A program made the position numbers and the translations under genes. The notes beneath the pieces were generated by a model. That model saw nothing but the letters and a program-made list of their open reading frames with translations. It ran no database searches and was not told where the DNA came from. A stretch of 64,000 nucleotides of DNA from an uncultured cyanobacterium (lineage in GTDB: Bacteria > Cyanobacteriota > Cyanobacteriia > PCC-9006 > JAAUQQ01): assembly GCA_963718615.1 (NCBI GenBank), contig OY970368.1:3616001-3680000 (forward strand), in the 5' to 3' direction. Below, in pieces: positions 1 through 64,000 of this stretch (position 1 is the stretch's first letter; every line of letters starts with the position of its first letter).

Positions 1-642
1 AAATCCCGGAAGGAATTTGAAATTTCTCCCATTGAGCCCGCCACCGCTGCCTTTGGCCAGGGCCTTTCCCTAACGCCCTTACAACTGGCGCAGCTCCATG
101 GCACCCTAGCCAATGGGGGTAAGCTCGTCAGCCCCCATGTGGTCAAAGGACTAGTCGACAGCCAAGGTCACTACCAATGGCAGCCCGAACATCCAGACCC
201 CAAAGCGGTCTTTTCACCCCAGACGGCCCAGACCGTGGTTGAAATGATGGAAACAGTGGTCTCCGAGGGATCCGGCAAACCCGCTGCCATTCCGGGCTAT
301 CGCATTGGCGGCAAGACCGGAACAGCCCAAAAGGCAGAGAACGGCGTCTATATTCCAGGGGCTCGGATTACCAGTTTTGTCGGAATTTTGCCCGTGGAAG
401 CGCCTCGGTATGTGGTGGTGGCGGTGGTGGATGAACCCCAGGGTGAAAATGCCTATGGTTCGACGGTGGCTGCACCGATCGTGAAAGAAATTATGCAGTC
501 GGTCGTCAGTGTCATGGGGTTACCGCCCCATCAGCCCGTGGCCCTCGATCAACAAGGAAAACCAGTGGCTGTGGATTTGCGGGGACGTCCGGTGGCGGGT
601 CTGACGCCCAAGACCCATGAGCATGGTGTGTGGGGAGATTAA
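1..642 (+). CDS. ftsI: Penicillin-binding protein (FtsI/PBP2-type transpeptidase), C-terminal part; 5' end lies outside the window
   Basis: Frame is open from base 1 (..[28 protein letters not shown]..). Contains the transpeptidase motif GKTGTAQK. Confidence 0.8.
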
Positions 643-725
643 AAGCCCCCTCGGCGTCCTGTGCCACAATGGTTGGGTTCGGTCGCGATCGCGACCCGCC
701 TTACCGTGAATCTTCCCGAATCGCT

Positions 726-1136
726 ATGGCCGCGAGCTATTCTGTCTCTGACCCCGTGATCTCCCGCTATTCTCGCAAAACCGTCCAGCGAGCAAGACGA
801 GCCCTCTACTGTGCGCCTTTTCGGCCTGACTTATTTGTTGCGATGCAAACCCAAAGCGTCCCCCTGCGAGAGATTCAAGGTAGCTCGGGTTTGCGTCGAG
901 GCTATAGCCGACGACTGTTGCCCGAGCTGATTGCCGAAAGTCAACTGGTGTGGCTGATTCAGGTAGGGGTGCTGCGACGGGAGGTCGATGGCCAAGGCAT
1001 TACCGATAGCTTTCGACTGACCCCCTTAGGCCGCTGGCTAGTGGACCAATCCTCCCATGACGGTAAATTCCCTCAGGTTTCTCTCTGGGATCGTCTTTAT
1101 AATGCTTGGCAGCGCTGGATTCGGCTGCCAATCTAG
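726..1136 (+). CDS. Conserved cyanobacterial protein (Npun_F0494-like)
   Basis: Contains WLIQVGVLRREVDGQGITDSFRLTPLG. ATG at 726 preferred over the start at 630, which overlaps the previous gene. Confidence 0.75.
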   Translation: MAASYSVSDPVISRYSRKTVQRARRALYCAPFRPDLFVAMQTQSVPLREIQGSSGLRRGYSRRLLPELIAESQLVWLIQVGVLRREVDGQGITDSFRLTPLGRWLVDQSSHDGKFPQVSLWDRLYNAWQRWIRLPI

Positions 1137-1223
1137 TGTTTTGGTCTTCTTGTTTTTGCTTTCTGAACCTGTATTTCCACCTGTGGATCAGCCTTCCGGT
1201 TTTAGCCCTGCTTGTCCCACATT

Positions 1224-1283
1224 TTGAGACCCCTGAGCTTGAGACCCCTGAGCTTGAGACCCCTGAGCTTGAGACCCTTGAAG
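1224..1283. repeat. 15-bp tandem repeat TTGAGACCCCTGAGC, about 4 copies
   Basis: Three perfect copies and one degenerate copy directly upstream of cobQ. Confidence 0.9.
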
Positions 1284-1308
1284 CCCCCCCTGAAGAGTTA
1301 AGTTTGCT

Positions 1309-2802
1309 ATGAAAGCATTGATGGTCGTTGGTACCACGTCCCATGCCGGGAAATCCCTACTCACCGCAGCGATTTGTCGAATTTTGGCACGCCAAGGTTG
1401 GCGGGTCACGCCGTTTAAGGGGCAAAACATGGCGCTGAACTCCTATGTCACCGCCAGTGGTGGGGAGATTGGTTATGCTCAAGCGCTGCAAGCTTGGGCC
1501 GCAGGAATTGCACCTCGGATTGAGATGAATCCGATTTTGCTCAAGCCTCAGGGGGATATGACCTCTCAGGTGGTGTTGGGGGGACGGGTCGTGGGCAAGA
1601 CAACAGCCCAAGATTACTACGAACAGTATTTTGAGCCCGGTTGGCAGGCGATCGAGGAGTCCCTGCGACGGCTGGCGGCGGAGTTTGATGTGGTGGTGTG
1701 CGAGGGGGCAGGTAGCCCAGCAGAAATTAATCTCAAACACCGCGATTTGACGAACATGCGGGTGGCCAAGCATCTCAATGCCACGACGCTGCTGGTGGTG
1801 GATATTGATCGGGGAGGGGCCTTTGCCCATGTGGTCGGGACGTTGGAATTGCTGGATGAGGATGAGCGATCGCTGATCAAAGGCATTGTCATCAACAAAT
1901 TTCGCGGTCAGCGATCGCTCCTACAGTCAGGTATTGATTGGTTAGAGGAACGGACAGGCATTCCGGTGGTGGGAGTGATTCCCTGGATGGAAGATGTTTT
2001 CCCTGCCGAAGATTCTTTGGATTTGATGGAGCGTCGAGGTCGGGCCAAGCAGGCAGATTTGAATGTAAGTGTGGTGCGTTTTCCCCGCATTGCCAACTTC
2101 ACCGACTTTGATCCCCTAGAGGCGGAGCCCTCGGTTGCGGTCAACTATATTAGCCCCCGTGACTCGATTGGTTATCCCGATGCGCTGATTTTACCCGGCT
2201 CCAAAACCACGATCGCGGATCTGCTCTCGATTCAAAAAACAGGTCTCGCCGAAGAAATCAAAAACTACGCCGCTTCCGGGGGAACCGTGCTGGGGATTTG
2301 CGGCGGTTTTCAAATGATGGGTCGCATTTTGGCGGATCCGGAGGGCATTGAGGGACAAGAAGGCCGGTTCCAGGGTCTCGATTTGCTGCCCATGCGAACG
2401 CTGATTGCAGGGGCGAAGATTGCCCGCCAGCGCATGGTCAGTTCCAACTATCCCCAGGCCGGATTGCCGGTGGTGGGGTATGAACTCCACCATGGTCGGA
2501 GCCAACTGTTGGATGCTGATTCGGTACAGAAATTTGGTGAATATCACCCGCTGTTTGATGACCCCAATCTAGGTTTTGTGGACGACACGCTGTCGATTTG
2601 GGGCACCTATCTCCATGGCATTTTTGATAACGGACCTTGGCGACGGGCTTGGCTCAATCGTCTCCGCCAGCAGCGAGGCCTGAAAGCCTTACCGACCGGG
2701 ATTTCAAATTATCGCAACCAGCGAGAGCAACTGCTGGACAATTTAGCAAAGAAGGTTTTAGAAAATCTGGATTTGGATCGCGTGATGAAGCAGATGGACT
2801 AG
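1309..2802 (+). CDS. cobQ: Cobyric acid synthase
   Basis: GTTSHAGKS, PFKGQNMALNS, EGAGSPAEINL, GICGGFQM and GTYLHG motifs. Confidence 0.97.
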   Translation: MKALMVVGTTSHAGKSLLTAAICRILARQGWRVTPFKGQNMALNSYVTASGGEIGYAQALQAWAAGIAPRIEMNPILLKPQGDMTSQVVLGGRVVGKTTAQDYYEQYFEPGWQAIEESLRRLAAEFDVVVCEGAGSPAEINLKHRDLTNMRVAKHLNATTLLVVDIDRGGAFAHVVGTLELLDEDERSLIKGIVINKFRGQRSLLQSGIDWLEERTGIPVVGVIPWMEDVFPAEDSLDLMERRGRAKQADLNVSVVRFPRIANFTDFDPLEAEPSVAVNYISPRDSIGYPDALILPGSKTTIADLLSIQKTGLAEEIKNYAASGGTVLGICGGFQMMGRILADPEGIEGQEGRFQGLDLLPMRTLIAGAKIARQRMVSSNYPQAGLPVVGYELHHGRSQLLDADSVQKFGEYHPLFDDPNLGFVDDTLSIWGTYLHGIFDNGPWRRAWLNRLRQQRGLKALPTGISNYRNQREQLLDNLAKKVLENLDLDRVMKQMD

Positions 2803-2856
2803 GCACACCCAGAACAAAGCCCGCCAAGTCTATTAGGTCTACAGCTAAATCTACTT

Positions 2857-3273
2857 TTACCAATAAGGTCGACCTTTCCAGAACACGCCAATGATCACCC
2901 CCAAGAGGTAATCAAGGGAGCTGGAGGTAAATAGGCCTGGAATTATGCTTCCAAAGAGCGATCGCCCAAACAAAACCACCATTAAACAACCGACCAAGGC
3001 CCAGAGGATCCCCGTTTGGAGTGTAATCCAACCGTAAAGTCGCTCAAACAACAACACCGCCAAAGCCCCCACTAGGGCCGCAATCACCAAACGCAAAATC
3101 TGCCAAAGCGGTCCGCTGAAGAGGAGTTCCCAAACCCCCGAGAGACTGGGAAGTGGCAGGAGAACAAAGACCAGAATTGCTTCAAGAACGGTAATGAGAA
3201 ATACCGCGAGACAGGCAGAGGCAAAAGCCGCTGCCCAGGGCAGTTGACGGAGCTGGCGCAGGGGATCACGCAA
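2857..3273 (-). CDS. Conserved 4-TM membrane protein
   Basis: Hydrophobic 138-aa ORF; MRDPLRQL.. start and ..GVFWKGRPYW end resemble a cyanobacterial family. Confidence 0.7.
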   Translation of the reverse strand: MRDPLRQLRQLPWAAAFASACLAVFLITVLEAILVFVLLPLPSLSGVWELLFSGPLWQILRLVIAALVGALAVLLFERLYGWITLQTGILWALVGCLMVVLFGRSLFGSIIPGLFTSSSLDYLLGVIIGVFWKGRPYW

Positions 3274-3340
3274 GATAAAGTCGACTCGTGAGGGGTGGGT
3301 CTTGAGAGGTGGGTCTTGAGGGGTGGGTATTCAGTGAGTT

Positions 3341-3661
3341 CTATTCGTCTTCTAGATAAGCAACGGTTAGGGCGCAGAGACCAAAGGCCAAGACGAGCGG
3401 CATGGGGGTATTCCAAAGATAGGCGCAGAGACTCGCTAGAGTGGCGATCGCCAATCCCGCCCCGTACCAGGTCCGCTCCGTCGGGCTTAGTCCTTTCTCT
3501 TGCTTAATGGCTTGCAGGACATCTCCGGGAATTGGCTGGGGCAACACCGCTCCGGGCGGAAAAGCCCAGTAATGATAGCGCTCTAAAAACAAATCGGTCC
3601 AGCCATGCTGATCGCACCAATCTTGAATCCATTGATAAGCGTATTTCTTCATATCGTCCAT
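3341..3661 (-). CDS. Conserved hypothetical protein with 2 C-terminal TM helices
   Basis: WIQDWCDQHGWTDLF..YWAFPPGAV motif followed by a hydrophobic C-terminus. Confidence 0.75.
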   Translation of the reverse strand: MDDMKKYAYQWIQDWCDQHGWTDLFLERYHYWAFPPGAVLPQPIPGDVLQAIKQEKGLSPTERTWYGAGLAIATLASLCAYLWNTPMPLVLAFGLCALTVAYLEDE

Positions 3662-4002
3662 CCCCGTTCAACCGGATACTCCATCAATAGCAGGAGCCCC
3701 GATTGCGGCGCAGCCTTCCGATATCAAAGTTTACCTACCGGGTGGGTTTCTTTAAGTTCCGTGAGATAAACAAGCGGTTTTGCAGGCGAGGTTTTACAAA
3801 TTGAGGAGCCGAGATGCCTAGGGTGCTCAAAATTCCCCGTAACGATGTAGAGATCGGCTCTAGCCTCAGTACGTTCTGAAGTAAGCGAAGATTGCATTCC
3901 CCTCTAAAATGTTTTATGTTCCGACATAGCCTGATTGAGAAGCTGGTGCAAGGCATTTTTATCCTTCGCTAGCCCAGGAGCCATCTAGCAGGGGGAAGCA
4001 TA

Positions 4003-5487
4003 GTGAGTGCTCTAGAGCCGATTCAGTTGGAGAAATTGCGTGAGATTGGTGCGCTTCTCCAACGGGAACGAGAAAGACAAGGCTTAGATTTGGAAGATGT
4101 TTCGGCTCAAACGCTGATTCGGCCTGCCATTTTGAAGGCGATTGAGGCCGCCGATGCCCGTCCATTGCCCGAGCCGGTTTATCTCAAAGGTTTTATTCGT
4201 CGCTATGGCGATCTTTTAGGATTATCAGGCGTTGCCCTGTCCGATAGTTTTCCCTGGGAGCCCTCCGGCTTTGTTCCGGCGGCCTTTGTGGCAACGGGTG
4301 TGACGACGGCAGCTACGGTGGATGAGGGACCGAAGCGATCGCCCTTCCCCCGAGCGCAGGCCCGCGTGGTAGAACCGGATCCGGTTTTACCCGACGAAGT
4401 TTTACCCGACGAAGTTTTACCCGAAGACAATGCAGAGTTGGAAGCAGAACTAGAAACGGAGCTGCTCTTGGATCGGGCTGAGTTTAACGCGGATGATTCT
4501 ATCCCCTCAGAGTCTGTTTCAGCTTCTAGTCCAGCCGAGTTAGTTCAAACTGAGTCAGTTCAAACTGAAGCTTTACCCATCCCCTTACCCATACCCACTG
4601 AACCGATTCAGCCTAGATCCTTTGACAGCCGTCCTGAACTTCCTCTAGACCCCTTTACACAGCTCCCCCTTACACAGCCCCCCCTATCCCCTCCTGAGCC
4701 CCCTGAAGAATCGCTAGAGTTTAGCCAGCCAGCGCCAGAACCCATACCAGAACCCATACCAGAACCCATCACGGTTGTGCCTCCGGTGGTTCCCCCCACT
4801 TCCAACCCATCCGTTCCAAATACACCCGCTCCAAACCCATTCTCGGAACCCGTGACCCCTGCCCCGGTGCCCTTGGCCCCAGCCGCTACAATGCTGCCAC
4901 CCCCGCCCGTGGCTGTGCCATTACGGGAAGAGGAAGAGTCACGCTCGGGTTTGCCGCTACCTCTGTTGGCCCTAGGGATGGTGCTGTTGGGATTGGGCTT
5001 GGCAATCGCCGCGAGTCTAGGAAACCGCACGCCCCAACCCACTACAACTCCCAATGGTTCCACGACCACGGGTTCCACGACCACGGGTTCCACAACCACG
5101 GGTTCCACAACATCCCCTAAGGACGCAGCCGCGAATCCCTCTAGCCCAGTTGCTGCAACAGCGTCAGCCTCACCGACCCAACCTAAACCAACCCCTTCAG
5201 CCCGTCCCAAGGCCGGTCAGGTTTCCCTGGCGGTAGATATCAAAAATTTAGGCGGGGAGGAAGCCTGGATAGAAGTTTATGTAGATGGTGAACTGAAGCT
5301 TGAAGGCAATCAGCAACCAGGCTTTAAGCAAACTTGGACAGGTCAACGGGAAATTCAGTTCGCCACCGCGCGGCCTGATATCGTTCAGCTTTCGGTTGAC
5401 GGTGCGCCAATGCAGCCCTTTGGCAAGCTTTCAGAGCTGTCGGCGACCAATCCGGCCAAGGTAGCTTCCTTCAAACCAGCTCAATGA
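4003..5487 (+). CDS. rodZ: RodZ-like protein (HTH_25, Pro-rich linker, TM helix, DUF4115)
   Basis: N-terminal IGALLQRERERQGLDLEDVS..LPEPVYLKGFIRRYG, one TM helix, C-terminal WIEVYVDG..QTWTG. Confidence 0.85.
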   Translation: MSALEPIQLEKLREIGALLQRERERQGLDLEDVSAQTLIRPAILKAIEAADARPLPEPVYLKGFIRRYGDLLGLSGVALSDSFPWEPSGFVPAAFVATGVTTAATVDEGPKRSPFPRAQARVVEPDPVLPDEVLPDEVLPEDNAELEAELETELLLDRAEFNADDSIPSESVSASSPAELVQTESVQTEALPIPLPIPTEPIQPRSFDSRPELPLDPFTQLPLTQPPLSPPEPPEESLEFSQPAPEPIPEPIPEPITVVPPVVPPTSNPSVPNTPAPNPFSEPVTPAPVPLAPAATMLPPPPVAVPLREEEESRSGLPLPLLALGMVLLGLGLAIAASLGNRTPQPTTTPNGSTTTGSTTTGSTTTGSTTSPKDAAANPSSPVAATASASPTQPKPTPSARPKAGQVSLAVDIKNLGGEEAWIEVYVDGELKLEGNQQPGFKQTWTGQREIQFATARPDIVQLSVDGAPMQPFGKLSELSATNPAKVASFKPAQ

Positions 5488-6668
5488 GCACGGGCATTGC
5501 CCCTCGGGTTTTGATCCTAGGGGGAACGGGACGGATTGGGACAGCGGTGGCCCTGGATTTGCTGCGATATAGTGAAGCCCATCTGATCCTGGCAAGCCGT
5601 CAGTCTCGTCTCCCTGCCTCGCTCACAGCGGTTGAGGCGACCGGACGGGTGGAGCGCTTAGCGTTGAATTTGGAGCAGGCAGAGGCATTGCAAAGGGCGA
5701 TCGCCTCAGTTCAGTTGGTCATTCACTGCGCTGGTCCTTTCCGCCATCGCGATCTGCGGGTTTTGCAAGGCTGTATTGCGGCGCGGGTGCCCTATCTGGA
5801 TGTGGCGGATTCGTCGGACTATGTGCGATCGGCCCTGGCACTCCGCAAGGCAGCAGCGGCAGCGGGGGTGACCGCCATCGTCAGCACGGGGGTCTTTCCT
5901 GGTATTTCCAACAGCATGGTGCGTTTGGCAGCTGAACCCTTTGAGCGCATTGACCAAATCCAACTCAACTATGCCGTTGCCGGATCGGGCGGAGCAGGGC
6001 TGACGGTTCTGCGAACCACCTTTTTGGAGTTGCAGCACCCTTTTGAAGCTTGGCTCGAAGGTCGCTGGCAAACGGTCCAGCCTTACAGTCAGCCAGAGCC
6101 CGTGACCTTTCCCGCCCCCTACGGCACCGTCCCCGTTTACTGGTTTAACACCAGCGAAGCCGCTACGCTGCCCAAAAGTTTTGCGGCCCAGACGGTGATC
6201 ACCAAATTTGGATCGCTGCCCCAGGCGTATAACCGCCTCACCGCTGCCATGACCCGAGCGCCTTGGCGGGCCCTGTTAAACCAACCCTGGGCAGTTGAAC
6301 GATTGGCGCGGGTGAGCTATGCCATGACCCAGGTGAGCGATCGCTTCAGCGGTGTCGGTCTTGCCATGCAGGCTCGTGTTACAGGGATTCTCCTCGGGGA
6401 TGCCCAGATCGGGGATGCCCAGCTCGTCGATAGTCCACAAGATCCACCTCGACCCTCGACCCATCAAGTTACGTTTTGTCATCCCCACACCGCCGGGGCT
6501 GCCGGGGTCGGAACCGGGGCGATCGCAACCGCTATACTCACCGGACGACTGCAAAAACCAGGGGTTTGGCCCGTGGAACAGGCAATCTCCAATGCCCTAT
6601 TTCTGCGGGCATTGGCGGACCGTCAGCTAAGCCAGCAGCTCCATTTAGAAAATTTAGCAATCGGTTAG
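5484..6668 (+). CDS. Saccharopine dehydrogenase-family oxidoreductase
   Basis: GGTGRIG Rossmann motif, HCAGPF, GVFPGISN. ATGA overlap with rodZ. Confidence 0.88.
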   Translation: MSTGIAPRVLILGGTGRIGTAVALDLLRYSEAHLILASRQSRLPASLTAVEATGRVERLALNLEQAEALQRAIASVQLVIHCAGPFRHRDLRVLQGCIAARVPYLDVADSSDYVRSALALRKAAAAAGVTAIVSTGVFPGISNSMVRLAAEPFERIDQIQLNYAVAGSGGAGLTVLRTTFLELQHPFEAWLEGRWQTVQPYSQPEPVTFPAPYGTVPVYWFNTSEAATLPKSFAAQTVITKFGSLPQAYNRLTAAMTRAPWRALLNQPWAVERLARVSYAMTQVSDRFSGVGLAMQARVTGILLGDAQIGDAQLVDSPQDPPRPSTHQVTFCHPHTAGAAGVGTGAIATAILTGRLQKPGVWPVEQAISNALFLRALADRQLSQQLHLENLAIG

Positions 6669-6876
6669 AGATCGGTTCAGAGATAGCTGAGAGACAGCTG
6701 AGAGCCCTAGATTGCAGCCGGGGCGCAACCATTGCGAAATGCAAAGCAAGCAGGACTGGGCGATCGCCAAATCGTCCAAAGATTACGATTCTTCGTGCTT
6801 TTTGGAACAGCGGGAGGTCGACGGTGCTAGGATTGCCACAGATACAAGAAGGATAAAGAAGGAAGAAAAGAAGTAG

Positions 6877-9024
6877 ATGCAAGAAATCGATAAGTCGATA
6901 TCCTTCGACGGTAGGGATATCAGACTGAAGGCAGGCCTACTCGCTCCACAGGCCGGTGGTTGTGTGCTCATTCAGTCGGGAGAAACGGCGGTTCTGGTCA
7001 CGGCGACCCGAGGTAAAGGCCGAGACGGCATTGATTTTTTACCCCTGGTTGTAGATTACGAAGAACGTCTCTATGCCGCAGGTCGGATTCCTGGCGGTTT
7101 TCTACGGCGAGAAGGACGACCTCCGGAAAAGGCAATTTTGGTAAGTCGATTGATCGATCGCCCGATGCGACCGCTCTTTCCCCAGTGGATCCGAGACGAT
7201 ATCCAGATTGTGGCTACGACATTGTCCCTCGACGAAAGCGTACCACCGGATGTTTTGGCGGTAACCGGGGCTTCGATCGCCACGTTAATTGCTCAAATTC
7301 CCTTCTATGGACCGATGGCTGCGGTCCGCGTGGGTCTAGTGGGCGACGACTTCATCATCAACCCCACCTACGATGAAGTCGACAATGGGGACCTCGACTT
7401 AGTCGTCGCAGGGTCGCCCGAAGGCATCATCATGGTGGAAGCTGGGGCCAACCAACTGCCCGAGCAGGATGTCATTGAGGCGATCGAGTTTGGCTACGAG
7501 GCCGTTCAAGATCTGATCCAGGCCCAGCGGGAGCTATTAGACGAACTGGGTCTGACCCAAGTCATGCCCGTCCCCCCCGAAGAAGACAACACGGTGATGG
7601 ACTTCGTCACCCAGAAGGGGAAGAAAGGCATTACTAAGATCCTGGCGGCCCAGGCGGACAAGACCACCCGTGATGCGGCCCTAGATGAGCTCAAAGACGA
7701 GGTTGCTGCCGAAATCACTGCTATGGCTGAGGATGAGCCTGTGCGGGTGGCGGTGGACACAGACAGCAAAGTCTTTGCCAACAGCTTTAAGGCTCTGACC
7801 AAGCAGCTCATGCGTCAGCGGGTGTTGGACGAAGGGATCCGGGTTGATGGGCGCAAACTGGATGAAGTTCGTCCAATTTCCTGCCGAACGGGATTACTGC
7901 CTGCTCGGGTCCATGGCTGCGGTCTATTCCAGCGGGGTCTCACCCAGGTAATGTCGATTACGACGCTGGGAACCCCTGGAGATGCTCAGATGATGGACGA
8001 TCTCCACCCCGATACGGAGAAGCGTTATCTCCACCACTATAATTTCCCTCCCTATTCTGTTGGGGAAGCACGACCGATGCGATCGCCCGGTCGTCGCGAG
8101 GTGGGCCACGGGGCCTTAGCGGAGCGTGCCATCATCCCTGTCCTCCCCCCCCAAAAGGATTTCCCCTACGTCATTCGGGTGGTGTCTGAGGTGCTCTCCT
8201 CGGACGGCTCTACCTCCATGGGGTCAGTGTGTGGTTCAACCCTCTCGCTGATGCATGCAGGGGTCCCCATTATCAAGCCGGTGAGCGGCGCGGCCATGGG
8301 GCTGATCAAAGAGGGAGAAGAGGTTCGTATCCTGACTGACATTCAGGGGCTCGAAGACTTCCTGGGCGACATGGATTTCAAAGTAGCCGGAACCGACGAC
8401 GGTATCACAGCGCTGCAAATGGACATGAAAATCCATGGACTGCCGGTTGAGACGATCGCCATTGCGATTAATCAAGCCCGTCCGGCACGGCTGCACATCC
8501 TCAACAAAATGTTGGAAGCGATTGACGTTCCCTCAACGGAAATCTCGCCCTATGCACCCCGTCTGATGACGATCAAGATCGATCCGGATTTGATCGGCTT
8601 GGTGATTGGACCGGGCGGTAAAACCATTAAAGGCATTACCGAACGGACAGGGGCCAAGGTGGATATCGCAGACGACGGCACCGTTGTGATTTCTTCCATC
8701 GATGGGGCGGGGGCAAAACAAGCCCGTGCCATTATCGAAGGGATGACCAAGCGCGTCAGCGCCGGGGATGTCTACGCGGGTAAGGTCACACGGATTATTC
8801 CGATTGGGGCGTTTGTGGAGTTCCTTCCTGGCAAAGAAGGCATGATCCACATTTCTCAGTTGGCCGAACACCGCGTTGGCAAGGTTGAGGATGAGGTCTC
8901 CGTGGGAGATTCTGTCGTCATCAAGGTTCGAGAAATCGACAGCCGTAACCGGATTAATCTGACCCGTTTAGGGATTCATCCCGACGAAGCAGAGCGGGTG
9001 CTGGCTGAAGCCGGTTTGGGCTAG
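6877..9024 (+). CDS. pnp: Polyribonucleotide nucleotidyltransferase (PNPase)
   Basis: Two RNase PH domains ([31 protein letters not shown]) plus KH and S1 domains. Confidence 0.98.
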
Positions 9025-9051
9025 TTAGCCTGACCAACGAAAGGATTCAAG

Positions 9052-9083
9052 AGAGGTGCGGGATTTTTCCTCACCTCTTTTTT
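9052..9083 (+). terminator. Intrinsic terminator of pnp
   Basis: AGAGGTG..CACCTCT stem followed by a T-run. Confidence 0.8.
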
Positions 9084-9146
9084 ATGACCCATTGATTGTA
9101 TAAACCATTGGGTCAGTTGTTCATCTGGGTTGGCTGAAAAGGAACA

Positions 9147-9866
9147 TTGACTATGCTTGCATATCATTCCTCGACTCGTTTAAGCGATTTTATCCGAAGG
9201 AGAATTCTCTTCATCGCGGTGGCGATCGCGATTGGTTTCTTAGCCGTTTCCTGTACGAAGACAGAGCCAAAAACAACCGTTACTGCGGCTGCGGGCATTG
9301 CACCTCAGCAGGTAGCAGACTATATTCATGCGGTTTTAGCAGCGGATCGCACCGCCTATAGCCAGCACGTAGTGAATCGCGCTAAACAGCTAGAAGGCCA
9401 AAAACAAACGAATGGAGTTATAAACACCAATGTAGCTGAAGCTTGGCAACAAGTGGATGGAATTCCACTCCCAGCTCAAATGTTTCGATTGGGAGCTGAA
9501 ATTGCGTCCGAGGATGGAACCTTCACGTATGGTCTAATTTCGCCTTGGAATATCAACGATAACCAATCGCCAAAAAACGAGTTTGAAAAAACGGCGATGC
9601 AAACAGTCATTGAAACGGGTGAACCCTTCAAGGATTATCAAGAAATTGGAGGCAAGCCATATTTCTCGGTACTCTATCCAGATCAGGCGATCGCTGAATC
9701 CTGTATCACTTGCCACAACAATCACCCCATTCACAAAGCGCGTTATCCCGATAAAGTCTTTAAAATGGGAGAGGTGATGGGCGGTATTATCATCAATTTA
9801 CCTTTGGAAAATTTATCCTTAGGAACAAGGATTGAAAAGAGCTTGCTGAAAAAACAAAATCAATAG
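9147..9866 (+). CDS. DUF3365/Tll0287-like heme c protein, probably exported
   Basis: Hydrophobic signal ending in LAVSC (lipobox-like), PLPAQMFR motif, CITCH heme-binding motif. Start uncertain. Confidence 0.8.
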   Translation: MTMLAYHSSTRLSDFIRRRILFIAVAIAIGFLAVSCTKTEPKTTVTAAAGIAPQQVADYIHAVLAADRTAYSQHVVNRAKQLEGQKQTNGVINTNVAEAWQQVDGIPLPAQMFRLGAEIASEDGTFTYGLISPWNINDNQSPKNEFEKTAMQTVIETGEPFKDYQEIGGKPYFSVLYPDQAIAESCITCHNNHPIHKARYPDKVFKMGEVMGGIIINLPLENLSLGTRIEKSLLKKQNQ

Positions 9867-10129
9867 ACCTCTTGCACGGATGCCATCTTGAGGATTGAAA
9901 CCCTATTGAATTCGTTAAGTTTCATGATTTATGCAAGAGGTCTATTGATATACCGTCCTTACAACCAATAAAAGCATCAGTAAGTGCGAGGTCAATTTAC
10001 GCATCCTCGACGTTTCAGCCGATTTAGCCTTGCGTTTGGAAATCTAAGGCCCTTAAAAAAATAGATTTTGGGAAGGAGCCTATAAGGGTTTCAAGCCATG
10101 TTTGGCTAGAGGAGACTTTTTCAGCAAGC
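9841..10129. mobile_element. MITE-like / IS-end remnant with a nested inverted repeat
   Basis: 13-bp IR GCTTGCTGAAAAA (9841-9853 / 10117-10129) encloses an 18-bp perfect IR ATCAATAGACCTCTTGCA (9859-9876 / 9932-9949). No transposase. Confidence 0.6.
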
Positions 10130-10350
10130 CTTACTTCAAGCTGAACCCGCTCAAATCAAGCTCGCTCATGCGCCTCCCGTTGCTGACATGCTGCAAAGGC
10201 AATAGTTCGAGATGGCTTCTTCTCTGAAGTCACTCTTCCGGTTGGAAATAGACAGCTACTATAGGGGCTATGGGAGTGATTTGTCTAAGATGGGCCACAG
10301 GTTGGCCTTGGATGCCGCTTCTATCCTAGGGCGAGCAAGGGCTGTGGGTA

Positions 10351-11208
10351 TTAGGCATTGGCATCCTGATGCTCCTCCCTGTAGGCACAGGACTTGGTGC
10401 TCTTGTTTGGCTGAGCTAAGGGGTGCAGAAGTTGTCCCACTAAAGATGAAGAGACTAATTCATCAATCCCGTATTTGCTAGGCCACCGGTGCTTGGGTAG
10501 ATAGAATGTACCAAACATCTTGTCTATCCAAGGGAAAATAGCAGCATAGTTCTTGTCAAAATACTCTGGATCATCATTGGTGTGATGCCAATGGTGAAAA
10601 GCGGGGGTTGCAACCAATCTCTCCAACCAACCAAAACGCCAGCGAACATTGGCATGGACGAAGAAACTCCAAATTGTCCCAAAGACCATATAGAGTAATG
10701 GGATGATATCCGCTGTATCCGCCGTGGGCTGTGCCAAACCCATTAGATAGAGCGGCACCAAGCCACAAAGTCGAATAAAAAACATGTCTAAAGGATGGGC
10801 GCGGGTATTGACGAGCCAGTCCATTGCCTTGGCGCTATGGTGGATTGCATGGAATCGCCATAGGAAGGGAAACTCGTGCATCCAGCGATGTCCCCAATAG
10901 GCCCCAAATTCACCCACGATAATGGCTAGGAGAAAGCGCGTCCCGACCGATAGGCTTGCAACCCCCGCGTATAGGCCAGTGGGTTCAAGGCGATGAACGG
11001 CCCAGGCAAGGATTGATAGTGGCAGGACTAAGAGGAATTTAGGTAAAAGACTGTTTAGGAAATAATAGAGTAAATCGATTAGAAATTCTTGACGGAATAC
11101 TTTTTGTTTGTGCTGAGGGCTGAGCCTTTCCAGGGGCACAAAAATGAGCAGCAACAGGCCTAACCAAACCGATAGTCTCAGGGCATCTACAAGGAGTGAT
11201 GAGATCAT
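10351..11208 (-). CDS. Sterol desaturase / fatty-acid hydroxylase family protein
   Basis: His boxes HRWMH, HAIHH, HAN and HHWHH; several TM segments. Confidence 0.92.
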   Translation of the reverse strand: MISSLLVDALRLSVWLGLLLLIFVPLERLSPQHKQKVFRQEFLIDLLYYFLNSLLPKFLLVLPLSILAWAVHRLEPTGLYAGVASLSVGTRFLLAIIVGEFGAYWGHRWMHEFPFLWRFHAIHHSAKAMDWLVNTRAHPLDMFFIRLCGLVPLYLMGLAQPTADTADIIPLLYMVFGTIWSFFVHANVRWRFGWLERLVATPAFHHWHHTNDDPEYFDKNYAAIFPWIDKMFGTFYLPKHRWPSKYGIDELVSSSLVGQLLHPLAQPNKSTKSCAYREEHQDANA

Positions 11209-11258
11209 GTTTTTTGGGTAGATTAACTAACCTATTGTTTGGCGTACAGATATAGTAG

Positions 11259-11296
11259 AACTACCTATGCTAGCGACTAAGGCAGCATAGGTAGTT
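11259..11296. terminator. Stem-loop between the PTPA-CTERM gene and the desaturase
   Basis: 13-bp perfect IR AACTACCTATGCT / AGCATAGGTAGTT. Confidence 0.55.
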
Positions 11297-11412
11297 GACC
11301 TAACAAGTGAGTTAGGCATCAGGGACGTTAATCAAGCGTCAAGATGCCAAGGTTCAAAGGTGGTTTGAGCATGTTCAACTGTTCAAACCATTCATTTTTA
11401 AGCAGTCGCAGA

Positions 11413-12216
11413 TTACTCTGCTGAGTTGCCTTTGCGCTTGCGTAAAATAGTCATCCCGAAGCCCAGTAACCCTGGCAGTAGTGCGGGGGTTGGGACGGCT
11501 GTCGGTGGGGGTGTTTCTTCTACAGAGATACCCGATAACAGCGAAAAGGGCGGCTGGCCAACCGGAGAGCCTGTAGCCAAGAAACTCAGCAATTGAGTGG
11601 AAGAATCGGCGGTGAACTCTAGAGTTTGTTTCTGCCAAGCACTCACAGGAGCTTGACTCGCATGATTCATCACGGTGGAGAGCTGGCTATTGCCACCGAA
11701 ACTCACATTCCATCCTGCGGTCACATCACCATTAAAGCCCTGTTGCTGCGCGGATGCCTGGAAAAAACTCACGGTATAGTTCTTCCCTGCTGTGAGACCG
11801 GTCAATTGTTGACTAATCGCAGCGGTTGGCGAAGCGGGACCATAAGCCCCATCACTCGCGAGAAACCAGCCCGATCCGTCAGCGCTATTAACAGTCTGTC
11901 CAGCGGAATAAAATGATACTGGTATGTTGCCAGGGCCTGCAAGACCTACACCATTGGGATCGGGACCGTTGCCTTCCAGATTGATATTTGTTGTGGCATT
12001 GCTGCCATCTCCAATCAAGAAGCTATAGCCGATTTGGCTTAGATCCCAGTCTGCGATAGTCTCCTGCTGGCTGCCTAGATAGGCTGACTGTGTTGTGAGA
12101 CTGTTGGTGGAAAAACCGCCATTCTTGACGAGATTAGCGGCTTGGGCAGCAGACCCAATCACGGAGAAGCCAACGACAGACAAGCCGATTACGGCTGTAT
12201 TTAATGCATTTTTCAT
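11413..12216 (-). CDS. PEP-CTERM-type (PTPA-CTERM) exosortase-sorted surface protein
   Basis: Signal peptide ..SAAQA-ANLVKNGGF; C-terminal AVPTPALLPGLLGFGMTILRKRK. Confidence 0.9.
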   Translation of the reverse strand: MKNALNTAVIGLSVVGFSVIGSAAQAANLVKNGGFSTNSLTTQSAYLGSQQETIADWDLSQIGYSFLIGDGSNATTNINLEGNGPDPNGVGLAGPGNIPVSFYSAGQTVNSADGSGWFLASDGAYGPASPTAAISQQLTGLTAGKNYTVSFFQASAQQQGFNGDVTAGWNVSFGGNSQLSTVMNHASQAPVSAWQKQTLEFTADSSTQLLSFLATGSPVGQPPFSLLSGISVEETPPPTAVPTPALLPGLLGFGMTILRKRKGNSAE

Positions 12217-12820
12217 TCTAACAAGAACTCTTGGGTTAGTGGAACATCAAGACATAAAGCCATGGCAGAGCAACCTAACGGATAAGAAGCTGATTGGTGA
12301 GTCGTACGCTGACGAGAATGACTACAATAGAGTTACCGGTCTAATTTGCTTTGCCGCAGGATTAAAAAATCCTTGAAATCGCCATGAAAATGCACCCTTC
12401 AAACTAACGGTCACACACTAAAAGAGCAATTTCAAGCAAATCTACGAATCTAAAATGGCCTAATAGACTGAGAAATTATTGTTTGAGACGAGATTTTCTC
12501 CGCAGCAAAAGTAGTGCTTGCCTGAGACAGGCTCACGAAAAATCACGAATGTCACTCAAGATCTACGTATCCTTTGTTACGTGAAGATTCTCACATTTCC
12601 TTATGTACGGTCAAGCGTTGTTTCCTTAAATTGCCAAAAAACATCAAAAACTCAATTTTCAGCGATTCTGAGTCAATTTCTAGTGATTTCTGTGAATAGT
12701 AAATGAATTTCGGCAGTTTTGTCCGGATAAAGGGAAATGCGCATCTGGTAACAATTATGTATTTATTGAGGCACGAAACCCAATCTACGTAATCTACGTA
12801 GGTTATTAAATTCACGATCC

Positions 12821-14107
12821 TTAGAAAACAAATCGGCAAGCTAGATGAGTTCCTTGAAGTGCAGCCACAAGCTGCTCCACATGGGAGCGCTGATGCTGAC
12901 TGGATAGCGCAAACCGAAGCCGTGAAGTCCCTGAGGCTACGGTCGGCGGTCGAATTGCCGTTGCCAAAATTCCTGCTGCCTCTAACTGGACCGAGAGGGC
13001 GAGGGTGGCCTCCTCAGCACCGACAATTGCCGGGACAATCTGGGAGGCTGAGCCAGCGGTGTTGTATCCCAGGGATTTAAGTTGCGATCGCAACCACTCC
13101 GCTTCCCCCTGTAAATGTGCGCGCTCAGCCCCAAGTTGCGGAAACAACGCCAAAGCCGCCATCGCCGCTCCTACAACTCCTGGTGGCAATGCCGTGGTAT
13201 AGATTACGCCGGGACAAAAATTAATCAGATAATCTCGCACCGCTATCGAGCAAGCTACAAAGGCCCCCGAGGATCCGCAGGCTTTTCCAAAGGTTCCCAC
13301 TACGATGTCGATCCCTTCCTGTTGCGCAGCCAACCCCATACCCTGGGGACCGAGGACGCCGAACCCATGGGCATCATCGAGATAGAGTAACGCCCCGTAG
13401 CGATCGCCCAACGCCACTAATGCCGATACATCCGCGCGATCGCCATCCATACTAAATACCGTCTCACTCACGATCATCACCCGGCTATAGGACTTTGTTT
13501 GCGCCGTTTTTAGCTGTCGTTCTAGGGCGTCCAAATCGTTGTGGGGATAGCGCATAAACCGGGCTTGGCTAGCTCGAATTCCTTGAATCAAGCTGTTGTG
13601 AATGAGGCGATCGCACAGCACCAGCGCATCTCCATCCAACAACGTCGGCAACACCGTGGCATTGGCCTGAAATCCCGTCCCAAACAGCAGCACCGCTTCT
13701 TTCCCGAGGGCTTGGGCGAGCTGCTCTTCTAGCTGCCGATGGATATCAAACCCCCCGGCCACCAACCGCGAAGCCGTCGCGCCGGTGCCGTAGCGTTGGG
13801 TATAGTCCACGGCCTGGGCAATCACCTGAGGGTGCTTGGCCAAGCCAAGGTAATCATTGGCACTGAAGTTGAGCAAAAGGCGAGGGACTTCGCCAGACGG
13901 GGAAGAATCACCCCCGTTACAACACTGACGTACATAAATCGAATCGATCGGTGTGAAACAGGGGAGTTGGCGACGACGATGGTGGCGATCGCGCTCAGCC
14001 AGGGCTATTTCGATAAATTGCCAGGGGTTAGCAGACTGGGGGAAAGAGGACTGGGGCATGGGGGCGATGGCAAAGCGGACTTCCCTATTTAACTCCCCGT
14101 TTAACAT
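12821..14107 (-). CDS. bioF: 8-amino-7-oxononanoate synthase
   Basis: NFSANDYLGLA, HNS, FSMDGD, DDAHG, GTFGKA (PLP lysine) and IRPPTV. Start uncertain. Confidence 0.88.
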   Translation of the reverse strand: MLNGELNREVRFAIAPMPQSSFPQSANPWQFIEIALAERDRHHRRRQLPCFTPIDSIYVRQCCNGGDSSPSGEVPRLLLNFSANDYLGLAKHPQVIAQAVDYTQRYGTGATASRLVAGGFDIHRQLEEQLAQALGKEAVLLFGTGFQANATVLPTLLDGDALVLCDRLIHNSLIQGIRASQARFMRYPHNDLDALERQLKTAQTKSYSRVMIVSETVFSMDGDRADVSALVALGDRYGALLYLDDAHGFGVLGPQGMGLAAQQEGIDIVVGTFGKACGSSGAFVACSIAVRDYLINFCPGVIYTTALPPGVVGAAMAALALFPQLGAERAHLQGEAEWLRSQLKSLGYNTAGSASQIVPAIVGAEEATLALSVQLEAAGILATAIRPPTVASGTSRLRFALSSQHQRSHVEQLVAALQGTHLACRFVF

Positions 14108-14129
14108 CCCGCATTCATCGTTTTGATCG

Positions 14130-15437
14130 TTATTTGACGCTCAAATTTACATAGGGACCGCTGGACTGAGCATCCTGAAACAATCGATAGCGGGTTTGGC
14201 CGAAGGCATAGCCCGCCGAGAGCCGCAGCGATGAGTTGAGATGATACCCCACTTCCATCGTTGCGCCTAAACCACTGTTGTTGTCACGTTGACCTTGGTG
14301 CTGCGATTGCTGAACCCAGCGCAGATCGCCGTGCAGATCCAGGCGATTGGGAAATACATGGGTCAAACCCGCCTGACCCAACACGGCATGGCCTTGGTCA
14401 GATTGATGCAGGGCCAGTTGGCTAGAAACCTGCCAGCGCCAATGGGGTTCATAGATAGCGTTGGCCTTGAGGAGGTGGGCGCGGTTTTCGTTGTGGCGAT
14501 CGCGATCGCGGTATTCATATACCAACTGTCCCGAAACCGGTTTTTGGGCTGGGGCATAATTAAGCGCGATCTGCACTCGGCTGCGGGGATCCTGCTCGCT
14601 TTCCCGGCGATATTGTCCCTGAATCTGAAGCTTGACGTCAGAGGTAATCGGTCCTCCAAGGCGCGCCAAGGCTTTGGTGCGATAGTCGTCGCCCTGTCCG
14701 GTGCGGTGTTCGAGCTGAACCTCGGTTTTCCACTGAGGCCGCAGTTGGTATTGCAGTGCCGCCACAAATTTATCTCCTGAAGCGCTGTCCAAGCTCGGCA
14801 ATTTGCGTTGCAGCACCCCACCAAAAATTCGCTCATAGCTCATTTCCACATCCAGCCTCGGCATCGGTTGCCAACGCTGCTTCAGCCCAACCGCAACCTG
14901 CTCAGTCCAAGCCGTCCCTGAAGTCAGCCGCTGGCCATCCGCTAGGGTATTGAAATCCCAGTCCTCGTCCTCCGCTGGCATCCACTGGTAACGTCCGACG
15001 ATCTGCGTTTTCCCGTTCGCTTGAAGCGGCACCTGAAATTGCCAAGGCGTCAAAGACCGAGAATCCACCCCAGTAGGGACGAACGGCAGTTCGTCCGGCT
15101 GCCTGTTCGAGCTGAATTCCTCCGGCTCCAGTTTTTCCGCCGTGGGCTTACCAGGCTGCCCTTCATCCCGTTGCAATGCTTCAGCCTCAGACCACTCGGG
15201 CAAGACCACCACCGAAGCTTCAGGCGGTGTCGGAATCGCGCCCAACGCCAAATCCTGCACCGCCTGCTGAAACGGCAAGTCCTCGTTCACCGTTTCCACC
15301 GTCTCGATCGTCGACTTCAGCTCCGCACCCCCATAGCTTTCCTCTTGACTCCTTGCCACCCCATAATCGCCCCAAGCCCCAACCAGCGTCAGTGGAACTG
15401 TGAGAGCAGTACGCAGCGGAGAGCGAGCAAAAACCAT
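14130..15437 (-). CDS. Putative outer-membrane beta-barrel protein
   Basis: N-terminal signal-like segment, acidic linker, then alternating amphipathic beta-strands ending in EVGYHLNSSLRLSAGYAFG..GPYVNLSVK. Confidence 0.6.
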   Translation of the reverse strand: MVFARSPLRTALTVPLTLVGAWGDYGVARSQEESYGGAELKSTIETVETVNEDLPFQQAVQDLALGAIPTPPEASVVVLPEWSEAEALQRDEGQPGKPTAEKLEPEEFSSNRQPDELPFVPTGVDSRSLTPWQFQVPLQANGKTQIVGRYQWMPAEDEDWDFNTLADGQRLTSGTAWTEQVAVGLKQRWQPMPRLDVEMSYERIFGGVLQRKLPSLDSASGDKFVAALQYQLRPQWKTEVQLEHRTGQGDDYRTKALARLGGPITSDVKLQIQGQYRRESEQDPRSRVQIALNYAPAQKPVSGQLVYEYRDRDRHNENRAHLLKANAIYEPHWRWQVSSQLALHQSDQGHAVLGQAGLTHVFPNRLDLHGDLRWVQQSQHQGQRDNNSGLGATMEVGYHLNSSLRLSAGYAFGQTRYRLFQDAQSSGPYVNLSVK

Positions 15438-15581
15438 AGTCGGCGGCTACGTATAACACGTATAACATCTGACTAAGTTATTACTTTCGTGCCGCAAGCA
15501 TTCCGGACAGAAAAATGGCAAAACCTCCCGACATACGCCAGAAGGTTAATTCTTTTATGCGACATTTTGGGTAGGGGGAGG

Positions 15582-16073
15582 CTAGGCAGCTCGTCGCTCT
15601 CGGCGGCTGAGGCCGTGAAGCTGAGGCGGGGGAGAAAAATCAGAGGTCGCTTCCAACAGCCGAGGAATTTCACCGCTGTTATACACTCGAAACTCACTTT
15701 CGACCGTCGCCTCAGCAGTTCGCACCGCTTGATTGATCACCAGGGAGCCCTTGGGGTCAGAAACCGAGCGATGGAACGTTCCCGGCGGAATCCGCAAAAT
15801 ATCGCCATTAGCCTCTAGGCGAACAATGTGAAAAGGCACGTCCCAGGACAAATTCACCAGATAAAACGTCCGTCCCCCACTCAGGGCCAGCAGGTTGTCT
15901 TCCTGATTGGGGTGTAGATAAAACTGCCAATGGCCGGTCTTGGAATTATTGGGGCTGACTGCTGGGCCGTCGTGATAAACCAAATCCCTCGCATTCGAAT
16001 TGGGGATTGTAATATCAAAAAATCGAACGTTGGGGGTATCTCTAAATTTTTCGTAGGAAATGAGTTCAAACAT
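15582..16073 (-). CDS. Cupin-fold protein (RmlC-like cyanobacterial family)
   Basis: FRDTPNVRFFDI, QFYLHPNQEDNL and LRIPPGTFHRS cupin motifs. Confidence 0.8.
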   Translation of the reverse strand: MFELISYEKFRDTPNVRFFDITIPNSNARDLVYHDGPAVSPNNSKTGHWQFYLHPNQEDNLLALSGGRTFYLVNLSWDVPFHIVRLEANGDILRIPPGTFHRSVSDPKGSLVINQAVRTAEATVESEFRVYNSGEIPRLLEATSDFSPPPQLHGLSRRERRAA

Positions 16074-16181
16074 AGAGAGGTCCTGGAAATGCAGTGGGGA
16101 GAGCAAACTTGCTCATGGATTTGATGGGTGTCTACACAAATTAGCTCGGGCATTCTTGACAAACAACACAGATTACGGTCC

Positions 16182-16208
16182 ACATCCATGCGAAACTTGG
16201 ATGGATGT
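16182..16208. promoter_or_regulatory. LysR-type operator (T-N11-A inside an inverted repeat)
   Basis: ACATCCAT-N11-ATGGATGT overlaps the LysR start, between the divergent cupin and LysR genes. Confidence 0.65.
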
Positions 16209-17152
16209 CATCCATGAACATTTACCACCTGCATATTTTCTTAGCTGTGGTCGAGCACAAGAGTTTTTCCATGGCAGCGGATGTTTTGCAGATTTCCCAG
16301 TCGGCGGTGAGTCGGGCGATCGCCGCCCTAGAAGAAGAACTCAATGTCTCGCTGCTCTCCCGAGGACGCTTTGGAGCCTACCTCACCCCCATGGGAGAGC
16401 GAATTTTGCCTATGGCTCAGCAGGTTTTGCAGGCGCGCGATCGCATGGATGCGGAAATTAACCGGGAAAAAAGCCTCTATGGAGGTCGGGTGCGGGTGGC
16501 TTCCTTCCGCAGTGCCGCGACCCATGTGCTACCGCCGCTGATTGCTCAGTTTCGTCGGGCTTTTCCGCTGGTGGATGTGTCGCTCCTGGAGGACGATCCC
16601 ACGGATATTGAGCAGGCCCTGCGGGAAGGCAAGGTGGATATTGGCATTATTCCGCTGCCCCGTCCGGCAGAGGATTTAGAAACCTGGGAAATTGCGCGGG
16701 ATGAATATGTGCTGCTCTTGCCGCCATCGATGGTGCAGACGCCCCAGCATCCCACCTGGGAAGATATCGAAAACTGCGATTTTATTTTGCTCAACTATGC
16801 AGAATGCACCTCGGCAGTGCGAGAGCATTGGGCCAAGTGGGGGCGGACAATCAAGGAATCTCACGGGATTCGCGGCGATTCGACGATTGTCAGCATGGTG
16901 TCCCAGGATCTCGGCGCAGCGATTTTGCCCAGGCTTGCCGCCATGCCCATTCCCGAGGGGGTCCAAGTGCGTCGTTTACCCATCACCCTAGAGCGCAGTA
17001 TCGGAGCGGCAATCTTTAGCAATGTCCTCCACTCCCCCGCCGTCTTTTTATTTCTCGATTTGCTCCGGGGCACCGGCCAATTTGCCCACCGCCAGCTCGA
17101 CCAGTCCTTGCCCCTGTCCACGTTAAACCGCAGCCAAGACTTCGAAAAATAA
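16205..17152 (+). CDS. LysR-family transcriptional regulator
   Basis: HTH FLAVVEHKSFSMAADVLQISQSAVSRAIAALEEEL plus a substrate-binding domain. Confidence 0.95.
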   Translation: MSSMNIYHLHIFLAVVEHKSFSMAADVLQISQSAVSRAIAALEEELNVSLLSRGRFGAYLTPMGERILPMAQQVLQARDRMDAEINREKSLYGGRVRVASFRSAATHVLPPLIAQFRRAFPLVDVSLLEDDPTDIEQALREGKVDIGIIPLPRPAEDLETWEIARDEYVLLLPPSMVQTPQHPTWEDIENCDFILLNYAECTSAVREHWAKWGRTIKESHGIRGDSTIVSMVSQDLGAAILPRLAAMPIPEGVQVRRLPITLERSIGAAIFSNVLHSPAVFLFLDLLRGTGQFAHRQLDQSLPLSTLNRSQDFEK

Positions 17153-17190
17153 TCTGGAGAGGGGCGCATCCCAAAGCAACCCAAGGCAGC

Positions 17191-17583
17191 CTAAGACATT
17201 CGGCGAGCCAGCAACTGCTCCTCCAAAGCTGCAATCCGACTATAGGCAGCCGTAAGCTGTGCCGTGAGCCGCTGTACCTGAATTTCTGGCGCTAGGGCTC
17301 GGACTTCCGCCGATGAATCGCTATTGAACTCACCATCATCTTCTAAAATATCCTTATGGTGATGGCCATTGCTATCTCGCAAAAGCGCATGGGAGCGAAA
17401 ACGATGCTCAAAATTGCCCGTCACCCCATTTAACGCCGCAGATTCCAGTCCATTGCTCTTTTTCTTGAGATCACTCAGGCTCGTCACCACTTCACCCATG
17501 GAGAGCGTGAGGCGATCGACCGCTTCGGAGATCGCATTGAGTTTGCTCTCAACGGCCTCAATTTTAATTTGTTCTGAACTCAT
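17191..17583 (-). CDS. Conserved cyanobacterial coiled-coil protein
   Basis: HKDILED and C-terminal PEIQVQRLTAQLTAAYSRIAALEEQLL. Confidence 0.75.
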   Translation of the reverse strand: MSSEQIKIEAVESKLNAISEAVDRLTLSMGEVVTSLSDLKKKSNGLESAALNGVTGNFEHRFRSHALLRDSNGHHHKDILEDDGEFNSDSSAEVRALAPEIQVQRLTAQLTAAYSRIAALEEQLLARRMS

Positions 17584-18455
17584 TGGAATCTCCCTTTAAA
17601 GCTTCGGCAAGTGACCCAGTGGCCTGAGCCTGACGCATTTCCGTCGACTAATTCAATTCGCTAAATCTTTTCGCTAAATCTTAATGATTCGCTGGATTGG
17701 CACTTTCGAGTCAGTGATCCCAAAAGAGTGACCCTAAGAGAGTGATCCCAAGATAAACGGCTGCTGCAACTTGAAGAGGATTGGCTACGCAACCGTTGCC
17801 AGATCCCAAACCTCACCGAACACCAGCATCGACCTCATCGTCACTCCTCTCGTTGTTCCGCCTTACCAACGTCGTTACGAAAGATCGTCACGAAATACCA
17901 GTCAATTTAATCCGCTCCAAGTGCACTGTCATCATGCTAAACAGCAGTTCTTCAGCCTTACCAATACTTACGAATCATTTAACGTTTCTGGGTAAATCGC
18001 CCCAAGTTTCATTGCGTTTTCTTAAGGAATTGATGCAATGTCAGAAAATTTTGAGCGCCAGGGATGCTTAAATTTTCCTAAACTCTCCGTGAATCCCAGG
18101 AGAAAGGTTGTGAGAGCCCTATTTAGAATCAGTGAGATTCACCAGATTTTACGGAGTACCTCAAGGGAGACCCAAGGAAATCCGCTCAAAAATTCAGAAA
18201 ATTTTCGCTTTTATCTCCTTTACAGAGGGGTTTTTATGATCGTGCTTCGGTGATCCAGCGCAGATACAAGTTGTCCATTTCTCCCTACAATAAATATTCT
18301 CTCCTTGAAATCCCTGCCCCAGTGGCCCCTAGTGGCTCAGGCATGGCCTCAGTCACCGCATTCCTGCGGAGATTGGGTTAGGGCAGATCAACCTCACTCA
18401 GGGCTCACAGCAATCGGAACGCGACTTAGGAACTACTATTGTTCACGGCTGCAAG

Positions 18456-20435
18456 ATGACGGAGTGGCTTGAATCTTTTAATTTCGATAACTCACCGCTG
18501 TTTCGCCTAGGACAGTGGTCCTTGCGACTATGGGATCCCTTGACGGAGTCTACCCCCTTGGGGTTCAACAGGGCCGGGGGAACCGTTAACCAGACCTATG
18601 CGGGGCCCCCGGTGTTCCCGATGCAATCGATGGCTTTGTTGAATACGGGCTTGGGTTCGGATGGGGGCAGTGGTCAGGCGGCTGATTTGTCGCCAGAGTT
18701 TTTGGGGCAGATTGCGAGACTTTTGCCCCAAATCCTCTATGTGCGAGATTATCAAGCCGAGACCGCGATACCGGTTACCCATTATTTGCAAGATTCGCTG
18801 CTGGATCGCTTGGGTGTAGTCGCAACGACAGAACCTAGGCCCGTCCTGGGGATTTTCCATGGTGTGGAATGGGACTTGCGTTTGCACCCGGCGGATCGGG
18901 ATCGCTGTGATCAGCATTGTCGGCAGATGGCGGCGATCGCCCAGACGAAACAAGCGTCCCCACCTTTGCAGCTAGATTGTCGTCTGCTCCATGCCCAAGG
19001 TGATTGGCGATGGTTTCGTTTTCGGGAAACGGTAATCGGGGCAATGCCCAGCGGCACCGGCAGTCGGGTGGTCGGTACCGTTGAGGATGTGACGGACCAA
19101 TATCAGGCCCAAAATCAGCTTTATCAGGCCCATTATTTTGATGGGTTGACGGGGTTGCCTAATCGGGATTTGCTCTTGCAGCGTTTGACGACTCAGCTAG
19201 AGGCCCATTCAGCCCAGAGGGAGGGGGGAGAAACCTTTGCGCTCTTGCTGATCGATATTGACGAATTTCGGACGATCAATAATCGTTTTGGCCATGAGAC
19301 GGGCGATCGCCTCCTCCAGGCCATGGGGCAGCGCATCCAGCCGCTGCTGCGTCCGTCCGATTGTCTGAGCCGTTGGAATAGTGATGTCTTGGCGGTGATG
19401 TTGACGGCTTTGCCTAGCGGTAAGGCGGCTCAGGATTGGATGTATCGCCTCCAGGAACAATTACGATCGCCCTTTCGGCTGGGCGATCGCACCCTGGTAG
19501 CCACGGCCTGCATGGGGCTGGTCACGGGGCAATCGGCCCCGGCTCCCCTGACTCCCGCCACCTTGGTGCAGTACGCCGAGGAAGCGCTAGAACAGGCAAA
19601 AACAGAGGGCGATGGTCGCTGTCGGTGTTTTGACCCGGCTCATCATCAAGCCTTGATGCAGCGGTTGGTGATGGAGGCGGGGCTGCGTCGGGCGATCGCC
19701 AAGCATGAGTTGGTGTTGCACTATCAGCCCATTGTCAATTTGGGGAATGGACGGCTAGAGGGATTCGAGGCTCTAGTACGCTGGCAGCATCCAGAGCAGG
19801 GTCTAATTTTCCCAACGGAATTTATTCCGCTGGCGGAGGAGACCGGGCTGATTTTGCCCTTAGGGCAGTGGGTGTTGCAGCAGGCTTGTGCCCAGTTACG
19901 GGAGTGGCAAAGCCATTGGCCTGGAGCAAAGAATTTGATTATGAGTGTCAATTTGTCTCCCCGCCAACTCCACCAGCTCAATCTCGTAACTCAAGTGGAA
20001 CAGGTTCTGCAGCAGACGGGCCTGACCCCCAAGAATCTCCGGTTAGAACTGACGGAAACGATGCTGATGGCGGATATTCCCCAAGGCCGAGCGGTGCTCA
20101 AGGCGCTGCGCCAACGCCAGATCGGGATTAGTATGGATGACTTTGGCACCGGGTATTCGTCGCTGAGTTATCTCGATCGTCTGCCGGTGAATACGCTCAA
20201 GATCGACCGTTCGTTTATCCAGCGCATGGGCAAACGGGGAGAGCGGGGCGAAATTGTTCGGGCGATCGTGGCGATGGCGCAAAGTTTGGGGCTAGATACC
20301 GTCGCCGAGGGCATTGCCACACCGCAGCAGTTGGCCTATTTGCGATCGATCGGATGCGACAAGGCCCAGGGGAGCTATTTTGCCATGGCCTTACCGGCAT
20401 CCCAAGCTGCTGCCTGGATTACCCAAGCCGCCTAG
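18456..20435 (+). CDS. PAS-GGDEF(degenerate)-EAL c-di-GMP phosphodiesterase
   Basis: PAS/PAC (LHPAD..GDWRW), [14 protein letters not shown] in place of GGDEF, EALVRW, ELTE and [10 protein letters not shown]. Start uncertain. Confidence 0.9.
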
Positions 20436-20579
20436 GGCTGGGTAGGAAGGCCATGGCCAAAAGACAATCATCAAGATCAATCAAGCTAGAAAGAGAAACA
20501 GTAAAGATAAAAAAGACAGGTCGCAAAACCTGTCTTTCAAATTCCAATGGGCTGATTATGGTATAGCTTGTTTCTAAGG

Positions 20580-22337
20580 TCAGTCGGCTACATCCGGAAG
20601 TCCTAACATTTCGGCGTTAGATTTGCCCGGTGCGACCATGGGATAGCAGTTTTCGTCCCGTTTGACATGGACATCGAGCAGGACTGGACCGTCGTGGGCA
20701 AGCATTTCGGCGATCGCCCCTTCGAGCTGCGATCGCTCTGTCACCACCATCCCCTTCACCCCAAAGCCTTCTGCCAGTTTGACAAAATCGGGCATTCCCG
20801 GCTGCATATTCGACGACGAATAGCGCTCCCCATAAAATGCCTCCTGCCACTGGCGCACCATGCCCTGCCAGCCGTTGTTGACAATCACCACCTTGGCCTT
20901 GATGTGGTACTGGGCGAGGGTGGCAAGCTCTTGAATATTCATCAAAATGCTGGCGTCTCCGGCCACGCAAATCACCTGCTCATCGGGTAAGGCGACCTGA
21001 ACGCCGAGGGCAGCAGGCATACCGAATCCCATGGTCCCGAGACCGGCGCTGGAGATCCAGCGGCGCGGGCCGTTTTTGAGAAACTGAGCTGCCCACATTT
21101 GGTGCTGGCCCACATCGGTGGTGTAGTAGGCGTCGGGGGCCTGTTGGGCCAGGGCGTGGATGACTTCCTGGGGGGCGATGCTGTCGGGATAGCTGGGTAC
21201 CACGAGGGGGTATTTGGTCTTCCAGGTCTGGATGCGATCGCGCCAAGCCTGGGTCTTGGACCCCTCAACAACACCATTCAGTTCCCGCACCCGCTGGAGC
21301 AGATCCACCAAGACATTGCGCACATCGCCAACAATGGGCACCTCAGGTTTGCGATTTTTGCCCACTTCCGCCGGATCAATGTCAATGTGAATGACTTTGG
21401 CTTTTGAGGCAAAGGCATCGAGTTTGCCGGTTACCCGGTCATCAAACCGAGCGCCTACGGCGATCAGCAGATCGCACTCGCTCACGGCAAAGTTGGCGTA
21501 GGCGGTGCCATGCATACCCAACATGCCCACGGCTAAGGGATGCTTTTCGTCAAAACAGCCTTTACCCATCAGCGTCGTAGTGACGGGGATCTGGAACATT
21601 TCTGCTAATTCTTTGACCTCTTCGTGGGCTCCAGCGGCGATCGCTCCACCTCCCACATAGAGCAGCGGACGCTCCGCCCCCTGCAATAATTGAATCGCCT
21701 GCTGAATTTGCCGAGGATTGCCCTTGACCGTTGGCTTATATCCCAGAATATGAACCTCGCCCGGTTCAATGGGCTCGTAGTCAAACTCTTCAAGACCCAC
21801 ATCCTTGGGCACATCGATCAAAACCGGACCGGGCCGACCCGTGCGGGCAATGTAGAAGGCTTCGGCCACAATCCGAGCCATATCGCGGGGATCGCGCACG
21901 ACGTAAGAATGTTTGACGATGGGCAGCGTAATGCCAAAAATATCCGTTTCCTGGAAGGCATCGGTCCCGATGTAATTGCGGGCAACCTGCCCTGTAATCA
22001 CGACCATGGGGATCGAGTCCATCTGAGCGGTAGCGATGCCCGTCACAAGATTAGTCGCACCGGGACCAGAAGTGCCAAAGCAAACCCCCACCTGCCCCGT
22101 AGCACGGGAGTAGGCATCGGCGGCGTGGCTGCCTCCCTGCTCATGGCGGACGAGAATATGCTGAATGCCTCCCACCGCTTCAGCTTCGTAAAGCGCATCG
22201 TAAATGGGTAGGATGGCACCACCGGGATAGCCAAAGATATGTTGAACACCGTGACGTTTGAGACTATCGATGAGCGCATAGGCTCCGGTGACGCGCTGCG
22301 TCTGCACGGCTTCTGAGGTTTCGAGGGGAGACCGCAT
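20580..22337 (-). CDS. ilvB: Acetolactate synthase large subunit
   Basis: [27 protein letters not shown] and the GDAS..NN ThDP-binding motif. Confidence 0.97.
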
Positions 22338-22508
22338 GGCAGGTTACCAAGGGGAATGGACAGATTAGAAAAAGCTTACTCGGAAAAGCTTACAGACAGA
22401 CTGGGGCAGTTGGCATGAGGGTCATAGAGCCAGAACTGTATTCCAGAATGCAATTGTCCTATTCTGACACCCTTATTCCAGGAGAAGCTAGCCGTGATGA
22501 CGAAAAAG

Positions 22509-23177
22509 TTAGGAAATCTCCACGTCGGGGCGAACCGCATTTGGCTGCGCTGGCCCGTGAGCGCAGTTGTCCTGGCAGGGCAGCGATCGCAAGATCTCCC
22601 GTAAGACAGCCGCTGCTGTAATTTTCTGAATTTGTTCCTGAACGGCTCCCTGGGAATGAATCCAAATCCCTGAGACGGTTTGGGGCGATCGCCACAACTC
22701 TAAATGTTCAACCCCCGGCTCCGCATAGAAAAACCCTGCACTTCTCTGGGGCCATTCCGAAGTGTAGGCCGTGAAGCGATCGTGACTCAGGCGAAAAATC
22801 GGGAAATCCCCAGCCAGGGGCACCCCCCAACCATCTAGGGCAATGAAGGCAGTGACGGGATGGCCTTGGCGTCTCCAGGTGCGGGCAGCAGCGATCGCCC
22901 CAACCACTCCGGCGCTGAAGCTCAGCCAGATGAGGGGAACAGGGTGATGGGGTGATGGCGTTGGGGGCCAGTGAGATTCGAGGAAATCGAGGACCGCTTG
23001 GGGAGAGTAGGGTGGCGTGGGGTACGGCAAAACCCACCAGAGGAGATTGGGGTCTAGAGTGGGTTGCAGGGCCTCCAAAAAAGCCGCAGTCAGCACCGGA
23101 GAATGCATACCTGGACAAACAAGAATGATTGCCGTTCGTCCGTTCATACCGTTCGTCCGTTCCTTTAGGACAGCCAA
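22509..23177 (-). CDS. Conserved hypothetical protein, alpha/beta-hydrolase-like
   Basis: ICPG-like start, FSAGVVGA, ALDGWGVPL, RLSHDRFT and VEHLELWRSP. Start uncertain. Confidence 0.7.
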   Translation of the reverse strand: MAVLKERTNGMNGRTAIILVCPGMHSPVLTAAFLEALQPTLDPNLLWWVLPYPTPPYSPQAVLDFLESHWPPTPSPHHPVPLIWLSFSAGVVGAIAAARTWRRQGHPVTAFIALDGWGVPLAGDFPIFRLSHDRFTAYTSEWPQRSAGFFYAEPGVEHLELWRSPQTVSGIWIHSQGAVQEQIQKITAAAVLREILRSLPCQDNCAHGPAQPNAVRPDVEIS

Positions 23178-23920
23178 GACGCTTGCATCATCCGTAGCAC
23201 TTCGCCGGGGTCAACCCAGTTGCCTTGATTTTTCAGACCCCAATGAAGGTGGGGACCCGTGGTCCGTCCGGTCATGCCGACTCGGCCAATTCTCACCCCT
23301 GTCAGTAAGGTTTGGCCTTCGCGAATTTGGATCCCGCCCTTGCGATCGACCATATACCGCTGTCCGTCAATCACCTCAACACGACCATTCATGTGGCAAT
23401 AGATATGTTCCCAGGTGCCCGATTGAACCGCGATGGACGTTCCGCAGCGGCTATCGTCAGAAACTTCGACCACTTGCCCTTGCCACCAGTTGCGGATGTA
23501 GCTGCCCTCGGGAGCCGCCATGTCGAGGCCGTAGTGAAACTCCGTGGAGGGTCCGCCCGTCGCCGCACGACGGTAGCCAAAGGGCGAGGTGTAGGTCTGA
23601 AAATTCTCCACTGGGAATGAGGCCATGCGCAGGGCGCTGCGGGTACTGACCGCCTGAGCACTGGCGGGGGGCAGGCCAAACTGAAGTTCGAGCTGGGGCC
23701 AGTTGGGGAGCTCGGTCGAACCGGATGAAGCGGAATCCCACGCGGGTTGAAACGAAATCTGAGTAAAGAAAAACAGACCCAGGGTTGTCACCAGTCCCAA
23801 ACCCAGGCTTAGCAGTTGCTTTGATAGCCGCTTCAGAGGACGCTTCACCAAGCGTTTCAAAGGGCGACGGTTCACGGCAGTTTTCCTTGCAATGTGTAAC
23901 GGCCAAACTGGCTGTATCAT
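23165..23920 (-). CDS. M23-family metallopeptidase
   Basis: SPFGYR, FHYGLD (HxxxD) and TGRTTGPHLHW. The start is chosen downstream of the ORF-track start to avoid overlap with the next gene. Confidence 0.85.
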   Translation of the reverse strand: MIQPVWPLHIARKTAVNRRPLKRLVKRPLKRLSKQLLSLGLGLVTTLGLFFFTQISFQPAWDSASSGSTELPNWPQLELQFGLPPASAQAVSTRSALRMASFPVENFQTYTSPFGYRRAATGGPSTEFHYGLDMAAPEGSYIRNWWQGQVVEVSDDSRCGTSIAVQSGTWEHIYCHMNGRVEVIDGQRYMVDRKGGIQIREGQTLLTGVRIGRVGMTGRTTGPHLHWGLKNQGNWVDPGEVLRMMQASWLS

Positions 23921-24077
23921 ACGCCCTAACTCCTCCGATCGCCCACCGCGTTCGCTGAATTCGCTCAATTGCAATTTTGTAGGTTCTCGACTCATGTCAG
24001 GCAGACTTTCTCCAGGGACATCCAATCGTCGGTTCTCCGGTTTGGGCAAGGGGTTACGAGGGCTTCTGTTTGGCCCC

Positions 24078-25058
24078 ATGACGGCGTTCCTGGTGAAACG
24101 CTTCCTACAAGCGCTCTTAACCTTGCTGATTGCATCCTTCCTCAGTTTCATCATTATTCAGCTTGCACCCGGAGATTACTTGGATGTTGTCCGGGAAAAC
24201 CCGCAGATTAGCCCTGAGTACGTGAAAGAATTAGAACAAAAGTTTGGCCTAGACCGCTCCTGGATCGAGCAGTATTTTCTCTGGTTGTGGCGCATTGTTC
24301 GTTACGGAGATTTTGGCGATAGCTTTACGTTTAAGCGATCGGTCACCTCGTTGTTGCTGGAGCGGGTGCCGGCAACGTTGCTGATGGCGATCGCTTCCCT
24401 AGTCGTTACTTGGGCGATCGCTGTTCCCCTAGGCATTTATGGCGCGGTCCATCAAAATAAGTGGGGCGATCGCATCCTCCGTATCCTCAGCTACTTGGGT
24501 CAGGGGTTTCCGAGCTTTATCACGGCACTGTTTCTGCTGATTTTGGCCCAGGCCCTGACGCCCCTGTTGCCGGTGGGAGACATGACGAGTATTGATTTTG
24601 CCGATCGCTCCTGGCTGGGCAAGGCCCTAGACCTGGGCTGGCATTTGATTTTGCCGACAACGGCCTTGAGTATTGCCAGTTTTGCCGGATTACAGCGGAT
24701 CACGCGGGGACAAATGCTGGAGGTGATGCGCCAGGACTATATCCGCACGGCGCGGGCCAAGGGCTTGCCGGAAAATCGGGTGGTCTATCGCCATGCCCTC
24801 CGGAATGCCATTAACCCACTGATTACGCTCCTGGGGTTTGAGTTTGCCAGTTTGCTCAGCGGTGCATTTATTGCGGAGTATTTTTTCAACTGGCCCGGTT
24901 TGGGACGACTGACACTCCAGGCGGTGTTTGCTCAGGATTTGTACCTGGTGATGGCTTCGCTGATGATGGGGGCAGTGATGCTGATTGTGGGGAATTTGCT
25001 GGCGGATATTTTGTTGGCGATCGCCGATCCCCGCATTGACCTTGGCCAAGATTCCTAG
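24078..25058 (+). CDS. Peptide/nickel ABC transporter permease (DppB/OppB-type)
   Basis: LAPGD, GDFGDS and the EAA loop DYIRTARAKGL..YRHALRNA. Confidence 0.92.
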   Translation: MTAFLVKRFLQALLTLLIASFLSFIIIQLAPGDYLDVVRENPQISPEYVKELEQKFGLDRSWIEQYFLWLWRIVRYGDFGDSFTFKRSVTSLLLERVPATLLMAIASLVVTWAIAVPLGIYGAVHQNKWGDRILRILSYLGQGFPSFITALFLLILAQALTPLLPVGDMTSIDFADRSWLGKALDLGWHLILPTTALSIASFAGLQRITRGQMLEVMRQDYIRTARAKGLPENRVVYRHALRNAINPLITLLGFEFASLLSGAFIAEYFFNWPGLGRLTLQAVFAQDLYLVMASLMMGAVMLIVGNLLADILLAIADPRIDLGQDS

Positions 25059-25063
25059 ATCCT

Positions 25064-25903
25064 TTAAGCCTCAGCTACAAGCCGATCCAAATCCGCCTGC
25101 ATGGCTTGACGGACCCGTTCGACACAGGCTTCCACGTAGGGGCGATCGCGAGCCGCCTCCCGGCCATACCGTTCAAACTCGATGGGAGCACAGACCTTGG
25201 TCTTCATCGGTACCGGCAAGGGAAAATTCGGCACAGGTCCAATGCCAAGGCCCCAGGGCAAGCCGAGATAAATCGGAAACACCTCTGGATCAATGCCCAG
25301 CAACCAGGGAATTCCCCATTCGTGCAAGCGCTTGGCAATGGGATAGAGATCCTCAAGAATAATCAGCGTGTCGTGGGCTCCGGTCGAAATCACCGGCACA
25401 ATCGGGACCTGCTGCCGCAACGCAACTTTGACAAAGCCCTGACTGCCTGCAAACACAATTTTGTGTCGTAGCCGGTGGGGGCGAAACACATCGCGACTGC
25501 CGCCGGGATAAACCAAGACACTGGCCCCGCTGTGGAGGGCGGCGATCGCCATTTTCGGATGGGCGGCGATCGCCCCAAATTTCTCGCCAAATTCCCCTAA
25601 GGCGGGCGCAGCCTGCCAAACCTTTTGGTGCATCAGTCCATAGATCGGACGATCTAGTCCAAAGCGACGAAACCAATCCACCATCACCATAATCGTGTCT
25701 GGAGAGGCCAGACCTCCGTTGTGGGAGCCCACGAAGAGGACGTTCTGGTCCTGGGGGATATTTTCCCAGCCTTGGGTTTGCACCCGAAAATAATGCTCGT
25801 AAAACCATTCCCAAAGGGGCAGGAGTTGGCGGATCGTCTGAGGATCGCGGCGATCGAGGGACCAGCCAGATTTAGGGAGAAGAATGGGAGAAGAAGCAAA
25901 CAT
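25064..25903 (-). CDS. Lysophospholipid acyltransferase (PlsC/DGAT2-like)
   Basis: SHNGGLASPD, VYPGG, GFVKVAL and PIVPV motifs. Confidence 0.88.
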   Translation of the reverse strand: MFASSPILLPKSGWSLDRRDPQTIRQLLPLWEWFYEHYFRVQTQGWENIPQDQNVLFVGSHNGGLASPDTIMVMVDWFRRFGLDRPIYGLMHQKVWQAAPALGEFGEKFGAIAAHPKMAIAALHSGASVLVYPGGSRDVFRPHRLRHKIVFAGSQGFVKVALRQQVPIVPVISTGAHDTLIILEDLYPIAKRLHEWGIPWLLGIDPEVFPIYLGLPWGLGIGPVPNFPLPVPMKTKVCAPIEFERYGREAARDRPYVEACVERVRQAMQADLDRLVAEA

Positions 25904-26385
25904 TCAGGCATTATGCCTGGAATTTAAAAAGATTTCCGCTACCTAACGGATTGTAGAGATTGCCTAGAGGTAGTATTATTAGATAGCTATCCAAAGATGA
26001 TTGAATAGATCCCTGGCTTCGTTCATGTCCTAGGTTCGACTTTCAATCGATCAAATCTTAGTTTTGAATTCCCAGAGCTTAGCCTCTAGCGTTAAACTAA
26101 AGCCTCAGCTCAAAATTCTGTGACTTGTTCCTGGCTTGTGCGCTCGTTTGTGTCCCTCTTCGGTGCATAGTGTTCCTCCTCATTTGGTGCATAGGTTCGG
26201 CGAAATAGTTCGGCGAAATAGTTTAGCGAGCATCCCAATGGCAGCAAAAGCCTCGCGCCTTTCTTCTGCCTCCATTGGGGTCCTCTAATTTAAAAATAAT
26301 TTAAAGAATGAGTGGACCCTGAGCAGCTAGTCACAGAGCTGTTCACTCGGTTGCCATACGTAAATTTTGGGAGAGTTTCTCGATT

Positions 26386-28089
26386 ATGCTAATCGACGCA
26401 TTTGATGTGTCTACACGTTCTATTGTCAAAACCGATATTTGTATCATTGGTGCTGGCCCAACTGGGTTAGCACTCGCACAGGAATTTATTAATTCTCCGC
26501 TGAAGATTTGTGTTTTAGAAAGTGGCGATTTTGAGGCCGATCCTCAGACGCGATCGCTCGATCAAGGGAAAACCAGCGGAGATCCCTATTTAAAACTAGA
26601 TGTCGTGCGTAGCCGACAAATTGGTGGAACGGCCAATCAGTGGTGTGTTGAACTGCCACCTGAGCCCATTATTGGGGTTCGCTATGGTCAATTGGATGCG
26701 GTGGATTTTGAGCCACGGGATTGGCTACCCTATAGCGGTTGGTGTGTCACGTTGGAAGAATTAACTCCCTTTTTTAGGCGGGCACAACAAGTCTGTCGAC
26801 TAGGACCCTTTGACTATGGCCCAGAAATTTGGGAAGACGACGAAAATCGGCAGTTACCGCTGGTGGGCGATCGCCTCAAAACCACTATGTTTCAGTTTGG
26901 GCCACGCTCGGTTTTTATCAAAGAATTACCTCAGCAAGTGTCGAGCGCTTCTAATATTGATTTTTATTTTCATGCCAATGCGATCGCCCTCGAAACCGAT
27001 GCCGACGGCCAAACGGTTCAAACGGTCCAAGTTGCCTGTTTAAACGGCAATCGTTTTAAAGTAAAAGCTAAGCGATTTATCCTAGCCATGGGAGGCATTG
27101 AAAACGCCCGAATCCTTTTACTTTCCAATCAGGTACAGGCCCATGGATTGGGCAACCAATGGGACCAAGTGGGTCGATACTACATGGACCACCCGCTGGT
27201 TTTTACCGGCGTATTTGTGCCTGCCGATCGAAATTTGTTTAATAAGACGGCTTTATATGACAAGCGACGGGTTAAGGATACGGTCGTCATGGCAAAGCTG
27301 GCCCTAACCGATGAGGTGATTCGGGCAGAACAGGTGATGAATATGAGTTTTGTTTTATTCCCGCGCTATGAGTCTTATCCCCAAAATGGATTGCAGGCAT
27401 TTCTGTTTCCCCCCTACAGCATTTATCCGCAAGGGTTAGAGGCACTTCGTGAGCTCCGATCCGGTCAGGCGGGCAGTGTCCTGAAACGCGTCAAGCTTGT
27501 CCTGACAGATTTACCCAAGATTGGAAAATACCTCTTCCAAAAGCTAGCCCGAAAACTTCGTCCGCCCGTACCGGCTGAATTTGCCGTTGGGGGATGGTCT
27601 GATTGGTCCGATAAAGCCCGCAAGCTGCGTTCCTTTCACGTCTACAGTCAAACCGAGCAAGCCCCCCATCCCGAAAACCGGATTCTGCTGGATCGGTCCT
27701 TAGATGCCTTGGGTTGTCCCCAAGTGCGCTTGCAGTGGCAGTGGCGTGACCTGGATATTCAGCATGTTCAGCGGGCTCAGCTCATTCTCCAAGAGGAACT
27801 GGCCTGTGCAGGGCTAGGTCAACTGCATATTCAGAAAAGTCCAGGGGGGAAACCGGTGATTTTTGCGCCTTCGTCCCATCACCTCATGGGCGCAACGCGC
27901 ATGCACAGCGATCCCCGGCAAGGGGTTGTCGATGCCAACTGCCAAGTTCACGGTACGACCAATCTCTTTATTGCCGGTAGCTCCGTCTTCCCGACGGGCG
28001 GCTATGCCAATCCGACACTGACGATGGTAGCGCTGGGGCTGCGTCTGGCTGATCACCTTAAAGAGGAATTTACAGCGGAACTTGCCTAG
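26386..28089 (+). CDS. GMC-family FAD oxidoreductase
   Basis: GAGPTG, GRYYMDH, HHLMGATRM and GYANPTLT. Confidence 0.9.
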   Translation: MLIDAFDVSTRSIVKTDICIIGAGPTGLALAQEFINSPLKICVLESGDFEADPQTRSLDQGKTSGDPYLKLDVVRSRQIGGTANQWCVELPPEPIIGVRYGQLDAVDFEPRDWLPYSGWCVTLEELTPFFRRAQQVCRLGPFDYGPEIWEDDENRQLPLVGDRLKTTMFQFGPRSVFIKELPQQVSSASNIDFYFHANAIALETDADGQTVQTVQVACLNGNRFKVKAKRFILAMGGIENARILLLSNQVQAHGLGNQWDQVGRYYMDHPLVFTGVFVPADRNLFNKTALYDKRRVKDTVVMAKLALTDEVIRAEQVMNMSFVLFPRYESYPQNGLQAFLFPPYSIYPQGLEALRELRSGQAGSVLKRVKLVLTDLPKIGKYLFQKLARKLRPPVPAEFAVGGWSDWSDKARKLRSFHVYSQTEQAPHPENRILLDRSLDALGCPQVRLQWQWRDLDIQHVQRAQLILQEELACAGLGQLHIQKSPGGKPVIFAPSSHHLMGATRMHSDPRQGVVDANCQVHGTTNLFIAGSSVFPTGGYANPTLTMVALGLRLADHLKEEFTAELA

Positions 28090-28173
28090 AAATTCTTGTC
28101 CAGAGATGGCGGGTGAGGTTTTAGAATTCTAGAGCGATCGCGACAGGGAGAACACCTGCGAAGAACACCTGCC

Positions 28174-28734
28174 ATGGATACTGAATTCTCAAGACCATTG
28201 TGGGCTGGGTTGGGGGGATTGGCCTTGACCCTCAGCCTTGGGCTGCCCACGCCTGTGGCCCAAGCCCAGGAGCCCAGCCTACTTCAGCAGGCCCAGACCG
28301 CCCAGCGGCAAGAGCGCTATGGGGAAGCGGCGGAACTTTGGCGGCAGTTGGCGCTGCAATGGCCAGACTCAGCGGAAATTTCCTACCGGCTGGGTTTGGC
28401 CCTCCATCAGCAGTTCGACATCGAAGCCGCAGCCCATGCCTACCTAACGGCAACCGTGCTCAACCCTGAGCATCGCGAGTCTTATATTAATCTTTCGTTG
28501 GCTCGGATTCAGCTCGGACAGCTCGATGAGGCCATGGCGGCGCTGGATGAGGTATTGAAACTGAGCGATCGCCCCTCCACCCCCGCCAGTATCCACACCA
28601 TGGCCCACTACAACCGCGCCATTGTCCTCGGACGGCAGGGCCAAGTCGAAGCCGCCCGTGGCGAGGTTGACGCAGCCCTAGCCATCACACCGGATTTTGC
28701 CGAGGCCCGCGAACTGCTACAAATTATCCGCTGA
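28174..28734 (+). CDS. Exported TPR protein
   Basis: Signal peptide ending in AQA, followed by TPR repeats. Confidence 0.85.
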   Translation: MDTEFSRPLWAGLGGLALTLSLGLPTPVAQAQEPSLLQQAQTAQRQERYGEAAELWRQLALQWPDSAEISYRLGLALHQQFDIEAAAHAYLTATVLNPEHRESYINLSLARIQLGQLDEAMAALDEVLKLSDRPSTPASIHTMAHYNRAIVLGRQGQVEAARGEVDAALAITPDFAEARELLQIIR

Positions 28735-28795
28735 TCCAATCGCCCTTGATTGAACGGTCAGTGATTGAACAGCCACTGGTTGAATCTTTACTGAA

Positions 28796-28867
28796 AGCCG
28801 GTGATGCGATTTGAACGCACGACCGCTCGATTACGAATCGAGTGCTCTACCACTGAGCTACACCGGC
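28796..28867 (-). tRNA. trnT: tRNA-Thr(CGT)
   Basis: GCCGGTGTAGCTCAGTGGTAGAGCACTCGATTCGTAATCGAGCGGTCGTGCGTTCAAATCGCATCACCGGCT folds as a cloverleaf with anticodon CGT. Confidence 0.95.
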
Positions 28868-29040
28868 AGAAATTGGAAAGGCGCGATTGGCCTTGCATAG
28901 TATAGCAAAAGCCAATGGAGATTGGTGAGCTCCTGGGGAAAATCGGAGAACATCTGGGTTCGGGCAAATAGACCCGCAGAGCCTCTAAAATCACAGCAGT
29001 CCGACTCTTACGCTTTCCTAAGAACGTTATCCCTGAACCC

Positions 29041-29340
29041 ATGCCAAACCCTAGTGGCTCGAACAATAGCTCCCCAACCCCACCGCGTCGTCCCCAGAAT
29101 ATTAGCCCCGAAAAATATGCTCGCCTGCAAGCAGAACTCAAGGCTCCCTATCGCGGTTTGCGCCGCTTCATCTACGTCGCCTTTGCCGCGTCGGGGGGGC
29201 TAGGAGCCTTTATTTTTCTGCTCAAGCTGATCGCGGGTCAAAATTTGGGAGAAACTATCCCGAACCTATTTCTCCAAATCGGACTCGTCGCGGCCATGGT
29301 TGGATTGCTGAAATGGGACCGATCCAAGAGTCAGGACTAG
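29041..29340 (+). CDS. DUF3493-family membrane protein
   Basis: RLQAELKAPYRGLRRFIY followed by two TM helices. Confidence 0.8.
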   Translation: MPNPSGSNNSSPTPPRRPQNISPEKYARLQAELKAPYRGLRRFIYVAFAASGGLGAFIFLLKLIAGQNLGETIPNLFLQIGLVAAMVGLLKWDRSKSQD

Positions 29341-29382
29341 ACAGCGCTCGATTTGTGACGCGATCGCCTAAGCCGTTACCAT

Positions 29383-29976
29383 TCACTCTGCCGTGGTGAG
29401 CCAACGGGGCAAGATCTGTCGGACAGGAACTCCCAACAGAGTCATCGAAGCCGCCACGTCTTCCACAGACATTGGAGGGGTTTGAGCCAACTTGGCCTCC
29501 GAAATCCGTAACACCAGCGCTACGCTGGCGGGAACCTGGGTGAAGAGGTTAATGGCCATAAAGGCGATCGCCGCCAGCCCCAGCCCCCCCCCGTGACCTA
29601 ACCCTCGAAACGGGGTGATATCGGCAGCGATCGGTGCAATGCGGTATAGCTGCCAGAGGAAGAAGAATAGGAGGATTGAGAGGGCGATCGCCACCCCTTT
29701 GTTCACCGGAGTCCGAAACCACACCAGTAACCGTCGCTGATCTTCGGTTAACTGTTCTGGCTCCAGAGCTACCAAGAGCAGCGCAAAAATGCAAAATGGC
29801 GCAGAAAGCTGCATCCACAAGATCGGTGCAATTCCCACCGCACCCACTAACAAAATTTCGAGAAACGCAGGCAAAACCGGATCGCCCACCGCAAGCCCCA
29901 AGAGGCAAAGCACTGCCAATAGGGGCACTGCGGCTAGGCCCGCCAAGTGAATCCAAAGAAAGGGCTCGCCACGCAT
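29383..29976 (-). CDS. Conserved cyanobacterial membrane protein (low-complexity-tail family)
   Basis: EPFLWIHLAG, PILWMQ and NLFTQVPAS motifs. Confidence 0.8.
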   Translation of the reverse strand: MRGEPFLWIHLAGLAAVPLLAVLCLLGLAVGDPVLPAFLEILLVGAVGIAPILWMQLSAPFCIFALLLVALEPEQLTEDQRRLLVWFRTPVNKGVAIALSILLFFFLWQLYRIAPIAADITPFRGLGHGGGLGLAAIAFMAINLFTQVPASVALVLRISEAKLAQTPPMSVEDVAASMTLLGVPVRQILPRWLTTAE

Positions 29977-30015
29977 ATGTTCTCGACTCTCCTACGCTAG
30001 CCAACTATTTTTACT

Positions 30016-30055
30016 AAAGAATAACAGCGGGGTGAAGTATTACCTCACCCCGCTG
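30016..30055 (-). terminator. Intrinsic terminator of infB
   Basis: 11-bp stem CAGCGGGGTGA / TCACCCCGCTG with a T-rich tail on the minus strand. Confidence 0.75.
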
Positions 30056-30088
30056 ATTAGACATTGGCTCTTCTAGACATTGGTTCTT

Positions 30089-33000
30089 CTAGACATTGAG
30101 CGTCCGGCGCTTACTCACCATCTTGTAGGTTTCAATGATGTCTCCTTCCTTCCAGTCGTTGAAGTTGTCAAGACCAATACCGCATTCATAGCCCGCATTG
30201 ACCTCTTTAACATCCTCACGCACGCGGCGGAGAGACCCCAAAGTCCCCGTATAGACGATCTGACTGCCTCGGTGAACCCGGATATTGCAGTTACGGATAG
30301 CTTTACCCGACTGCACATAACACCCGGCAACGGCACTGCGTCCCACCGGGAAGACCGCCCGAACTTCTATTTGGCCCAAAGGCTCCTCGACCATTTCTGG
30401 TTCTAGCAGACCTTCCATAGCTCCTTGAACATCTTCGAGGAGCTTGTAGATAATGTCGTATTCCCGCACATCCACACCGGCCTCATCGGCAGCCCGTTTG
30501 GCACCGCTGGCAAGGGTTGTGTTGAAGCCCAAGATAACGGCATCACTCGCTGCGGCCAAGTCAACATCCGTTTCTGTGATCTCACCGGGAGAAGCCAGCA
30601 GAACACGAAGCTGAATCTCATCCTGAGGCAGTTGCCCCAAGGACTTAAGAATAGCCTCCAGAGAACCTTGAACATCGGACTTGATCAGCAGATTGAGCTC
30701 CTTCAGATCGCCTTCCTGCGCCCGCGCCGAAAGGGAGTTAAGAGTGACCCGACGGGAGGCCATGGCCTGCTGAAGTCGAGAGTTGCGCTCCTGGGTTGCC
30801 CGTTCACCGGCCAGGGACCGCGCTTCTTTTTCGTCGGTATAGACCGCAAACTCATCCCCAGCAGCGGGAACATCGCTGAGACCGAGAACCTCAACCGCGA
30901 AGGACGGACCAGCACTATTAACGCGGTTACCCCGATCATCAATCATGGCCCGAACCCGACCGAGGACAGCCCCGGCGACCAGGACATCTCCGACCTTGAG
31001 CGTACCGTTTTGGATGAGGAACGTAGCCACTGGGCCTCGTGCCTTATCCAAGTTGGCTTCAATCACCGTTCCCTTCGCCGTCCGATCGGGGTTCGCTGAG
31101 AGCTCTTCGACATCCGCAACCAGCAGAATCATTTCAAGCAGCTGATCAAGATTTTCACCCTGGAGAGCACTAACAGGAACGGTGATGGTGTCGCCGCCCC
31201 ATTCCTCCGCAACTAGACCATGTTCGGTGAGTTCTTGCTTGACGCGATCGGGCTGTGCACCTTCCTTGTCAATTTTGTTGATGGCAACAATCAAAGGAAC
31301 TTTCGCTGCCTTGGCGTGGCTAATCGCCTCAATGGTTTGAGGACGAACCCCGTCATCAGCGGCGACCACCAGAACCGCAATGTCAGTCACCTTGGTTCCC
31401 CGAGCCCGCATGGCGGTGAAGGCTTCGTGGCCCGGTGTATCTAAGAAGACAATTTGGCTGGGCTCACCGTTGTGTTCAATATCAACGTGGTAAGCCCCAA
31501 TGTGTTGGGTAATACCACCGGCTTCGCCTTGGGCAACTTTGGTTTTGCGGATCGAGTCGAGCAGGGTGGTTTTGCCGTGGTCGACGTGGCCCATGATCGT
31601 AACCACAGGGGGACGACGCTGCAATTTTTCCATGTCCGAAGCATCCAAGACTTCAGTCGTCTTGCGAGCATCGGCCTTACGCTCTTCAACGTCAACCAAT
31701 ACTCCTAGCTCTTCGCAGACCAGCTCAATGGTCGGCACATCCAGAGTTTGCGTAATCGTAGCCGCAATCCCCTTAAAGAAGAGGATGCGGATGATATCCG
31801 TTTCTGGCGTAGCCAAAACATCCGACATCTCCTGAACCGTCATCCCACCACTAATGGTGATCATTTCTGGTCGCTGGGGCTTTTCATCCCGCGCCCGCTG
31901 ACGTTCTCGACGGCGGTCAGCGCTAGTGACTCGGCGCTTGCCTTTGGTTGCAGCGGTGGGCTTGACCGTCGGAGCACCGGTTGGAGCTCCCTTGGGTTTG
32001 GGAGGTCGAGCCAAAGAAATGCTCATGGCGGCTGAGAGTTCGTCATCCGCTCCCATCAGATCGTCGAGCAGATCATCATCATCGTCTCCAATGATGTGAA
32101 CTCGCCGTTTCGGCTTGGTCGCCGCTTTTTTGGGCGATTCACCATCATCAAACTCTTCGCGTCCTCCAACCTTGCCCCGGCGACTCGGCTTCGCAGGTGG
32201 TGCAGGACGACGAGGCCGCTCCAGATCCGGCAGAACCGGTGGGATGGCTGCAACTTCGATATCTTCGTTCTCTTCGGACTCGTTGCCGCTGACCTTGCCT
32301 TTCTCAGGCCGAGAAGGAGGCCGAACTAACTTAGGCCGCTGAAGTTCAACGATTTGAGGAGGGGCTGAGCGCTGATTGCGATCGCCTCCCATATCCTTGG
32401 CCTTGACCGGTCGCGAAGGAGCAGATGGACGACTGGGACGTGGCTTATCTGATGAGGCCCCTGGTCCTCCGCCTTGAGTACCTCCTTGAGGCCCAGGCGC
32501 ACCCGTACCCGGTGAGGTTGGCCCTCCGTCTGGACGGACCGCTGCAGGCCGCTGGACAATCTTTCTGGGTTCGCGAGACTCCGTTCTAGCAGCCTCACCC
32601 TGGCCTGAATTCGGTCTGATGATTTCGGGTTTGACGACTTCAGGTTTAATGATTTCAGGCTTTTTGGCCTCCGGTCGGCCCCCCTCTCCCGCAGGAACTG
32701 CTCGTGGTTCACTGGCCTTAGAAGAAGACCCCATGGGCCGCGAGGGTGGAACCAGCGAAGGGGGTTTGGGTCGAGCAGGGGCAGGAGCGCTACTCGCAGA
32801 CCGTTGGGGGCGGCGTGAAGTTGAGGAACCCCTGTTGCTGGAGCTTCCATCATTGCCATCATTTGAAGCATGGGCCGCGATCGCAGTTCCCGATTCAACC
32901 CGGCCATTACCGCCTTCGGGGCGAGTCCCCTCCGGTCGGGTCGCTTCAGGACGCTTGGTGTCTGGACGCACTGCTTCAGGTCGCATGGGGGAAGACGCCT

Positions 33001-33484
33001 CGGCTTCGGGCCGGAGCGCCACAGAGCGATCAGGAGATGGGGAAGACTGCGGCTCTTCCGGTAGGTTGTCGGTCTGCGAGGAGGTCGCGGGGGGCACCGG
33101 CGCTTTGAGTTCAGCGGGGCGTTCGGACGCGCTGGATCCATCCGTTCTCAGCTCTTGGGAGACTGACTCTGAGGACTCGGCTGGGGTTGCATGGCGGCGA
33201 ATTTCAAGAATCTGCTGCTTTTTCACGGCAGGTTTAGGCTTAGGCTTCCGGTCTGAGGACAAGGCGGGCGTCGAGGAGGGCTTGGCAGAACTACGAGGGG
33301 TTGAGGAACGGGCGCTAGCTAGCTTGGGCGCTTGGGCACGAATCTTATCGGCCTCGTCATCACTAATCGTACTGCTATGGCTTTTAACCGCAATGCCCAG
33401 TTGTTCGCAGGCGGTTAGTATGTCTCTATTCTCCAGATTCAGTTCCTTTGATAACTCGTATATCCTGACTTTGCCGTTGTTCAT
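30089..33484 (-). CDS. infB: Translation initiation factor IF-2
   Basis: [16 protein letters not shown] and NKID; long Pro/Ser-rich N-domain. Confidence 0.98.
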
Positions 33485-33842
33485 CCACGATTTCCTCTGT
33501 GATCCGGTGTGTTTTTGTTAACGTCCCATAACGGTCTACCGCCTTCGATTAACAACAATAGACTGGAACCAAACGGGGCAATTGGTAGCGCAGGTAACTG
33601 TGCTGGCCCGCTAATAACGATAGGGGGTTAACCCAAAACAGGCAAGCATTCTACAGCAGAGGGCTTCTAGATTTCTCCGAGAGCCCTATGCTGAAGAGAA
33701 TTAAAGTCTGTCATGGGCGGCAAGAATTGCCCTCTCCTAGTTTATCGTGTTCGCTCAGGAACGTCGGCCTGAATTGCGATCGCCTTTACAACTTTTCCCC
33801 GACCTTGCCTCCCATCTTGGCTAAATGGCTGACTGCGTGGCT

Positions 33843-35327
33843 CTACTCTTCTTCTGCCGCTGCCTTCATGTCGTCCTCAAACTCGTCGTCCTCGTCGTCT
33901 TCGAACTCCTCTTCATCGAAGTCATCGCCAAATTCATCCTCATCAAACTCGCTGTTTTTCCCGTCTTGGGACAGGGCTCTGCTCACCTGATCTCCTGCAT
34001 CGAGCTCATCCCCGTCGATGTCTTCAGATTCATCGAGACCTCGTTCATCTGTCTCTGCGTTCGGTGTGAAGTCAGATCGAGACGAGCGATCGGAGGCTCC
34101 TACTTCTTCTTCCTGCTCTTCAAAGGCTTCATCAGGATAATCGTCGTCGTCTTCTGCGACAACCACCATGTCAGGAATGACGTAGGCGTTAAAGTCATAT
34201 TTCGCAATATCTTTGATGTCAATTTTCCAGCCGGTGAGGCGAGCTGCAAGACGGACATTTTGGCCTTCTTTGCCAATGGCGAGACTGAGCTGATCTTCGG
34301 CAACGAGTACATGGGCCTGACGCGCTTCCGGGTCAACGAGGCGTACCATATCGACCCGTGCCGGGCTGAGGGCATTGGCAATATAAGTTGCTGGGTCTGG
34401 TGACCAGCGAATCACGTCAATTTTTTCGCCACGCAGTTCGTTGACCACCACCTGAATCCGTGATCCCCTTGCACCAATGCAGGCCCCGACCGGGTCTACA
34501 TCTCGCTCTAGGGTATCGACTGCAATCTTGGTGCGAGGACCAACATGGCGGGAGGGAGGATTCGCTTCCCGAGCAACCGCGACAATCCGGACAACTTCAT
34601 CCTGAATTTCGGGGACTTCGTTTTCAAACAGGTAAACCACCAGTCCGGCATTGGCCCGAGAGACAATAATTTGGGGGCCACGACGGGGGGTCTCCGCAAC
34701 TTCTTTCAAAAAGACTCTAAAGGTTGCATTGGCCCGGTAGTTATCGTTGGGCAACTGCTCACGGCGGGGTAATTCCGCCTCCACGGGCGGGCGGCCAAAG
34801 CCACTGCTGACTTCCATGATCACGGACTGGCGCTCAAACCGTAGCACCTTGGCATTGAGGACAGGGTCTTCGACATCTTGAAATTCTTCTTGGATCATCC
34901 GCCGCTGAAAGTCCCGCAGTTTTTGGGCCAGGACCTGCTTGGTTTGGATGGCGGCCATCCGTCCAAAATCCTCCTTTTCAGGGGTGACATCGACCACGAC
35001 TGTATCGCCCAACTGGGCTTCAGGCGCGACTTCACGCACCACTTCTAAGGCTATTTCGTGGTCAATATTTTGCAGCTCTTCGACAATGGTTTTGGCGGCT
35101 AGGATCCGGAATCCTTCTTCATCAACATCGAGTTCGACGCTGAAATTTTGGAAATATTCTTCGTCAAAGCCAATGTCTTCGCCCATGCGCTGAGTGCGGC
35201 GATAGCGTTCATAACCTTTCAGTAAAGCTTCTTGGATGGCGGCTTCGACCACTGTGGGGGGAAGTTTTTTCTGTTCGCTGATGGCGTCGATCATCAGCTT
35301 CAGATCCGGTAAAGTCAAGAGCGTCAT
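33843..35327 (-). CDS. nusA: Transcription factor NusA
   Basis: FGRMAAIQTKQ, S1/KH domains, DPVGACIGARGSR and AIGKEGQNVRLA; acidic tail. Confidence 0.97.
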   Translation of the reverse strand: MTLLTLPDLKLMIDAISEQKKLPPTVVEAAIQEALLKGYERYRRTQRMGEDIGFDEEYFQNFSVELDVDEEGFRILAAKTIVEELQNIDHEIALEVVREVAPEAQLGDTVVVDVTPEKEDFGRMAAIQTKQVLAQKLRDFQRRMIQEEFQDVEDPVLNAKVLRFERQSVIMEVSSGFGRPPVEAELPRREQLPNDNYRANATFRVFLKEVAETPRRGPQIIVSRANAGLVVYLFENEVPEIQDEVVRIVAVAREANPPSRHVGPRTKIAVDTLERDVDPVGACIGARGSRIQVVVNELRGEKIDVIRWSPDPATYIANALSPARVDMVRLVDPEARQAHVLVAEDQLSLAIGKEGQNVRLAARLTGWKIDIKDIAKYDFNAYVIPDMVVVAEDDDDYPDEAFEEQEEEVGASDRSSRSDFTPNAETDERGLDESEDIDGDELDAGDQVSRALSQDGKNSEFDEDEFGDDFDEEEFEDDEDDEFEDDMKAAAEEE

Positions 35328-35425
35328 AACGGAGCATCCTTTAGGTGAAGTGGATTTGAGGTCCAAAGAAATTCAAAGCGGTCCAAAGCGGTCCAAAGCG
35401 GTCCAATAAATATGGGTTCGGGTGC

Positions 35426-35887
35426 CTATTCCGCATCCATCAGTTGGACTTGGGCGATGAGCGATCGCGGAATCTTAACCGCACGACCCTTCTGATTGAG
35501 ATGAACGTAGTCCTCATCGCGACGAATTAAACTCCCTTGCCAAAAACTCTGCCCCTTAAAGGTCTCGGTTGTTTGCACGGAAACCGGAAACCCCTTAAAC
35601 GAAACAAAATCCCGATCGGTTCCCAGGGTTTTCGAGATCCCTGGACTGGAAATCTCCAGGACGTAGGCGTCCGGAACGATCTCGCTTTCATCTAAGGCCG
35701 CTTCCAGGGCACGGCTCATGCGCTCGCAATCCTCCAGACTTGTGTCTTGGGTGAGGTTTCGCACATCTAACCGGAGGACCGGCGGGGATTGATTGGTTTG
35801 AAAAACCGCATGCACTACCTCCAACTGCAACGAGTCTGCCAGGGGAGCTGCAATTTCGAGAATTTGAGGTATGAGCGGATGGGCCAT
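35426..35887 (-). CDS. rimP: Ribosome maturation factor RimP
   Basis: LEDCERMSR and YVLEISSPG; first gene of the rimP-nusA-infB order. Confidence 0.96.
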   Translation of the reverse strand: MAHPLIPQILEIAAPLADSLQLEVVHAVFQTNQSPPVLRLDVRNLTQDTSLEDCERMSRALEAALDESEIVPDAYVLEISSPGISKTLGTDRDFVSFKGFPVSVQTTETFKGQSFWQGSLIRRDEDYVHLNQKGRAVKIPRSLIAQVQLMDAE

Positions 35888-35928
35888 AAACCGGAGCGGG
35901 GAAAGATCAAAAAAGACAGGATTTCAAT

Positions 35929-35955
35929 AAAAAAAGCGGGCCGCAACCCACTTCC
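35929..35955 (-). promoter_or_regulatory. rimP leader hairpin / attenuator
   Basis: GGAAGTGGG-TTGCGG-CCCGCTTTTTTT about 40 nt upstream of rimP, typical of rimP operon leaders. Confidence 0.7.
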
Positions 35956-36051
35956 TAAGCACTATTAGGATGTGTCAGATCGACAGGGACTTCTAGGCAA
36001 TTTTACTTGACCTATACCATTTGCCTATCCATCTACTCGCGCTATTATAGC

Positions 36052-37548
36052 TCAGTTATTCCGCCTTTGAGACAAGGACTCAACCGTTGGCGGAAATCCG
36101 GCTTGGCGACTGAGCTGCTGTGCTTCTTCTAGCACGGCTTCAAAGTCAGCTTCGGAAATACGGCTGACATAATTAAATTTGAATTCTTCGAGCAGATCGC
36201 AGAGTAAGGTCTGGATTTCCTGAAGGGTATTGTGGTCAGAAAGGGCATCGGTGAACGCCACTGTGAAATGGCGCACCAGTTGCTCCATCAGGTCAGCCCC
36301 ATTGGGATCCGGCAGGGTGAGGGTGCTGTAGGTGCCTTGAGAAACGGTGGTGATCGCCTGGGAGACGCCAGAGGCGAGCTGCTGGGTCAGCTGTTGGGGA
36401 ACAAAGCTAAAACCGGGCAAATTTTGCAGCAGTTGGTAGGCGGGCAGGCGCTGTAGCGTGTAGAGCAGATTGTGCTGAAGTAAGGCTTCTAGGTCGGGCT
36501 GCACCCGAGGGAGCACTTGGTAAACCAACAGTTCTGAGAGTCGTCGGGCCAGCACCTCGATTTCATTGGTATCGTTGAGATCGACATAGGGGGTTTGGCT
36601 AAGGTTGAGGAGCGATTTGAGATCACCGCGCCGAATGCTCTGTTGAGCTTGATTGATGCTTTGAACTGCAATCACCTCAAGCAGCTCTCCCGCAAAGACA
36701 CTGATAAAGCCGCGACTAATCTGACTCCGCAAGGGTTCGAGGTCGATTAGACGAGCGGACTGGAGCCGCAGGGATAGGGGAATGATGCGCAACCAGCGTA
36801 GAAAGGGTAGGAGCAGCAGCAAATCATACCAACGCCACAGCAGGGCCTCTCGCCAGCTGAGGCTGGGGTGTCGGCGGCGAATCCTATAGATCCGAATCAG
36901 CAGTTCTAGACCGAAGAAAATCTGGAAGGGTAGGTCCAGTCTCCAAAAGCGATCGCGCCATTCCCCGTTTTCACCAATGGTGCGATAGTAGTTGGTCTCA
37001 ATCAGCGGACGAATTTTCTCATTAAAAAAGGCCAGTTCTTCAGGCCAGCGTTGGGGGGTCAGCGTCGTAGGACTCCAAAGCTGGGCAAAGGCGACCTTAG
37101 CGGATTCTGCTTCGTAGCGATCGCGCACCCGATTTTTGATTCTTTCCAAGGTTCCCGACTTACCCGCCACCGCGAAGGGATTTTCATCCACCATTTCGCG
37201 ACTCAAATTTCTTAGGATTTCTAAGTCCTGACGCACTTTGGGTGAACTGGGACCGGCCTCAGGATCGCGCAGATCTTGCTCCAGTGTATTGACTCGGTTG
37301 AGATAGTCGGTGGTGAATCGATTGGGGGTGATGCCTTTGAAGCGATCGTAAAAAGTCGTAATCGGCGGGAGCGGTAGCTGGATCGGCTGATTGGCGATTT
37401 GCAACGTGCCGTGGAGCCAAAAATTGCGCCAGGGCACATAGCTCAGATCGAAGAGGGCTAGGGCATAGTTAAAGGCGACCAACAGCGCTAGCAAACGCTC
37501 GGTCCAGAGGATCAGGGGATGGATGCGGGGCGCTTTTCGCAGCGGCAT
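36052..37548 (-). CDS. Conserved cyanobacterial membrane protein (ion-channel-like TM region)
   Basis: FDLSYVPWR, ENPFAVAGKSGTLERIKNR and WRWYDLLLLLPFLRWLRII. Confidence 0.8.
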   Translation of the reverse strand: MPLRKAPRIHPLILWTERLLALLVAFNYALALFDLSYVPWRNFWLHGTLQIANQPIQLPLPPITTFYDRFKGITPNRFTTDYLNRVNTLEQDLRDPEAGPSSPKVRQDLEILRNLSREMVDENPFAVAGKSGTLERIKNRVRDRYEAESAKVAFAQLWSPTTLTPQRWPEELAFFNEKIRPLIETNYYRTIGENGEWRDRFWRLDLPFQIFFGLELLIRIYRIRRRHPSLSWREALLWRWYDLLLLLPFLRWLRIIPLSLRLQSARLIDLEPLRSQISRGFISVFAGELLEVIAVQSINQAQQSIRRGDLKSLLNLSQTPYVDLNDTNEIEVLARRLSELLVYQVLPRVQPDLEALLQHNLLYTLQRLPAYQLLQNLPGFSFVPQQLTQQLASGVSQAITTVSQGTYSTLTLPDPNGADLMEQLVRHFTVAFTDALSDHNTLQEIQTLLCDLLEEFKFNYVSRISEADFEAVLEEAQQLSRQAGFPPTVESLSQRRNN

Positions 37549-37747
37549 AGTCCTGAGGAAAATGTCAATCCGAGTATGGGGGTTGACGCCCGGCCTGGCA
37601 ATCCCCTCCCAGAGATTTAAGCAGCGGTTCTGTATTTTATGGATGGGGATGATGCGATCGCACCCAATCTCAAGACGCCTTCTCATGGGAAGTACGGAGT
37701 CGAGATTCATGTCATCGGTGCGAGACGCAATCCACACGTAGGGAAAG

Positions 37748-37792
37748 AAAAAACCCCAGCTCATCGCTGGGGGTCAACTCAGGGTGCATCTA
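37748..37792 (-). ncRNA. Small RNA, NsrR1-like
   Basis: TAGATGCACCCTGAGTTGACCCCCAGCGATGAGCTGGGGTTTTTT has its own promoter (TTGCCA/CATAAT), an NtcA box and a terminator. The family assignment is from memory. Confidence 0.6.
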
Positions 37793-37802
37793 TATCTATT
37801 AT

Positions 37803-37816
37803 GTACAAAATATTAC
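37803..37816. promoter_or_regulatory. NtcA box (GTA-N8-TAC) in a repressing position
   Basis: GTACAAAATATTAC lies between the -35 (37820-37825) and -10 (37798-37803) of the sRNA promoter. Confidence 0.7.
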
Positions 37817-38034
37817 CCTTGGCAATAGGTTTCTGCGTTCTTTGCAAAAAAAATATCCAGAAAATCTACGGAGCATACGCAAATATCCCTGAATCCCCCG
37901 ACCTGCTTAGACTTGAGTAATTACGCGGTGATTCTCTCGAAGGGATGGTTTCCATAAAGAATGCTTAATACTTGCTTCTGAAATTTGTTACGGAGAGAAA
38001 ATAGCGACGGCTTCAGACTTTGAGACAAAATTCG

Positions 38035-38050
38035 TGTGATCAAGATCACC
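38035..38050. promoter_or_regulatory. CRP-type site
   Basis: TGTGATCAAGATCACC matches TGTGA-N6-TCACA at 9 of 10 positions, about 140 bp upstream of the DUF4089 gene. Confidence 0.5.
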
Positions 38051-38187
38051 TTGCTCTAGAGCCAATGGCATGGGCAGGAGGCTGGAGAAATAGGGCTCTA
38101 CGCTAGAATCTCAAAAGATTCTTCTTAACTTCTCCTCGTCCCCCCGCTAGTTCGCCCTCACAGTTGTCCTGAAACAGTGGTCTGTCG

Positions 38188-38460
38188 ATGCCAGAATCCT
38201 TCAATGATTTAGTTCCGGTTGCGACCGACGCAGATGCGTCCTCATCCATGGCCTCCGCCAGCGATGCAGCGGCGATCGCCCTCACCTTGGAAACTTGGAG
38301 TGCAAGTCTGGGATTGTCGATTCCTGCGACCTGTCTACCCGGTGTTGTGGAACAATGGGGCAACTTGGCGGCGATCGCCCAACCCCTCCTGGCGTTTCCC
38401 ATCCCCCAAACCCTAGATCCCGCTCCGAGATTCACGCCCCAGGAGCCAGATCCATGCTGA
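38188..38460 (+). CDS. DUF4089 / AtzG-like small amidase partner
   Basis: LGLSIP..PGVVEQW..LAAIAQPLLAFPIP..PAPRFTP; overlaps the start of the amidase. Confidence 0.75.
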   Translation: MPESFNDLVPVATDADASSSMASASDAAAIALTLETWSASLGLSIPATCLPGVVEQWGNLAAIAQPLLAFPIPQTLDPAPRFTPQEPDPC

Positions 38461-39875
38461 ATTGGCCCTTTTCCGATGCCCAGGTTTTGGATATCCAGTT
38501 TCTCGATGCCCATCAATTGGCTCAGGCCATTCGGACAGGCGAGCTGACGGCGGAAGCGGTGATGGAAGTGACGCTGGCTCAGCTTACCGCCAAAAATCCT
38601 GCCATCAATGCCTTTACCGCAGTGTTAGCAGACTCCGCCTTGGCGGCGGCCCAGGCCGTCGATGCCCAACGAGCCGCAGGGCAAGCGCTCGGCCCCTTGG
38701 CAGGGGTTCCCTTTGGGGTCAAAAACCTGTTTGACGTAGCAGGGCTGCCCACCCTGGCAGGGTCTCAGATTAACGCGGCCAACCCAGGTGCGCTGGAAGA
38801 TGCGACGGCGATCGCCCGTCTCAAGGCAGCAGGCGCGATTTTAGTCGGCACGCTCAATATGGATGAGTATGCCTACGGTTTCGTCACGGAAAATGCCCAC
38901 TTCGGCCCCACCCACAATCCCCATGATTTGAAGTTAATCGCTGGGGGCTCCTCGGGGGGATCGGCGGCGGCGGTCGCGGGAGGGCTGGTGCCCTTGAGCT
39001 TGGGCAGCGATACCAACGGTTCGATTCGGGTTCCGGCGGCACTCTGCGGTATTTTGGGTTTGAAGCCGACCTATGGCCGCTTGTCACGGGCGGGCACGTT
39101 TCCCCTCTCGACGAGTTTGGATCACATTGGGCCGTTTGCCCGGTCGGTTCGGGATTTGGCGCTAATATTTGATCTTTTGCAGGGACCAGACGATCGCGAT
39201 CCGGTCTGTACTGAACGAGATCCTGAAGGGTGTTTAGAGCATTTGGGCAAGGGCCTTGAGGGATTGAGGATAGCCATAGCAACAGATTATTTCCAGCAGG
39301 GCGCGATGCCAGAAGCCCTGGCCGCAGTCCAGCAGGTGGCCCAATCGTTGGGCGTACAACAGGAAGTTATCATCCCCGAAGCAGCCAGCGCTAGGGCCGC
39401 AGCGTTTGTGATTACGGCGAGCGAGGGGGGACAGGTACATCTAGAAAATTTACGGCGCTGTCCCATGGCGTTTGATCCGGCAACGCGCGATCGCTTCCTC
39501 GCAGGGGCTCTGGTGCCCAATGCTTGGTATTTGCAAGCCCAAAAGTTTAGACGCTGGTATGGCGATCGCGTTCACGAGCTGTTCAAAACGGTCGATGTGA
39601 TCATCGCTCCCACAACACCCTGTTTTGCAACCCCCATTGGTCAAGCACTCGTAGAAATTGCAGGCCAAGAAATCGCGGTTCGGCCTCATCTAGGATTGTA
39701 CACACAACCCCTTTCCTTGATTGGTTTGCCGGTGATTTCGGTACCGGTTTGGTTAGAGGGGGCGACCTTGCCGCTGGGGGTACAGTTGATCGGCGCACCC
39801 TATCAGGAGGCCAAGCTGCTCCGGGTTGCCGCTTGGCTGGAGGCGCGGAAAGTGATCGGATACAGACCTGCGTAA
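38454..39875 (+). CDS. AtzE-family amidase (amidase signature)
   Basis: KNLFDV, LNMDEYAYGFVTEN, GGSSGGS and GSDTNGSIRVP. Confidence 0.9.
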   Translation: MLNWPFSDAQVLDIQFLDAHQLAQAIRTGELTAEAVMEVTLAQLTAKNPAINAFTAVLADSALAAAQAVDAQRAAGQALGPLAGVPFGVKNLFDVAGLPTLAGSQINAANPGALEDATAIARLKAAGAILVGTLNMDEYAYGFVTENAHFGPTHNPHDLKLIAGGSSGGSAAAVAGGLVPLSLGSDTNGSIRVPAALCGILGLKPTYGRLSRAGTFPLSTSLDHIGPFARSVRDLALIFDLLQGPDDRDPVCTERDPEGCLEHLGKGLEGLRIAIATDYFQQGAMPEALAAVQQVAQSLGVQQEVIIPEAASARAAAFVITASEGGQVHLENLRRCPMAFDPATRDRFLAGALVPNAWYLQAQKFRRWYGDRVHELFKTVDVIIAPTTPCFATPIGQALVEIAGQEIAVRPHLGLYTQPLSLIGLPVISVPVWLEGATLPLGVQLIGAPYQEAKLLRVAAWLEARKVIGYRPA

Positions 39876-39938
39876 GGGTTTTTAAGGGAGGGTATCTCGC
39901 CGGAAGAAGATGAATCAAATCCTTCCGGCACAACCCTA

Positions 39939-40012
39939 CGAGAATGGCAGGAGTCGAACCTGCAATCTTTGGTTTCGTAGACCAATGTGTTTTCCAATTC
40001 CACTACATTCCC
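39939..40012 (-). tRNA. trnR: tRNA-Arg(ACG), atypical sequence
   Basis: GGGAATG TA GTGG AATTGGAAA ACAC A TTGGT CTACGAA ACCAA AGATT GCAGG TTCGACT CCTGC CATTCTC G forms a complete cloverleaf with anticodon ACG. Confidence 0.85.
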
Positions 40013-40020
40013 AAATTAAA

Positions 40021-40078
40021 AGTACAGCCTAGAACATCGGTTTTGGAGACCGAAGTGTTGTTGTCACACCATCTCTAC
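40021..40078 (-). pseudogene. Decayed tRNA-Trp(CCA)
   Basis: Intact anticodon arm TCGGT-CTCCAAA-ACCGA and D-stem GTGT/ACAC. The T-loop and the 3' acceptor strand are lost. Confidence 0.55.
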
Positions 40079-40223
40079 ATACACTCTGAACAAACTAATA
40101 AAATTCTAAGGTTTCAAGATTCAGGGTTGGATGCGATCGCCACATCCCTCATCGAGGCTAGTTATCAAAATCTTTTGGGCTGGCTTTGAGGTAACTTGCA
40201 TCTCTCTTTGCCTGCCTAAATAT

Positions 40224-40252
40224 ATACTACACAACGTACTACAGAGCGTCAA
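40224..40252 (-). promoter_or_regulatory. Sigma70 promoter with TGTAGTA direct-repeat operator (tRNA unit)
   Basis: TTGACG-17 bp-TAGTAT. TGTAGTA occurs at 40243-40237 and 40231-40225. Confidence 0.75.
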
Positions 40253-40281
40253 GGGGAGCAGTGGAACCGTGCTGAGATTTT

Positions 40282-40692
40282 CTAACCCGATAGAAAGACT
40301 TGAGATTGAGTCATGGCCCAGAGTTTGTGGAGAAGACGCTCGATGCGATCGCTCACCACCGCCAAAAACATCCCCTCATGGGCATCCACATCCGCCGCTA
40401 ACCACACCCCGCGCAAGCAGACTTCGTAGGAGGTCTCATCCACGGGATAAAGGTCAACCCCTGCGGCTAGGCCATCGGGGCAATGCTGGGCCTGCTCCCG
40501 ACAGATTTCGATTTCTAGCGCCGCTAAACCGGGGATATCCCGAGGCAGTAAAAACGACGCACTGCTGGTTTCTACCCGCAGATTTTGTCCGAGTCGTACG
40601 GCTAGCACAGCCCGCTGGGCAACCAGGGTTTCCAGGGAGTCCGCTAGCCGTTCTAACTGCAACTCGCTATCGGCATAGGTCAATTTCAACAT
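40282..40692 (-). CDS. alr0857-family protein
   Basis: MLKLTY..LERL..LE..VAQRAVLAVRLGQ..SASFLLP..EVCLRGVWL..EGMF; AGGAG RBS at 40707-40703. Confidence 0.85.
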   Translation of the reverse strand: MLKLTYADSELQLERLADSLETLVAQRAVLAVRLGQNLRVETSSASFLLPRDIPGLAALEIEICREQAQHCPDGLAAGVDLYPVDETSYEVCLRGVWLAADVDAHEGMFLAVVSDRIERLLHKLWAMTQSQVFLSG

Positions 40693-40713
40693 TATGGATA
40701 AGCTCCTAATACT

Positions 40714-40748
40714 AAAAACCCCCGCTTCTGGTGAGTCAGAAGCGGGGG
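40714..40748 (-). terminator. Attenuator-type intrinsic terminator in front of the alr0857-family gene
   Basis: 12-bp perfect stem CCCCCGCTTCTG / CAGAAGCGGGGG followed by TTTTT. Confidence 0.85.
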
Positions 40749-40769
40749 CAGAAACGCTAAGGTTTCCAG

Positions 40770-41054
40770 TTAACTCAACGTAGCCGGGCTAGGCCAAAGG
40801 GGCTGACGCTGAGATCCGCTTCTGGGGATTTTGAGATGGCGTTCAAGGACGAGAGCTATGAATCTAAAACGATTAATTTGGGTCGCTTTGGGAGCGAGGC
40901 GATCGCTAGACCACTCCATCTCGAATGAGTCCTGTGGGATCGAATTCGGCATGGCACAGCCATAGAAAAGACCCGTGCACAGCGCCTTAAGCACACCCGT
41001 GCCGAGCAGGCGGCAGGTAGGCTGAAGGAAGGTGACGGGTAAACTGCGTTTCAT
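40770..41054 (-). CDS. Putative leader peptide (94 aa)
   Basis: MKRSLPVTFLQPTCRLLGT..FIALVLERHLKIPRSGSQRQPLWPSPATLS; ends 21 nt before the terminator. Confidence 0.6.
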   Translation of the reverse strand: MKRSLPVTFLQPTCRLLGTGVLKALCTGLFYGCAMPNSIPQDSFEMEWSSDRLAPKATQINRFRFIALVLERHLKIPRSGSQRQPLWPSPATLS

Positions 41055-41230
41055 GGCGCGTTGGAAGTTTGAAGGGATTAAAAGACTGAAAAGGGTGATC
41101 AAATAATCAACAAATAATCAATGGGACTGAAGTTTTTCTCTAAAGCTATTGTATCTGGGCTATTTTCCCTAAACTAGCTGTTTTCCCTAAGCCATTAAAA
41201 CAACAGCCCTGGAAAAACTGATTATTCTAG

Positions 41231-41260
41231 ATACTACTCGGATACTACAGGAATTGTCTA
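41231..41260 (-). promoter_or_regulatory. Sigma70 promoter with GTAGTAT direct-repeat operator (leader/alr0857 unit)
   Basis: TAGACA-18 bp-TAGTAT. GTAGTAT occurs at 41248-41242 and 41237-41231. Confidence 0.7.
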
Positions 41261-41472
41261 GCCCTAATTTGTGAAAGTTTTAAGCGGAAGTCTGGCCCAA
41301 GGCCGTCAAATCCGTCGGCAAAAGTCCGGTTAAACGTACCCCCTACCGGTTTGCAGTCGCTTAAACTTAAGATACGCTGGCCTGAGTATCGGTTACGGCA
41401 AAATTTTAATGCGCCGTCGCTGACCCCCTTGGCCCACCCATTACTCACTTATGCGGGAGTAGGATTCGACGA

Positions 41473-42495
41473 ATGGCATCTGAAAAACTTTGGCAACGTT
41501 CTGAGCTCATGGGAACCCAGGTTATCACCCGTGACACGGGAAAACGCCTAGGGGTGGTCGCCGAAATTTTGGTAGATGTCGACCGTCGGGAAGTCATCGC
41601 CCTAGGCTTGCGGGACAATATTTTGTCTCGGGTCGTGCCGGGGGTGCCCCGCTATCTATATTTATCTAGCATCCGTCAGGTCGGGGATGTGGTCTTGGTG
41701 GATTCTGATGAGGCCATTGAGGACATTGATATTAGTCCCTACAGCCTGATGGTCAATAGCGAGGTCATTACGGAATCGGGTGAACCCTTGGGGCGGGTGC
41801 GGGGGTTCCAGTTCAATATCGAGAACGGAACGCTAAAGTCATTGGTGATTGCCTCCCTGGGATTACCCTTTGTGCCAGAGGGGGTTCTAAGTACCTACGA
41901 GTTACCCATTGATGAAATTGTCAGCAGTGGTCCCGATCGCATCATTGTCTTTGAAGGCGCTGAGGAACGGTTGCAGCAAATCACTGTGGGGGTGCTCGAA
42001 CGGTTAGGCATTGGCTCGCCGCCTTGGGAGCGGGATGCCGAAGACAGCTATGTTTTGCCCACAGTTCCAGCGGAAAATCAGTTGGGGACTGGATTACCTA
42101 CCCAAGCTTCTCAACCCCAAACCAATAGTAGCTATGGTCAACAATCCTACGGTAAGCCCTACCGGGCTCCAGCGGATGATTCCTGGGATGATGATAATTG
42201 GGAGCGGGAGCCCGAACCTATTCCCCGCGAACTGCCCCGTCAAGAGCCCCAGCGTCGCTATTTAGAAGCGGAGGCAGAGCCAGAGTCGGGGTGGAGTGAA
42301 GCTTCGGGCAATCGGGAAATCTACACGGATGACTACGGTTATGAGGATGACCCTGCCTACAATCCCCCGGGCCGTCCCGCTGAGCCCCTGGGAGATGCTT
42401 GGGCTGACGACAACTCGGCCTACAAGCCGAAAAAACTGGAGATTCCGGAGAAACAGCCCCAGCCTGAACCCGAATATGAGGATGGTGGTTATTAG
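41473..42495 (+). CDS. PRC-barrel domain protein
   Basis: GTQVITRDTGKRLG and EVITESGEPLGRVRGF; acidic tail. Confidence 0.88.
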   Translation: MASEKLWQRSELMGTQVITRDTGKRLGVVAEILVDVDRREVIALGLRDNILSRVVPGVPRYLYLSSIRQVGDVVLVDSDEAIEDIDISPYSLMVNSEVITESGEPLGRVRGFQFNIENGTLKSLVIASLGLPFVPEGVLSTYELPIDEIVSSGPDRIIVFEGAEERLQQITVGVLERLGIGSPPWERDAEDSYVLPTVPAENQLGTGLPTQASQPQTNSSYGQQSYGKPYRAPADDSWDDDNWEREPEPIPRELPRQEPQRRYLEAEAEPESGWSEASGNREIYTDDYGYEDDPAYNPPGRPAEPLGDAWADDNSAYKPKKLEIPEKQPQPEPEYEDGGY

Positions 42496-42624
42496 CCTGG
42501 ATTACTAATCTGGGTTATTAATCTGGGTTCTTGATCGAGGGGAATAATGGGCTTGGAGTCGGGCGATAAACCCATAGTTGCGAAAGTCACGAAAAGAGTC
42601 GCGAAGGGAGAGCCATAACCCTAA

Positions 42625-44034
42625 ATGTTTGATTCATCTCCTGCCCACCCATCGCTCCTTTATCCCCAAGCCATGGCCGACCTCAAGGCCAAGAATTTTC
42701 AGGCCGCGCTGACGGGATTTAATCAGGTCCTGAAGCTAGAGCCAACATTTGCGCCGGGCTTCTTGGGACGGGCGATCGCCCAGTTTCACCTGGGTTTGGT
42801 TCGTGCTGCCATTGCCGATGCCCAGCGGGCAGCTCAGCTCCAGCCCGGCCTAGCTGCGGCCTACGAGCTGATGGGCAAGGCCCAGTCCCAGTTGGGGAAT
42901 AGCGCTCAGGCGATCGCCGCCTACAAACAAGCGGTCCATCAATACCTGGCCGCAACGCCGCCGGACAAAGTTCGTGCCCAAACCTGCATTACCCAAGCCG
43001 AACAGCTTCAACAACGACTGGAGCGTCCTAATCTGGCGGTAACGATTGATCCCTCCCTGTCACCGGAGGCTTATCTGCAACGGGCGATCGCCCGGATGGA
43101 ACAAGGAGATCTAGCGGCGGCCTTAATCGATCTCAATTGGCTCCTCCAGTTTGAGCCTAGCAATTTGGAAGCTCTCTGCCGTCGAGCAGAGGTGTCTGGA
43201 CAACTAGGTCGTAAGAACGATGCCGTGAGGGATATGGCTCAGGTGCTGAAGCTGGATCCCGATAGTCGCGAACTCAAATTGCGTCGGGCCTGTCTGCGGA
43301 TGACTCTGGGGGATGCTCAGGGGGCGATCGCAGAACTCACCGCCCTCATGGAGCCCGATCAGCCCAATACCCAAATTTTTCTGCATCGCGGACGAGCCCA
43401 TCAGCAGCTGGGCCACTGGGACGATGCCTTTAAGGATTATTCTAATGGGTTGGGTGCTGGGGTGGATGAACCGGCGCTGTATCAGGGGCGAGCGGAAGTT
43501 CGTTGGGAAACGCGGGATTTGGAGGGGGCGATCGAGGACTACACCCAGGCGGCAACGCTGTGGCTCAATCGCGGTGCGGGCGATCGCTATCAGCAGCTTC
43601 TCGAACGCATCGACCAACTCCGCCAAGCCCATGCGGCCCAGGAAGCAGAAAAAGCAGCAGCCCAAGCACGACAGATTCGGGTGCCGATTTTGTACCGTCG
43701 TCAGGGGGCTCCAGTGGTCGCGGCCCTAGTGAATGATCGCCATTCCATTGAGTTAACCATTGCTACATCGTCAACCTTTACGGTGTTGCCGCGATCGCTG
43801 ATTGCTCAACTAGATTTCACCCCAACGGGTATGGTTTGGTGTCAAGGCTTAGATGGGCAGGTCGAACAGGCAGAGGCGGGTTATGTGCAAAAGATTCAGG
43901 TGGGGGGAGCGATCGCCCATTTTGTCAGGATTGTAGTGGCGGAATGGGATGCGGTTGGTTTTTTAGGTCAGAGTTTTTTCGGCGACTATGACTTGCATAT
44001 CTTGCCTGATGAAATTGAGTTTAACCGTCGCTAA
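42625..44034 (+). CDS. TPR protein with a C-terminal retropepsin-like (aspartic protease fold) domain
   Basis: Multiple TPRs, then VPILYRRQGAPVV..VN..TIATSSTFTVL..GFLGQSFFGDYD. Confidence 0.8.
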   Translation: MFDSSPAHPSLLYPQAMADLKAKNFQAALTGFNQVLKLEPTFAPGFLGRAIAQFHLGLVRAAIADAQRAAQLQPGLAAAYELMGKAQSQLGNSAQAIAAYKQAVHQYLAATPPDKVRAQTCITQAEQLQQRLERPNLAVTIDPSLSPEAYLQRAIARMEQGDLAAALIDLNWLLQFEPSNLEALCRRAEVSGQLGRKNDAVRDMAQVLKLDPDSRELKLRRACLRMTLGDAQGAIAELTALMEPDQPNTQIFLHRGRAHQQLGHWDDAFKDYSNGLGAGVDEPALYQGRAEVRWETRDLEGAIEDYTQAATLWLNRGAGDRYQQLLERIDQLRQAHAAQEAEKAAAQARQIRVPILYRRQGAPVVAALVNDRHSIELTIATSSTFTVLPRSLIAQLDFTPTGMVWCQGLDGQVEQAEAGYVQKIQVGGAIAHFVRIVVAEWDAVGFLGQSFFGDYDLHILPDEIEFNRR

Positions 44035-45125
44035 GCCCGTGCCATCCAATGCTGCCACCAGGCAAATAAAAGACGATGATTCTGTTGCACTAAGAAATAG
44101 AAGTAAACCGACAGAATCATTAATAAACACCATCCACCGATGCCGTTATAGGTATCAATAATGAGCTGATCGCTCCAGCCAAACTGGTCGCTCAATATAT
44201 TCATATCTCCCCCGGCATGGTCCGCACCGCCCCAGAGCGATCCCCAGGGAATTGACTCGACGCCCCGACGAATCTGCCGCCAGGAGGAAAGCTTGCCAAA
44301 GAATGTAAAAGCAGCCCCTAGAACCACCGGATAACGGTAAAAATCCCAGCGCCAATAGGCCGGTAGGGGGAAATAGAAACTCACCATCATCAGCGTACAG
44401 AGATAAAACTCTCCGCCAATGCCGCCAAAGGCCAGCCACATTTCAAACCGATCCGCAGACATCCACCAGGTCATATAAACCTGTAGCAAGGCCAAGCCAA
44501 TCGCCAGAACCATGGGCCAGCGCTGTCGTTCTTTGTATCCACTCCAACCCAAAAGCCCGAGCAAAACCAAAATACCAAAATAGACAAACAGCGATCGCTC
44601 CGGTTCCACATTGGTCCAGCCAATCGGCAATGGAATTGCCTTCCGTCCTGATAGCCAAGCCACGATCGCATGGCCAAATTCATGCCACCAAATATTGATG
44701 CCGTTGAGCAGCATACGGGGGATAGGCATCGCGTTGAGCAGGAGCGCGATCGCCCCCAATCCCGGCAACACAATCGCGTTGGCAATGCGATTATTAAAGG
44801 AACATAAATCCGTATCTTCCTTCGTCAAATGATGCCGAGGCATCAGTAGTTTCTGGGTCCAAGCAGCTTGTTTGGGCGCATGCAGACCATAAATATAAAC
44901 GGTTTCAATCGCTGCGACCTGGGGATGTTGAGGATTCAACTGCTCTAGCAGTTTATAAATCTGAGCCGCTGCTTTGGCACCCTTGGGGGCTTGGTGAACC
45001 TTTAAGCCAATGTGCAACTGTTGGTTCTTGATACAAAGCTGCGCGTCAAAACCCGCTTGGCGCAGTTCTTGCAGCAAAATCGGCATTAGATCATCCGGGG
45101 AAGCAGGCACGGCAAAACGCTCCAA
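44031..45125 (-). CDS. Membrane metalloprotease-like protein (M50B-like HExxH)
   Basis: WWHEFGHAIVAW, several TM helices and a GDMN motif. Confidence 0.7.
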   Translation of the reverse strand: MERFAVPASPDDLMPILLQELRQAGFDAQLCIKNQQLHIGLKVHQAPKGAKAAAQIYKLLEQLNPQHPQVAAIETVYIYGLHAPKQAAWTQKLLMPRHHLTKEDTDLCSFNNRIANAIVLPGLGAIALLLNAMPIPRMLLNGINIWWHEFGHAIVAWLSGRKAIPLPIGWTNVEPERSLFVYFGILVLLGLLGWSGYKERQRWPMVLAIGLALLQVYMTWWMSADRFEMWLAFGGIGGEFYLCTLMMVSFYFPLPAYWRWDFYRYPVVLGAAFTFFGKLSSWRQIRRGVESIPWGSLWGGADHAGGDMNILSDQFGWSDQLIIDTYNGIGGWCLLMILSVYFYFLVQQNHRLLFAWWQHWMARA

Positions 45126-45199
45126 CTCGCGTCCGTCCTAGAATGCCCCACTGCGCGCAACTGTGCGCCTTCAGCTTGAGATCGTTAGAGCTTAGCTTG

Positions 45200-45754
45200 T
45201 TAGACAAAGGCTCGCATTTTTTCAATCAGATGATCGAAATAGGGGGCGATCGCCTCCGCCTCCCCCGACACCTGCTTCAAACTCTCTACCTTCAACGCCT
45301 CTAGCCCCGTCACCATAGCAGGCAGCGGCACCTGGAGCTCTTCATAGAGTACCTGCATGTAATGCAAGCCTTCGGCGCTCGTAAACTCAACGCTGCCGCT
45401 AGCCAACCCATAGGTAACACAGCGAAGAAAATGCCAAAAATCTCGCCAACAGGCCTCCGCCCGGAGTTCTGGATAAAGCGCACCGCCCGCTGCCGTAATG
45501 CCTGGATACTTCACCAAAACCTGCTCTCGGGCCGCCGTAACAATCTCGCTGGCCCCCTCTCGCAATTGCTGAGCCGCTTGGGTGAGCGAGGTCTGGTCAA
45601 ATTCCGCCAATTCGTCATCGGTGAGGTAGCGGCCCCCATCATCGGCAGCCTTGATCGAGGCCATTGCCTCCTCCCTCTCCGATAGTCCCTCGGTCTTTAC
45701 AATCCGCGCCTTGGGAATCAGTTCTTTGGCGCGATCGCTTAATTGGAAGGTCAT
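45200..45754 (-). CDS. aplA: Allophycocyanin-like protein
   Basis: Globin-fold phycobiliprotein motifs ADDGGRYL and LYP..RAEACWRDFWHFLRCVTYG; divergent from cpeBA. Confidence 0.75.
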   Translation of the reverse strand: MTFQLSDRAKELIPKARIVKTEGLSEREEAMASIKAADDGGRYLTDDELAEFDQTSLTQAAQQLREGASEIVTAAREQVLVKYPGITAAGGALYPELRAEACWRDFWHFLRCVTYGLASGSVEFTSAEGLHYMQVLYEELQVPLPAMVTGLEALKVESLKQVSGEAEAIAPYFDHLIEKMRAFV

Positions 45755-46061
45755 AGCGCAAATCCCAAACGAATAACTAAAACAGCGCAACCAAAACGCA
45801 CAACTCAGCCTAACCGGTCTGTATCCAGAGATATCCTCTCTTTCATTAAAGCACTGTTTCCAGCCCTGGATAGCCCTGTAAATCTCTCCTAGACAAGGTT
45901 TTTCAGCTTCGTTATCGCAAACGTAACAAAATGTTGCTTAGTTTTTAATCCTGGAGACAGAGCCCGCAGTCATCCACTACTGTCGTTTCTAGTGAAATAC
46001 AGACGGCGGCCCCCGGAGCTGGCTTACCGGAACGCTTGCGGACCGCAGCCATTGCCCGTAG

Positions 46062-46667
<606 letters not shown>

Positions 46668-46720
46668 TTGAATTGCTGCGGCATTTCCTTGGCTTTTGGC
46701 TTTTGGCTAGATTCGTTTGA

Positions 46721-47275
<555 letters not shown>

Positions 47276-47328
47276 GGTGCTGACGTTATCGTCATGGACT
47301 GGAGCTAATCAAACATAGCTCTACCCTT

Positions 47329-47387
47329 CTGGGGATTCTAGGTCAAGGCTAGGTCAACAAGACCTGTAGCTGGCTTAGGGTCCCCAG
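47329..47387 (+). terminator. Long stem-loop after cpeA (terminator or mRNA stabiliser)
   Basis: CTGGGGATTCTAGGTCA pairs with TGGCTTAGGGTCCCCAG and encloses an AGGTC/GACCT stem. Confidence 0.6.
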
Positions 47388-47410
47388 CTTCTGTTTGCCT
47401 CATCAGAACT

Positions 47411-48697
47411 ATGGATAAGCGTTTTTTTAGCATGTTTGGGCTCTCCGAAGCAGAGTCCATTGCGTTGCTCGATACTCCCTTAGATCAACTACAAGCAGGA
47501 GAGTCGCGCTATGTGGCTGCCTGTGAGTTGGTCAATTTCCCTTCAGAGCAGTCGATCCAGGCGCTGATGCGGGCCGTGCAAAACACCCATGCGGATCTAG
47601 AAAATCGCATTGTTCGCCGCAAGTCTGTGGAAACCCTTGGGCGGCTCAGTGCGGTTCAGGCCCTGCCGTTGATTCGAGCCTGTCTCGCTGATGAGGATTG
47701 CTACACCGTCGAAAATGCTGTTTGGGCCATTGGCGAAATTGGCACCCAAGATGCGGCGATTTTGGATGAAATTGCGCAGTTACTGACCCGACCCGAGCAA
47801 ACCTATCGAGTGATTATTCACACGTTGGCAAAGTTGAACTATCACCCGGCGGTCAGCCGCATTCAAGCGTTTGTCGGCCATGAAGATCAGGCGATCGCCA
47901 GCGCAGCGATCACCGCCTTAGCACGGCTGACGGGCGATCGCACCTCCCTCGATCGTGTTGTCGAGCTGCTGTTTCATCCCAATGTTTATACCCGCCGTTT
48001 GTGTATCCAAGATCTAGCAGACGCCCAGCATTATGCAGCCATTCCAGAGATTGCTCAATCTCCCGTTTCTGTGGTGTTTCGGCTACGAGGCATCCGGCTC
48101 TTGGCGGATGCCGGGAGAGCGGTGGATGCCTTGGATTTTACGCAGGATATCCAACCCTGGCTCGATCGCACGATTCGCGATCATCCCCAGGACCTGAAGC
48201 TGGTGCATGAATATGATCAACCGCCCACCCTTGAGTTTTTGCTCAATGAGCTCTATCAAACCGATTTTGGCCGCTGTTATTTAGCCAGCCAAACCTTGCT
48301 GAATGACCACCGTAAAATTGCACCGGATGCTTTATTGGTCGCCTATCGAGAGCAAGCCTATGGGGATTATGGGGGACATTACCATGTGATGAAACTGCTG
48401 GGGTGGCTTAAGGCTGAATCGGCGTTTGATTTGCTGCTTCAAGAGGGCTTAAATCATCCGCAACCCCAGTTTCAAAAGTCGCGGTTTGCAGCGGCGATCG
48501 CCCTCGGTGAGTTAGGTAATCCTGAGGCGATTCCTAACCTAAAAGACTGTCTAACCTCCCCTCTCTGGACCTTAAAATATGCAGCACTTCTCGCCCTAGA
48601 ACAGTTGGGAGACCGGAGCGGTCATGGGATCGCAGCCCAAGATCCCGATTGGCTCATTCAGGCCCGTGCGACCCATGCCACTTGTTTCAATTTCTAG
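47411..48697 (+). CDS. cpeY: Phycoerythrobilin lyase CpeY
   Basis: MDKRFFSMFGLSE, HEAT repeats, TDFGRCYLA and DYGGHYH; directly after cpeA. Confidence 0.9.
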   Translation: MDKRFFSMFGLSEAESIALLDTPLDQLQAGESRYVAACELVNFPSEQSIQALMRAVQNTHADLENRIVRRKSVETLGRLSAVQALPLIRACLADEDCYTVENAVWAIGEIGTQDAAILDEIAQLLTRPEQTYRVIIHTLAKLNYHPAVSRIQAFVGHEDQAIASAAITALARLTGDRTSLDRVVELLFHPNVYTRRLCIQDLADAQHYAAIPEIAQSPVSVVFRLRGIRLLADAGRAVDALDFTQDIQPWLDRTIRDHPQDLKLVHEYDQPPTLEFLLNELYQTDFGRCYLASQTLLNDHRKIAPDALLVAYREQAYGDYGGHYHVMKLLGWLKAESAFDLLLQEGLNHPQPQFQKSRFAAAIALGELGNPEAIPNLKDCLTSPLWTLKYAALLALEQLGDRSGHGIAAQDPDWLIQARATHATCFNF

Positions 48698-48706
48698 AGT
48701 CCTCTT

Positions 48707-49312
48707 ATGAGTATTGACGTATTGTTCGAGCAATTAAAACATCCCAATCCCAACCTGCGCGAACGGGCGATTTTGGAACTGGCTGATATGCGGGATGAAC
48801 AAACGATTCCCCGTTTGATGGCGGTATTGGATGAAGAGGACGTGGTGTTCCGTCGAGCCTCGGTGAAGGCGCTCGGTGCGATTGGCTCGGATGCGGTTCC
48901 AGCCCTGGTGGAGGGGTTGCTCCACAGCGACAATGTGACCGTGCGGGGCAGTTGTGCTAAGGCCCTAGCCCAGGTTGCAGTTAATCATCCCGATGAGCCC
49001 TTTCCCCACGAAGGGTTACTGGGCCTCCAGCAGGCTTTAGAAGATCTCAATCCGGTGGTTCATATTGCCTCGGCCATGGCCCTAGGGGAAGTAGGCGTGC
49101 CTGCGGTGGAAATTTTAATTGAAGCGGTTCAAAACACCGAAAATCTAGGCATGGCTGTTGCTGTCATTAATGCCCTGGGTGCCATTACCGATGAGCGATC
49201 GGCAGTGGTGTTGGCCGCGATCGCCAACGACGAAACCGCAGATACCTATCTCCAGGAATCAGCCATTAGCGCCCTGTCTCGACTGGAATTGGTCAAAAAT
49301 TTTCGTCGTTAG
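48707..49312 (+). CDS. cpeZ: Bilin attachment chaperone CpeZ
   Basis: LFEQLKHPNPNLRERA, VRGSCAKAL and NPVVHIAS; follows cpeY. Confidence 0.9.
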   Translation: MSIDVLFEQLKHPNPNLRERAILELADMRDEQTIPRLMAVLDEEDVVFRRASVKALGAIGSDAVPALVEGLLHSDNVTVRGSCAKALAQVAVNHPDEPFPHEGLLGLQQALEDLNPVVHIASAMALGEVGVPAVEILIEAVQNTENLGMAVAVINALGAITDERSAVVLAAIANDETADTYLQESAISALSRLELVKNFRR

Positions 49313-49574
49313 CTAGTTTGCTGCACTGGGAGGCGATCTGACAGGTCAGAGAACAGGTCAACTCCCGGTTTGCCGCAATGCGCACACAAAGAATCTGTTG
49401 GTTGTCCGCCAGTCGCTGCGCTACTTTTTGATAACAGTGGGGTTTGGCTTCCGCCGCCTCAATGGGATTGATAAAAGGACCAAAGTGGTAAATCCCTTGG
49501 GTTTCATTGGTCACTACAATAATCCAGTAGCCCAGATTTAAAAACTTCAGAACAGACGCAACCAGACTTTTCAT
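49293..49574 (-). CDS. DUF1816-like small protein
   Basis: YWIIVVT..IYHFGPF..EA motif. Confidence 0.6.
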   Translation of the reverse strand: MKSLVASVLKFLNLGYWIIVVTNETQGIYHFGPFINPIEAAEAKPHCYQKVAQRLADNQQILCVRIAANRELTCSLTCQIASQCSKLANDENF

Positions 49575-49707
49575 CGCCTTCGCTCCTCAGGCAACACCAG
49601 TTCGAAATCAGCCGGAATCCATTTTCAGGGCTTGTCCCTTAGGATGCCCATAGCTTCACGGCCTTAGGCCACGATTTCAGACTTGGTGGGCTCCCACTCT
49701 CTCTGCC

Positions 49708-50568
49708 TCAGGTATTTTCCAGTTGGCCAATGGCCAGGTCTAGGATGGGCTGGAGTGCCGTGCCCGTGGCTTGAGCCAAAGCGGTTTTGAGCGGTATCAG
49801 GGCGGCTGGATCGCCAATTTTCATCAACGCTAAAGCGGCGGCTTTACGGGTTTCTGAACTGTCATGCTGAAGCAAACCCAGCAGGGGCTCAACCGCTGGT
49901 CGGTAGGCCAAATTGCCCAGGACCGCCGCTGCTTCGCTGCGCACGTCTTCGATATCGTCGTTTAATGCTTGAATCAGCAGCTCAAAGGCTCGCTCCTCCG
50001 GGTCTTCCTGGGCAATCTTGGCGATCGCCCCAATCACCGCCGATCGCACCTCAGGCACCGGAGAATCCGCCACCTCATAAAAAGCGTCCTTGGCTTCAGC
50101 CCCAATAAAAGCAAGCGCCCAAGCCGCATGGCCTTTCGTCGTTTCTGGATAATCCGGTGAGGCTAAAACAGCCAGCAACGGCGGTACGGCTGCGCCCCCA
50201 ATTTGAGCAAGGGCTCCCGCTGCGGAGCCATGAACCACCGTATCTTCATCCTTGAGCAGTGCCTGAACCAATGTTGGAACCGAGCGGGGATCTTTAATCA
50301 ACGTCAGCGTCTTGGCACAGGCCCGACGCACCACCGGATTGGCATGTTCCGCCAAGGCCGCCATCAAAACCGGCGCGGCAGGTTGACCAATTTCCCCCAG
50401 GGTTTCGGCAATGCGCAACCGGACGACGCCCCGAGGATCGGAAAAGCTCTCCACTAAGGCTTCAAGGGTAGCCGTATCGTTTGCATCAAAGCATTGCTCT
50501 GCCTGCTGGCCATTGACTCGGGCGATGAGGGCATCCGTCTCTGCTTCGGGGTTGGGCAATGGAATCAT
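49708..50568 (-). CDS. cpeF: CpeF/MpeV-family bilin lyase (HEAT repeats)
   Basis: DPRGVVRL..TLGEIG, NPVVRRACAKTLTLI and KGHAAWALAFIG; located in the PE cluster. Confidence 0.75.
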   Translation of the reverse strand: MIPLPNPEAETDALIARVNGQQAEQCFDANDTATLEALVESFSDPRGVVRLRIAETLGEIGQPAAPVLMAALAEHANPVVRRACAKTLTLIKDPRSVPTLVQALLKDEDTVVHGSAAGALAQIGGAAVPPLLAVLASPDYPETTKGHAAWALAFIGAEAKDAFYEVADSPVPEVRSAVIGAIAKIAQEDPEERAFELLIQALNDDIEDVRSEAAAVLGNLAYRPAVEPLLGLLQHDSSETRKAAALALMKIGDPAALIPLKTALAQATGTALQPILDLAIGQLENT

Positions 50569-50611
50569 GGCAGTATGGGAACGATTTGAACCAAGCAAAA
50601 AAGACGCAATT

Positions 50612-50860
50612 TTAGGTCGCGGCGCTCAGGGTCGCCTGCTGTTGCTTGAGGCTTTCTAAGGTGGCGTCAATGTGGGCGAGTTCAGGTTCTAGTTGAGACA
50701 TAACGCTGCTCTTGGGCATTTTGGCCCGTTTTGCCACAGCGAGGGTATCGTTGACTAGGCGATCGCGATACTGTTCAAACTCAGTAATTAGCTCGTTAAT
50801 TTCTTCCAATGTCGGCAGGGTCGCCCCATTAGGGGTTGCGGAATCAGGCGGTTGAGTCAT
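50612..50860 (-). CDS. Conserved small coiled-coil protein of phycoerythrin clusters
   Basis: EFEQYRDRLVND..AKRAKMPK..PELAHIDA; directly upstream of the cpeF-like gene. Confidence 0.7.
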   Translation of the reverse strand: MTQPPDSATPNGATLPTLEEINELITEFEQYRDRLVNDTLAVAKRAKMPKSSVMSQLEPELAHIDATLESLKQQQATLSAAT

Positions 50861-51247
50861 GGGTCGTCTTGAATTGAAATGAGGTTAATTCAGAGGTTAA
50901 TTCAAAAAAAGCTAGATGAATCAAGCCTCTAGTCTTTCGATCTTCTCAGATTTTCGACCCCGCAGGCAAACCCCTGAGCGGTTATCAACAACCTTGTATA
51001 AAACCTTAAAACTCCACAGAACCTGATTAGACTGTGCTGATGTTTCGGATTCTGACGGTAGAGACGAATAGTTCTATTCCCTCATTTACCCAGGAAGGAC
51101 AGCGGAATGCTCAGGATGCCCACGGTTGGCTTGCAGCGTCAGGCCCATCAGCATAAAGCCCATCAGCATAAAATCCATCAGCAGACCTCCCTTTTCCATC
51201 TTCCCGCTTTGCGTCCGCCCCATCGGTCACCGGAGGCATCGTTTCCC

Positions 51248-52354
51248 ATGGCTCAATCTCATCAGTTACAGGCTCAGCAGCGTCAGGATTTAGAGCAAGT
51301 GTGGCAACAATTGCTAGACCAAGCCCTCGACCCCTGTCGGTTGCCCGAGCATCGCCTTCAGCGCCTCAGCGCCATCAAGGATATGGGTCGCCTGGGATGG
51401 TCCCAGAGCGTTGAGCCCCTGGGCCGTTGCTTAGAGGAGGTCGAAGATCCCACCATTATTGAAGCCGCCGTGCGTGCCCTGGGGGAATTGGGGTGTCAGT
51501 CTCGGCCCCTGCTGGCTCGCATCTTGCTGCTGCTCGAAGATACACAGCAGAGTCGCCGCGTTATTCTCTATACCCTAGTCAGTCTGCTGGAGCAGGTTGG
51601 CGCAGACACGGCCAGCAGCTTAACAGATGCGCTGCATGCTGTGCTGCCAAACTTGCTCGTGGATGCAGATGAAACCATCGTGAGTGTGGCGATCGCCGTT
51701 CACCACCGTTTAACGGGCGACCCAGCAGGCATGGATCGGCTGATCCACAATCTACATCACAACGATGAAACCATCCGCCGAGCCGCCCTCGAAGACCTCT
51801 GCCTCGCAAAATATACCCCTGCACTGAGCTATTTAGCCCAAACCCAATCTCTATTGCTCCCCCCCTTGCTGCGACTGGAGCGCATGCGATGTCTGGCTGA
51901 CGCAGGATTTGCAACGGGGAGTCTGACCCTCGTCGATGTGGAACAGGGGTTTGACCAAGTCTTTGATGAAATTGCTAGCACCTATAGCACTCCGCCCTCC
52001 ACTCATCTTTCCCCCAGCCCTCTCTCTCCCAGCCAACAGCAACAGGCTTACGAGCATCACATTGAATTGCTCGATCGCGACCAACCCCAAACCCTACCGC
52101 AGCGGCTGGCAGCGGCGATCGCCCTAGGCCACGCTCAACAGCATTCAGCGGTGCCGTTTTTAGAAACCACCCTCTACACCACCACCCTTTGGTCCCTTAA
52201 ATATGCTTGCCTTGTGGCGCTGCACCAACTTGAACAAACACCCCCCCTCCATCGTCATACCAATGCAACAGACTGGCTGATTCGTGGCAAGGCCCTCAGC
52301 CTTTTGAATGTTGCAAGAAAGTCACAAAAGCTACTTTCTTCTCGGGATAAATGA
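51248..52354 (+). CDS. Divergent CpeY-like HEAT-repeat protein
   Basis: Colinear similarity to the cpeY product in this window (RLTGD, RCLADAG, AAAIALG, WSLKYA, DWLI). Start is 51107 or 51248. Confidence 0.75.
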   Translation: MAQSHQLQAQQRQDLEQVWQQLLDQALDPCRLPEHRLQRLSAIKDMGRLGWSQSVEPLGRCLEEVEDPTIIEAAVRALGELGCQSRPLLARILLLLEDTQQSRRVILYTLVSLLEQVGADTASSLTDALHAVLPNLLVDADETIVSVAIAVHHRLTGDPAGMDRLIHNLHHNDETIRRAALEDLCLAKYTPALSYLAQTQSLLLPPLLRLERMRCLADAGFATGSLTLVDVEQGFDQVFDEIASTYSTPPSTHLSPSPLSPSQQQQAYEHHIELLDRDQPQTLPQRLAAAIALGHAQQHSAVPFLETTLYTTTLWSLKYACLVALHQLEQTPPLHRHTNATDWLIRGKALSLLNVARKSQKLLSSRDK

Positions 52355-52733
52355 GAGAGACTAGCTCGATTAACGGCAAAATCATGCTAGGAATTAAAAT
52401 GAAAGCTAAGCGGGTTTTTCTCAGAAAGCGATCGCCAAACCCCTTGTTCTGTATCCAATTTAGCCATTTCAGGACCATTTGACTTAAGTTTCTTCACACT
52501 CCCTGAGAAGTGGATGCAAAGGTTGACCACCCTGTCAACCCCGTGTTATCTTTTTTTATATAAACACCCCGACCCACAAAACAGCTTGAGCGCTTATAGC
52601 AGGTTTGGCTTGAGGCGGATAGAGTCGTTGAAAAGGGTCTGTTCACAGCGCCATGAAGAGTCATCCTAGAGCAGGCTTCTAGGAAAGGCGATCCATCTGG
52701 TCCTGTGAAGTGTACAGAGGAGGATGATCCACA

Positions 52734-52907
52734 ATGTCAAGTGAAAAGAAGCTGTCCTTGAGCATGGAGCAGGAATTTAGCCTGCGCAAATATCAAGCCC
52801 AAGTAAAGGGGGTAAGCCGCGAAGAATTAGAGGATTTATTCATCGAAATTGTCCGTCAAAAGATGGCCCAGGAAAACCTGTTTCGAGACATGATGCGTAG
52901 CGCCTAG
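52734..52907 (+). CDS. nblA: Phycobilisome degradation protein NblA (not in the ORF track)
   Basis: MSSEKKLSLSMEQEFSLRKYQAQVKGVSREELEDLFIEIVRQKMAQENLFRDMMRSA (57 aa); GAGGAGG RBS. Confidence 0.9.
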   Translation: MSSEKKLSLSMEQEFSLRKYQAQVKGVSREELEDLFIEIVRQKMAQENLFRDMMRSA

Positions 52908-53006
52908 ACATACAAAGTTGTATTGGCGAATACTATCGAATCGTTAAGTTTCTTTGGATTGAGTTTGTTGGAATTGAATTTCTTTGTCTGTTAAGCAAGT
53001 TTTTGT

Positions 53007-53029
53007 AGCCTCCCTCAGGAGGCTTTTTT
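53007..53029 (+). terminator. Intrinsic terminator of nblA
   Basis: AGCCTCC-CTCA-GGAGGCT followed by a T-run. Confidence 0.8.
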
Positions 53030-53223
53030 CTTGAGGAGCGCAAGGATCCCAGGGAAGGGTTCAAAAATCAAACCAGACGAGAACCGCTGATGGTTACCAT
53101 CAGCGGCAATCAAGCCCTTAGGAACGAGAATTAATTCAGATTGAATGGCAGGGGCGTGCACTCCCCCCCAAAGCAGGATCTATGATGCACCTCAATTGGC
53201 TTGAGGTTCTTAAACTCTCTTTC

Positions 53224-53763
53224 CTAAGCAACTCGGCGCTCCAGATATTGGCCAATCATCTGCTCTTCTCCAGCCCGCGAAATGATCGTCTGGCGTGTCC
53301 GATAATCCCGGTTTACGAGCTTAATCTCTTCCTCAAACAAAGAGTTATCGTATTCTGTCCGTAAAACCATGGTACGCGGATTCGGAAAATCGTACTGAGC
53401 CGTAACCGGTTGGGGGGTGGCAAAACCGCGATCGCGATACAACACCTGCCCCTGCACACCAAACACCGTAGAGCCGTTGACCGTCTTCTGGCTAGGACCT
53501 GCGTAATGACTGTCCCAGGTAATACTCACACCAAAGGGAAGCGCCTGATTGACGGGCAATCCATGGGCACTAGATAGGGCCTGAAGCTCTGGGGTATCGG
53601 CATCCAAAAATCGAATGGTGAGGTCACTGACAACCTCCTGAATCACTCCATTTTTGAGCGTGTAGTAGCGACGCTCCGAGCGCCACTGCCCCACAGAATC
53701 CCGAAAAAACTGAATCGCTTGGTCTTCTACGCTGGGATTGGCGATCGCTAAAGATGGCTTCAT
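53224..53763 (-). CDS. CpcS/CpeS-family phycobiliprotein lyase (CpcV-like)
   Basis: FF..SVGQWRSERRYY, LYRDRGF, EEEIKL and RTRQTI. Confidence 0.85.
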   Translation of the reverse strand: MKPSLAIANPSVEDQAIQFFRDSVGQWRSERRYYTLKNGVIQEVVSDLTIRFLDADTPELQALSSAHGLPVNQALPFGVSITWDSHYAGPSQKTVNGSTVFGVQGQVLYRDRGFATPQPVTAQYDFPNPRTMVLRTEYDNSLFEEEIKLVNRDYRTRQTIISRAGEEQMIGQYLERRVA

Positions 53764-54091
53764 AGAGGCAAGTCAAGGCTAAAGATAGTTCAATGCAAAG
53801 AGCGTGCGCGATCGCAAGCTTTCGCAAGGATTCTTCTTTCTAATGTAACACCGCTTAACAAAACTGCTGTGTCAAACCCTACAAAATCTACCTGGGGTGG
53901 GAGACCCAGGGCTACAAAAATTAAGGGTAAAGCACCTGAAATACCAGCATCGTAGTCCTGGTCCTAGGCTATGGGTTTTTCTTTAGGGAGTTAGTACCTA
54001 TCGCGTGAACATGATAGTCTTGGCTAGATATGCGGCTTCAAGTTCCGGACTAAAAGCGCTTAGTAATGTAGGTTTTGATCTCCCAGAAGCC

Positions 54092-54850
54092 ATGTCTCCC
54101 GCAAAATTACGAGTTGCCCAACTCTCAAAAGTCTTTGATTATCGAACTAAACGATTAACCGTTCTGGAATCGATTGATCTCAATTTATACCCGAATGAAT
54201 TCGTATGTTTAGTGGGACCTTCCGGTTGTGGAAAATCGACCCTGCTAAACATTATTGCAGGGCTAGTTTTGCCTTCTGGGGGTGAGGTTTGGGTCGATGA
54301 GCATACGGTTTCAGGTCCTGGTGCAGACCGAGGCATGGTATTTCAAAGCTACTCCTTATTTCCCTGGTTGACGGTTGCTAAAAATATTGATTTTGGCCTA
54401 AAGTTACAACGCCTTTCAAAAGCAGAGCGGCGAGAACGAATTGCTTACTATTTAGATGTTGTGGGTTTAAGCCACTTTGCGGATGCTTACCCAAAACAAT
54501 TGTCCGGTGGCATGAAGCAGCGGGCGGCGATCGCCCGCGCCCTAGCCAATGAACCGGAAGTGTTACTGATGGATGAACCTTTTGGAGCCTTGGATGCCCA
54601 AACCAAAGAGCAAATGCAGCAGTTTATGCAAGCCATTTGGGAGCGCACCCAGATGAGTATCTTGATGGTCACCCACGATATTGAAGAGGCTATTTTTTTG
54701 TCTCATCGGGTCTATGTAATGGATACCCATCCCGGTCGAATTAAGCAAGAGATCTCAATTCCCCTCCCTGAACATCGGGAACTCGCACTCAAATCCGAGA
54801 TCTCTTTTATGCAAATTAAACGACAAATTACACAATTGATTTCCCATTAA
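54092..54850 (+). CDS. NitT/TauT-family ABC transporter ATP-binding protein
   Basis: GPSGCGKST, LSGGMKQR and LMDEPFGALD. Confidence 0.93.
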   Translation: MSPAKLRVAQLSKVFDYRTKRLTVLESIDLNLYPNEFVCLVGPSGCGKSTLLNIIAGLVLPSGGEVWVDEHTVSGPGADRGMVFQSYSLFPWLTVAKNIDFGLKLQRLSKAERRERIAYYLDVVGLSHFADAYPKQLSGGMKQRAAIARALANEPEVLLMDEPFGALDAQTKEQMQQFMQAIWERTQMSILMVTHDIEEAIFLSHRVYVMDTHPGRIKQEISIPLPEHRELALKSEISFMQIKRQITQLISH

Positions 54851-54876
54851 CGCTCCGGTCTCTCTTTCTTAGCCCC

Positions 54877-55734
54877 ATGAAAACCGACGTTGTCTCTCCC
54901 CCTGCTTTATCCCCTTCCACCGCTGTTCAACACCGTCGGTTGCGAACCTCCACCTTCTGGAGCATTCGTCGAGGGATTCCGCTCTGGCTCAAGATTCTCA
55001 TGCCCTTGATTGGTGCAGGCATTCCCCTGCTTCTGTGGTCAATTCTGAGCTATAGCAGTTCCGTTTCACCGATTTTTTTACCTGCTCCTACACAGGTTCT
55101 ACAAACCGGCTGGACGTTGCTAACGGAAGGGGAATTACTGACTGATATTTTGGCCAGTATGAGCCGCGTTTTGCTCGGTTTTTTGGCCGCAGCCCTAGTT
55201 GGAATTCCCATGGGAATTTTGATGGGTACCTTTCACAGTATGGAAGGTTTATTTAGCCCGATTGTTGGGGCCGTTCGCTATATGCCGGTAGCGGCTTTTG
55301 TACCGCTAGTTGTGATTTGGGTGGGACTTGGAGAACCGGCGAAGATTGCGATCGTCTTTATGGGAATTGTGTTGTATAACGCTATCATGGTGGCAGACGC
55401 AGTCAAGTTTATTCCCGATGAGATTCTCAATGCAGCCTATACTCTAGGGGCAAACCGACGCGTGCTACTGTTTAAGGTGATTTTACCAGCGGCACTTCCC
55501 AGTATCTTAGACACCCTGCGGGTTAATATTGCAGGGGCCTGGAATTTTTTAGTCTTAGCTGAACTCATTGCCGCTCAGACAGGCTTAGGCTTTCGGATTA
55601 TTCAATCTCAGCGCTATCTGCAAACCGATAAAGTTTTATTTTGCATTGCAACGATTGGCCTGATTGGAATATTAACCGATCTTCTGTTGAAACAGCTTTC
55701 ACGGCTTATTACGCCTTGGTCTGATTCTCGCTAG
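54877..55734 (+). CDS. NitT/TauT-family ABC transporter permease
   Basis: TM helices, AAYTLGA EAA-like loop and AELIAAQTGLG. Confidence 0.92.
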   Translation: MKTDVVSPPALSPSTAVQHRRLRTSTFWSIRRGIPLWLKILMPLIGAGIPLLLWSILSYSSSVSPIFLPAPTQVLQTGWTLLTEGELLTDILASMSRVLLGFLAAALVGIPMGILMGTFHSMEGLFSPIVGAVRYMPVAAFVPLVVIWVGLGEPAKIAIVFMGIVLYNAIMVADAVKFIPDEILNAAYTLGANRRVLLFKVILPAALPSILDTLRVNIAGAWNFLVLAELIAAQTGLGFRIIQSQRYLQTDKVLFCIATIGLIGILTDLLLKQLSRLITPWSDSR

Positions 55735-55974
55735 GATAAATGCTGATCGGCACAGTCTGAATACAGACATATAAAGCTTAGGGACAAAACCTCATACAAA
55801 AAACTTTAAATTAGATTGGCTTCAGTGGCATTTCTATTGTAGAATTCAACCCAATTCACTGCACCTAAAATCCGAGAGCCCCTGAATAATTCAGTGCGAA
55901 ACACAGGTTGAGATTCTGAGCGAATCCTTCTCCTTTTCTTTCTCTCGGCTCGATCAACTCAGGACATTTTCAAT

Positions 55975-57003
55975 ATGCGTAGAAGAACCGTTATTCAGTC
56001 TTCAGCTCTACTGGCCCTGGGCACCTTATCTGCTTTTGGCCTAAGTAGTTGTCAAAATGCCTCCACGTCCCAATCAGGCAATCCATCAAAGTCTACCGCG
56101 ACATCCCAGAAACCTTTACAGGTGGCATTAGTTCCTTGGATTGGCTGGGGTCAGGCTCAGATCGCCCAAGTCAAAGGCTTTTTTGAAACTGAAGGTATTG
56201 CTGTAGAACAAACCGTTTTTCAAACGGTGAGCGAGGTCAATACCGCCTTTGTCGCCAAGAAAATGGATCTCGCTTGGTTGGTTGCAGCAGATCTGATTGT
56301 GCTGTCTGCACAGGCTCAGAATCTCAAATTCATTTGGACCTCAGACTATTCAGGGGATGTGGATAGTGTGGTGGGTCGTCCGATTGCCGGAGCGGAAGAG
56401 GCCAAAACTCGAAAATTTGCGCGGGAAGATGTTCCCTATGAAATTGTATTTCTAGGGAAGTACCTAGAATCATTGGGCTTAACGGAAAAGGATGTACAAA
56501 TCTTACCGTTGAGCACGCCCGATGGGACAACCGCTCTGATTGCGGGTAATGTTGATGCTGTGGCAACCTATGAGCCTTTTTTAAGCAATGCTCTTAAGGA
56601 AAATCCAGAGACTCAGGTCTTGTTTTCTCCTAAAGGAACCAACATTATTGTCAATGGTTTGGCTGGACATGGCGATCTGCTAAAAGAGCGTCGAGAGGAT
56701 GTTCTCGCCTATCTGCGGGCACTGAACCGGGCGGTCGAATTTTGGAAGACGAACCCCGAAGAAGCTAATGAAATTGTAGCAAAGTGGGTCGGGATTACGT
56801 CTCAAGAGGTCGCAGCATTGCTGCCGAAGATTGATCTGTTTGACCTGAAGGCTAATCAATCGATCGCCTTTGGGGCGAATAGTCCTTTGAAGGTAGCCAA
56901 GAGTATTGATGTGGCTGCACCGATTCTTGTGGGTGCGGGAAAGATTAGTCAAGCCGCTGCGGGCGATCGCTTTGTCGATCCCTCATTTGTCCAAGCGCTT
57001 TAG
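55975..57003 (+). CDS. ABC transporter substrate-binding lipoprotein (SsuA/THI5-like)
   Basis: Twin-arginine-like MRRRTVI, lipobox LSSC, PWIGW and DAVATYEPF. Confidence 0.88.
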   Translation: MRRRTVIQSSALLALGTLSAFGLSSCQNASTSQSGNPSKSTATSQKPLQVALVPWIGWGQAQIAQVKGFFETEGIAVEQTVFQTVSEVNTAFVAKKMDLAWLVAADLIVLSAQAQNLKFIWTSDYSGDVDSVVGRPIAGAEEAKTRKFAREDVPYEIVFLGKYLESLGLTEKDVQILPLSTPDGTTALIAGNVDAVATYEPFLSNALKENPETQVLFSPKGTNIIVNGLAGHGDLLKERREDVLAYLRALNRAVEFWKTNPEEANEIVAKWVGITSQEVAALLPKIDLFDLKANQSIAFGANSPLKVAKSIDVAAPILVGAGKISQAAAGDRFVDPSFVQAL

Positions 57004-60000
57004 GCCATCCCTTGCTGCATCAGTTTGCAAAATAAGTTAAGCTGCACCATCTGATCTAGGGTGGTGCAGTGCGCCGTGGCGATCGCCGGACTCGCCACCA
57101 CGATGGCTAAACACTGTGCCCGCGAAACCGCAACATTGAGTCGATTGCGATTGAGCAGAAATTCAATTCCACGGGGAGCATCTTCGGTGCGACTGGCGGT
57201 CATGGAAACAATTACAACTGGCGCTTCTTGTCCTTGAAACTTATCAACCGTGCCGATGCGAGCAGACTCTCCCAGTCGATCTTGAAGTTTACGAACCTGC
57301 AAATTGTAAGGAGCAACAATCAAAATATCTTGGGGGGTAAGGCGACCTTGAAGCTGACCGCGATCGCTAACATAAGGAATCCCCAATAGTTGCTGAACCA
57401 GGGCTGCAATAACTTCAACCTCTTCAAGACTGACCTGGGTATTGTCCTCATGGGGCACCGGCAGAAACGCCAGCCCCCGAGACCGATTTAAACGCCAATT
57501 GTGACCCTGAAGTTGTGAAAAATGGAGACCATGATGCTGGGTTTCGGGATGATGGTCCAGTCGATTTTCGTAAACCGATCCTGAAATAAAGCGACAAATT
57601 TGAGGCTCCATGCGATAGCTAAGGCCTAGAAAAATGCCCAGATCGGGCGGAATCGTCGCTTTGTCTCGCAGCCAATACCCCAACGCCGAGCCACCGCTTT
57701 CGCCGGGATGGCTTCCTTGGATTGGTTGTTCGAGCTGCATCGGGTCACCAATCAAAACTAGATTGTCTGCACAACGGGCCATGGCAATTAAATTTGCCAA
57801 CGCAACCTGTCCAGCTTCATCTACAAATAAATAATCAAATTGGGCGATCGCATCGGTTCGACAAAGCTGAAAAACCGTAGCACCCACGAGGCCATAATTA
57901 GGCGGTAAGGCTTCGCTGATTTTAGCTTTGAATTCAATTCCGGTATAGCGATCGCCCGTCTGCCGTTCCCCACCAACTTTAGCAATTTTACAACTGGATT
58001 TTGTCTCCGTCTGGAAATAGCGTTGAACGCGAACTAACAAATTGAGAATCACATCATGACTATTGGCTGAAATCGCCACCGATTTGCCCTGCTGAATCAG
58101 GTTCAAAATGATATGAGCAGCGGTGAATGTTTTGCCACTGCCGGGGGGGCCTTGAATACATAACGTACTGCGATCGAGCTGGGCGATCGCCCGCAAGCTT
58201 CCCGTCAATAAATCCTCCCCATCGACCAAGATAGGTCCTCCTCGATGGTGGTGAATGCGGGGCGATCGCCGCTCTAAAAAATCAGCCAAGGCAGGCTGAA
58301 GCTGTCCTGTGGCTTGCCACTGCTGAACCGTTTCTAGGATAGCTTCGGCAATATAATTTGTCGGAATTACGGTAACATCTAGCACGCTCAATCGTGCCGG
58401 TGGCTCCCAGTTTGGGGACTGTTCACGCACGGTCTTCAGCTTTGTATCACTCAGGGTTAGAATCGCTCGACCTCTAACTGTGTCTAGCTCAGCCAGGGTA
58501 CAGTCCTTGAGTAATTCTGTATTGGGGGTAAACCAACAGGCTGTTTTGTCCCGGAGCCGGGTTTCTTGGTCAGGATTAAATTGATACTCGTAGGCCCAGG
58601 AGCGGCTACGAGGGGTGGGGCGAAAGGGAGGGGTTGCTGTTCGCTCTAGCCCTGCCAAACAATCGAGTTCCTCATACAACTCATCTTCGTCTTGGGTGAG
58701 CCAGGTAAACCGCTGCCACCAAAAAGGCTTGGCCTCGCGACGGTGGAATTGGAGTAAATGGGCTAATAAAGCTTGAGTGGATTGACTGAGTTGAGTTTGG
58801 GACTTTTCTAGAGGTATTTTAGGCTCGATTTCAGCTTCTGACGAGTGCAACAATTCTAATGCTAGCTGGGCTGCGGGTGTAGGAGTCTTCGAGTTTTCAA
58901 GATTTGAATTTTCAAGGGTGGCTTGTGTTTCAGTCTCTCGATTGGGACAATAGCGAATGCCGGACTGGGATTGGAGCGATCGCAACCAATCTGCTAAGGC
59001 TTGAGTTGAATCACAATCATCCCGATTGTAATCTCGAATTTCCCGCAGAATGTTGGAATCTTCCGGCGTTTCTCCCGCTTCTCCCCGTTGCCATCGCCAT
59101 TGCCATTGAAAATATTGAACCACTGAAGCCTGGGCATTTTTCACCTCACCGCCACGGGCATGCCAGTAAAGATGCTCCAAGTTCTTAATGGAATAGGACG
59201 GTTCACCCACACACAATCCCTGGCGAACAACGCGATACAAATCCACAAAAACCTCCGCGCGTAGCAGCGCATCGAGCTCCTCCTCACGGGTGCCATAACG
59301 CCCCATCAAGCGTTTTAGCGCGGTAATTTCATAGGGCGCATAGTGGTAGACATGCATCATCGGATTCTGTTGTCGACGCATCCAAATCCAATCGATAAAT
59401 CCTTCAAAAGCTTGCCGTTCCGCAGCAGCATGATGGGCCCACCAATCCCGAAACTGTCGTTGCCCCTGCTCATCCATAAAAGTCACACCCCAAAGATATT
59501 CCAGCCCTGCTCCCCCCTCCGCCAAGGGATAACCTTCCAAATCAAAAAACACATCCCCAGGGCTGGGTGGGGGTAAGAGCGCAAGACCACTACGGGGTTG
59601 ATCGGCAGGAGGATAGAGGATTTCATAGGGGGGGCGATCGCCTGCTCGGTTCCGCTGCAGCCGCGCTTGACGCACCAATTTTTCATAGGTGGGACGAGCC
59701 AGCTTAGGGATCTTTTGAATTGAATCCGCAACTGCCAGATCTTGGACTGTTCGAATGCCTGCGGCTTCCAATCGCTTGATTTGAGTTTGGGTAATCTGGG
59801 CCACTTGACTCAAATGGTCTAACGCCAGCAATCGCTCCCGTGCCGCCTCTGCCCAAATCCCATGATCACCCAGTTGTGGAACCGGCGGTTGCTGATGATC
59901 AAATTTCGACATCATGGCCAAAAAGGCCTGTTTCACCTGACGATAATAGTGAAAATAATCGTCTGTTCGAAAGCATTGCCGTTCGCCCGTTCCTAAAACC

Positions 60001-60497
60001 AGTTCAAACTCAGCCGGACGAACCTCTTGAATCCGTTCTAGCAAATCACAATAGGCACAGGATTGTAGGACAAAATAGGGCTTCGGATGTAGCGCCAACT
60101 TGCACTCCAGAGGCAGGTAGTGCCAACTGCCCCATCGCGATCGCCCCTCCACCCGCACGAGAAAATCGGCATAGCCTAACCAATTTTGGTGGGCGATCGC
60201 CCCCTGATAAATCAGCGGTTTTCCCGCCGCCATCGCCGCTAACGTGGCCTGAAACCCACCTCGACTATCAATTTCATAAATCTCTGCTCCGACTCGCCGC
60301 AGGGATTCCACATAGGAGCGTTCGTGGTCTTCCCCCAACTGTTGGAGGATCCGCATCATCTCATCCGGTGCCGGTTTCGGAAGGGCCATTTCCGGATATT
60401 CAAGGGCGTAGCGCTCCATCCAGATCGCAAATTCGCTTTGGACGAACTGAATCAAGTCACGGGGAGAATAGAGAAGTTGGCGATCGCGTTTCTGCAT
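57000..60497 (-). CDS. TM0106-family RecB-like nuclease fused to RNase H-like and SF1 (Upf1/DNA2-like) helicase domains
   Basis: GYADFL..ECK, FFDLEG, SYSIKNLE, YNRDDC, GPPGSGKT, DEAGQ, TVDKFQGQE and NRLNVAVSRA. Confidence 0.9.
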   Translation of the reverse strand: MQKRDRQLLYSPRDLIQFVQSEFAIWMERYALEYPEMALPKPAPDEMMRILQQLGEDHERSYVESLRRVGAEIYEIDSRGGFQATLAAMAAGKPLIYQGAIAHQNWLGYADFLVRVEGRSRWGSWHYLPLECKLALHPKPYFVLQSCAYCDLLERIQEVRPAEFELVLGTGERQCFRTDDYFHYYRQVKQAFLAMMSKFDHQQPPVPQLGDHGIWAEAARERLLALDHLSQVAQITQTQIKRLEAAGIRTVQDLAVADSIQKIPKLARPTYEKLVRQARLQRNRAGDRPPYEILYPPADQPRSGLALLPPPSPGDVFFDLEGYPLAEGGAGLEYLWGVTFMDEQGQRQFRDWWAHHAAAERQAFEGFIDWIWMRRQQNPMMHVYHYAPYEITALKRLMGRYGTREEELDALLRAEVFVDLYRVVRQGLCVGEPSYSIKNLEHLYWHARGGEVKNAQASVVQYFQWQWRWQRGEAGETPEDSNILREIRDYNRDDCDSTQALADWLRSLQSQSGIRYCPNRETETQATLENSNLENSKTPTPAAQLALELLHSSEAEIEPKIPLEKSQTQLSQSTQALLAHLLQFHRREAKPFWWQRFTWLTQDEDELYEELDCLAGLERTATPPFRPTPRSRSWAYEYQFNPDQETRLRDKTACWFTPNTELLKDCTLAELDTVRGRAILTLSDTKLKTVREQSPNWEPPARLSVLDVTVIPTNYIAEAILETVQQWQATGQLQPALADFLERRSPRIHHHRGGPILVDGEDLLTGSLRAIAQLDRSTLCIQGPPGSGKTFTAAHIILNLIQQGKSVAISANSHDVILNLLVRVQRYFQTETKSSCKIAKVGGERQTGDRYTGIEFKAKISEALPPNYGLVGATVFQLCRTDAIAQFDYLFVDEAGQVALANLIAMARCADNLVLIGDPMQLEQPIQGSHPGESGGSALGYWLRDKATIPPDLGIFLGLSYRMEPQICRFISGSVYENRLDHHPETQHHGLHFSQLQGHNWRLNRSRGLAFLPVPHEDNTQVSLEEVEVIAALVQQLLGIPYVSDRGQLQGRLTPQDILIVAPYNLQVRKLQDRLGESARIGTVDKFQGQEAPVVIVSMTASRTEDAPRGIEFLLNRNRLNVAVSRAQCLAIVVASPAIATAHCTTLDQMVQLNLFCKLMQQGMA

Positions 60498-60560
60498 GGG
60501 CAACCAGAACCGAATAATACCCTTGTTCTATATACGCTTATTCTGTATTGTTCCACAACC

Positions 60561-60857
60561 CTAAACCCCTTGCGAGTTCAACCGAGACGAAAACCCCTCC
60601 CAACTCAGCCCCTCCTCCAACACTTGGGGATTGTGGGGTTGGTAGGGGCCTTGGAGACGGGCGATCGCCAAAATCTCCGCAGCATCCGGCAACACAGGCA
60701 CATCCGGGTCAAACTGAGTCGATCGCATCAGCGAACTCGAAAACCCCCGATAGACCATCACCTGATCCAATTCCCCCTCCACCACCGCATCGACCAATAA
60801 AACCTCTTGGGGATGCTTCAGCGTGTACTGCTCTAGTTGGAGTCCTCGGTTTTTCAT
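60561..60857 (-). CDS. Conserved cyanobacterial/plastid hypothetical protein
   Basis: LEQYT..PQEVL, YRGFSSSL, TQFDPDVPVLP and GPY motifs. Confidence 0.8.
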   Translation of the reverse strand: MKNRGLQLEQYTLKHPQEVLLVDAVVEGELDQVMVYRGFSSSLMRSTQFDPDVPVLPDAAEILAIARLQGPYQPHNPQVLEEGLSWEGFSSRLNSQGV

Positions 60858-60907
60858 CCTACCCCTCTATGGCATTTCCCCAGTCGCTCACCTCTAGTCG
60901 CTCACCT

Positions 60908-61513
60908 CTAGTAGCTCGCCGCCGAGCGCCCATGGCGACCAAGCCGGACCAAGACAAAATAGGCAAAGTACAACACATAAAGCACTAGCCCCACAATTCC
61001 CACAAATCCTAGAAATCCCGGTGTGGCTCCCCCATGGAACATCTGCTTAAAGCCCCAAGGGGGATCCAGCCAGAGTTTGCAGAGGGGTTGGCTATTGAGT
61101 AATGCTGCTTTATCCACAAAGGCACAGCGCAGGAAGACAAGGCTAAAGACCGTTCCGAGCCCACAGTAGAACGTCACTGCCCAACGCCAGGTATTGAGCG
61201 CTACCCGTAGGGGCCGCCAAGCCCGCATATCGGCAATATCTTCATTCAGGTCTGCCCAGAACCAAAGGGCAACCGGAATCAACAGCCGCGCGATCGTCGC
61301 CGAAATAAAGCTAATCGGTAATGCTGCGATCATCAAGTACACCGTAATCGCCAGCAAACTCGACACCCGCCAGTAAATCACCATCAGCCGTTGAATCGCT
61401 TCAAATCGTTGGACAAACGCCCAGATTGACAGAATCAGCGGAATCAGAACCGTGAAGAGCAAGGCTAGCCGGTAATCTAGCCAAACCAGGGGGCGAAGAA
61501 ACGCTTCAGTCAT
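60908..61513 (-). CDS. DUF3177-family membrane protein
   Basis: LVWLDYRLALLFTV and YWRVSSLLAITVYL. Confidence 0.85.
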   Translation of the reverse strand: MTEAFLRPLVWLDYRLALLFTVLIPLILSIWAFVQRFEAIQRLMVIYWRVSSLLAITVYLMIAALPISFISATIARLLIPVALWFWADLNEDIADMRAWRPLRVALNTWRWAVTFYCGLGTVFSLVFLRCAFVDKAALLNSQPLCKLWLDPPWGFKQMFHGGATPGFLGFVGIVGLVLYVLYFAYFVLVRLGRHGRSAASY

Positions 61514-61647
61514 AGGACCTGCTGAGGAGAAAACAAAAAGGGACAGGAACCCTGCCGTCGCATATTGTACGCCCTTGCCGCAGGCTGTCCACAGTTATCC
61601 CAGCCCTTAAAAATCAAACAACGAAAATTAGACAAAGAAAATTAGAC

Positions 61648-61678
61648 AAAGAAAATCGGACCTCTAGAGAAGGTCCGA
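61648..61678 (-). terminator. Intrinsic terminator of cp12
   Basis: TCGGACCT / AGGTCCGA stem with a TTTTCTTT tail on the minus strand. Confidence 0.65.
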
Positions 61679-61758
61679 CGCTCTGATACTGAATCCCTAA
61701 GAGAGCTAGGTTCAACGCATTCAATTCAACGCATCAGGTTCAACCCATGCCGCCGATA

Positions 61759-61980
61759 TTAGTCTTCATAAACGCGGCATTCGACCGCTTCAGGATTCTC
61801 TTCACAATAGCGCTGGAAAGAGGTTTGCTCGGGTTCCTGTTTTTGGTGGGAAGCTTCAGCTTGCAGCTCTTCTACCGCATCCCAGGCAGCGGCACACTCG
61901 GGGGAGTTAGCACCGTTGACATCACAGGCCTGACGCGCTTGGTCACGTTCCTTTTCGATTTCTTTCTGGAGGTCGGTCAT
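61759..61980 (-). CDS. cp12: Calvin cycle regulator CP12
   Basis: Two Cys pairs, AWDAVEEL and YCEENPEAVECRVYED. Confidence 0.95.
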   Translation of the reverse strand: MTDLQKEIEKERDQARQACDVNGANSPECAAAWDAVEELQAEASHQKQEPEQTSFQRYCEENPEAVECRVYED

Positions 61981-62575
61981 AATTTTGTCCACCTAAATGA
62001 ACTTCTAAGACAATACATCGTTACCGTTTCGGGCGTTACCCCGATATTAGCAGTCCCATAGGTCAGAGCTCCTATCTTCTACCGGAAGTGAAATATTTCC
62101 GGTAACAACGGGACTCCCTAGAAAACTATACCGGAGCAGCGTTTAGCGATCATGAACCCCTTGAAGACCATACCAATGACCTACGGCAGGTATTGTAGCC
62201 TGGTTCACCATTTTCGGGTGATCAACCGCGTATAGGCTTGCCTGGGGCAGAGCTGTCGCTGGTTCTGGAGCACCTTGCCAATCAAGGCATCATCTGGGGT
62301 TCAGTCTCTTTTGAAGAGGATTCCCTCTCCGCATCAAAACTAGCACAGTCCTCCAATTACGCGGGGGTAACCCGTTGCGATCGCAGAGGCGATCGCCTCT
62401 AGGATCGAGGGGTTTGTCGAGGCTGTCGTGAACTGTGGGACGTAATCGTGGGAAACTGATTTCCTACAACAGCGTTCTGATTGGGTTGCGCTCCGCTCCC
62501 GGTCGTTTGGCCGTGGGGCTTCTGAAGCTTCCACAAGCCACGGTACAAAGATCTAGCAGTTAGGTTCAAGACGCG

Positions 62576-63853
62576 ATGGTTGAGCCATCCCCCCCAAGTT
62601 CAATGAAGTGGGCGAGCGCCCTATCCACCCGCCCGTCCCTAGAGGCTGCGGTGGACGAGGTGATCGCGGCAACTCAAGCAGACCTTGGGGCTCCCGCAGA
62701 TTTAGCCTTGGTCTTTATCTCATCAACCTTTGCCAGTGAATATCCCCGACTCCTACCGCTACTCCAGGAGCGATTGCCCGTGGCGGCGCTGATTGGCTGC
62801 GGAGCTGGGGGGATTGTGGGGAATCGGATTGAGCAAATCGGCAAGATACCTCTGGACCCAGAGCAGATTTCAGAAATTGAAGATGAACCGGCGTTGGCGC
62901 TTTGCTTGGCGTCCTTACCGGGCGTCTCTGTGAAGGCGTTTTGGCTCGATGAAGAAGAATTGCCGGATTTGGATTCTCCGCCCCAGGCTTGGGTCGATTA
63001 TGTGGGAGTCCCGCCTGAGACCAGACCAGAATTTATTTTGATTGCGGATCCCTTTACATCACAGATTAGTGATTTGCTCCAGGGGTTAGATTTTGCCTAT
63101 CCTGCTTCAATCAAGGTGGGAGGCATGGCCAGTGGCGGCACCGCGAATCGCGCTAATGGTCTCTTTTGCAATGACCAATATTATGAAGAAGGTACGGTGG
63201 GCGTGGCGTTGAGTGGCAACATCACGATCAAGGCGGTGGTGGCCCAAGGTTGCCGCCCGGTCGGGCCAATCTTCCGGGTGATTGAGGGAGAACGCAACAT
63301 TATTTTGCAGATAGAGGAAGAATTGGGCGATCGCCCCCTCGATGCCTCTCCCCTAGAAGCTCTCCAAGGTCTATTGCGGGAACTCACCGAAGACGATCGC
63401 GAGCTGGCCCAACATTCTTTATTTGTGGGCGTAGCCTATAGCGAATTTCAGACCCATTTAGAACAGGGGAATTTTTTGATCCGCAGTCTCGTGGGCATTG
63501 ACCCTCGGGTGGGGGCTGTGGCCATTGGCGATCGCGTTCGACCAGGACAACGCATTCAGTTCCATTTGCGAGATGCTGAAGCCGCAACCCGAGATCTGGA
63601 GCGTTGTCTCGAACAGCATAGTAAGGCTATGGGAAACCAGTTGCCCTTAGGGGCTTTAATGTTTTCCTGTATTGGCCGTGGAGCTGATCTCTACGATGCC
63701 GAAAATGTCGACTCCAGTATTTTGCTGCGCTACCTTCCGCCTGTAGCGGTCGGTGGGTTCTTTAGCAATGGAGAAATTGGTCCCATTGGCCGAAATACTT
63801 ATCTACATGGCTATACGTCGGTTTTTGGTTTGATTTATGAGCGGAATGCCTAG
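62576..63853 (+). CDS. FIST N/C-domain sensor protein
   Basis: LIGCGAGG, KVGGMAS, VAQGCRPVG, FSCIGRG and GEIGP..LHGYT. Confidence 0.9.
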   Translation: MVEPSPPSSMKWASALSTRPSLEAAVDEVIAATQADLGAPADLALVFISSTFASEYPRLLPLLQERLPVAALIGCGAGGIVGNRIEQIGKIPLDPEQISEIEDEPALALCLASLPGVSVKAFWLDEEELPDLDSPPQAWVDYVGVPPETRPEFILIADPFTSQISDLLQGLDFAYPASIKVGGMASGGTANRANGLFCNDQYYEEGTVGVALSGNITIKAVVAQGCRPVGPIFRVIEGERNIILQIEEELGDRPLDASPLEALQGLLRELTEDDRELAQHSLFVGVAYSEFQTHLEQGNFLIRSLVGIDPRVGAVAIGDRVRPGQRIQFHLRDAEAATRDLERCLEQHSKAMGNQLPLGALMFSCIGRGADLYDAENVDSSILLRYLPPVAVGGFFSNGEIGPIGRNTYLHGYTSVFGLIYERNA

Positions 63854-63882
63854 AGTTTGCTGATAGCTCGCTTAGAGTTTGC

Positions 63883-64000
63883 CTAGACCTCACTGGCAGA
63901 AGCCGTCGCCTCTAGGGCCCCCGAAAGATAGCGATCGACCAAGGGCAAGATTTTGTCAGCCTTCACGGGTTTTCCGACAAAATCAGTGGCTCCCACCATC
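63883..64000 (-). CDS. Response regulator receiver domain, C-terminal fragment (PatA-like); 5' end lies outside the window
   Basis: ..MVGATDFVGKPVKADKILPLVDRYL..* contains the receiver-domain KP motif. Confidence 0.7.
   Translation of the reverse strand, partial: MVGATDFVGKPVKADKILPLVDRYLSGALEATASASEV

Follow-up and report, generated by a model that had tools for sequence, protein, structure and literature searches.

The leader-peptide attenuators of trp, his and pheA operate with competing antiterminator and terminator helices and a leader stop codon located just upstream. In Bacillus subtilis, bmrB-bmrCD combines repression by AbrB with ribosome-mediated attenuation that is induced by translation-targeting antibiotics (PMC4191407). 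For cyanobacteria, two systems have been described that involve the elements considered here. One is governed by TrcR of Anabaena sp. PCC 7120, the site of which, TGTAGTAT, overlaps the -10 box TAGTAT; upon deletion of trcR, alr0857 was found 8.5-fold up, and the discussion of that 2023 paper left open how translational stress is sensed (PMC10272220). The other comprises the trn-type promoters, which carry tandem repeats and for which a transplantation experiment published in 2021 indicated that the repeats must overlap both the -10 box and the transcription start (PMC8421152).

The locus studied here resides on contig OY970368.1 in a 64-kb stretch of DNA, the whole of which is referred to as the window. 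A preliminary description made from the sequence had listed, all on the minus strand, a promoter, an ORF, a terminator, an alr0857-family gene, a second promoter, a leader, tRNAs and a hairpin, and both strand and order proved correct for every element. We consider it rather probable that these elements make up a module of two separate transcription units, which would form part of the translational-stress regulon of TrcR, be controlled in trans and involve ribosome-sensed attenuation. In the direction of transcription, the features are:

41231..41260, minus strand: promoter P1, candidate TrcR operator (TAGACA-18 nt-TAGTAT), containing TGTAGTATccgaGTAGTAT
41055..41224, minus strand: predicted 5' untranslated region of unit 1, its transcription start deduced from the -10 box
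40770..41054, minus strand: leader ORF of 94 codons at the asr0855 position, frame open from 41117
40816..40824, minus strand: segment 2, CAGAAGCGG, a copy of the terminator 3' arm and 5' strand of antiterminator helix P1
40774..40813, minus strand: hairpin A of the predicted folds, enclosed by helix P1
40750..40767, minus strand: hairpin B of the predicted folds (GGAAAC...GTTTCT), enclosed by helix P1
40713..40749, minus strand: intrinsic terminator GCCCCCGCTTCTG/CAGAAGCGGGGGT plus T run, a combined pattern unique in the genome
40282..40692, minus strand: alr0857-family protein of 136 aa (NCBIfam NF045647)
40224..40252, minus strand: promoter P2, a candidate TrcR promoter of the trn-operon type (TTGACG-17 nt-TAGTAT), containing TGTAGTAcgttgTGTAGTAT
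40081..40217, minus strand: leader of unit 2, without significant structure (folding z -0.74)
40028..40080, minus strand: array-type tRNA-Trp(CCA) pseudogene, 3'-truncated, identified by alignment and DNA match
39938..40013, minus strand: intact array-type tRNA-Arg(ACG) (ARAGORN; Rfam 67.1 bits)
39898..39930, minus strand: stable hairpin without U tract, between tRNA-Arg(ACG) and a convergent amidase gene

Operator identity, family membership, promoter and tRNA homology, the conserved terminator, its upstream complement and the open leader frame were all computed. In addition, three TTAG(G/A)GAAAA repeats occur at 41190-41134, within the predicted 5' untranslated region of unit 1.

Promoters P1 and P2 each contain (T)GTAGTAT, the final six bases of which are the -10 box TAGTAT. 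In P1 the first repeat, TGTAGTAT at 41249-41242, lies inside the spacer and the second, GTAGTAT at 41237-41231, supplies the -10 box, while in P2 TGTAGTA is present at 40243-40237 and the TGTAGTAT copy at 40231-40224 holds the -10 box. Whereas the 2021 experiment called for overlap with both the -10 box and the transcription start, the repeats here occupy the spacer and the -10 box, their periods being 11 and 12 nt, and the third copy, at the predicted start, has degenerated. The shared GTAGTA operator proposed in the preliminary description is borne out, as the tandem TGTAGTA(T) repeats in both promoters are the TrcR site published for Anabaena (PMC10272220). The pattern GTAGTA-N3-9-GTAGTA has two matches in the window, and at least two were obtained in none of 100 shuffles. 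In the entire genome (6,095,823 bases) it has four matches, two of them at this locus, and given the 15+15 matches in the backwards-read control the genome count by itself represents no enrichment. The 8-mer TGTAGTAT is present three times in the window as opposed to 0.40 expected and 26 times in the genome. Its third site in the window, 27177, falls within a long ORF. P1 aligns with the trcR-adjacent operator of 77 related loci, sharing the -35 box, the 11-nt repeat period and the -10 box, and the trcR-divergent promoter in 77 loci has the same layout of repeats in spacer and -10 box as P1. P2 aligns with the promoters of 12 tRNA arrays, including the first bases of the leader. P1 and P2 are therefore candidate operators to which TrcR may bind.

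Neither a ribbon-helix-helix repressor nor an HNH gene is adjacent to the module, and a repressor acting in trans had been expected for this reason. The search for an orthologue of trcR was successful: the gene is located 2.8 Mb away from the module at genome positions 824912-825277, and over 108 aa its product shares 54.6% identity (E 4.8e-23) with the protein encoded at the TrcR position in the related locus L006. Its own ORF is preceded by TGTAGTAT. Since the orthologue is encoded elsewhere in the genome, repression of the module in trans is plausible. An HNH gene of the module type was not found in the 6,095,823-base genome. The sole long HNH match genome-wide, at position 4454374, was rejected as a different gene, upstream of which neither operator nor attenuator is present.

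The attenuation layer had been a guess and is now backed by phylum-wide conservation of the terminator, its upstream complement and the open frame. The strong terminator reported ahead of alr0857 is indeed a 13-bp stem (40749..40718) with nine GC pairs followed by a T run (-26.9 kcal/mol), and is situated about 25 nt upstream of alr0857. Segment 2, about 70 nt upstream of the terminator, can pair with the terminator 5' arm, bases 40745-40737 of which double as the 3' strand of antiterminator helix P1. Of 78 leaders, 70 contain the terminator core CCC(C/T)GC...GC(A/G)GGG and 64 this core plus (A/G)GCGG 55-85 nt upstream; an RNA model recovered the terminator in 93 of 96 sources, and the individual pairs of the complementary antiterminator core are formed in 71-90 of 90 rows. 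RNA ending after the terminator 5' arm folds into helix P1 and two hairpins in 42/42 non-redundant cases, and the terminator is the thermodynamic minimum of the full-length RNA, likewise in 42/42; note that the sets of 64 and 42 sequences were chosen by core-motif patterns, such that invariance and the 42/42 folds are partly due to construction. The terminator and the equivalents of hairpin A in relatives show covariation at a value reached in none of 500 shuffles, and the stem of hairpin B recurs in the relatives L018 and L019. For helix P1, which comprises just 6-9 bp compared with 11-13 bp for the terminator, covariation is weak because its core is almost invariant: the score was matched by 15 of 500 shuffles in both alignments, and the percentage of paired bases was reached by 57 and 34 of 500 shuffles in the two alignments, respectively. 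Segment 2 varies in step with segment 3 rather than with segment 4. Coordinated changes of segments 2 and 3 occurred in three lineages, with T in segment 3 accompanied by A in segment 2 in L033 and L040 and, as judged by eye, in L018. Where segment 4 alone is changed to A (8 loci; 10 rows in another alignment), segment 2 stays G.

The 94-aa ORF is a putative translated leader. In its frame the antiterminator strand encodes Ser-Gly, and its stop codon TAA (40772-40770) follows directly after hairpin A and thus falls between hairpins A and B. The context of its start, CC-ATG-AAA, is common to two relatives of the same family. Across relatives, the leader ORFs have 70-150 codons, pass through segment 2 in a fixed frame and stop before the terminator. 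In 61 of 64 leaders, no frame stays open for longer than the AGC GGG frame, which has a median of 83 stop-free codons as against 5 and 9 for the remaining frames, and its openness beats that of shuffled sequences at P<0.05 in 62 of 64. The stop is positioned 9-48 nt past segment 2 and ahead of the terminator in all rows except the outlier L029, the commonest layout having it 36 nt past segment 2. Substitutions are distributed nearly evenly over the three codon positions, and the leader peptide is therefore barely constrained, although AGC-GGG is fixed at synonymous sites. Neither tblastn relatives in 12 loci nor a matching NCBIfam family were found for the peptide.

In a reverse test, an RNA model of the element, R1, was run against 151 genomes belonging to the class. 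It has matches in 62 of them and one in the source genome. Among the best 30 matches, the element precedes alr0857 in 29 and GTAGTA is found 200-900 nt upstream in 27; an HNH gene lies in between in 16, trcR lies upstream in 16, and by row reading 14 are devoid of HNH.

Binding of TrcR at this locus, leader translation, the way in which the switch turns and a possible role of alr0857 are inferred, and the most likely mechanism would be repression by TrcR combined with ribosome-sensed attenuation, with AbrB and bmrB-bmrCD as the closest analogue. Promoter P1 would be under repression by the distantly encoded TrcR orthologue. Once unit 1 is transcribed, the 94-codon leader would be translated, and the last 17 codons would take the ribosome across segment 2 and hairpin A. 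A ribosome abreast of RNA polymerase would occupy or unwind segment 2 during synthesis of the terminator, which could then form, so that transcription would halt 25 nt ahead of alr0857. If inhibitors of translation, damaged tRNA or analogues of amino acids cause the ribosome to lag behind, segment 2 would be free to pair with the terminator 5' arm; this pairing would close a three-way junction, block the terminator and allow transcription of alr0857. Judging from its estimated footprint, a ribosome halted at the stop codon in the 36-nt layout would leave segment 2 uncovered, and masking would therefore take place in transit or by steric hindrance. The terminator is not absolute, because the reported rises for asr0855 and the downstream genes in the Anabaena trcR deletion without added stress are similar (7.2-, 8.5- and 9.2-fold, PMC10272220). 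The attenuator probably senses how well ribosomes work.

The arrangement of unit 1 could also be read differently: the terminator may end an independent small gene or sRNA at the asr0855 position, with alr0857 being fed by constitutive leak-through and the copy of the terminator arm being conserved for other reasons, e.g., peptide coding or transcript stability. Such a reading would accommodate the annotation of asr0855 as a gene for a protein and its listing among clade signature proteins, as well as the predominance of the terminator in the full-length folds and the weak covariation of helix P1. We nevertheless deem it unlikely. AGC-GGG is fixed at synonymous sites even though the peptide shows hardly any constraint, segment 2 follows the changes in segment 3, and the T run is separated by merely 20-25 nt from the downstream start, i.e., the alr0857 ATG with its Shine-Dalgarno sequence AGGAG. 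A promoter scan of the interval between terminator and alr0857 start found none, and the R1 matches that place the element ahead of alr0857 in 29 of the best 30 cases are unbiased.

Quite improbable is an antiterminator of the riboswitch-like, protein-binding or tRNA-binding kind, formed by the three-way junction, in which a ligand or factor stabilises helix P1 and the ORF is secondary. The long frame in fixed register in 61/64 leaders, with its stop in the junction region, would be unneeded by a pure ligand sensor, and a specific ligand pocket is hard to reconcile with hairpin sequences that differ wholly between lineages while topology is kept. That said, helix P1 around two hairpins with a 3' strand shared with the terminator is the architecture of an ON-riboswitch, and conserved bases adjoin the junctions. 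The element would have to be a new riboswitch, as no Rfam family matches: tRNA was the only match at gathering score, both for the window region and for six related loci.

The assignment of the 136-aa protein to the alr0857 family is firm, with 134.8 bits against a cut-off of 75 for NF045647 (alr0857_fam, E 1.5e-39) and a match covering model positions 1-121 of 121. An alignment of 29 relatives has 19 invariant columns. The gene is usually found downstream of a nuclease gene. Pfam contains no family for either the 136-aa or the 94-aa ORF, a family-wide Pfam scan returned scattered single matches only, and a sequence-profile search of the PDB gave 0 hits. Structure prediction, which had been advised, led to a confident AlphaFold model (pLDDT 87.5) but not to a fold assignment: the best Foldseek E value was 0.024, and among 48,161 chains none reached a Z of at least 5. 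In a language-model neighbour search, alr0857 clusters adjoin clusters with 16-40% WapI-bearing members. Resemblance to WapI immunity proteins (Pfam PF24716) consists of this neighbourhood and of the nuclease-adjacent position and is a lead only; sequence and structural matches to WapI-type proteins are absent, with 0 of 29 alr0857 family members matching WapI in Pfam at E values up to 10. The alr0857 protein may act on the HNH nuclease as an inhibitor or immunity partner and, in the genome studied here, have survived as an orphan.

With respect to unit 2, the leader behind P2 had been called structured. This was rejected, as 43 of 200 shuffles fold equally well. The decayed tRNA-Trp is supported by alignment: the fragment retains the acceptor 5' strand, the D and anticodon arms and the first half of the T stem, i.e., it breaks off in the T arm and has lost the remainder, and it is 75-78% identical to three of five array Trp genes (61-62% to those of L029 and L039) compared with 52% for the housekeeping Trp gene. 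Neither ARAGORN nor Rfam calls it a tRNA. The tRNA-Arg(ACG) exists in addition to a housekeeping gene, located at genome position 5333001, to which this second copy is 58% identical, and it shares 69-72% identity with five of six array Arg genes and 45% with the sixth (L033). The closing hairpin is stable (-23 kcal/mol, z -4.39, 0 of 200 shuffles equally stable) but lacks a U tract. P2 would drive a dead tRNA-Trp fragment and a spare tRNA-Arg(ACG) that looks functional. A tandem run of many tRNA genes is absent, with one gene intact and one truncated; array-type tRNAs behind a trn-type promoter therefore identify the pair, by homology, as the remnant of a long tRNA array and not as an array. 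The link that had been drawn between alr0857 and reserve tRNAs is based on the shared operator and on conserved adjacency, as alr0857 is followed by a tRNA array in 13 of 80 alr0857 loci and, in the same-family relative L019, by a TGTAGTAT promoter and tRNA-Asp. It does not extend to transcription: the units are separate, and adjacency is no evidence of a shared transcript.

The loss of genes raises the question whether a mobile trcR-HNH-alr0857-tRNA array unit has left behind a decaying relic without function, in keeping with the absence of HNH and adjacent trcR, the reduction of the array to one gene plus a truncated one and the degenerate third promoter repeat. This is very unlikely given that both promoters, leader frame, switch, alr0857 ORF (134.8 bits) and tRNA-Arg (67.1 bits) are intact and that the 14 HNH-free cases among the best 30 R1 matches point to a common stable form. 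A role of the conserved GC-rich repeats, inverted and direct, at the level of DNA, as a recombination or homing-endonuclease target for spread of the module, can be practically dismissed, for although the stem sequence itself is conserved across the phylum beyond pairing and array-adjacent HNH genes have been proposed to promote spread (PMC8421152), an RNA terminator agrees with the T run, with the Shine-Dalgarno sequence and with the constant position ahead of a coding start, and the element persists without an HNH gene.

Returning to TrcR repression combined with ribosome-sensed attenuation, the new part is the attenuator guarding alr0857, while operator and repressor have already been published. 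A terminator or antiterminator is not mentioned in PMC10272220 or PMC8421152, their supplements aside, and literature searches on TrcR, asr0855/alr0856/alr0857 and cyanobacterial leader-peptide attenuation returned no account of this attenuator, though supplementary figures may show the neighbourhoods. If the proposal is true, the element is a second, cis-acting stress sensor within the TrcR regulon, readable straight from the sequence in 62 of the 151 cyanobacterial genomes sampled. Through the element, the alr0857 family is tied to the response more tightly than the neighbouring HNH gene, and the alr0857 module and the tRNA arrays travel and decay together, the source genome harbouring a minimal form. 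More tentatively, and with somewhat less than even confidence, the asr0855-type leader can be regarded as a phylum-wide "ribosome race" sensor, in which a long ORF, arbitrary in sequence, serves solely to gauge ribosome lag behind RNA polymerase and gates alr0857, as well as HNH where present, via the three-way-junction antiterminator; together with a labile TrcR this would constitute a two-key lock on the response to translational stress, with alr0857 maybe as inhibitor or immunity partner of HNH.

Compared with trcR (all0854)/asr0855-alr0856-alr0857 of Anabaena sp. PCC 7120 (PMC10272220), the module has the same operator sequence in the same position relative to -35 and -10, a leader ORF at the asr0855 position and an alr0857-family gene downstream, whereas its trcR lies at a distance of 2.8 Mb and an HNH gene of the alr0856 type is absent. 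With the cyanobacterial trn operon and L-arrays (PMC8421152) it has in common the tandem-repeat promoter around -10 and array-type tRNA-Trp and tRNA-Arg(ACG). It differs from them in containing one intact and one truncated gene instead of up to 43, in lacking the upstream HNH gene and in the degeneration of the third repeat at the transcription start. The closest analogue, bmrB-bmrCD (PMC4191407), unites, as the module would, a repressor at the promoter with a translated leader ORF, alternative stem-loops and an intrinsic terminator, and protein-synthesis inhibitors would be expected as inducers in both cases. The two are unrelated in sequence, phylum, repressor family and downstream gene, and the leader of the module type has 70-150 codons and an unconstrained peptide. 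Relative to the trp, his and pheA attenuators, the leader is 5-10 times longer and a run of regulatory codons is not evident; the predicted signal is the overall progress of the ribosome rather than the supply of one amino acid.

The minus strand from 41260 to 39898 encodes two transcription units. Promoters P1 and P2 drive units 1 and 2, respectively; promoter P1 is distinct from helix P1, the antiterminator helix of the leader RNA.

Features of the two units
41260..41231, minus strand: promoter P1 (promoter scan), TAGACA, 18 nt, TAGTAT; by pattern search, spacer with TGTAGTAT and -10 with GTAGTAT, period 11 nt
After P1, minus strand: 5' UTR of unit 1, about 170 nt
41054 (ATG) to 40770 (TAA), minus strand: leader ORF, 94 codons
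40749..40713, minus strand: terminator, 13-bp GC-rich stem and T run
40692..40282, minus strand: 136-aa ORF, with Shine-Dalgarno sequence and ATG 20-25 nt past the terminator
40252..40224, minus strand: promoter P2, TTGACG, 17 nt, TAGTAT; repeats TGTAGTA and TGTAGTAT, period 12 nt
Between P2 and the tRNA-Trp-like fragment, minus strand: leader of unit 2, about 135 nt
40080..40028, minus strand: tRNA-Trp-like fragment (alignment with array tRNA-Trp)
40013..39938, minus strand: tRNA-Arg(ACG) (tRNA prediction)
After tRNA-Arg(ACG), minus strand: stable hairpin (unit 2)

A PRC-barrel gene (Pfam PF05239; 41473-42495, plus strand) diverges from promoter P1 and occupies the usual place of trcR elsewhere. 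The 5' UTR of unit 1 carries three spaced copies of TTAG(G/A)GAAAA (41134-41190, minus strand); the 10-mer occurs 29 times genome-wide, roughly the number estimated for chance, and it is the clustering alone that is odd. In L042, a same-family relative, TTTAGCGAAAACA is found twice between terminator and HNH gene.

The preliminary description had noted two minus-strand promoters sharing a GTAGTA repeat, and this holds: GTAGTA-N3-9-GTAGTA occurs twice in the window, and none of 100 shuffles reaches at least two. With four matches in the 6.1 Mb genome and 15+15 in a backwards-read control, the genome-wide count alone shows no enrichment; it is placement that matters. TGTAGTAT has 26 copies genome-wide. 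A third copy in the window (27177-27184, minus strand) lies within a 588-codon open frame of the opposite strand and is probably due to chance.

In Anabaena, the binding site of the repressor TrcR (All0854) at the trn operon is TGTAGTAT, overlapping the -10 TAGTAT, and that at trcR itself is ATACTACACTTGTATTAC (Wang et al. 2023, PMC10272220). Deletion of trcR raises transcripts of asr0855 9.2-, alr0856 (HNH) 7.2- and alr0857 8.5-fold (PMC10272220). Santamaria-Gomez et al. 2021 (PMC8421152) also reported the tandem repeats, as well as long tRNA arrays preceded by an HNH gene. Allowing up to one mismatch, the published trcR motif occurs in 65 of the 401 cyanobacterial genomes sampled. In an alignment with the operator regions of 77 loci, promoter P1 shares a (T/G)AGACA -35 box and a second half-site, GTAGTAT, that forms the -10; the first half-site, in the spacer, reads GTAATA in the alignment versus GTAGTA in the window. 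Promoter P2 aligns with 12 of 13 array promoters over CCCCTTGAC(A/G), TGTAGTA, TGTAGTAT and the first leader bases. These alignments support a shared candidate operator of the TrcR type. A repressor acting in trans is plausible as well, since the genome encodes a TrcR orthologue at 824912-825277 (108 aa aligned at 54.6% identity with the protein in the TrcR position of locus L006), whose gene is preceded by TGTAGTAT. The reported absence of an adjacent HNH gene extends to the whole genome, which lacks any HNH gene of the module type; one long HNH match elsewhere was rejected, as it has neither operator nor attenuator. Promoter-like TGTAGTAT-type sites also precede an ABC transporter gene (double repeat GTAGTACGTGTAGTAT, G000:C1:4332502-4332517, L003, behind a TTGCGG -35-like box) and an MFS_2 transporter gene (TGTAGTATTTGCATAGTATGCGTAATAC, 1152394, L110), and both probably belong to the TrcR regulon of this genome too.

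The 136-aa protein belongs to the alr0857 family, as had been proposed (NCBIfam NF045647, 134.8 bits versus a cut-off of 75). In 9 of 12 loci fetched from the search of cyanobacterial genomes with the published trcR motif, a full-length relative (38-44% identity) is divergent from a TrcR-like gene. A family-alignment search of genome contigs yielded 476 relatives, of which the best 80 loci were kept. Counted by script, a TrcR-like gene is upstream in 73 of them and an HNH match stands between operator and alr0857 in 73, five of these matches being fragments; 13 loci run on into tRNA arrays with 3 to 23 genes, counted within the 3.5 kb of sequence covered. Two same-family relatives show further layouts: HNH, alr0857, a TGTAGTAT promoter and tRNA-Asp in L019, and leader, attenuator and alr0857 without HNH gene or tRNA in L018. 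The structure of alr0857 is predicted with confidence (pLDDT 87.5) as an alpha/beta fold, for which structure searches returned no clear relative. A language-model neighbour search placed alr0857 near clusters in which part of the members are annotated as WapI immunity proteins, which would fit a nuclease inhibitor; sequence searches with alr0857 gave no support for this idea.

The terminator stem CCCCCGCTTC/GAAGCGGGGG, followed by a T run and a Shine-Dalgarno sequence, recurs before HNH or alr0857 genes. Its core is present in 70 of 78 leaders, with variants in most of the other eight. About 70 nt upstream lies segment 2, (A)AGCGGG(A/G)GG, a copy of the terminator 3' arm that is complementary to the 5' arm; it was found 55-85 nt upstream in 64 of the 78 leaders, where such a 5-mer would be expected by chance in roughly 6% of cases. 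When RNA ending just after the terminator 5' arm is folded, helix P1 forms around two hairpins, A and B, in 42 of 42 non-redundant sequences, and the full-length RNA adopts the terminator fold in all 42. Because the attenuator sets were picked by patterns requiring core motifs, their invariance is partly by construction. The window keeps this topology, with hairpin sequences unlike those of Nostocales. Rfam holds no family matching the element.

For the terminator and hairpin A, all covariation measures exceed 500 of 500 shuffles. The core of helix P1 is nearly invariant. Its covariation score was reached by 15 of 500 shuffles and its percentage of paired cells by 57 in the first alignment, and by 15 and 34 of 500, respectively, in a wider alignment whose RNA model was fitted to the terminator, not to helix P1; there, 74.4% of P1 cells are paired versus 45-53% with the partner slid. 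Changes in single lineages are more telling than these scores. Where the terminator 5' arm carries T for C, both segment 2 and the 3' arm carry A (L033, L040; L018 by eye); where only the 3' arm has changed to A, segment 2 keeps G, pairing with the 5' arm (8 loci; 10 alignment rows).

Segment 2 lies within an open reading frame. Upstream of it, the frame in which AGC GGG encodes Ser-Gly stays open longest in 61 of 64 leaders, with a median of 83 stop-free codons versus 5 and 9 in the other frames, and its length beats shuffles (P<0.05) in 62 of 64. The leader stop falls 9 to 48 nt past segment 2, most commonly 36 nt (123 nt in one outlier, L029), and 25-57 nt ahead of the terminator; in the window it is found between hairpins A and B. 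In five clades the codon positions differ little in their number of substitutions (for instance 2883, 2946 and 2691 pairwise differences in Nostocales), and three same-family leaders have only the start context and a C-terminal RSG in common. An open frame with a drifting peptide is the pattern to be expected if translation itself were the function.

Searching in the reverse direction, a covariance model built on the element matched 62 of 151 genomes of the class, mostly once and in some cases up to five times; the window's genome has a single copy. Among the best 30 matches, alr0857 follows within about 1 kb in 29 and HNH in the 30th, HNH stands in between in 16, trcR is upstream in 16, and GTAGTA occurs 200-900 nt upstream on the same strand in 27. 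The attenuator is therefore tied more tightly to alr0857 than to HNH or trcR, and the HNH-less layout of the window is common. The model recovered the element in 93 of 96 sources, missing L018, L097 and L102. The latter two, of Planktothrix type, have trcR and operator followed by alr0857, without attenuator or HNH gene; as natural loss-of-attenuator variants they are possible controls. Some genomes (G077, G504, G413, G514, G428) hold 3-5 attenuator copies each, which implies several alr0857 modules per genome.

The tRNA sequences behind promoter P2, which the preliminary description called a decayed tRNA-Trp and an atypical tRNA-Arg(ACG), are of the array type. Of the 49 tRNA genes in the genome, one is a second tRNA-Arg(ACG), at 5333001. 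The copy in the window is 69-72% identical to array tRNA-Arg of five loci versus 58% to this housekeeping copy. The Trp-like fragment breaks off within the first half of the T stem; it shares 75-78% identity with array tRNA-Trp and 52% with housekeeping tRNA-Trp. In arrays, Glu, Tyr and Ser stand between Trp and Arg(ACG), and deletion would therefore be the simplest history of the pair. The array tRNA-Arg(ACG) of two Nostoc loci (L057:6102-6197, L103:6046-6142) contains some 20 inserted nt past the anticodon arm, perhaps an intron or a variable-arm insertion. Other tRNA oddities of the window's genome are genes for Val(CAC) and Met separated by only 3 nt, another Val(CAC) gene and a tRNA-Gln call of 98 nt (G000:C1:2037063-2037214, 3702529, 5938324).

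We propose two-layer control, by TrcR at the promoters and by leader-ORF attenuation. TrcR would shut both promoters, judging by their homology to tested sites, and the leader ORF would serve the cell as a readout of ribosome progress. A ribosome following the polymerase closely would traverse segment 2 and hairpin A during transcription of the terminator, helix P1 would be blocked, and the terminator would win. With a lagging ribosome, segment 2 would be free, helix P1 would form first, and alr0857 would be transcribed. Such a direction agrees with earlier published findings, cited in PMC10272220, that chloramphenicol induces both asr0855 and alr0857. The mechanism has three weak points: helix P1 is short; by our estimate of its footprint, a ribosome standing at the most frequent stop position would leave segment 2 uncovered; and in Anabaena lacking trcR the terminator leaks.

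The observations of the preliminary description are confirmed and its interpretation is supported. Operators, gene family and tRNA arrays were already known, while literature searches found no description of the conserved leader-ORF attenuator before alr0857, which is undescribed by that measure. The closest worked example is bmrB-bmrCD of Bacillus subtilis, where AbrB acts at the promoter and ribosome-mediated attenuation takes place in a translated leader (PMC4191407).

Follow-up and report, generated by a model that had tools for sequence, protein, structure and literature searches.

The locus raises the question of why an intrinsic terminator just ahead of a gene of the alr0857 family has its 3' arm written a second time, in the codons of the open reading frame (ORF) upstream, and whether the two copies compete for one partner. 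It lies in a window of 64,000 nucleotides (the whole stretch of DNA analysed, from an uncultured cyanobacterium), and in the sequence reading all parts of the switch region are on the minus strand (Table 1). The original prediction placed an exact copy of the arm in a 94-aa leader ORF, with a 9-bp alternative pairing to the terminator 5' arm, a terminator 21 nt after the leader stop and, directly beyond it, the AGGAG ribosome-binding site (RBS) of the alr0857-family gene. Each of these points was confirmed at the locus, with the stem starting 20–21 nt after the stop codon.

Table 1. Features of the switch region and its neighbours, with positions counted from the first nucleotide of the window
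Feature	Position	Strand	Remarks
Divergent PRC-barrel protein gene	41473-42495	+	
Promoter-like site, TAGACA-18 nt-TAGTAT	41260-41231	-	9/12 matches
Direct GTAGTAT repeats, two	41248-41242 and 41237-41231	-	Variant of the TrcR-type operator at the same position in other copies
5' untranslated stretch, 120-170 nt	Between promoter-like site and leader ORF	-	
Alternative leader start, TTG	41102	-	110 aa
Leader ORF	41054-40770	-	94 aa; ATG 41054 to TAA 40772-40770
Antiterminator element A, CCAGAAGCGG	40825-40816	-	Exact copy of the terminator 3' arm
P2 hairpin	40774-40813	-	Within the final leader codons; MFE
P3 spacer hairpin, GGAAAC...GUUUCU	40750-40767	-	Lies between leader stop codon and terminator; fold prediction
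Intrinsic terminator, GCCCCCGCTTCTG-ACTCAC-CAGAAGCGGGGGT and T-run	40749-40714	-	
RBS AGGAG of the alr0857-family gene	40707-40703	-	
alr0857-family gene	40692-40282	-	ATG 40692; 136 aa; NCBIfam NF045647
tRNA-Arg(ACG) gene	39938-40013	-	Downstream of the alr0857-family gene

The leader ORF ends in ...KIPRSGSQRQPLWPSPATLS. The terminator stem has 13 pairs (9 G-C) and is closed by a loop of 6 nt and followed by a U-run. The gene downstream matches NCBIfam NF045647 at 134.8 bits (1.5e-39), above the cut-off of 75. The U-run is separated from its ATG by just 21 nt, a gap that includes the RBS, and the gene has no room for a promoter of its own; a promoter scan between terminator and ATG found none. 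The AF2 model of the protein is confident (pLDDT 91.3) and consists of mixed strands and three helices; neither Foldseek (best E 0.033) nor VIA wide (best Z 3.8) gave an informative match to a solved structure. We also considered whether the terminator is bidirectional and serves a plus-strand gene; this was rejected, as nothing converges on the hairpin and the sole plus-strand ORF there is antisense to alr0857.

The sequence CCAGAAGCGG occurs at exactly two sites in the window, 40731-40722 (the 3' arm itself) and 40825-40816, both on the minus strand. The upstream copy forms codons P77-R78-S79-G80 of the leader and is complementary over 9 bp to CCGCUUCUG of the terminator 5' arm (40745-40737). 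Shuffled windows hold 0.28 copies of this sequence per window, with two or more in 4 of 100 shuffles. Across the whole genome, terminator-like hairpins with a perfect stem of at least 9 bp were counted together with any copy of the 3' arm of at least 9 nt lying 10–150 nt upstream; 2 of 97 hairpins have such a copy, and this locus is one of them. Judged on the window and genome sequence, the local evidence against chance is modest, and it is conservation in other genomes that is decisive. A target-site duplication or mobile insert as the source of the two arm copies was rejected because the flanks are conserved across orders and the interior is variable.

By protein homology, an alr0857 gene is present in 21 of 41 genomes. 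At 22 of the 23 loci, a near-identical terminator (CCCCCGCTTCTG...CAGAAGCGGGGG and T-run) stands upstream of alr0857, with a copy of the 3' arm, consensus (C)GAAGCGGGAGGT, approximately 60–70 nt ahead of it. As these loci were picked by protein homology and not by RNA, the recurrence of the element is independent of their selection. At several of the 23, alr0857 is separated from the terminator by a gene for an HNH endonuclease, which is then the first gene after the element. A covariance model (model R1) was built from the 22 sequences (alignment A1). Of the 151 genomes sampled from the class, 71 contain a match to it, as do 49 of the 81 genera; the genome of origin has one full copy, and some others have up to six. 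The analysis below uses 92 full-length copies, 91 of which are included in alignment A3. Beyond the class, a phylum-wide sample gave borderline matches in one other family (2 of 13 genomes; E 2.4e-4 and 5.3e-4) and none in five further families (0 of 82 genomes). A loose DNA pattern scan of genome contigs returned at least 120 stretches, many of them GC-rich chance matches; among the matches listed (80), the model confirms 36 at more than 45 bits, all with cyanobacterial titles. Carriers among the matches listed include Nostoc, Cylindrospermum, Calothrix, Scytonema, Moorena, Microcoleus, Leptolyngbya, Crinalium, Tychonema and Spirulina. Two weak non-cyanobacterial matches (35.0 and 29.3 bits) were taken as chance. 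In Rfam 15, the tRNA alone passes for the region 39500-42000, with nothing else at E up to 1; the best match overlapping the element is anti-hemB (18.1 bits against a gathering threshold of 49.5), and nothing came near threshold at nine other loci. Sequence comparison thus indicates that the locus is one copy of a conserved cyanobacterial element and not a local accident.

The conserved order from 5' to 3' is an AGCGGG(A)GG motif, P2, the ORF stop, P3 and the terminator, and the RBS of the next gene is often located immediately 3' of the terminator. The terminator is paired in 95.4% of cells over the 91 copies, with a near-invariant stem in more than 25 families. P2 shows changes on both sides in 7 of 7 pairs in A3, and in 82 of 91 copies P3 is predicted with a free energy of -3 kcal/mol or below. 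Conservation of A starts abruptly at the A of AGC; the codons upstream carry less than 0.7 bit per position. The third codon positions of A are fixed (C of AGC in 87/90, third G of GGG in 68/90). Both the abrupt onset and the conserved third positions indicate that the constraint on A acts on nucleotides and not on the peptide. The Pro/Arg-rich leader C-terminus described in the original prediction is specific to the lineage of this genome; what the copies have in common is the RNA sequence AGCGGG(A)GG.

Given this anatomy, the hairpin could be the ordinary terminator of a small, fast-evolving gene of the asr0855 type, with constitutive leak-through and an arm copy that has no switching role and is constrained, for example, by an S-G-R motif or by the Shine-Dalgarno (SD)-like GGAGG. 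Public records do annotate such leader ORFs as hypothetical proteins, the motif most often reads S-G-R-(Y/C)-R, GGGAGG is read in 60 of 91 copies, and covariation between A and the 5' arm is weak. This explanation, however, offers no reason why a near-invariant stem should copy an upstream coding segment in more than 25 families or why third codon positions of the motif should be fixed, and it has to accommodate the same element ahead of different gene sets and the rarity of such an arm copy among the terminators of the genome (2/97). We consider it quite unlikely.

A competition between the two copies requires that A pair with the 5' arm. The core of A, AGCGGG (columns 11-16), faces CCCGCU of the 5' arm (columns 125-120), and the six positions are paired in 85/89, 89/89, 87/90, 86/90, 89/90 and 66/90 copies, respectively. 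The core is followed by a conserved mismatch (paired in 6/89) and then by a G-C pair (76/90). Overall, 75.5% of cells are paired compared with 44.5–52.7% when the partners are slid, and 0 of 500 shuffles reach this level. The complementarity, which the original prediction expected to persist in homologues, is therefore present both at 22 of the 23 loci picked by protein and in the 91 aligned copies, and this comparison speaks for the interpretation proposed there. In transcripts ending at the 5' arm, the minimum free energy (MFE) structure holds at least five of the six core A pairs in 77 of 91 copies. The resulting fold is a three-way junction that these pairs close and that contains P2 and P3. 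Once the 3' arm is added, no core A pair is left in 88 of 91 copies and the terminator folds instead. These predicted folds agree with a nascent antiterminator giving way to a full-transcript terminator. At the locus itself, in silico folding keeps the 9-bp antiterminator until 40724 is transcribed and gives the terminator from 40722.

The terminator state is the more stable by a median of 8.4 kcal/mol (9.8 at this locus), and the 5'-most C residues of the terminator stem are free as a toehold in the antiterminator fold. The antiterminator might therefore be displaced quickly unless it is stabilised. Three-way covariation of A, 5' arm and 3' arm over the 91 copies is mixed. At the one variable pair (column 10 with 126), the 27 copies with C126 have G in A in 10 cases and C in 13. 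True compensatory covariation between leader codons and terminator, a check proposed with the original prediction, is sparse because both sequences are almost invariant. No conserved anti-antiterminator (segment 1) was found upstream of A; with 120 nt of upstream sequence, the median pairing probability of the A core is 0.60 compared with 0.54 for a control window. In lacking this segment, the design differs from that of trp-type attenuators.

Frame 0, in which AGC GGG reads Ser-Gly, is open for at least 40 codons upstream in 89 of 92 copies, compared with 15/92 and 7/92 for the other two frames; the three exceptions lack a frame of at least 40 codons upstream of A, and a few ORFs are short (29–47 aa). 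In 91 of 92 copies, frame 0 reaches a stop codon before the stem begins. With the first ATG taken as the start, the leader ORF has a median of 83 codons (range 29–191); the 94 codons of this copy are, as had been remarked, unusually long for an attenuator peptide, and the leaders of the family as a whole are long too. The median distance is 33 nt from A to the stop and 24 nt from the stop to the stem; the latter is 22–28 nt in 67 of 91 copies, and the stop is 4 or 10 nt after P2 in 74 of 91. The conserved open frame and the fixed stop position argue for translation of the leader. Its N-terminal parts are unrelated between families. Within one group of 19 leader sequences, single-base codon differences comprise 1089 synonymous and 1510 non-synonymous cases, and changes per codon position are 94/94/118; the N-terminal part is thus weakly constrained, which is consistent with an ORF that is important more for being translated than for the protein it encodes. 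Pfam and NCBIfam contain no family for this ORF or for ten other leaders, and a six-frame search of 40 relatives with the 94-aa ORF matched its own genome alone. As the leaders are too divergent for protein searches, the element was traced through its RNA.

The conserved frame and stop also bear on a different kind of switch, in which the ribosome does not decide the outcome. Here, either the three-way junction formed by A and the 5' arm or the terminator would be stabilised by another bound factor, which could be a protein, a small molecule, a tRNA (perhaps damaged) or a fragment of one, and the ORF would be secondary. The antiterminator is indeed a compact three-way junction with two conserved hairpins, and since it is approximately 8 kcal/mol weaker than the terminator, it would benefit from being stabilised. 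The genes downstream (RtcB, RNA ligase, HNH) deal with damaged RNA, and the signal that relieves TrcR repression is stated as unknown in the discussion of PMC10272220. Against this, the loops and junctions vary in sequence and length, the alignment contains no aptamer-like conserved core beyond A and the terminator, and no Rfam family matches; the frame (89/92) and the tightly placed stop would be left unexplained. We regard such a factor as unlikely.

Dependence on the ribosome could also take another form, with the opposite polarity or another trigger, namely arrest of the ribosome near the end of the ORF and not a global lag. Candidate triggers are the nascent peptide ...SGR(Y/C)R...P-x-stop, rare Arg codons, and pausing at the SD-like GGAGG. 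The conserved motif lies a median of 11 codons before the leader stop, Pro is often found 2–5 residues before the stop, a stretch of six codons near the leader end contains as many as three for Arg (AGG, CGG, CGA), and the stop is at a fixed distance from the terminator; all of these would suit an arrest site. However, with a ribosome parked on A, the antiterminator would be hidden and termination favoured, and induction by stress does not obviously follow from this. Moreover, the peptide upstream of the motif is not conserved, the copy studied here reads RSGSQRQ and lacks the motif, and the constraint appears to be at the nucleotide level. Arrest therefore seems to us very unlikely.

The genes downstream are of a restricted set. 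In 88 of 92 copies, the element is located upstream of ALR (alr0857), HNH or RtcB genes in varied combinations: ALR alone (40), HNH-ALR (33, plus 2 variants), HNH only (7, plus 1 HNH-HNH), ALR-RtcB (2), RtcB (2, one followed by an RNA ligase) and HNH-RtcB (1), with none of these genes in the remaining 4. The earliest possible start of the first ALR, HNH or RtcB ORF is no more than 40 nt from the end of the element in 45 of these 88 copies. As it precedes different genes of one stress regulon, the element looks like a cis-regulator. Individual copies stand ahead of RtcB (L069), of HNH and RtcB (L075) and of RtcB and RNA ligase (L082). Regulation by a shared leader and terminator links alr0857 and the HNH nuclease to RNA repair. 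The few copies without the usual genes (L028, L058, L078 and L084) are from two multi-copy genomes (G021 and G030), and one of these copies has a PALP enzyme and a hydrolase downstream; they may be remnants or regulators of other genes.

Upstream of most copies, we find TGGACA-N6-TACTACAnnTGTAGTAT, in which -35 and -10 boxes are present together with a palindrome. The strict palindrome pattern, a TrcR-type repeat (ATACTACAnnTGTAnTAC-like) overlapping the -10 box, is present at the promoter of 52 of 92 copies. The promoter at this locus has two direct GTAGTAT repeats in place of the palindrome, an arrangement that it has in common with another copy from the same family (L054). [quoted passage not shown] A divergent RHH-like gene adjoins the leader in 34 loci, as trcR (all0854) adjoins asr0855. 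In the present genome, an RHH-like protein with 58% identity to this divergent gene is encoded outside the window and away from the element (G000:C1:824879-825226, plus strand) and is presumed to be a TrcR homologue. The 5' untranslated stretch of the leader (approximately 41110-41200, minus strand) contains TTAGGGAAAA(C/T)AGC twice, 17 nt apart, in AT-rich surroundings.

The TrcR regulon of Anabaena, comprising a tRNA array, RtcB, HNH nucleases and alr0857, answers impaired translation (PMC10272220, PMC8421152). Deletion of trcR raises asr0855, alr0856 (HNH) and alr0857 7–9-fold, and the genes induced by chloramphenicol include asr0855 and alr0857 (PMC10272220). Kasugamycin, an initiation inhibitor, gave no induction of the TrcR promoter fusions described in the same paper; these fusions report on the promoter and not on the attenuator. 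In PMC2823733, asr0855 is listed as a hypothetical protein of 83 aa. The leader frames have the same median length, and from gene order and size we infer that asr0855 is the leader ORF of Anabaena.

On balance, we lean towards reading the region as a conserved ribosome-dependent transcription attenuator between a TrcR-type stress promoter and its genes. It would be a three-segment design consisting of A, the 5' arm and the 3' arm. The ORF of approximately 80 codons is transcribed first, and near its end it would supply A (AGCGGG core), identical to the 3' arm. If no ribosome is on or near A as the 5' arm emerges, A would capture the 5' arm; this pairing, with P2 and P3, would form the three-way junction, block the terminator and let the polymerase read into the genes. 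As A is made first and captures the 5' arm when no ribosome intervenes, read-through would be the default. A ribosome close behind the polymerase would instead unwind or cover A and P2 on its way to the stop. Positioned at the stop, approximately 24 nt before the stem, it would melt P2 and P3, hold A off the 5' arm and leave the stem uncovered; with A removed, the more stable terminator would form and transcription would end. Since a close ribosome would remove the antiterminator, read-through would rise when translation is slow or loses its coupling to transcription, as with elongation inhibitors or damaged tRNA. The long ORF may integrate the elongation rate over many codons. The sequence comparison shows the anatomy, its conservation, the open frame and, in silico, the two alternative folds; translation of the leader, dependence on the ribosome and this polarity, by which slow translation gives read-through, are what we infer from the observed architecture. 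The chloramphenicol induction of the asr0855-alr0856-alr0857 operon reported in PMC10272220 fits the attenuator, although loss of TrcR repression alone would also explain it. Such an attenuator would explain the near-invariant terminator stem across cyanobacterial orders.

Several known systems resemble the element in part. The trp, his, phe, thr and ilv attenuators of enterobacteria have leader ORFs of 14–30 codons ahead of an intrinsic terminator; the trp type carries a run of regulatory codons for one amino acid and a region 1 (anti-antiterminator), and it controls biosynthetic genes. The element shares with them a leader ORF upstream of the terminator, mutually exclusive antiterminator and terminator pairings and the proposed choice by ribosome position. 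It differs in the length of the ORF (about 80 codons, median 83), in having no run of codons for a single amino acid and in that no segment 1 was found, the antiterminator strand lies inside the coding sequence and the genes are not biosynthetic. In pyrBI of Escherichia coli, the leader has approximately 44 codons and senses the coupling of polymerase and lead ribosome; its ORF extends across the terminator, where a ribosome close behind the polymerase prevents the hairpin from forming and gives read-through. Both have a long leader ORF, and for both the signal (as proposed for the element) is the distance between polymerase and ribosome and not one amino acid. In the element, by contrast, the ORF stops approximately 24 nt before the stem and close coupling is proposed to give termination. 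Antibiotic-responsive, ribosome-mediated attenuators ahead of resistance genes (erm, and ABC-F genes such as vmlR and lmo0919), found by Term-seq, have short upstream ORFs (uORFs) and usually four segments. With these, the element would share read-through of a 5' terminator when translation inhibitors slow the ribosomes on the uORF, and in both the genes assist cells whose translation is impaired; the element differs in being cyanobacterial, with a long ORF, three segments and a repressor-controlled promoter. Set beside these general descriptions, and with no match in Rfam, it would work like a leader-ORF attenuator and is not known to belong to any described family.

Within cyanobacteria, the element and the TrcR regulon of Anabaena PCC 7120 have the same gene set (asr0855-alr0856(HNH)-alr0857, rtcB, HNH), a promoter repeat motif of apparently the same type and, on the Anabaena side, reported chloramphenicol induction (PMC10272220, PMC8421152). 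In contrast, the regulon as set out in the main texts of these papers is controlled by repression at the promoter only; the word 'terminator' occurs 0 times there and a leader switch is not mentioned, their supplements aside. A search of the main texts of PMC12873609, PMC4734099 and PMC12642595 gave no prior description; their supplements might list small RNAs or conserved structures at the locus. A functional parallel is provided by RtcR, the sigma-54 activator of rtcBA in E. coli and Salmonella covered in the discussion of PMC10272220. In both, RNA-repair genes are controlled in response to damage to the translation apparatus; here a repressor and a proposed cis-acting RNA and ORF switch take the place of a sigma-54 activator.

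If the attenuator operates as proposed, the element, placed after the stress promoter and ahead of the genes, is a candidate second layer of control that reads translation directly. Few attenuators are known to respond to ribosome speed, and this would be a further family of them, with an unusually long leader and an antiterminator written in codons; it also gives annotators a reason to treat hypothetical proteins of the asr0855 type as leader frames. We suggest more tentatively, as a possibility that we hold with some doubt, that the element senses translation speed directly for the translational-stress response of cyanobacteria, with the ORF of approximately 80 codons as its ruler: the ribosome on it would either catch up with the polymerase and erase the antiterminator embedded in the codons, or fall short. 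In that case, RNA-repair genes (RtcB, HNH, alr0857) would be gated with no dedicated sensor protein, by a widespread family of ribosome-dependent attenuators for which we found no description in this phylum in the literature searched. Such a sensor would be a candidate for the missing layer of signal input beside TrcR, and the SD-like GGAGG of its antiterminator is possibly held by the 16S rRNA tail of the translating ribosome.

Two further observations concern the genome of origin. The tRNA-Arg(ACG) gene is located approximately 270 nt 3' of the alr0857-family gene on the same strand and could be co-transcribed with it; the leader motif conserved in other genomes is itself rich in Arg codons. 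The second hairpin with an upstream arm copy lies outside the window at G000:C1:2922002-2922030 (plus strand), with a 9-nt copy, CAATGTCCC, at 2921928. This copy is also found in the last codons of the ORF that precedes its terminator, and the C-terminal part of that ORF may resemble a long ribosome hibernation factor.
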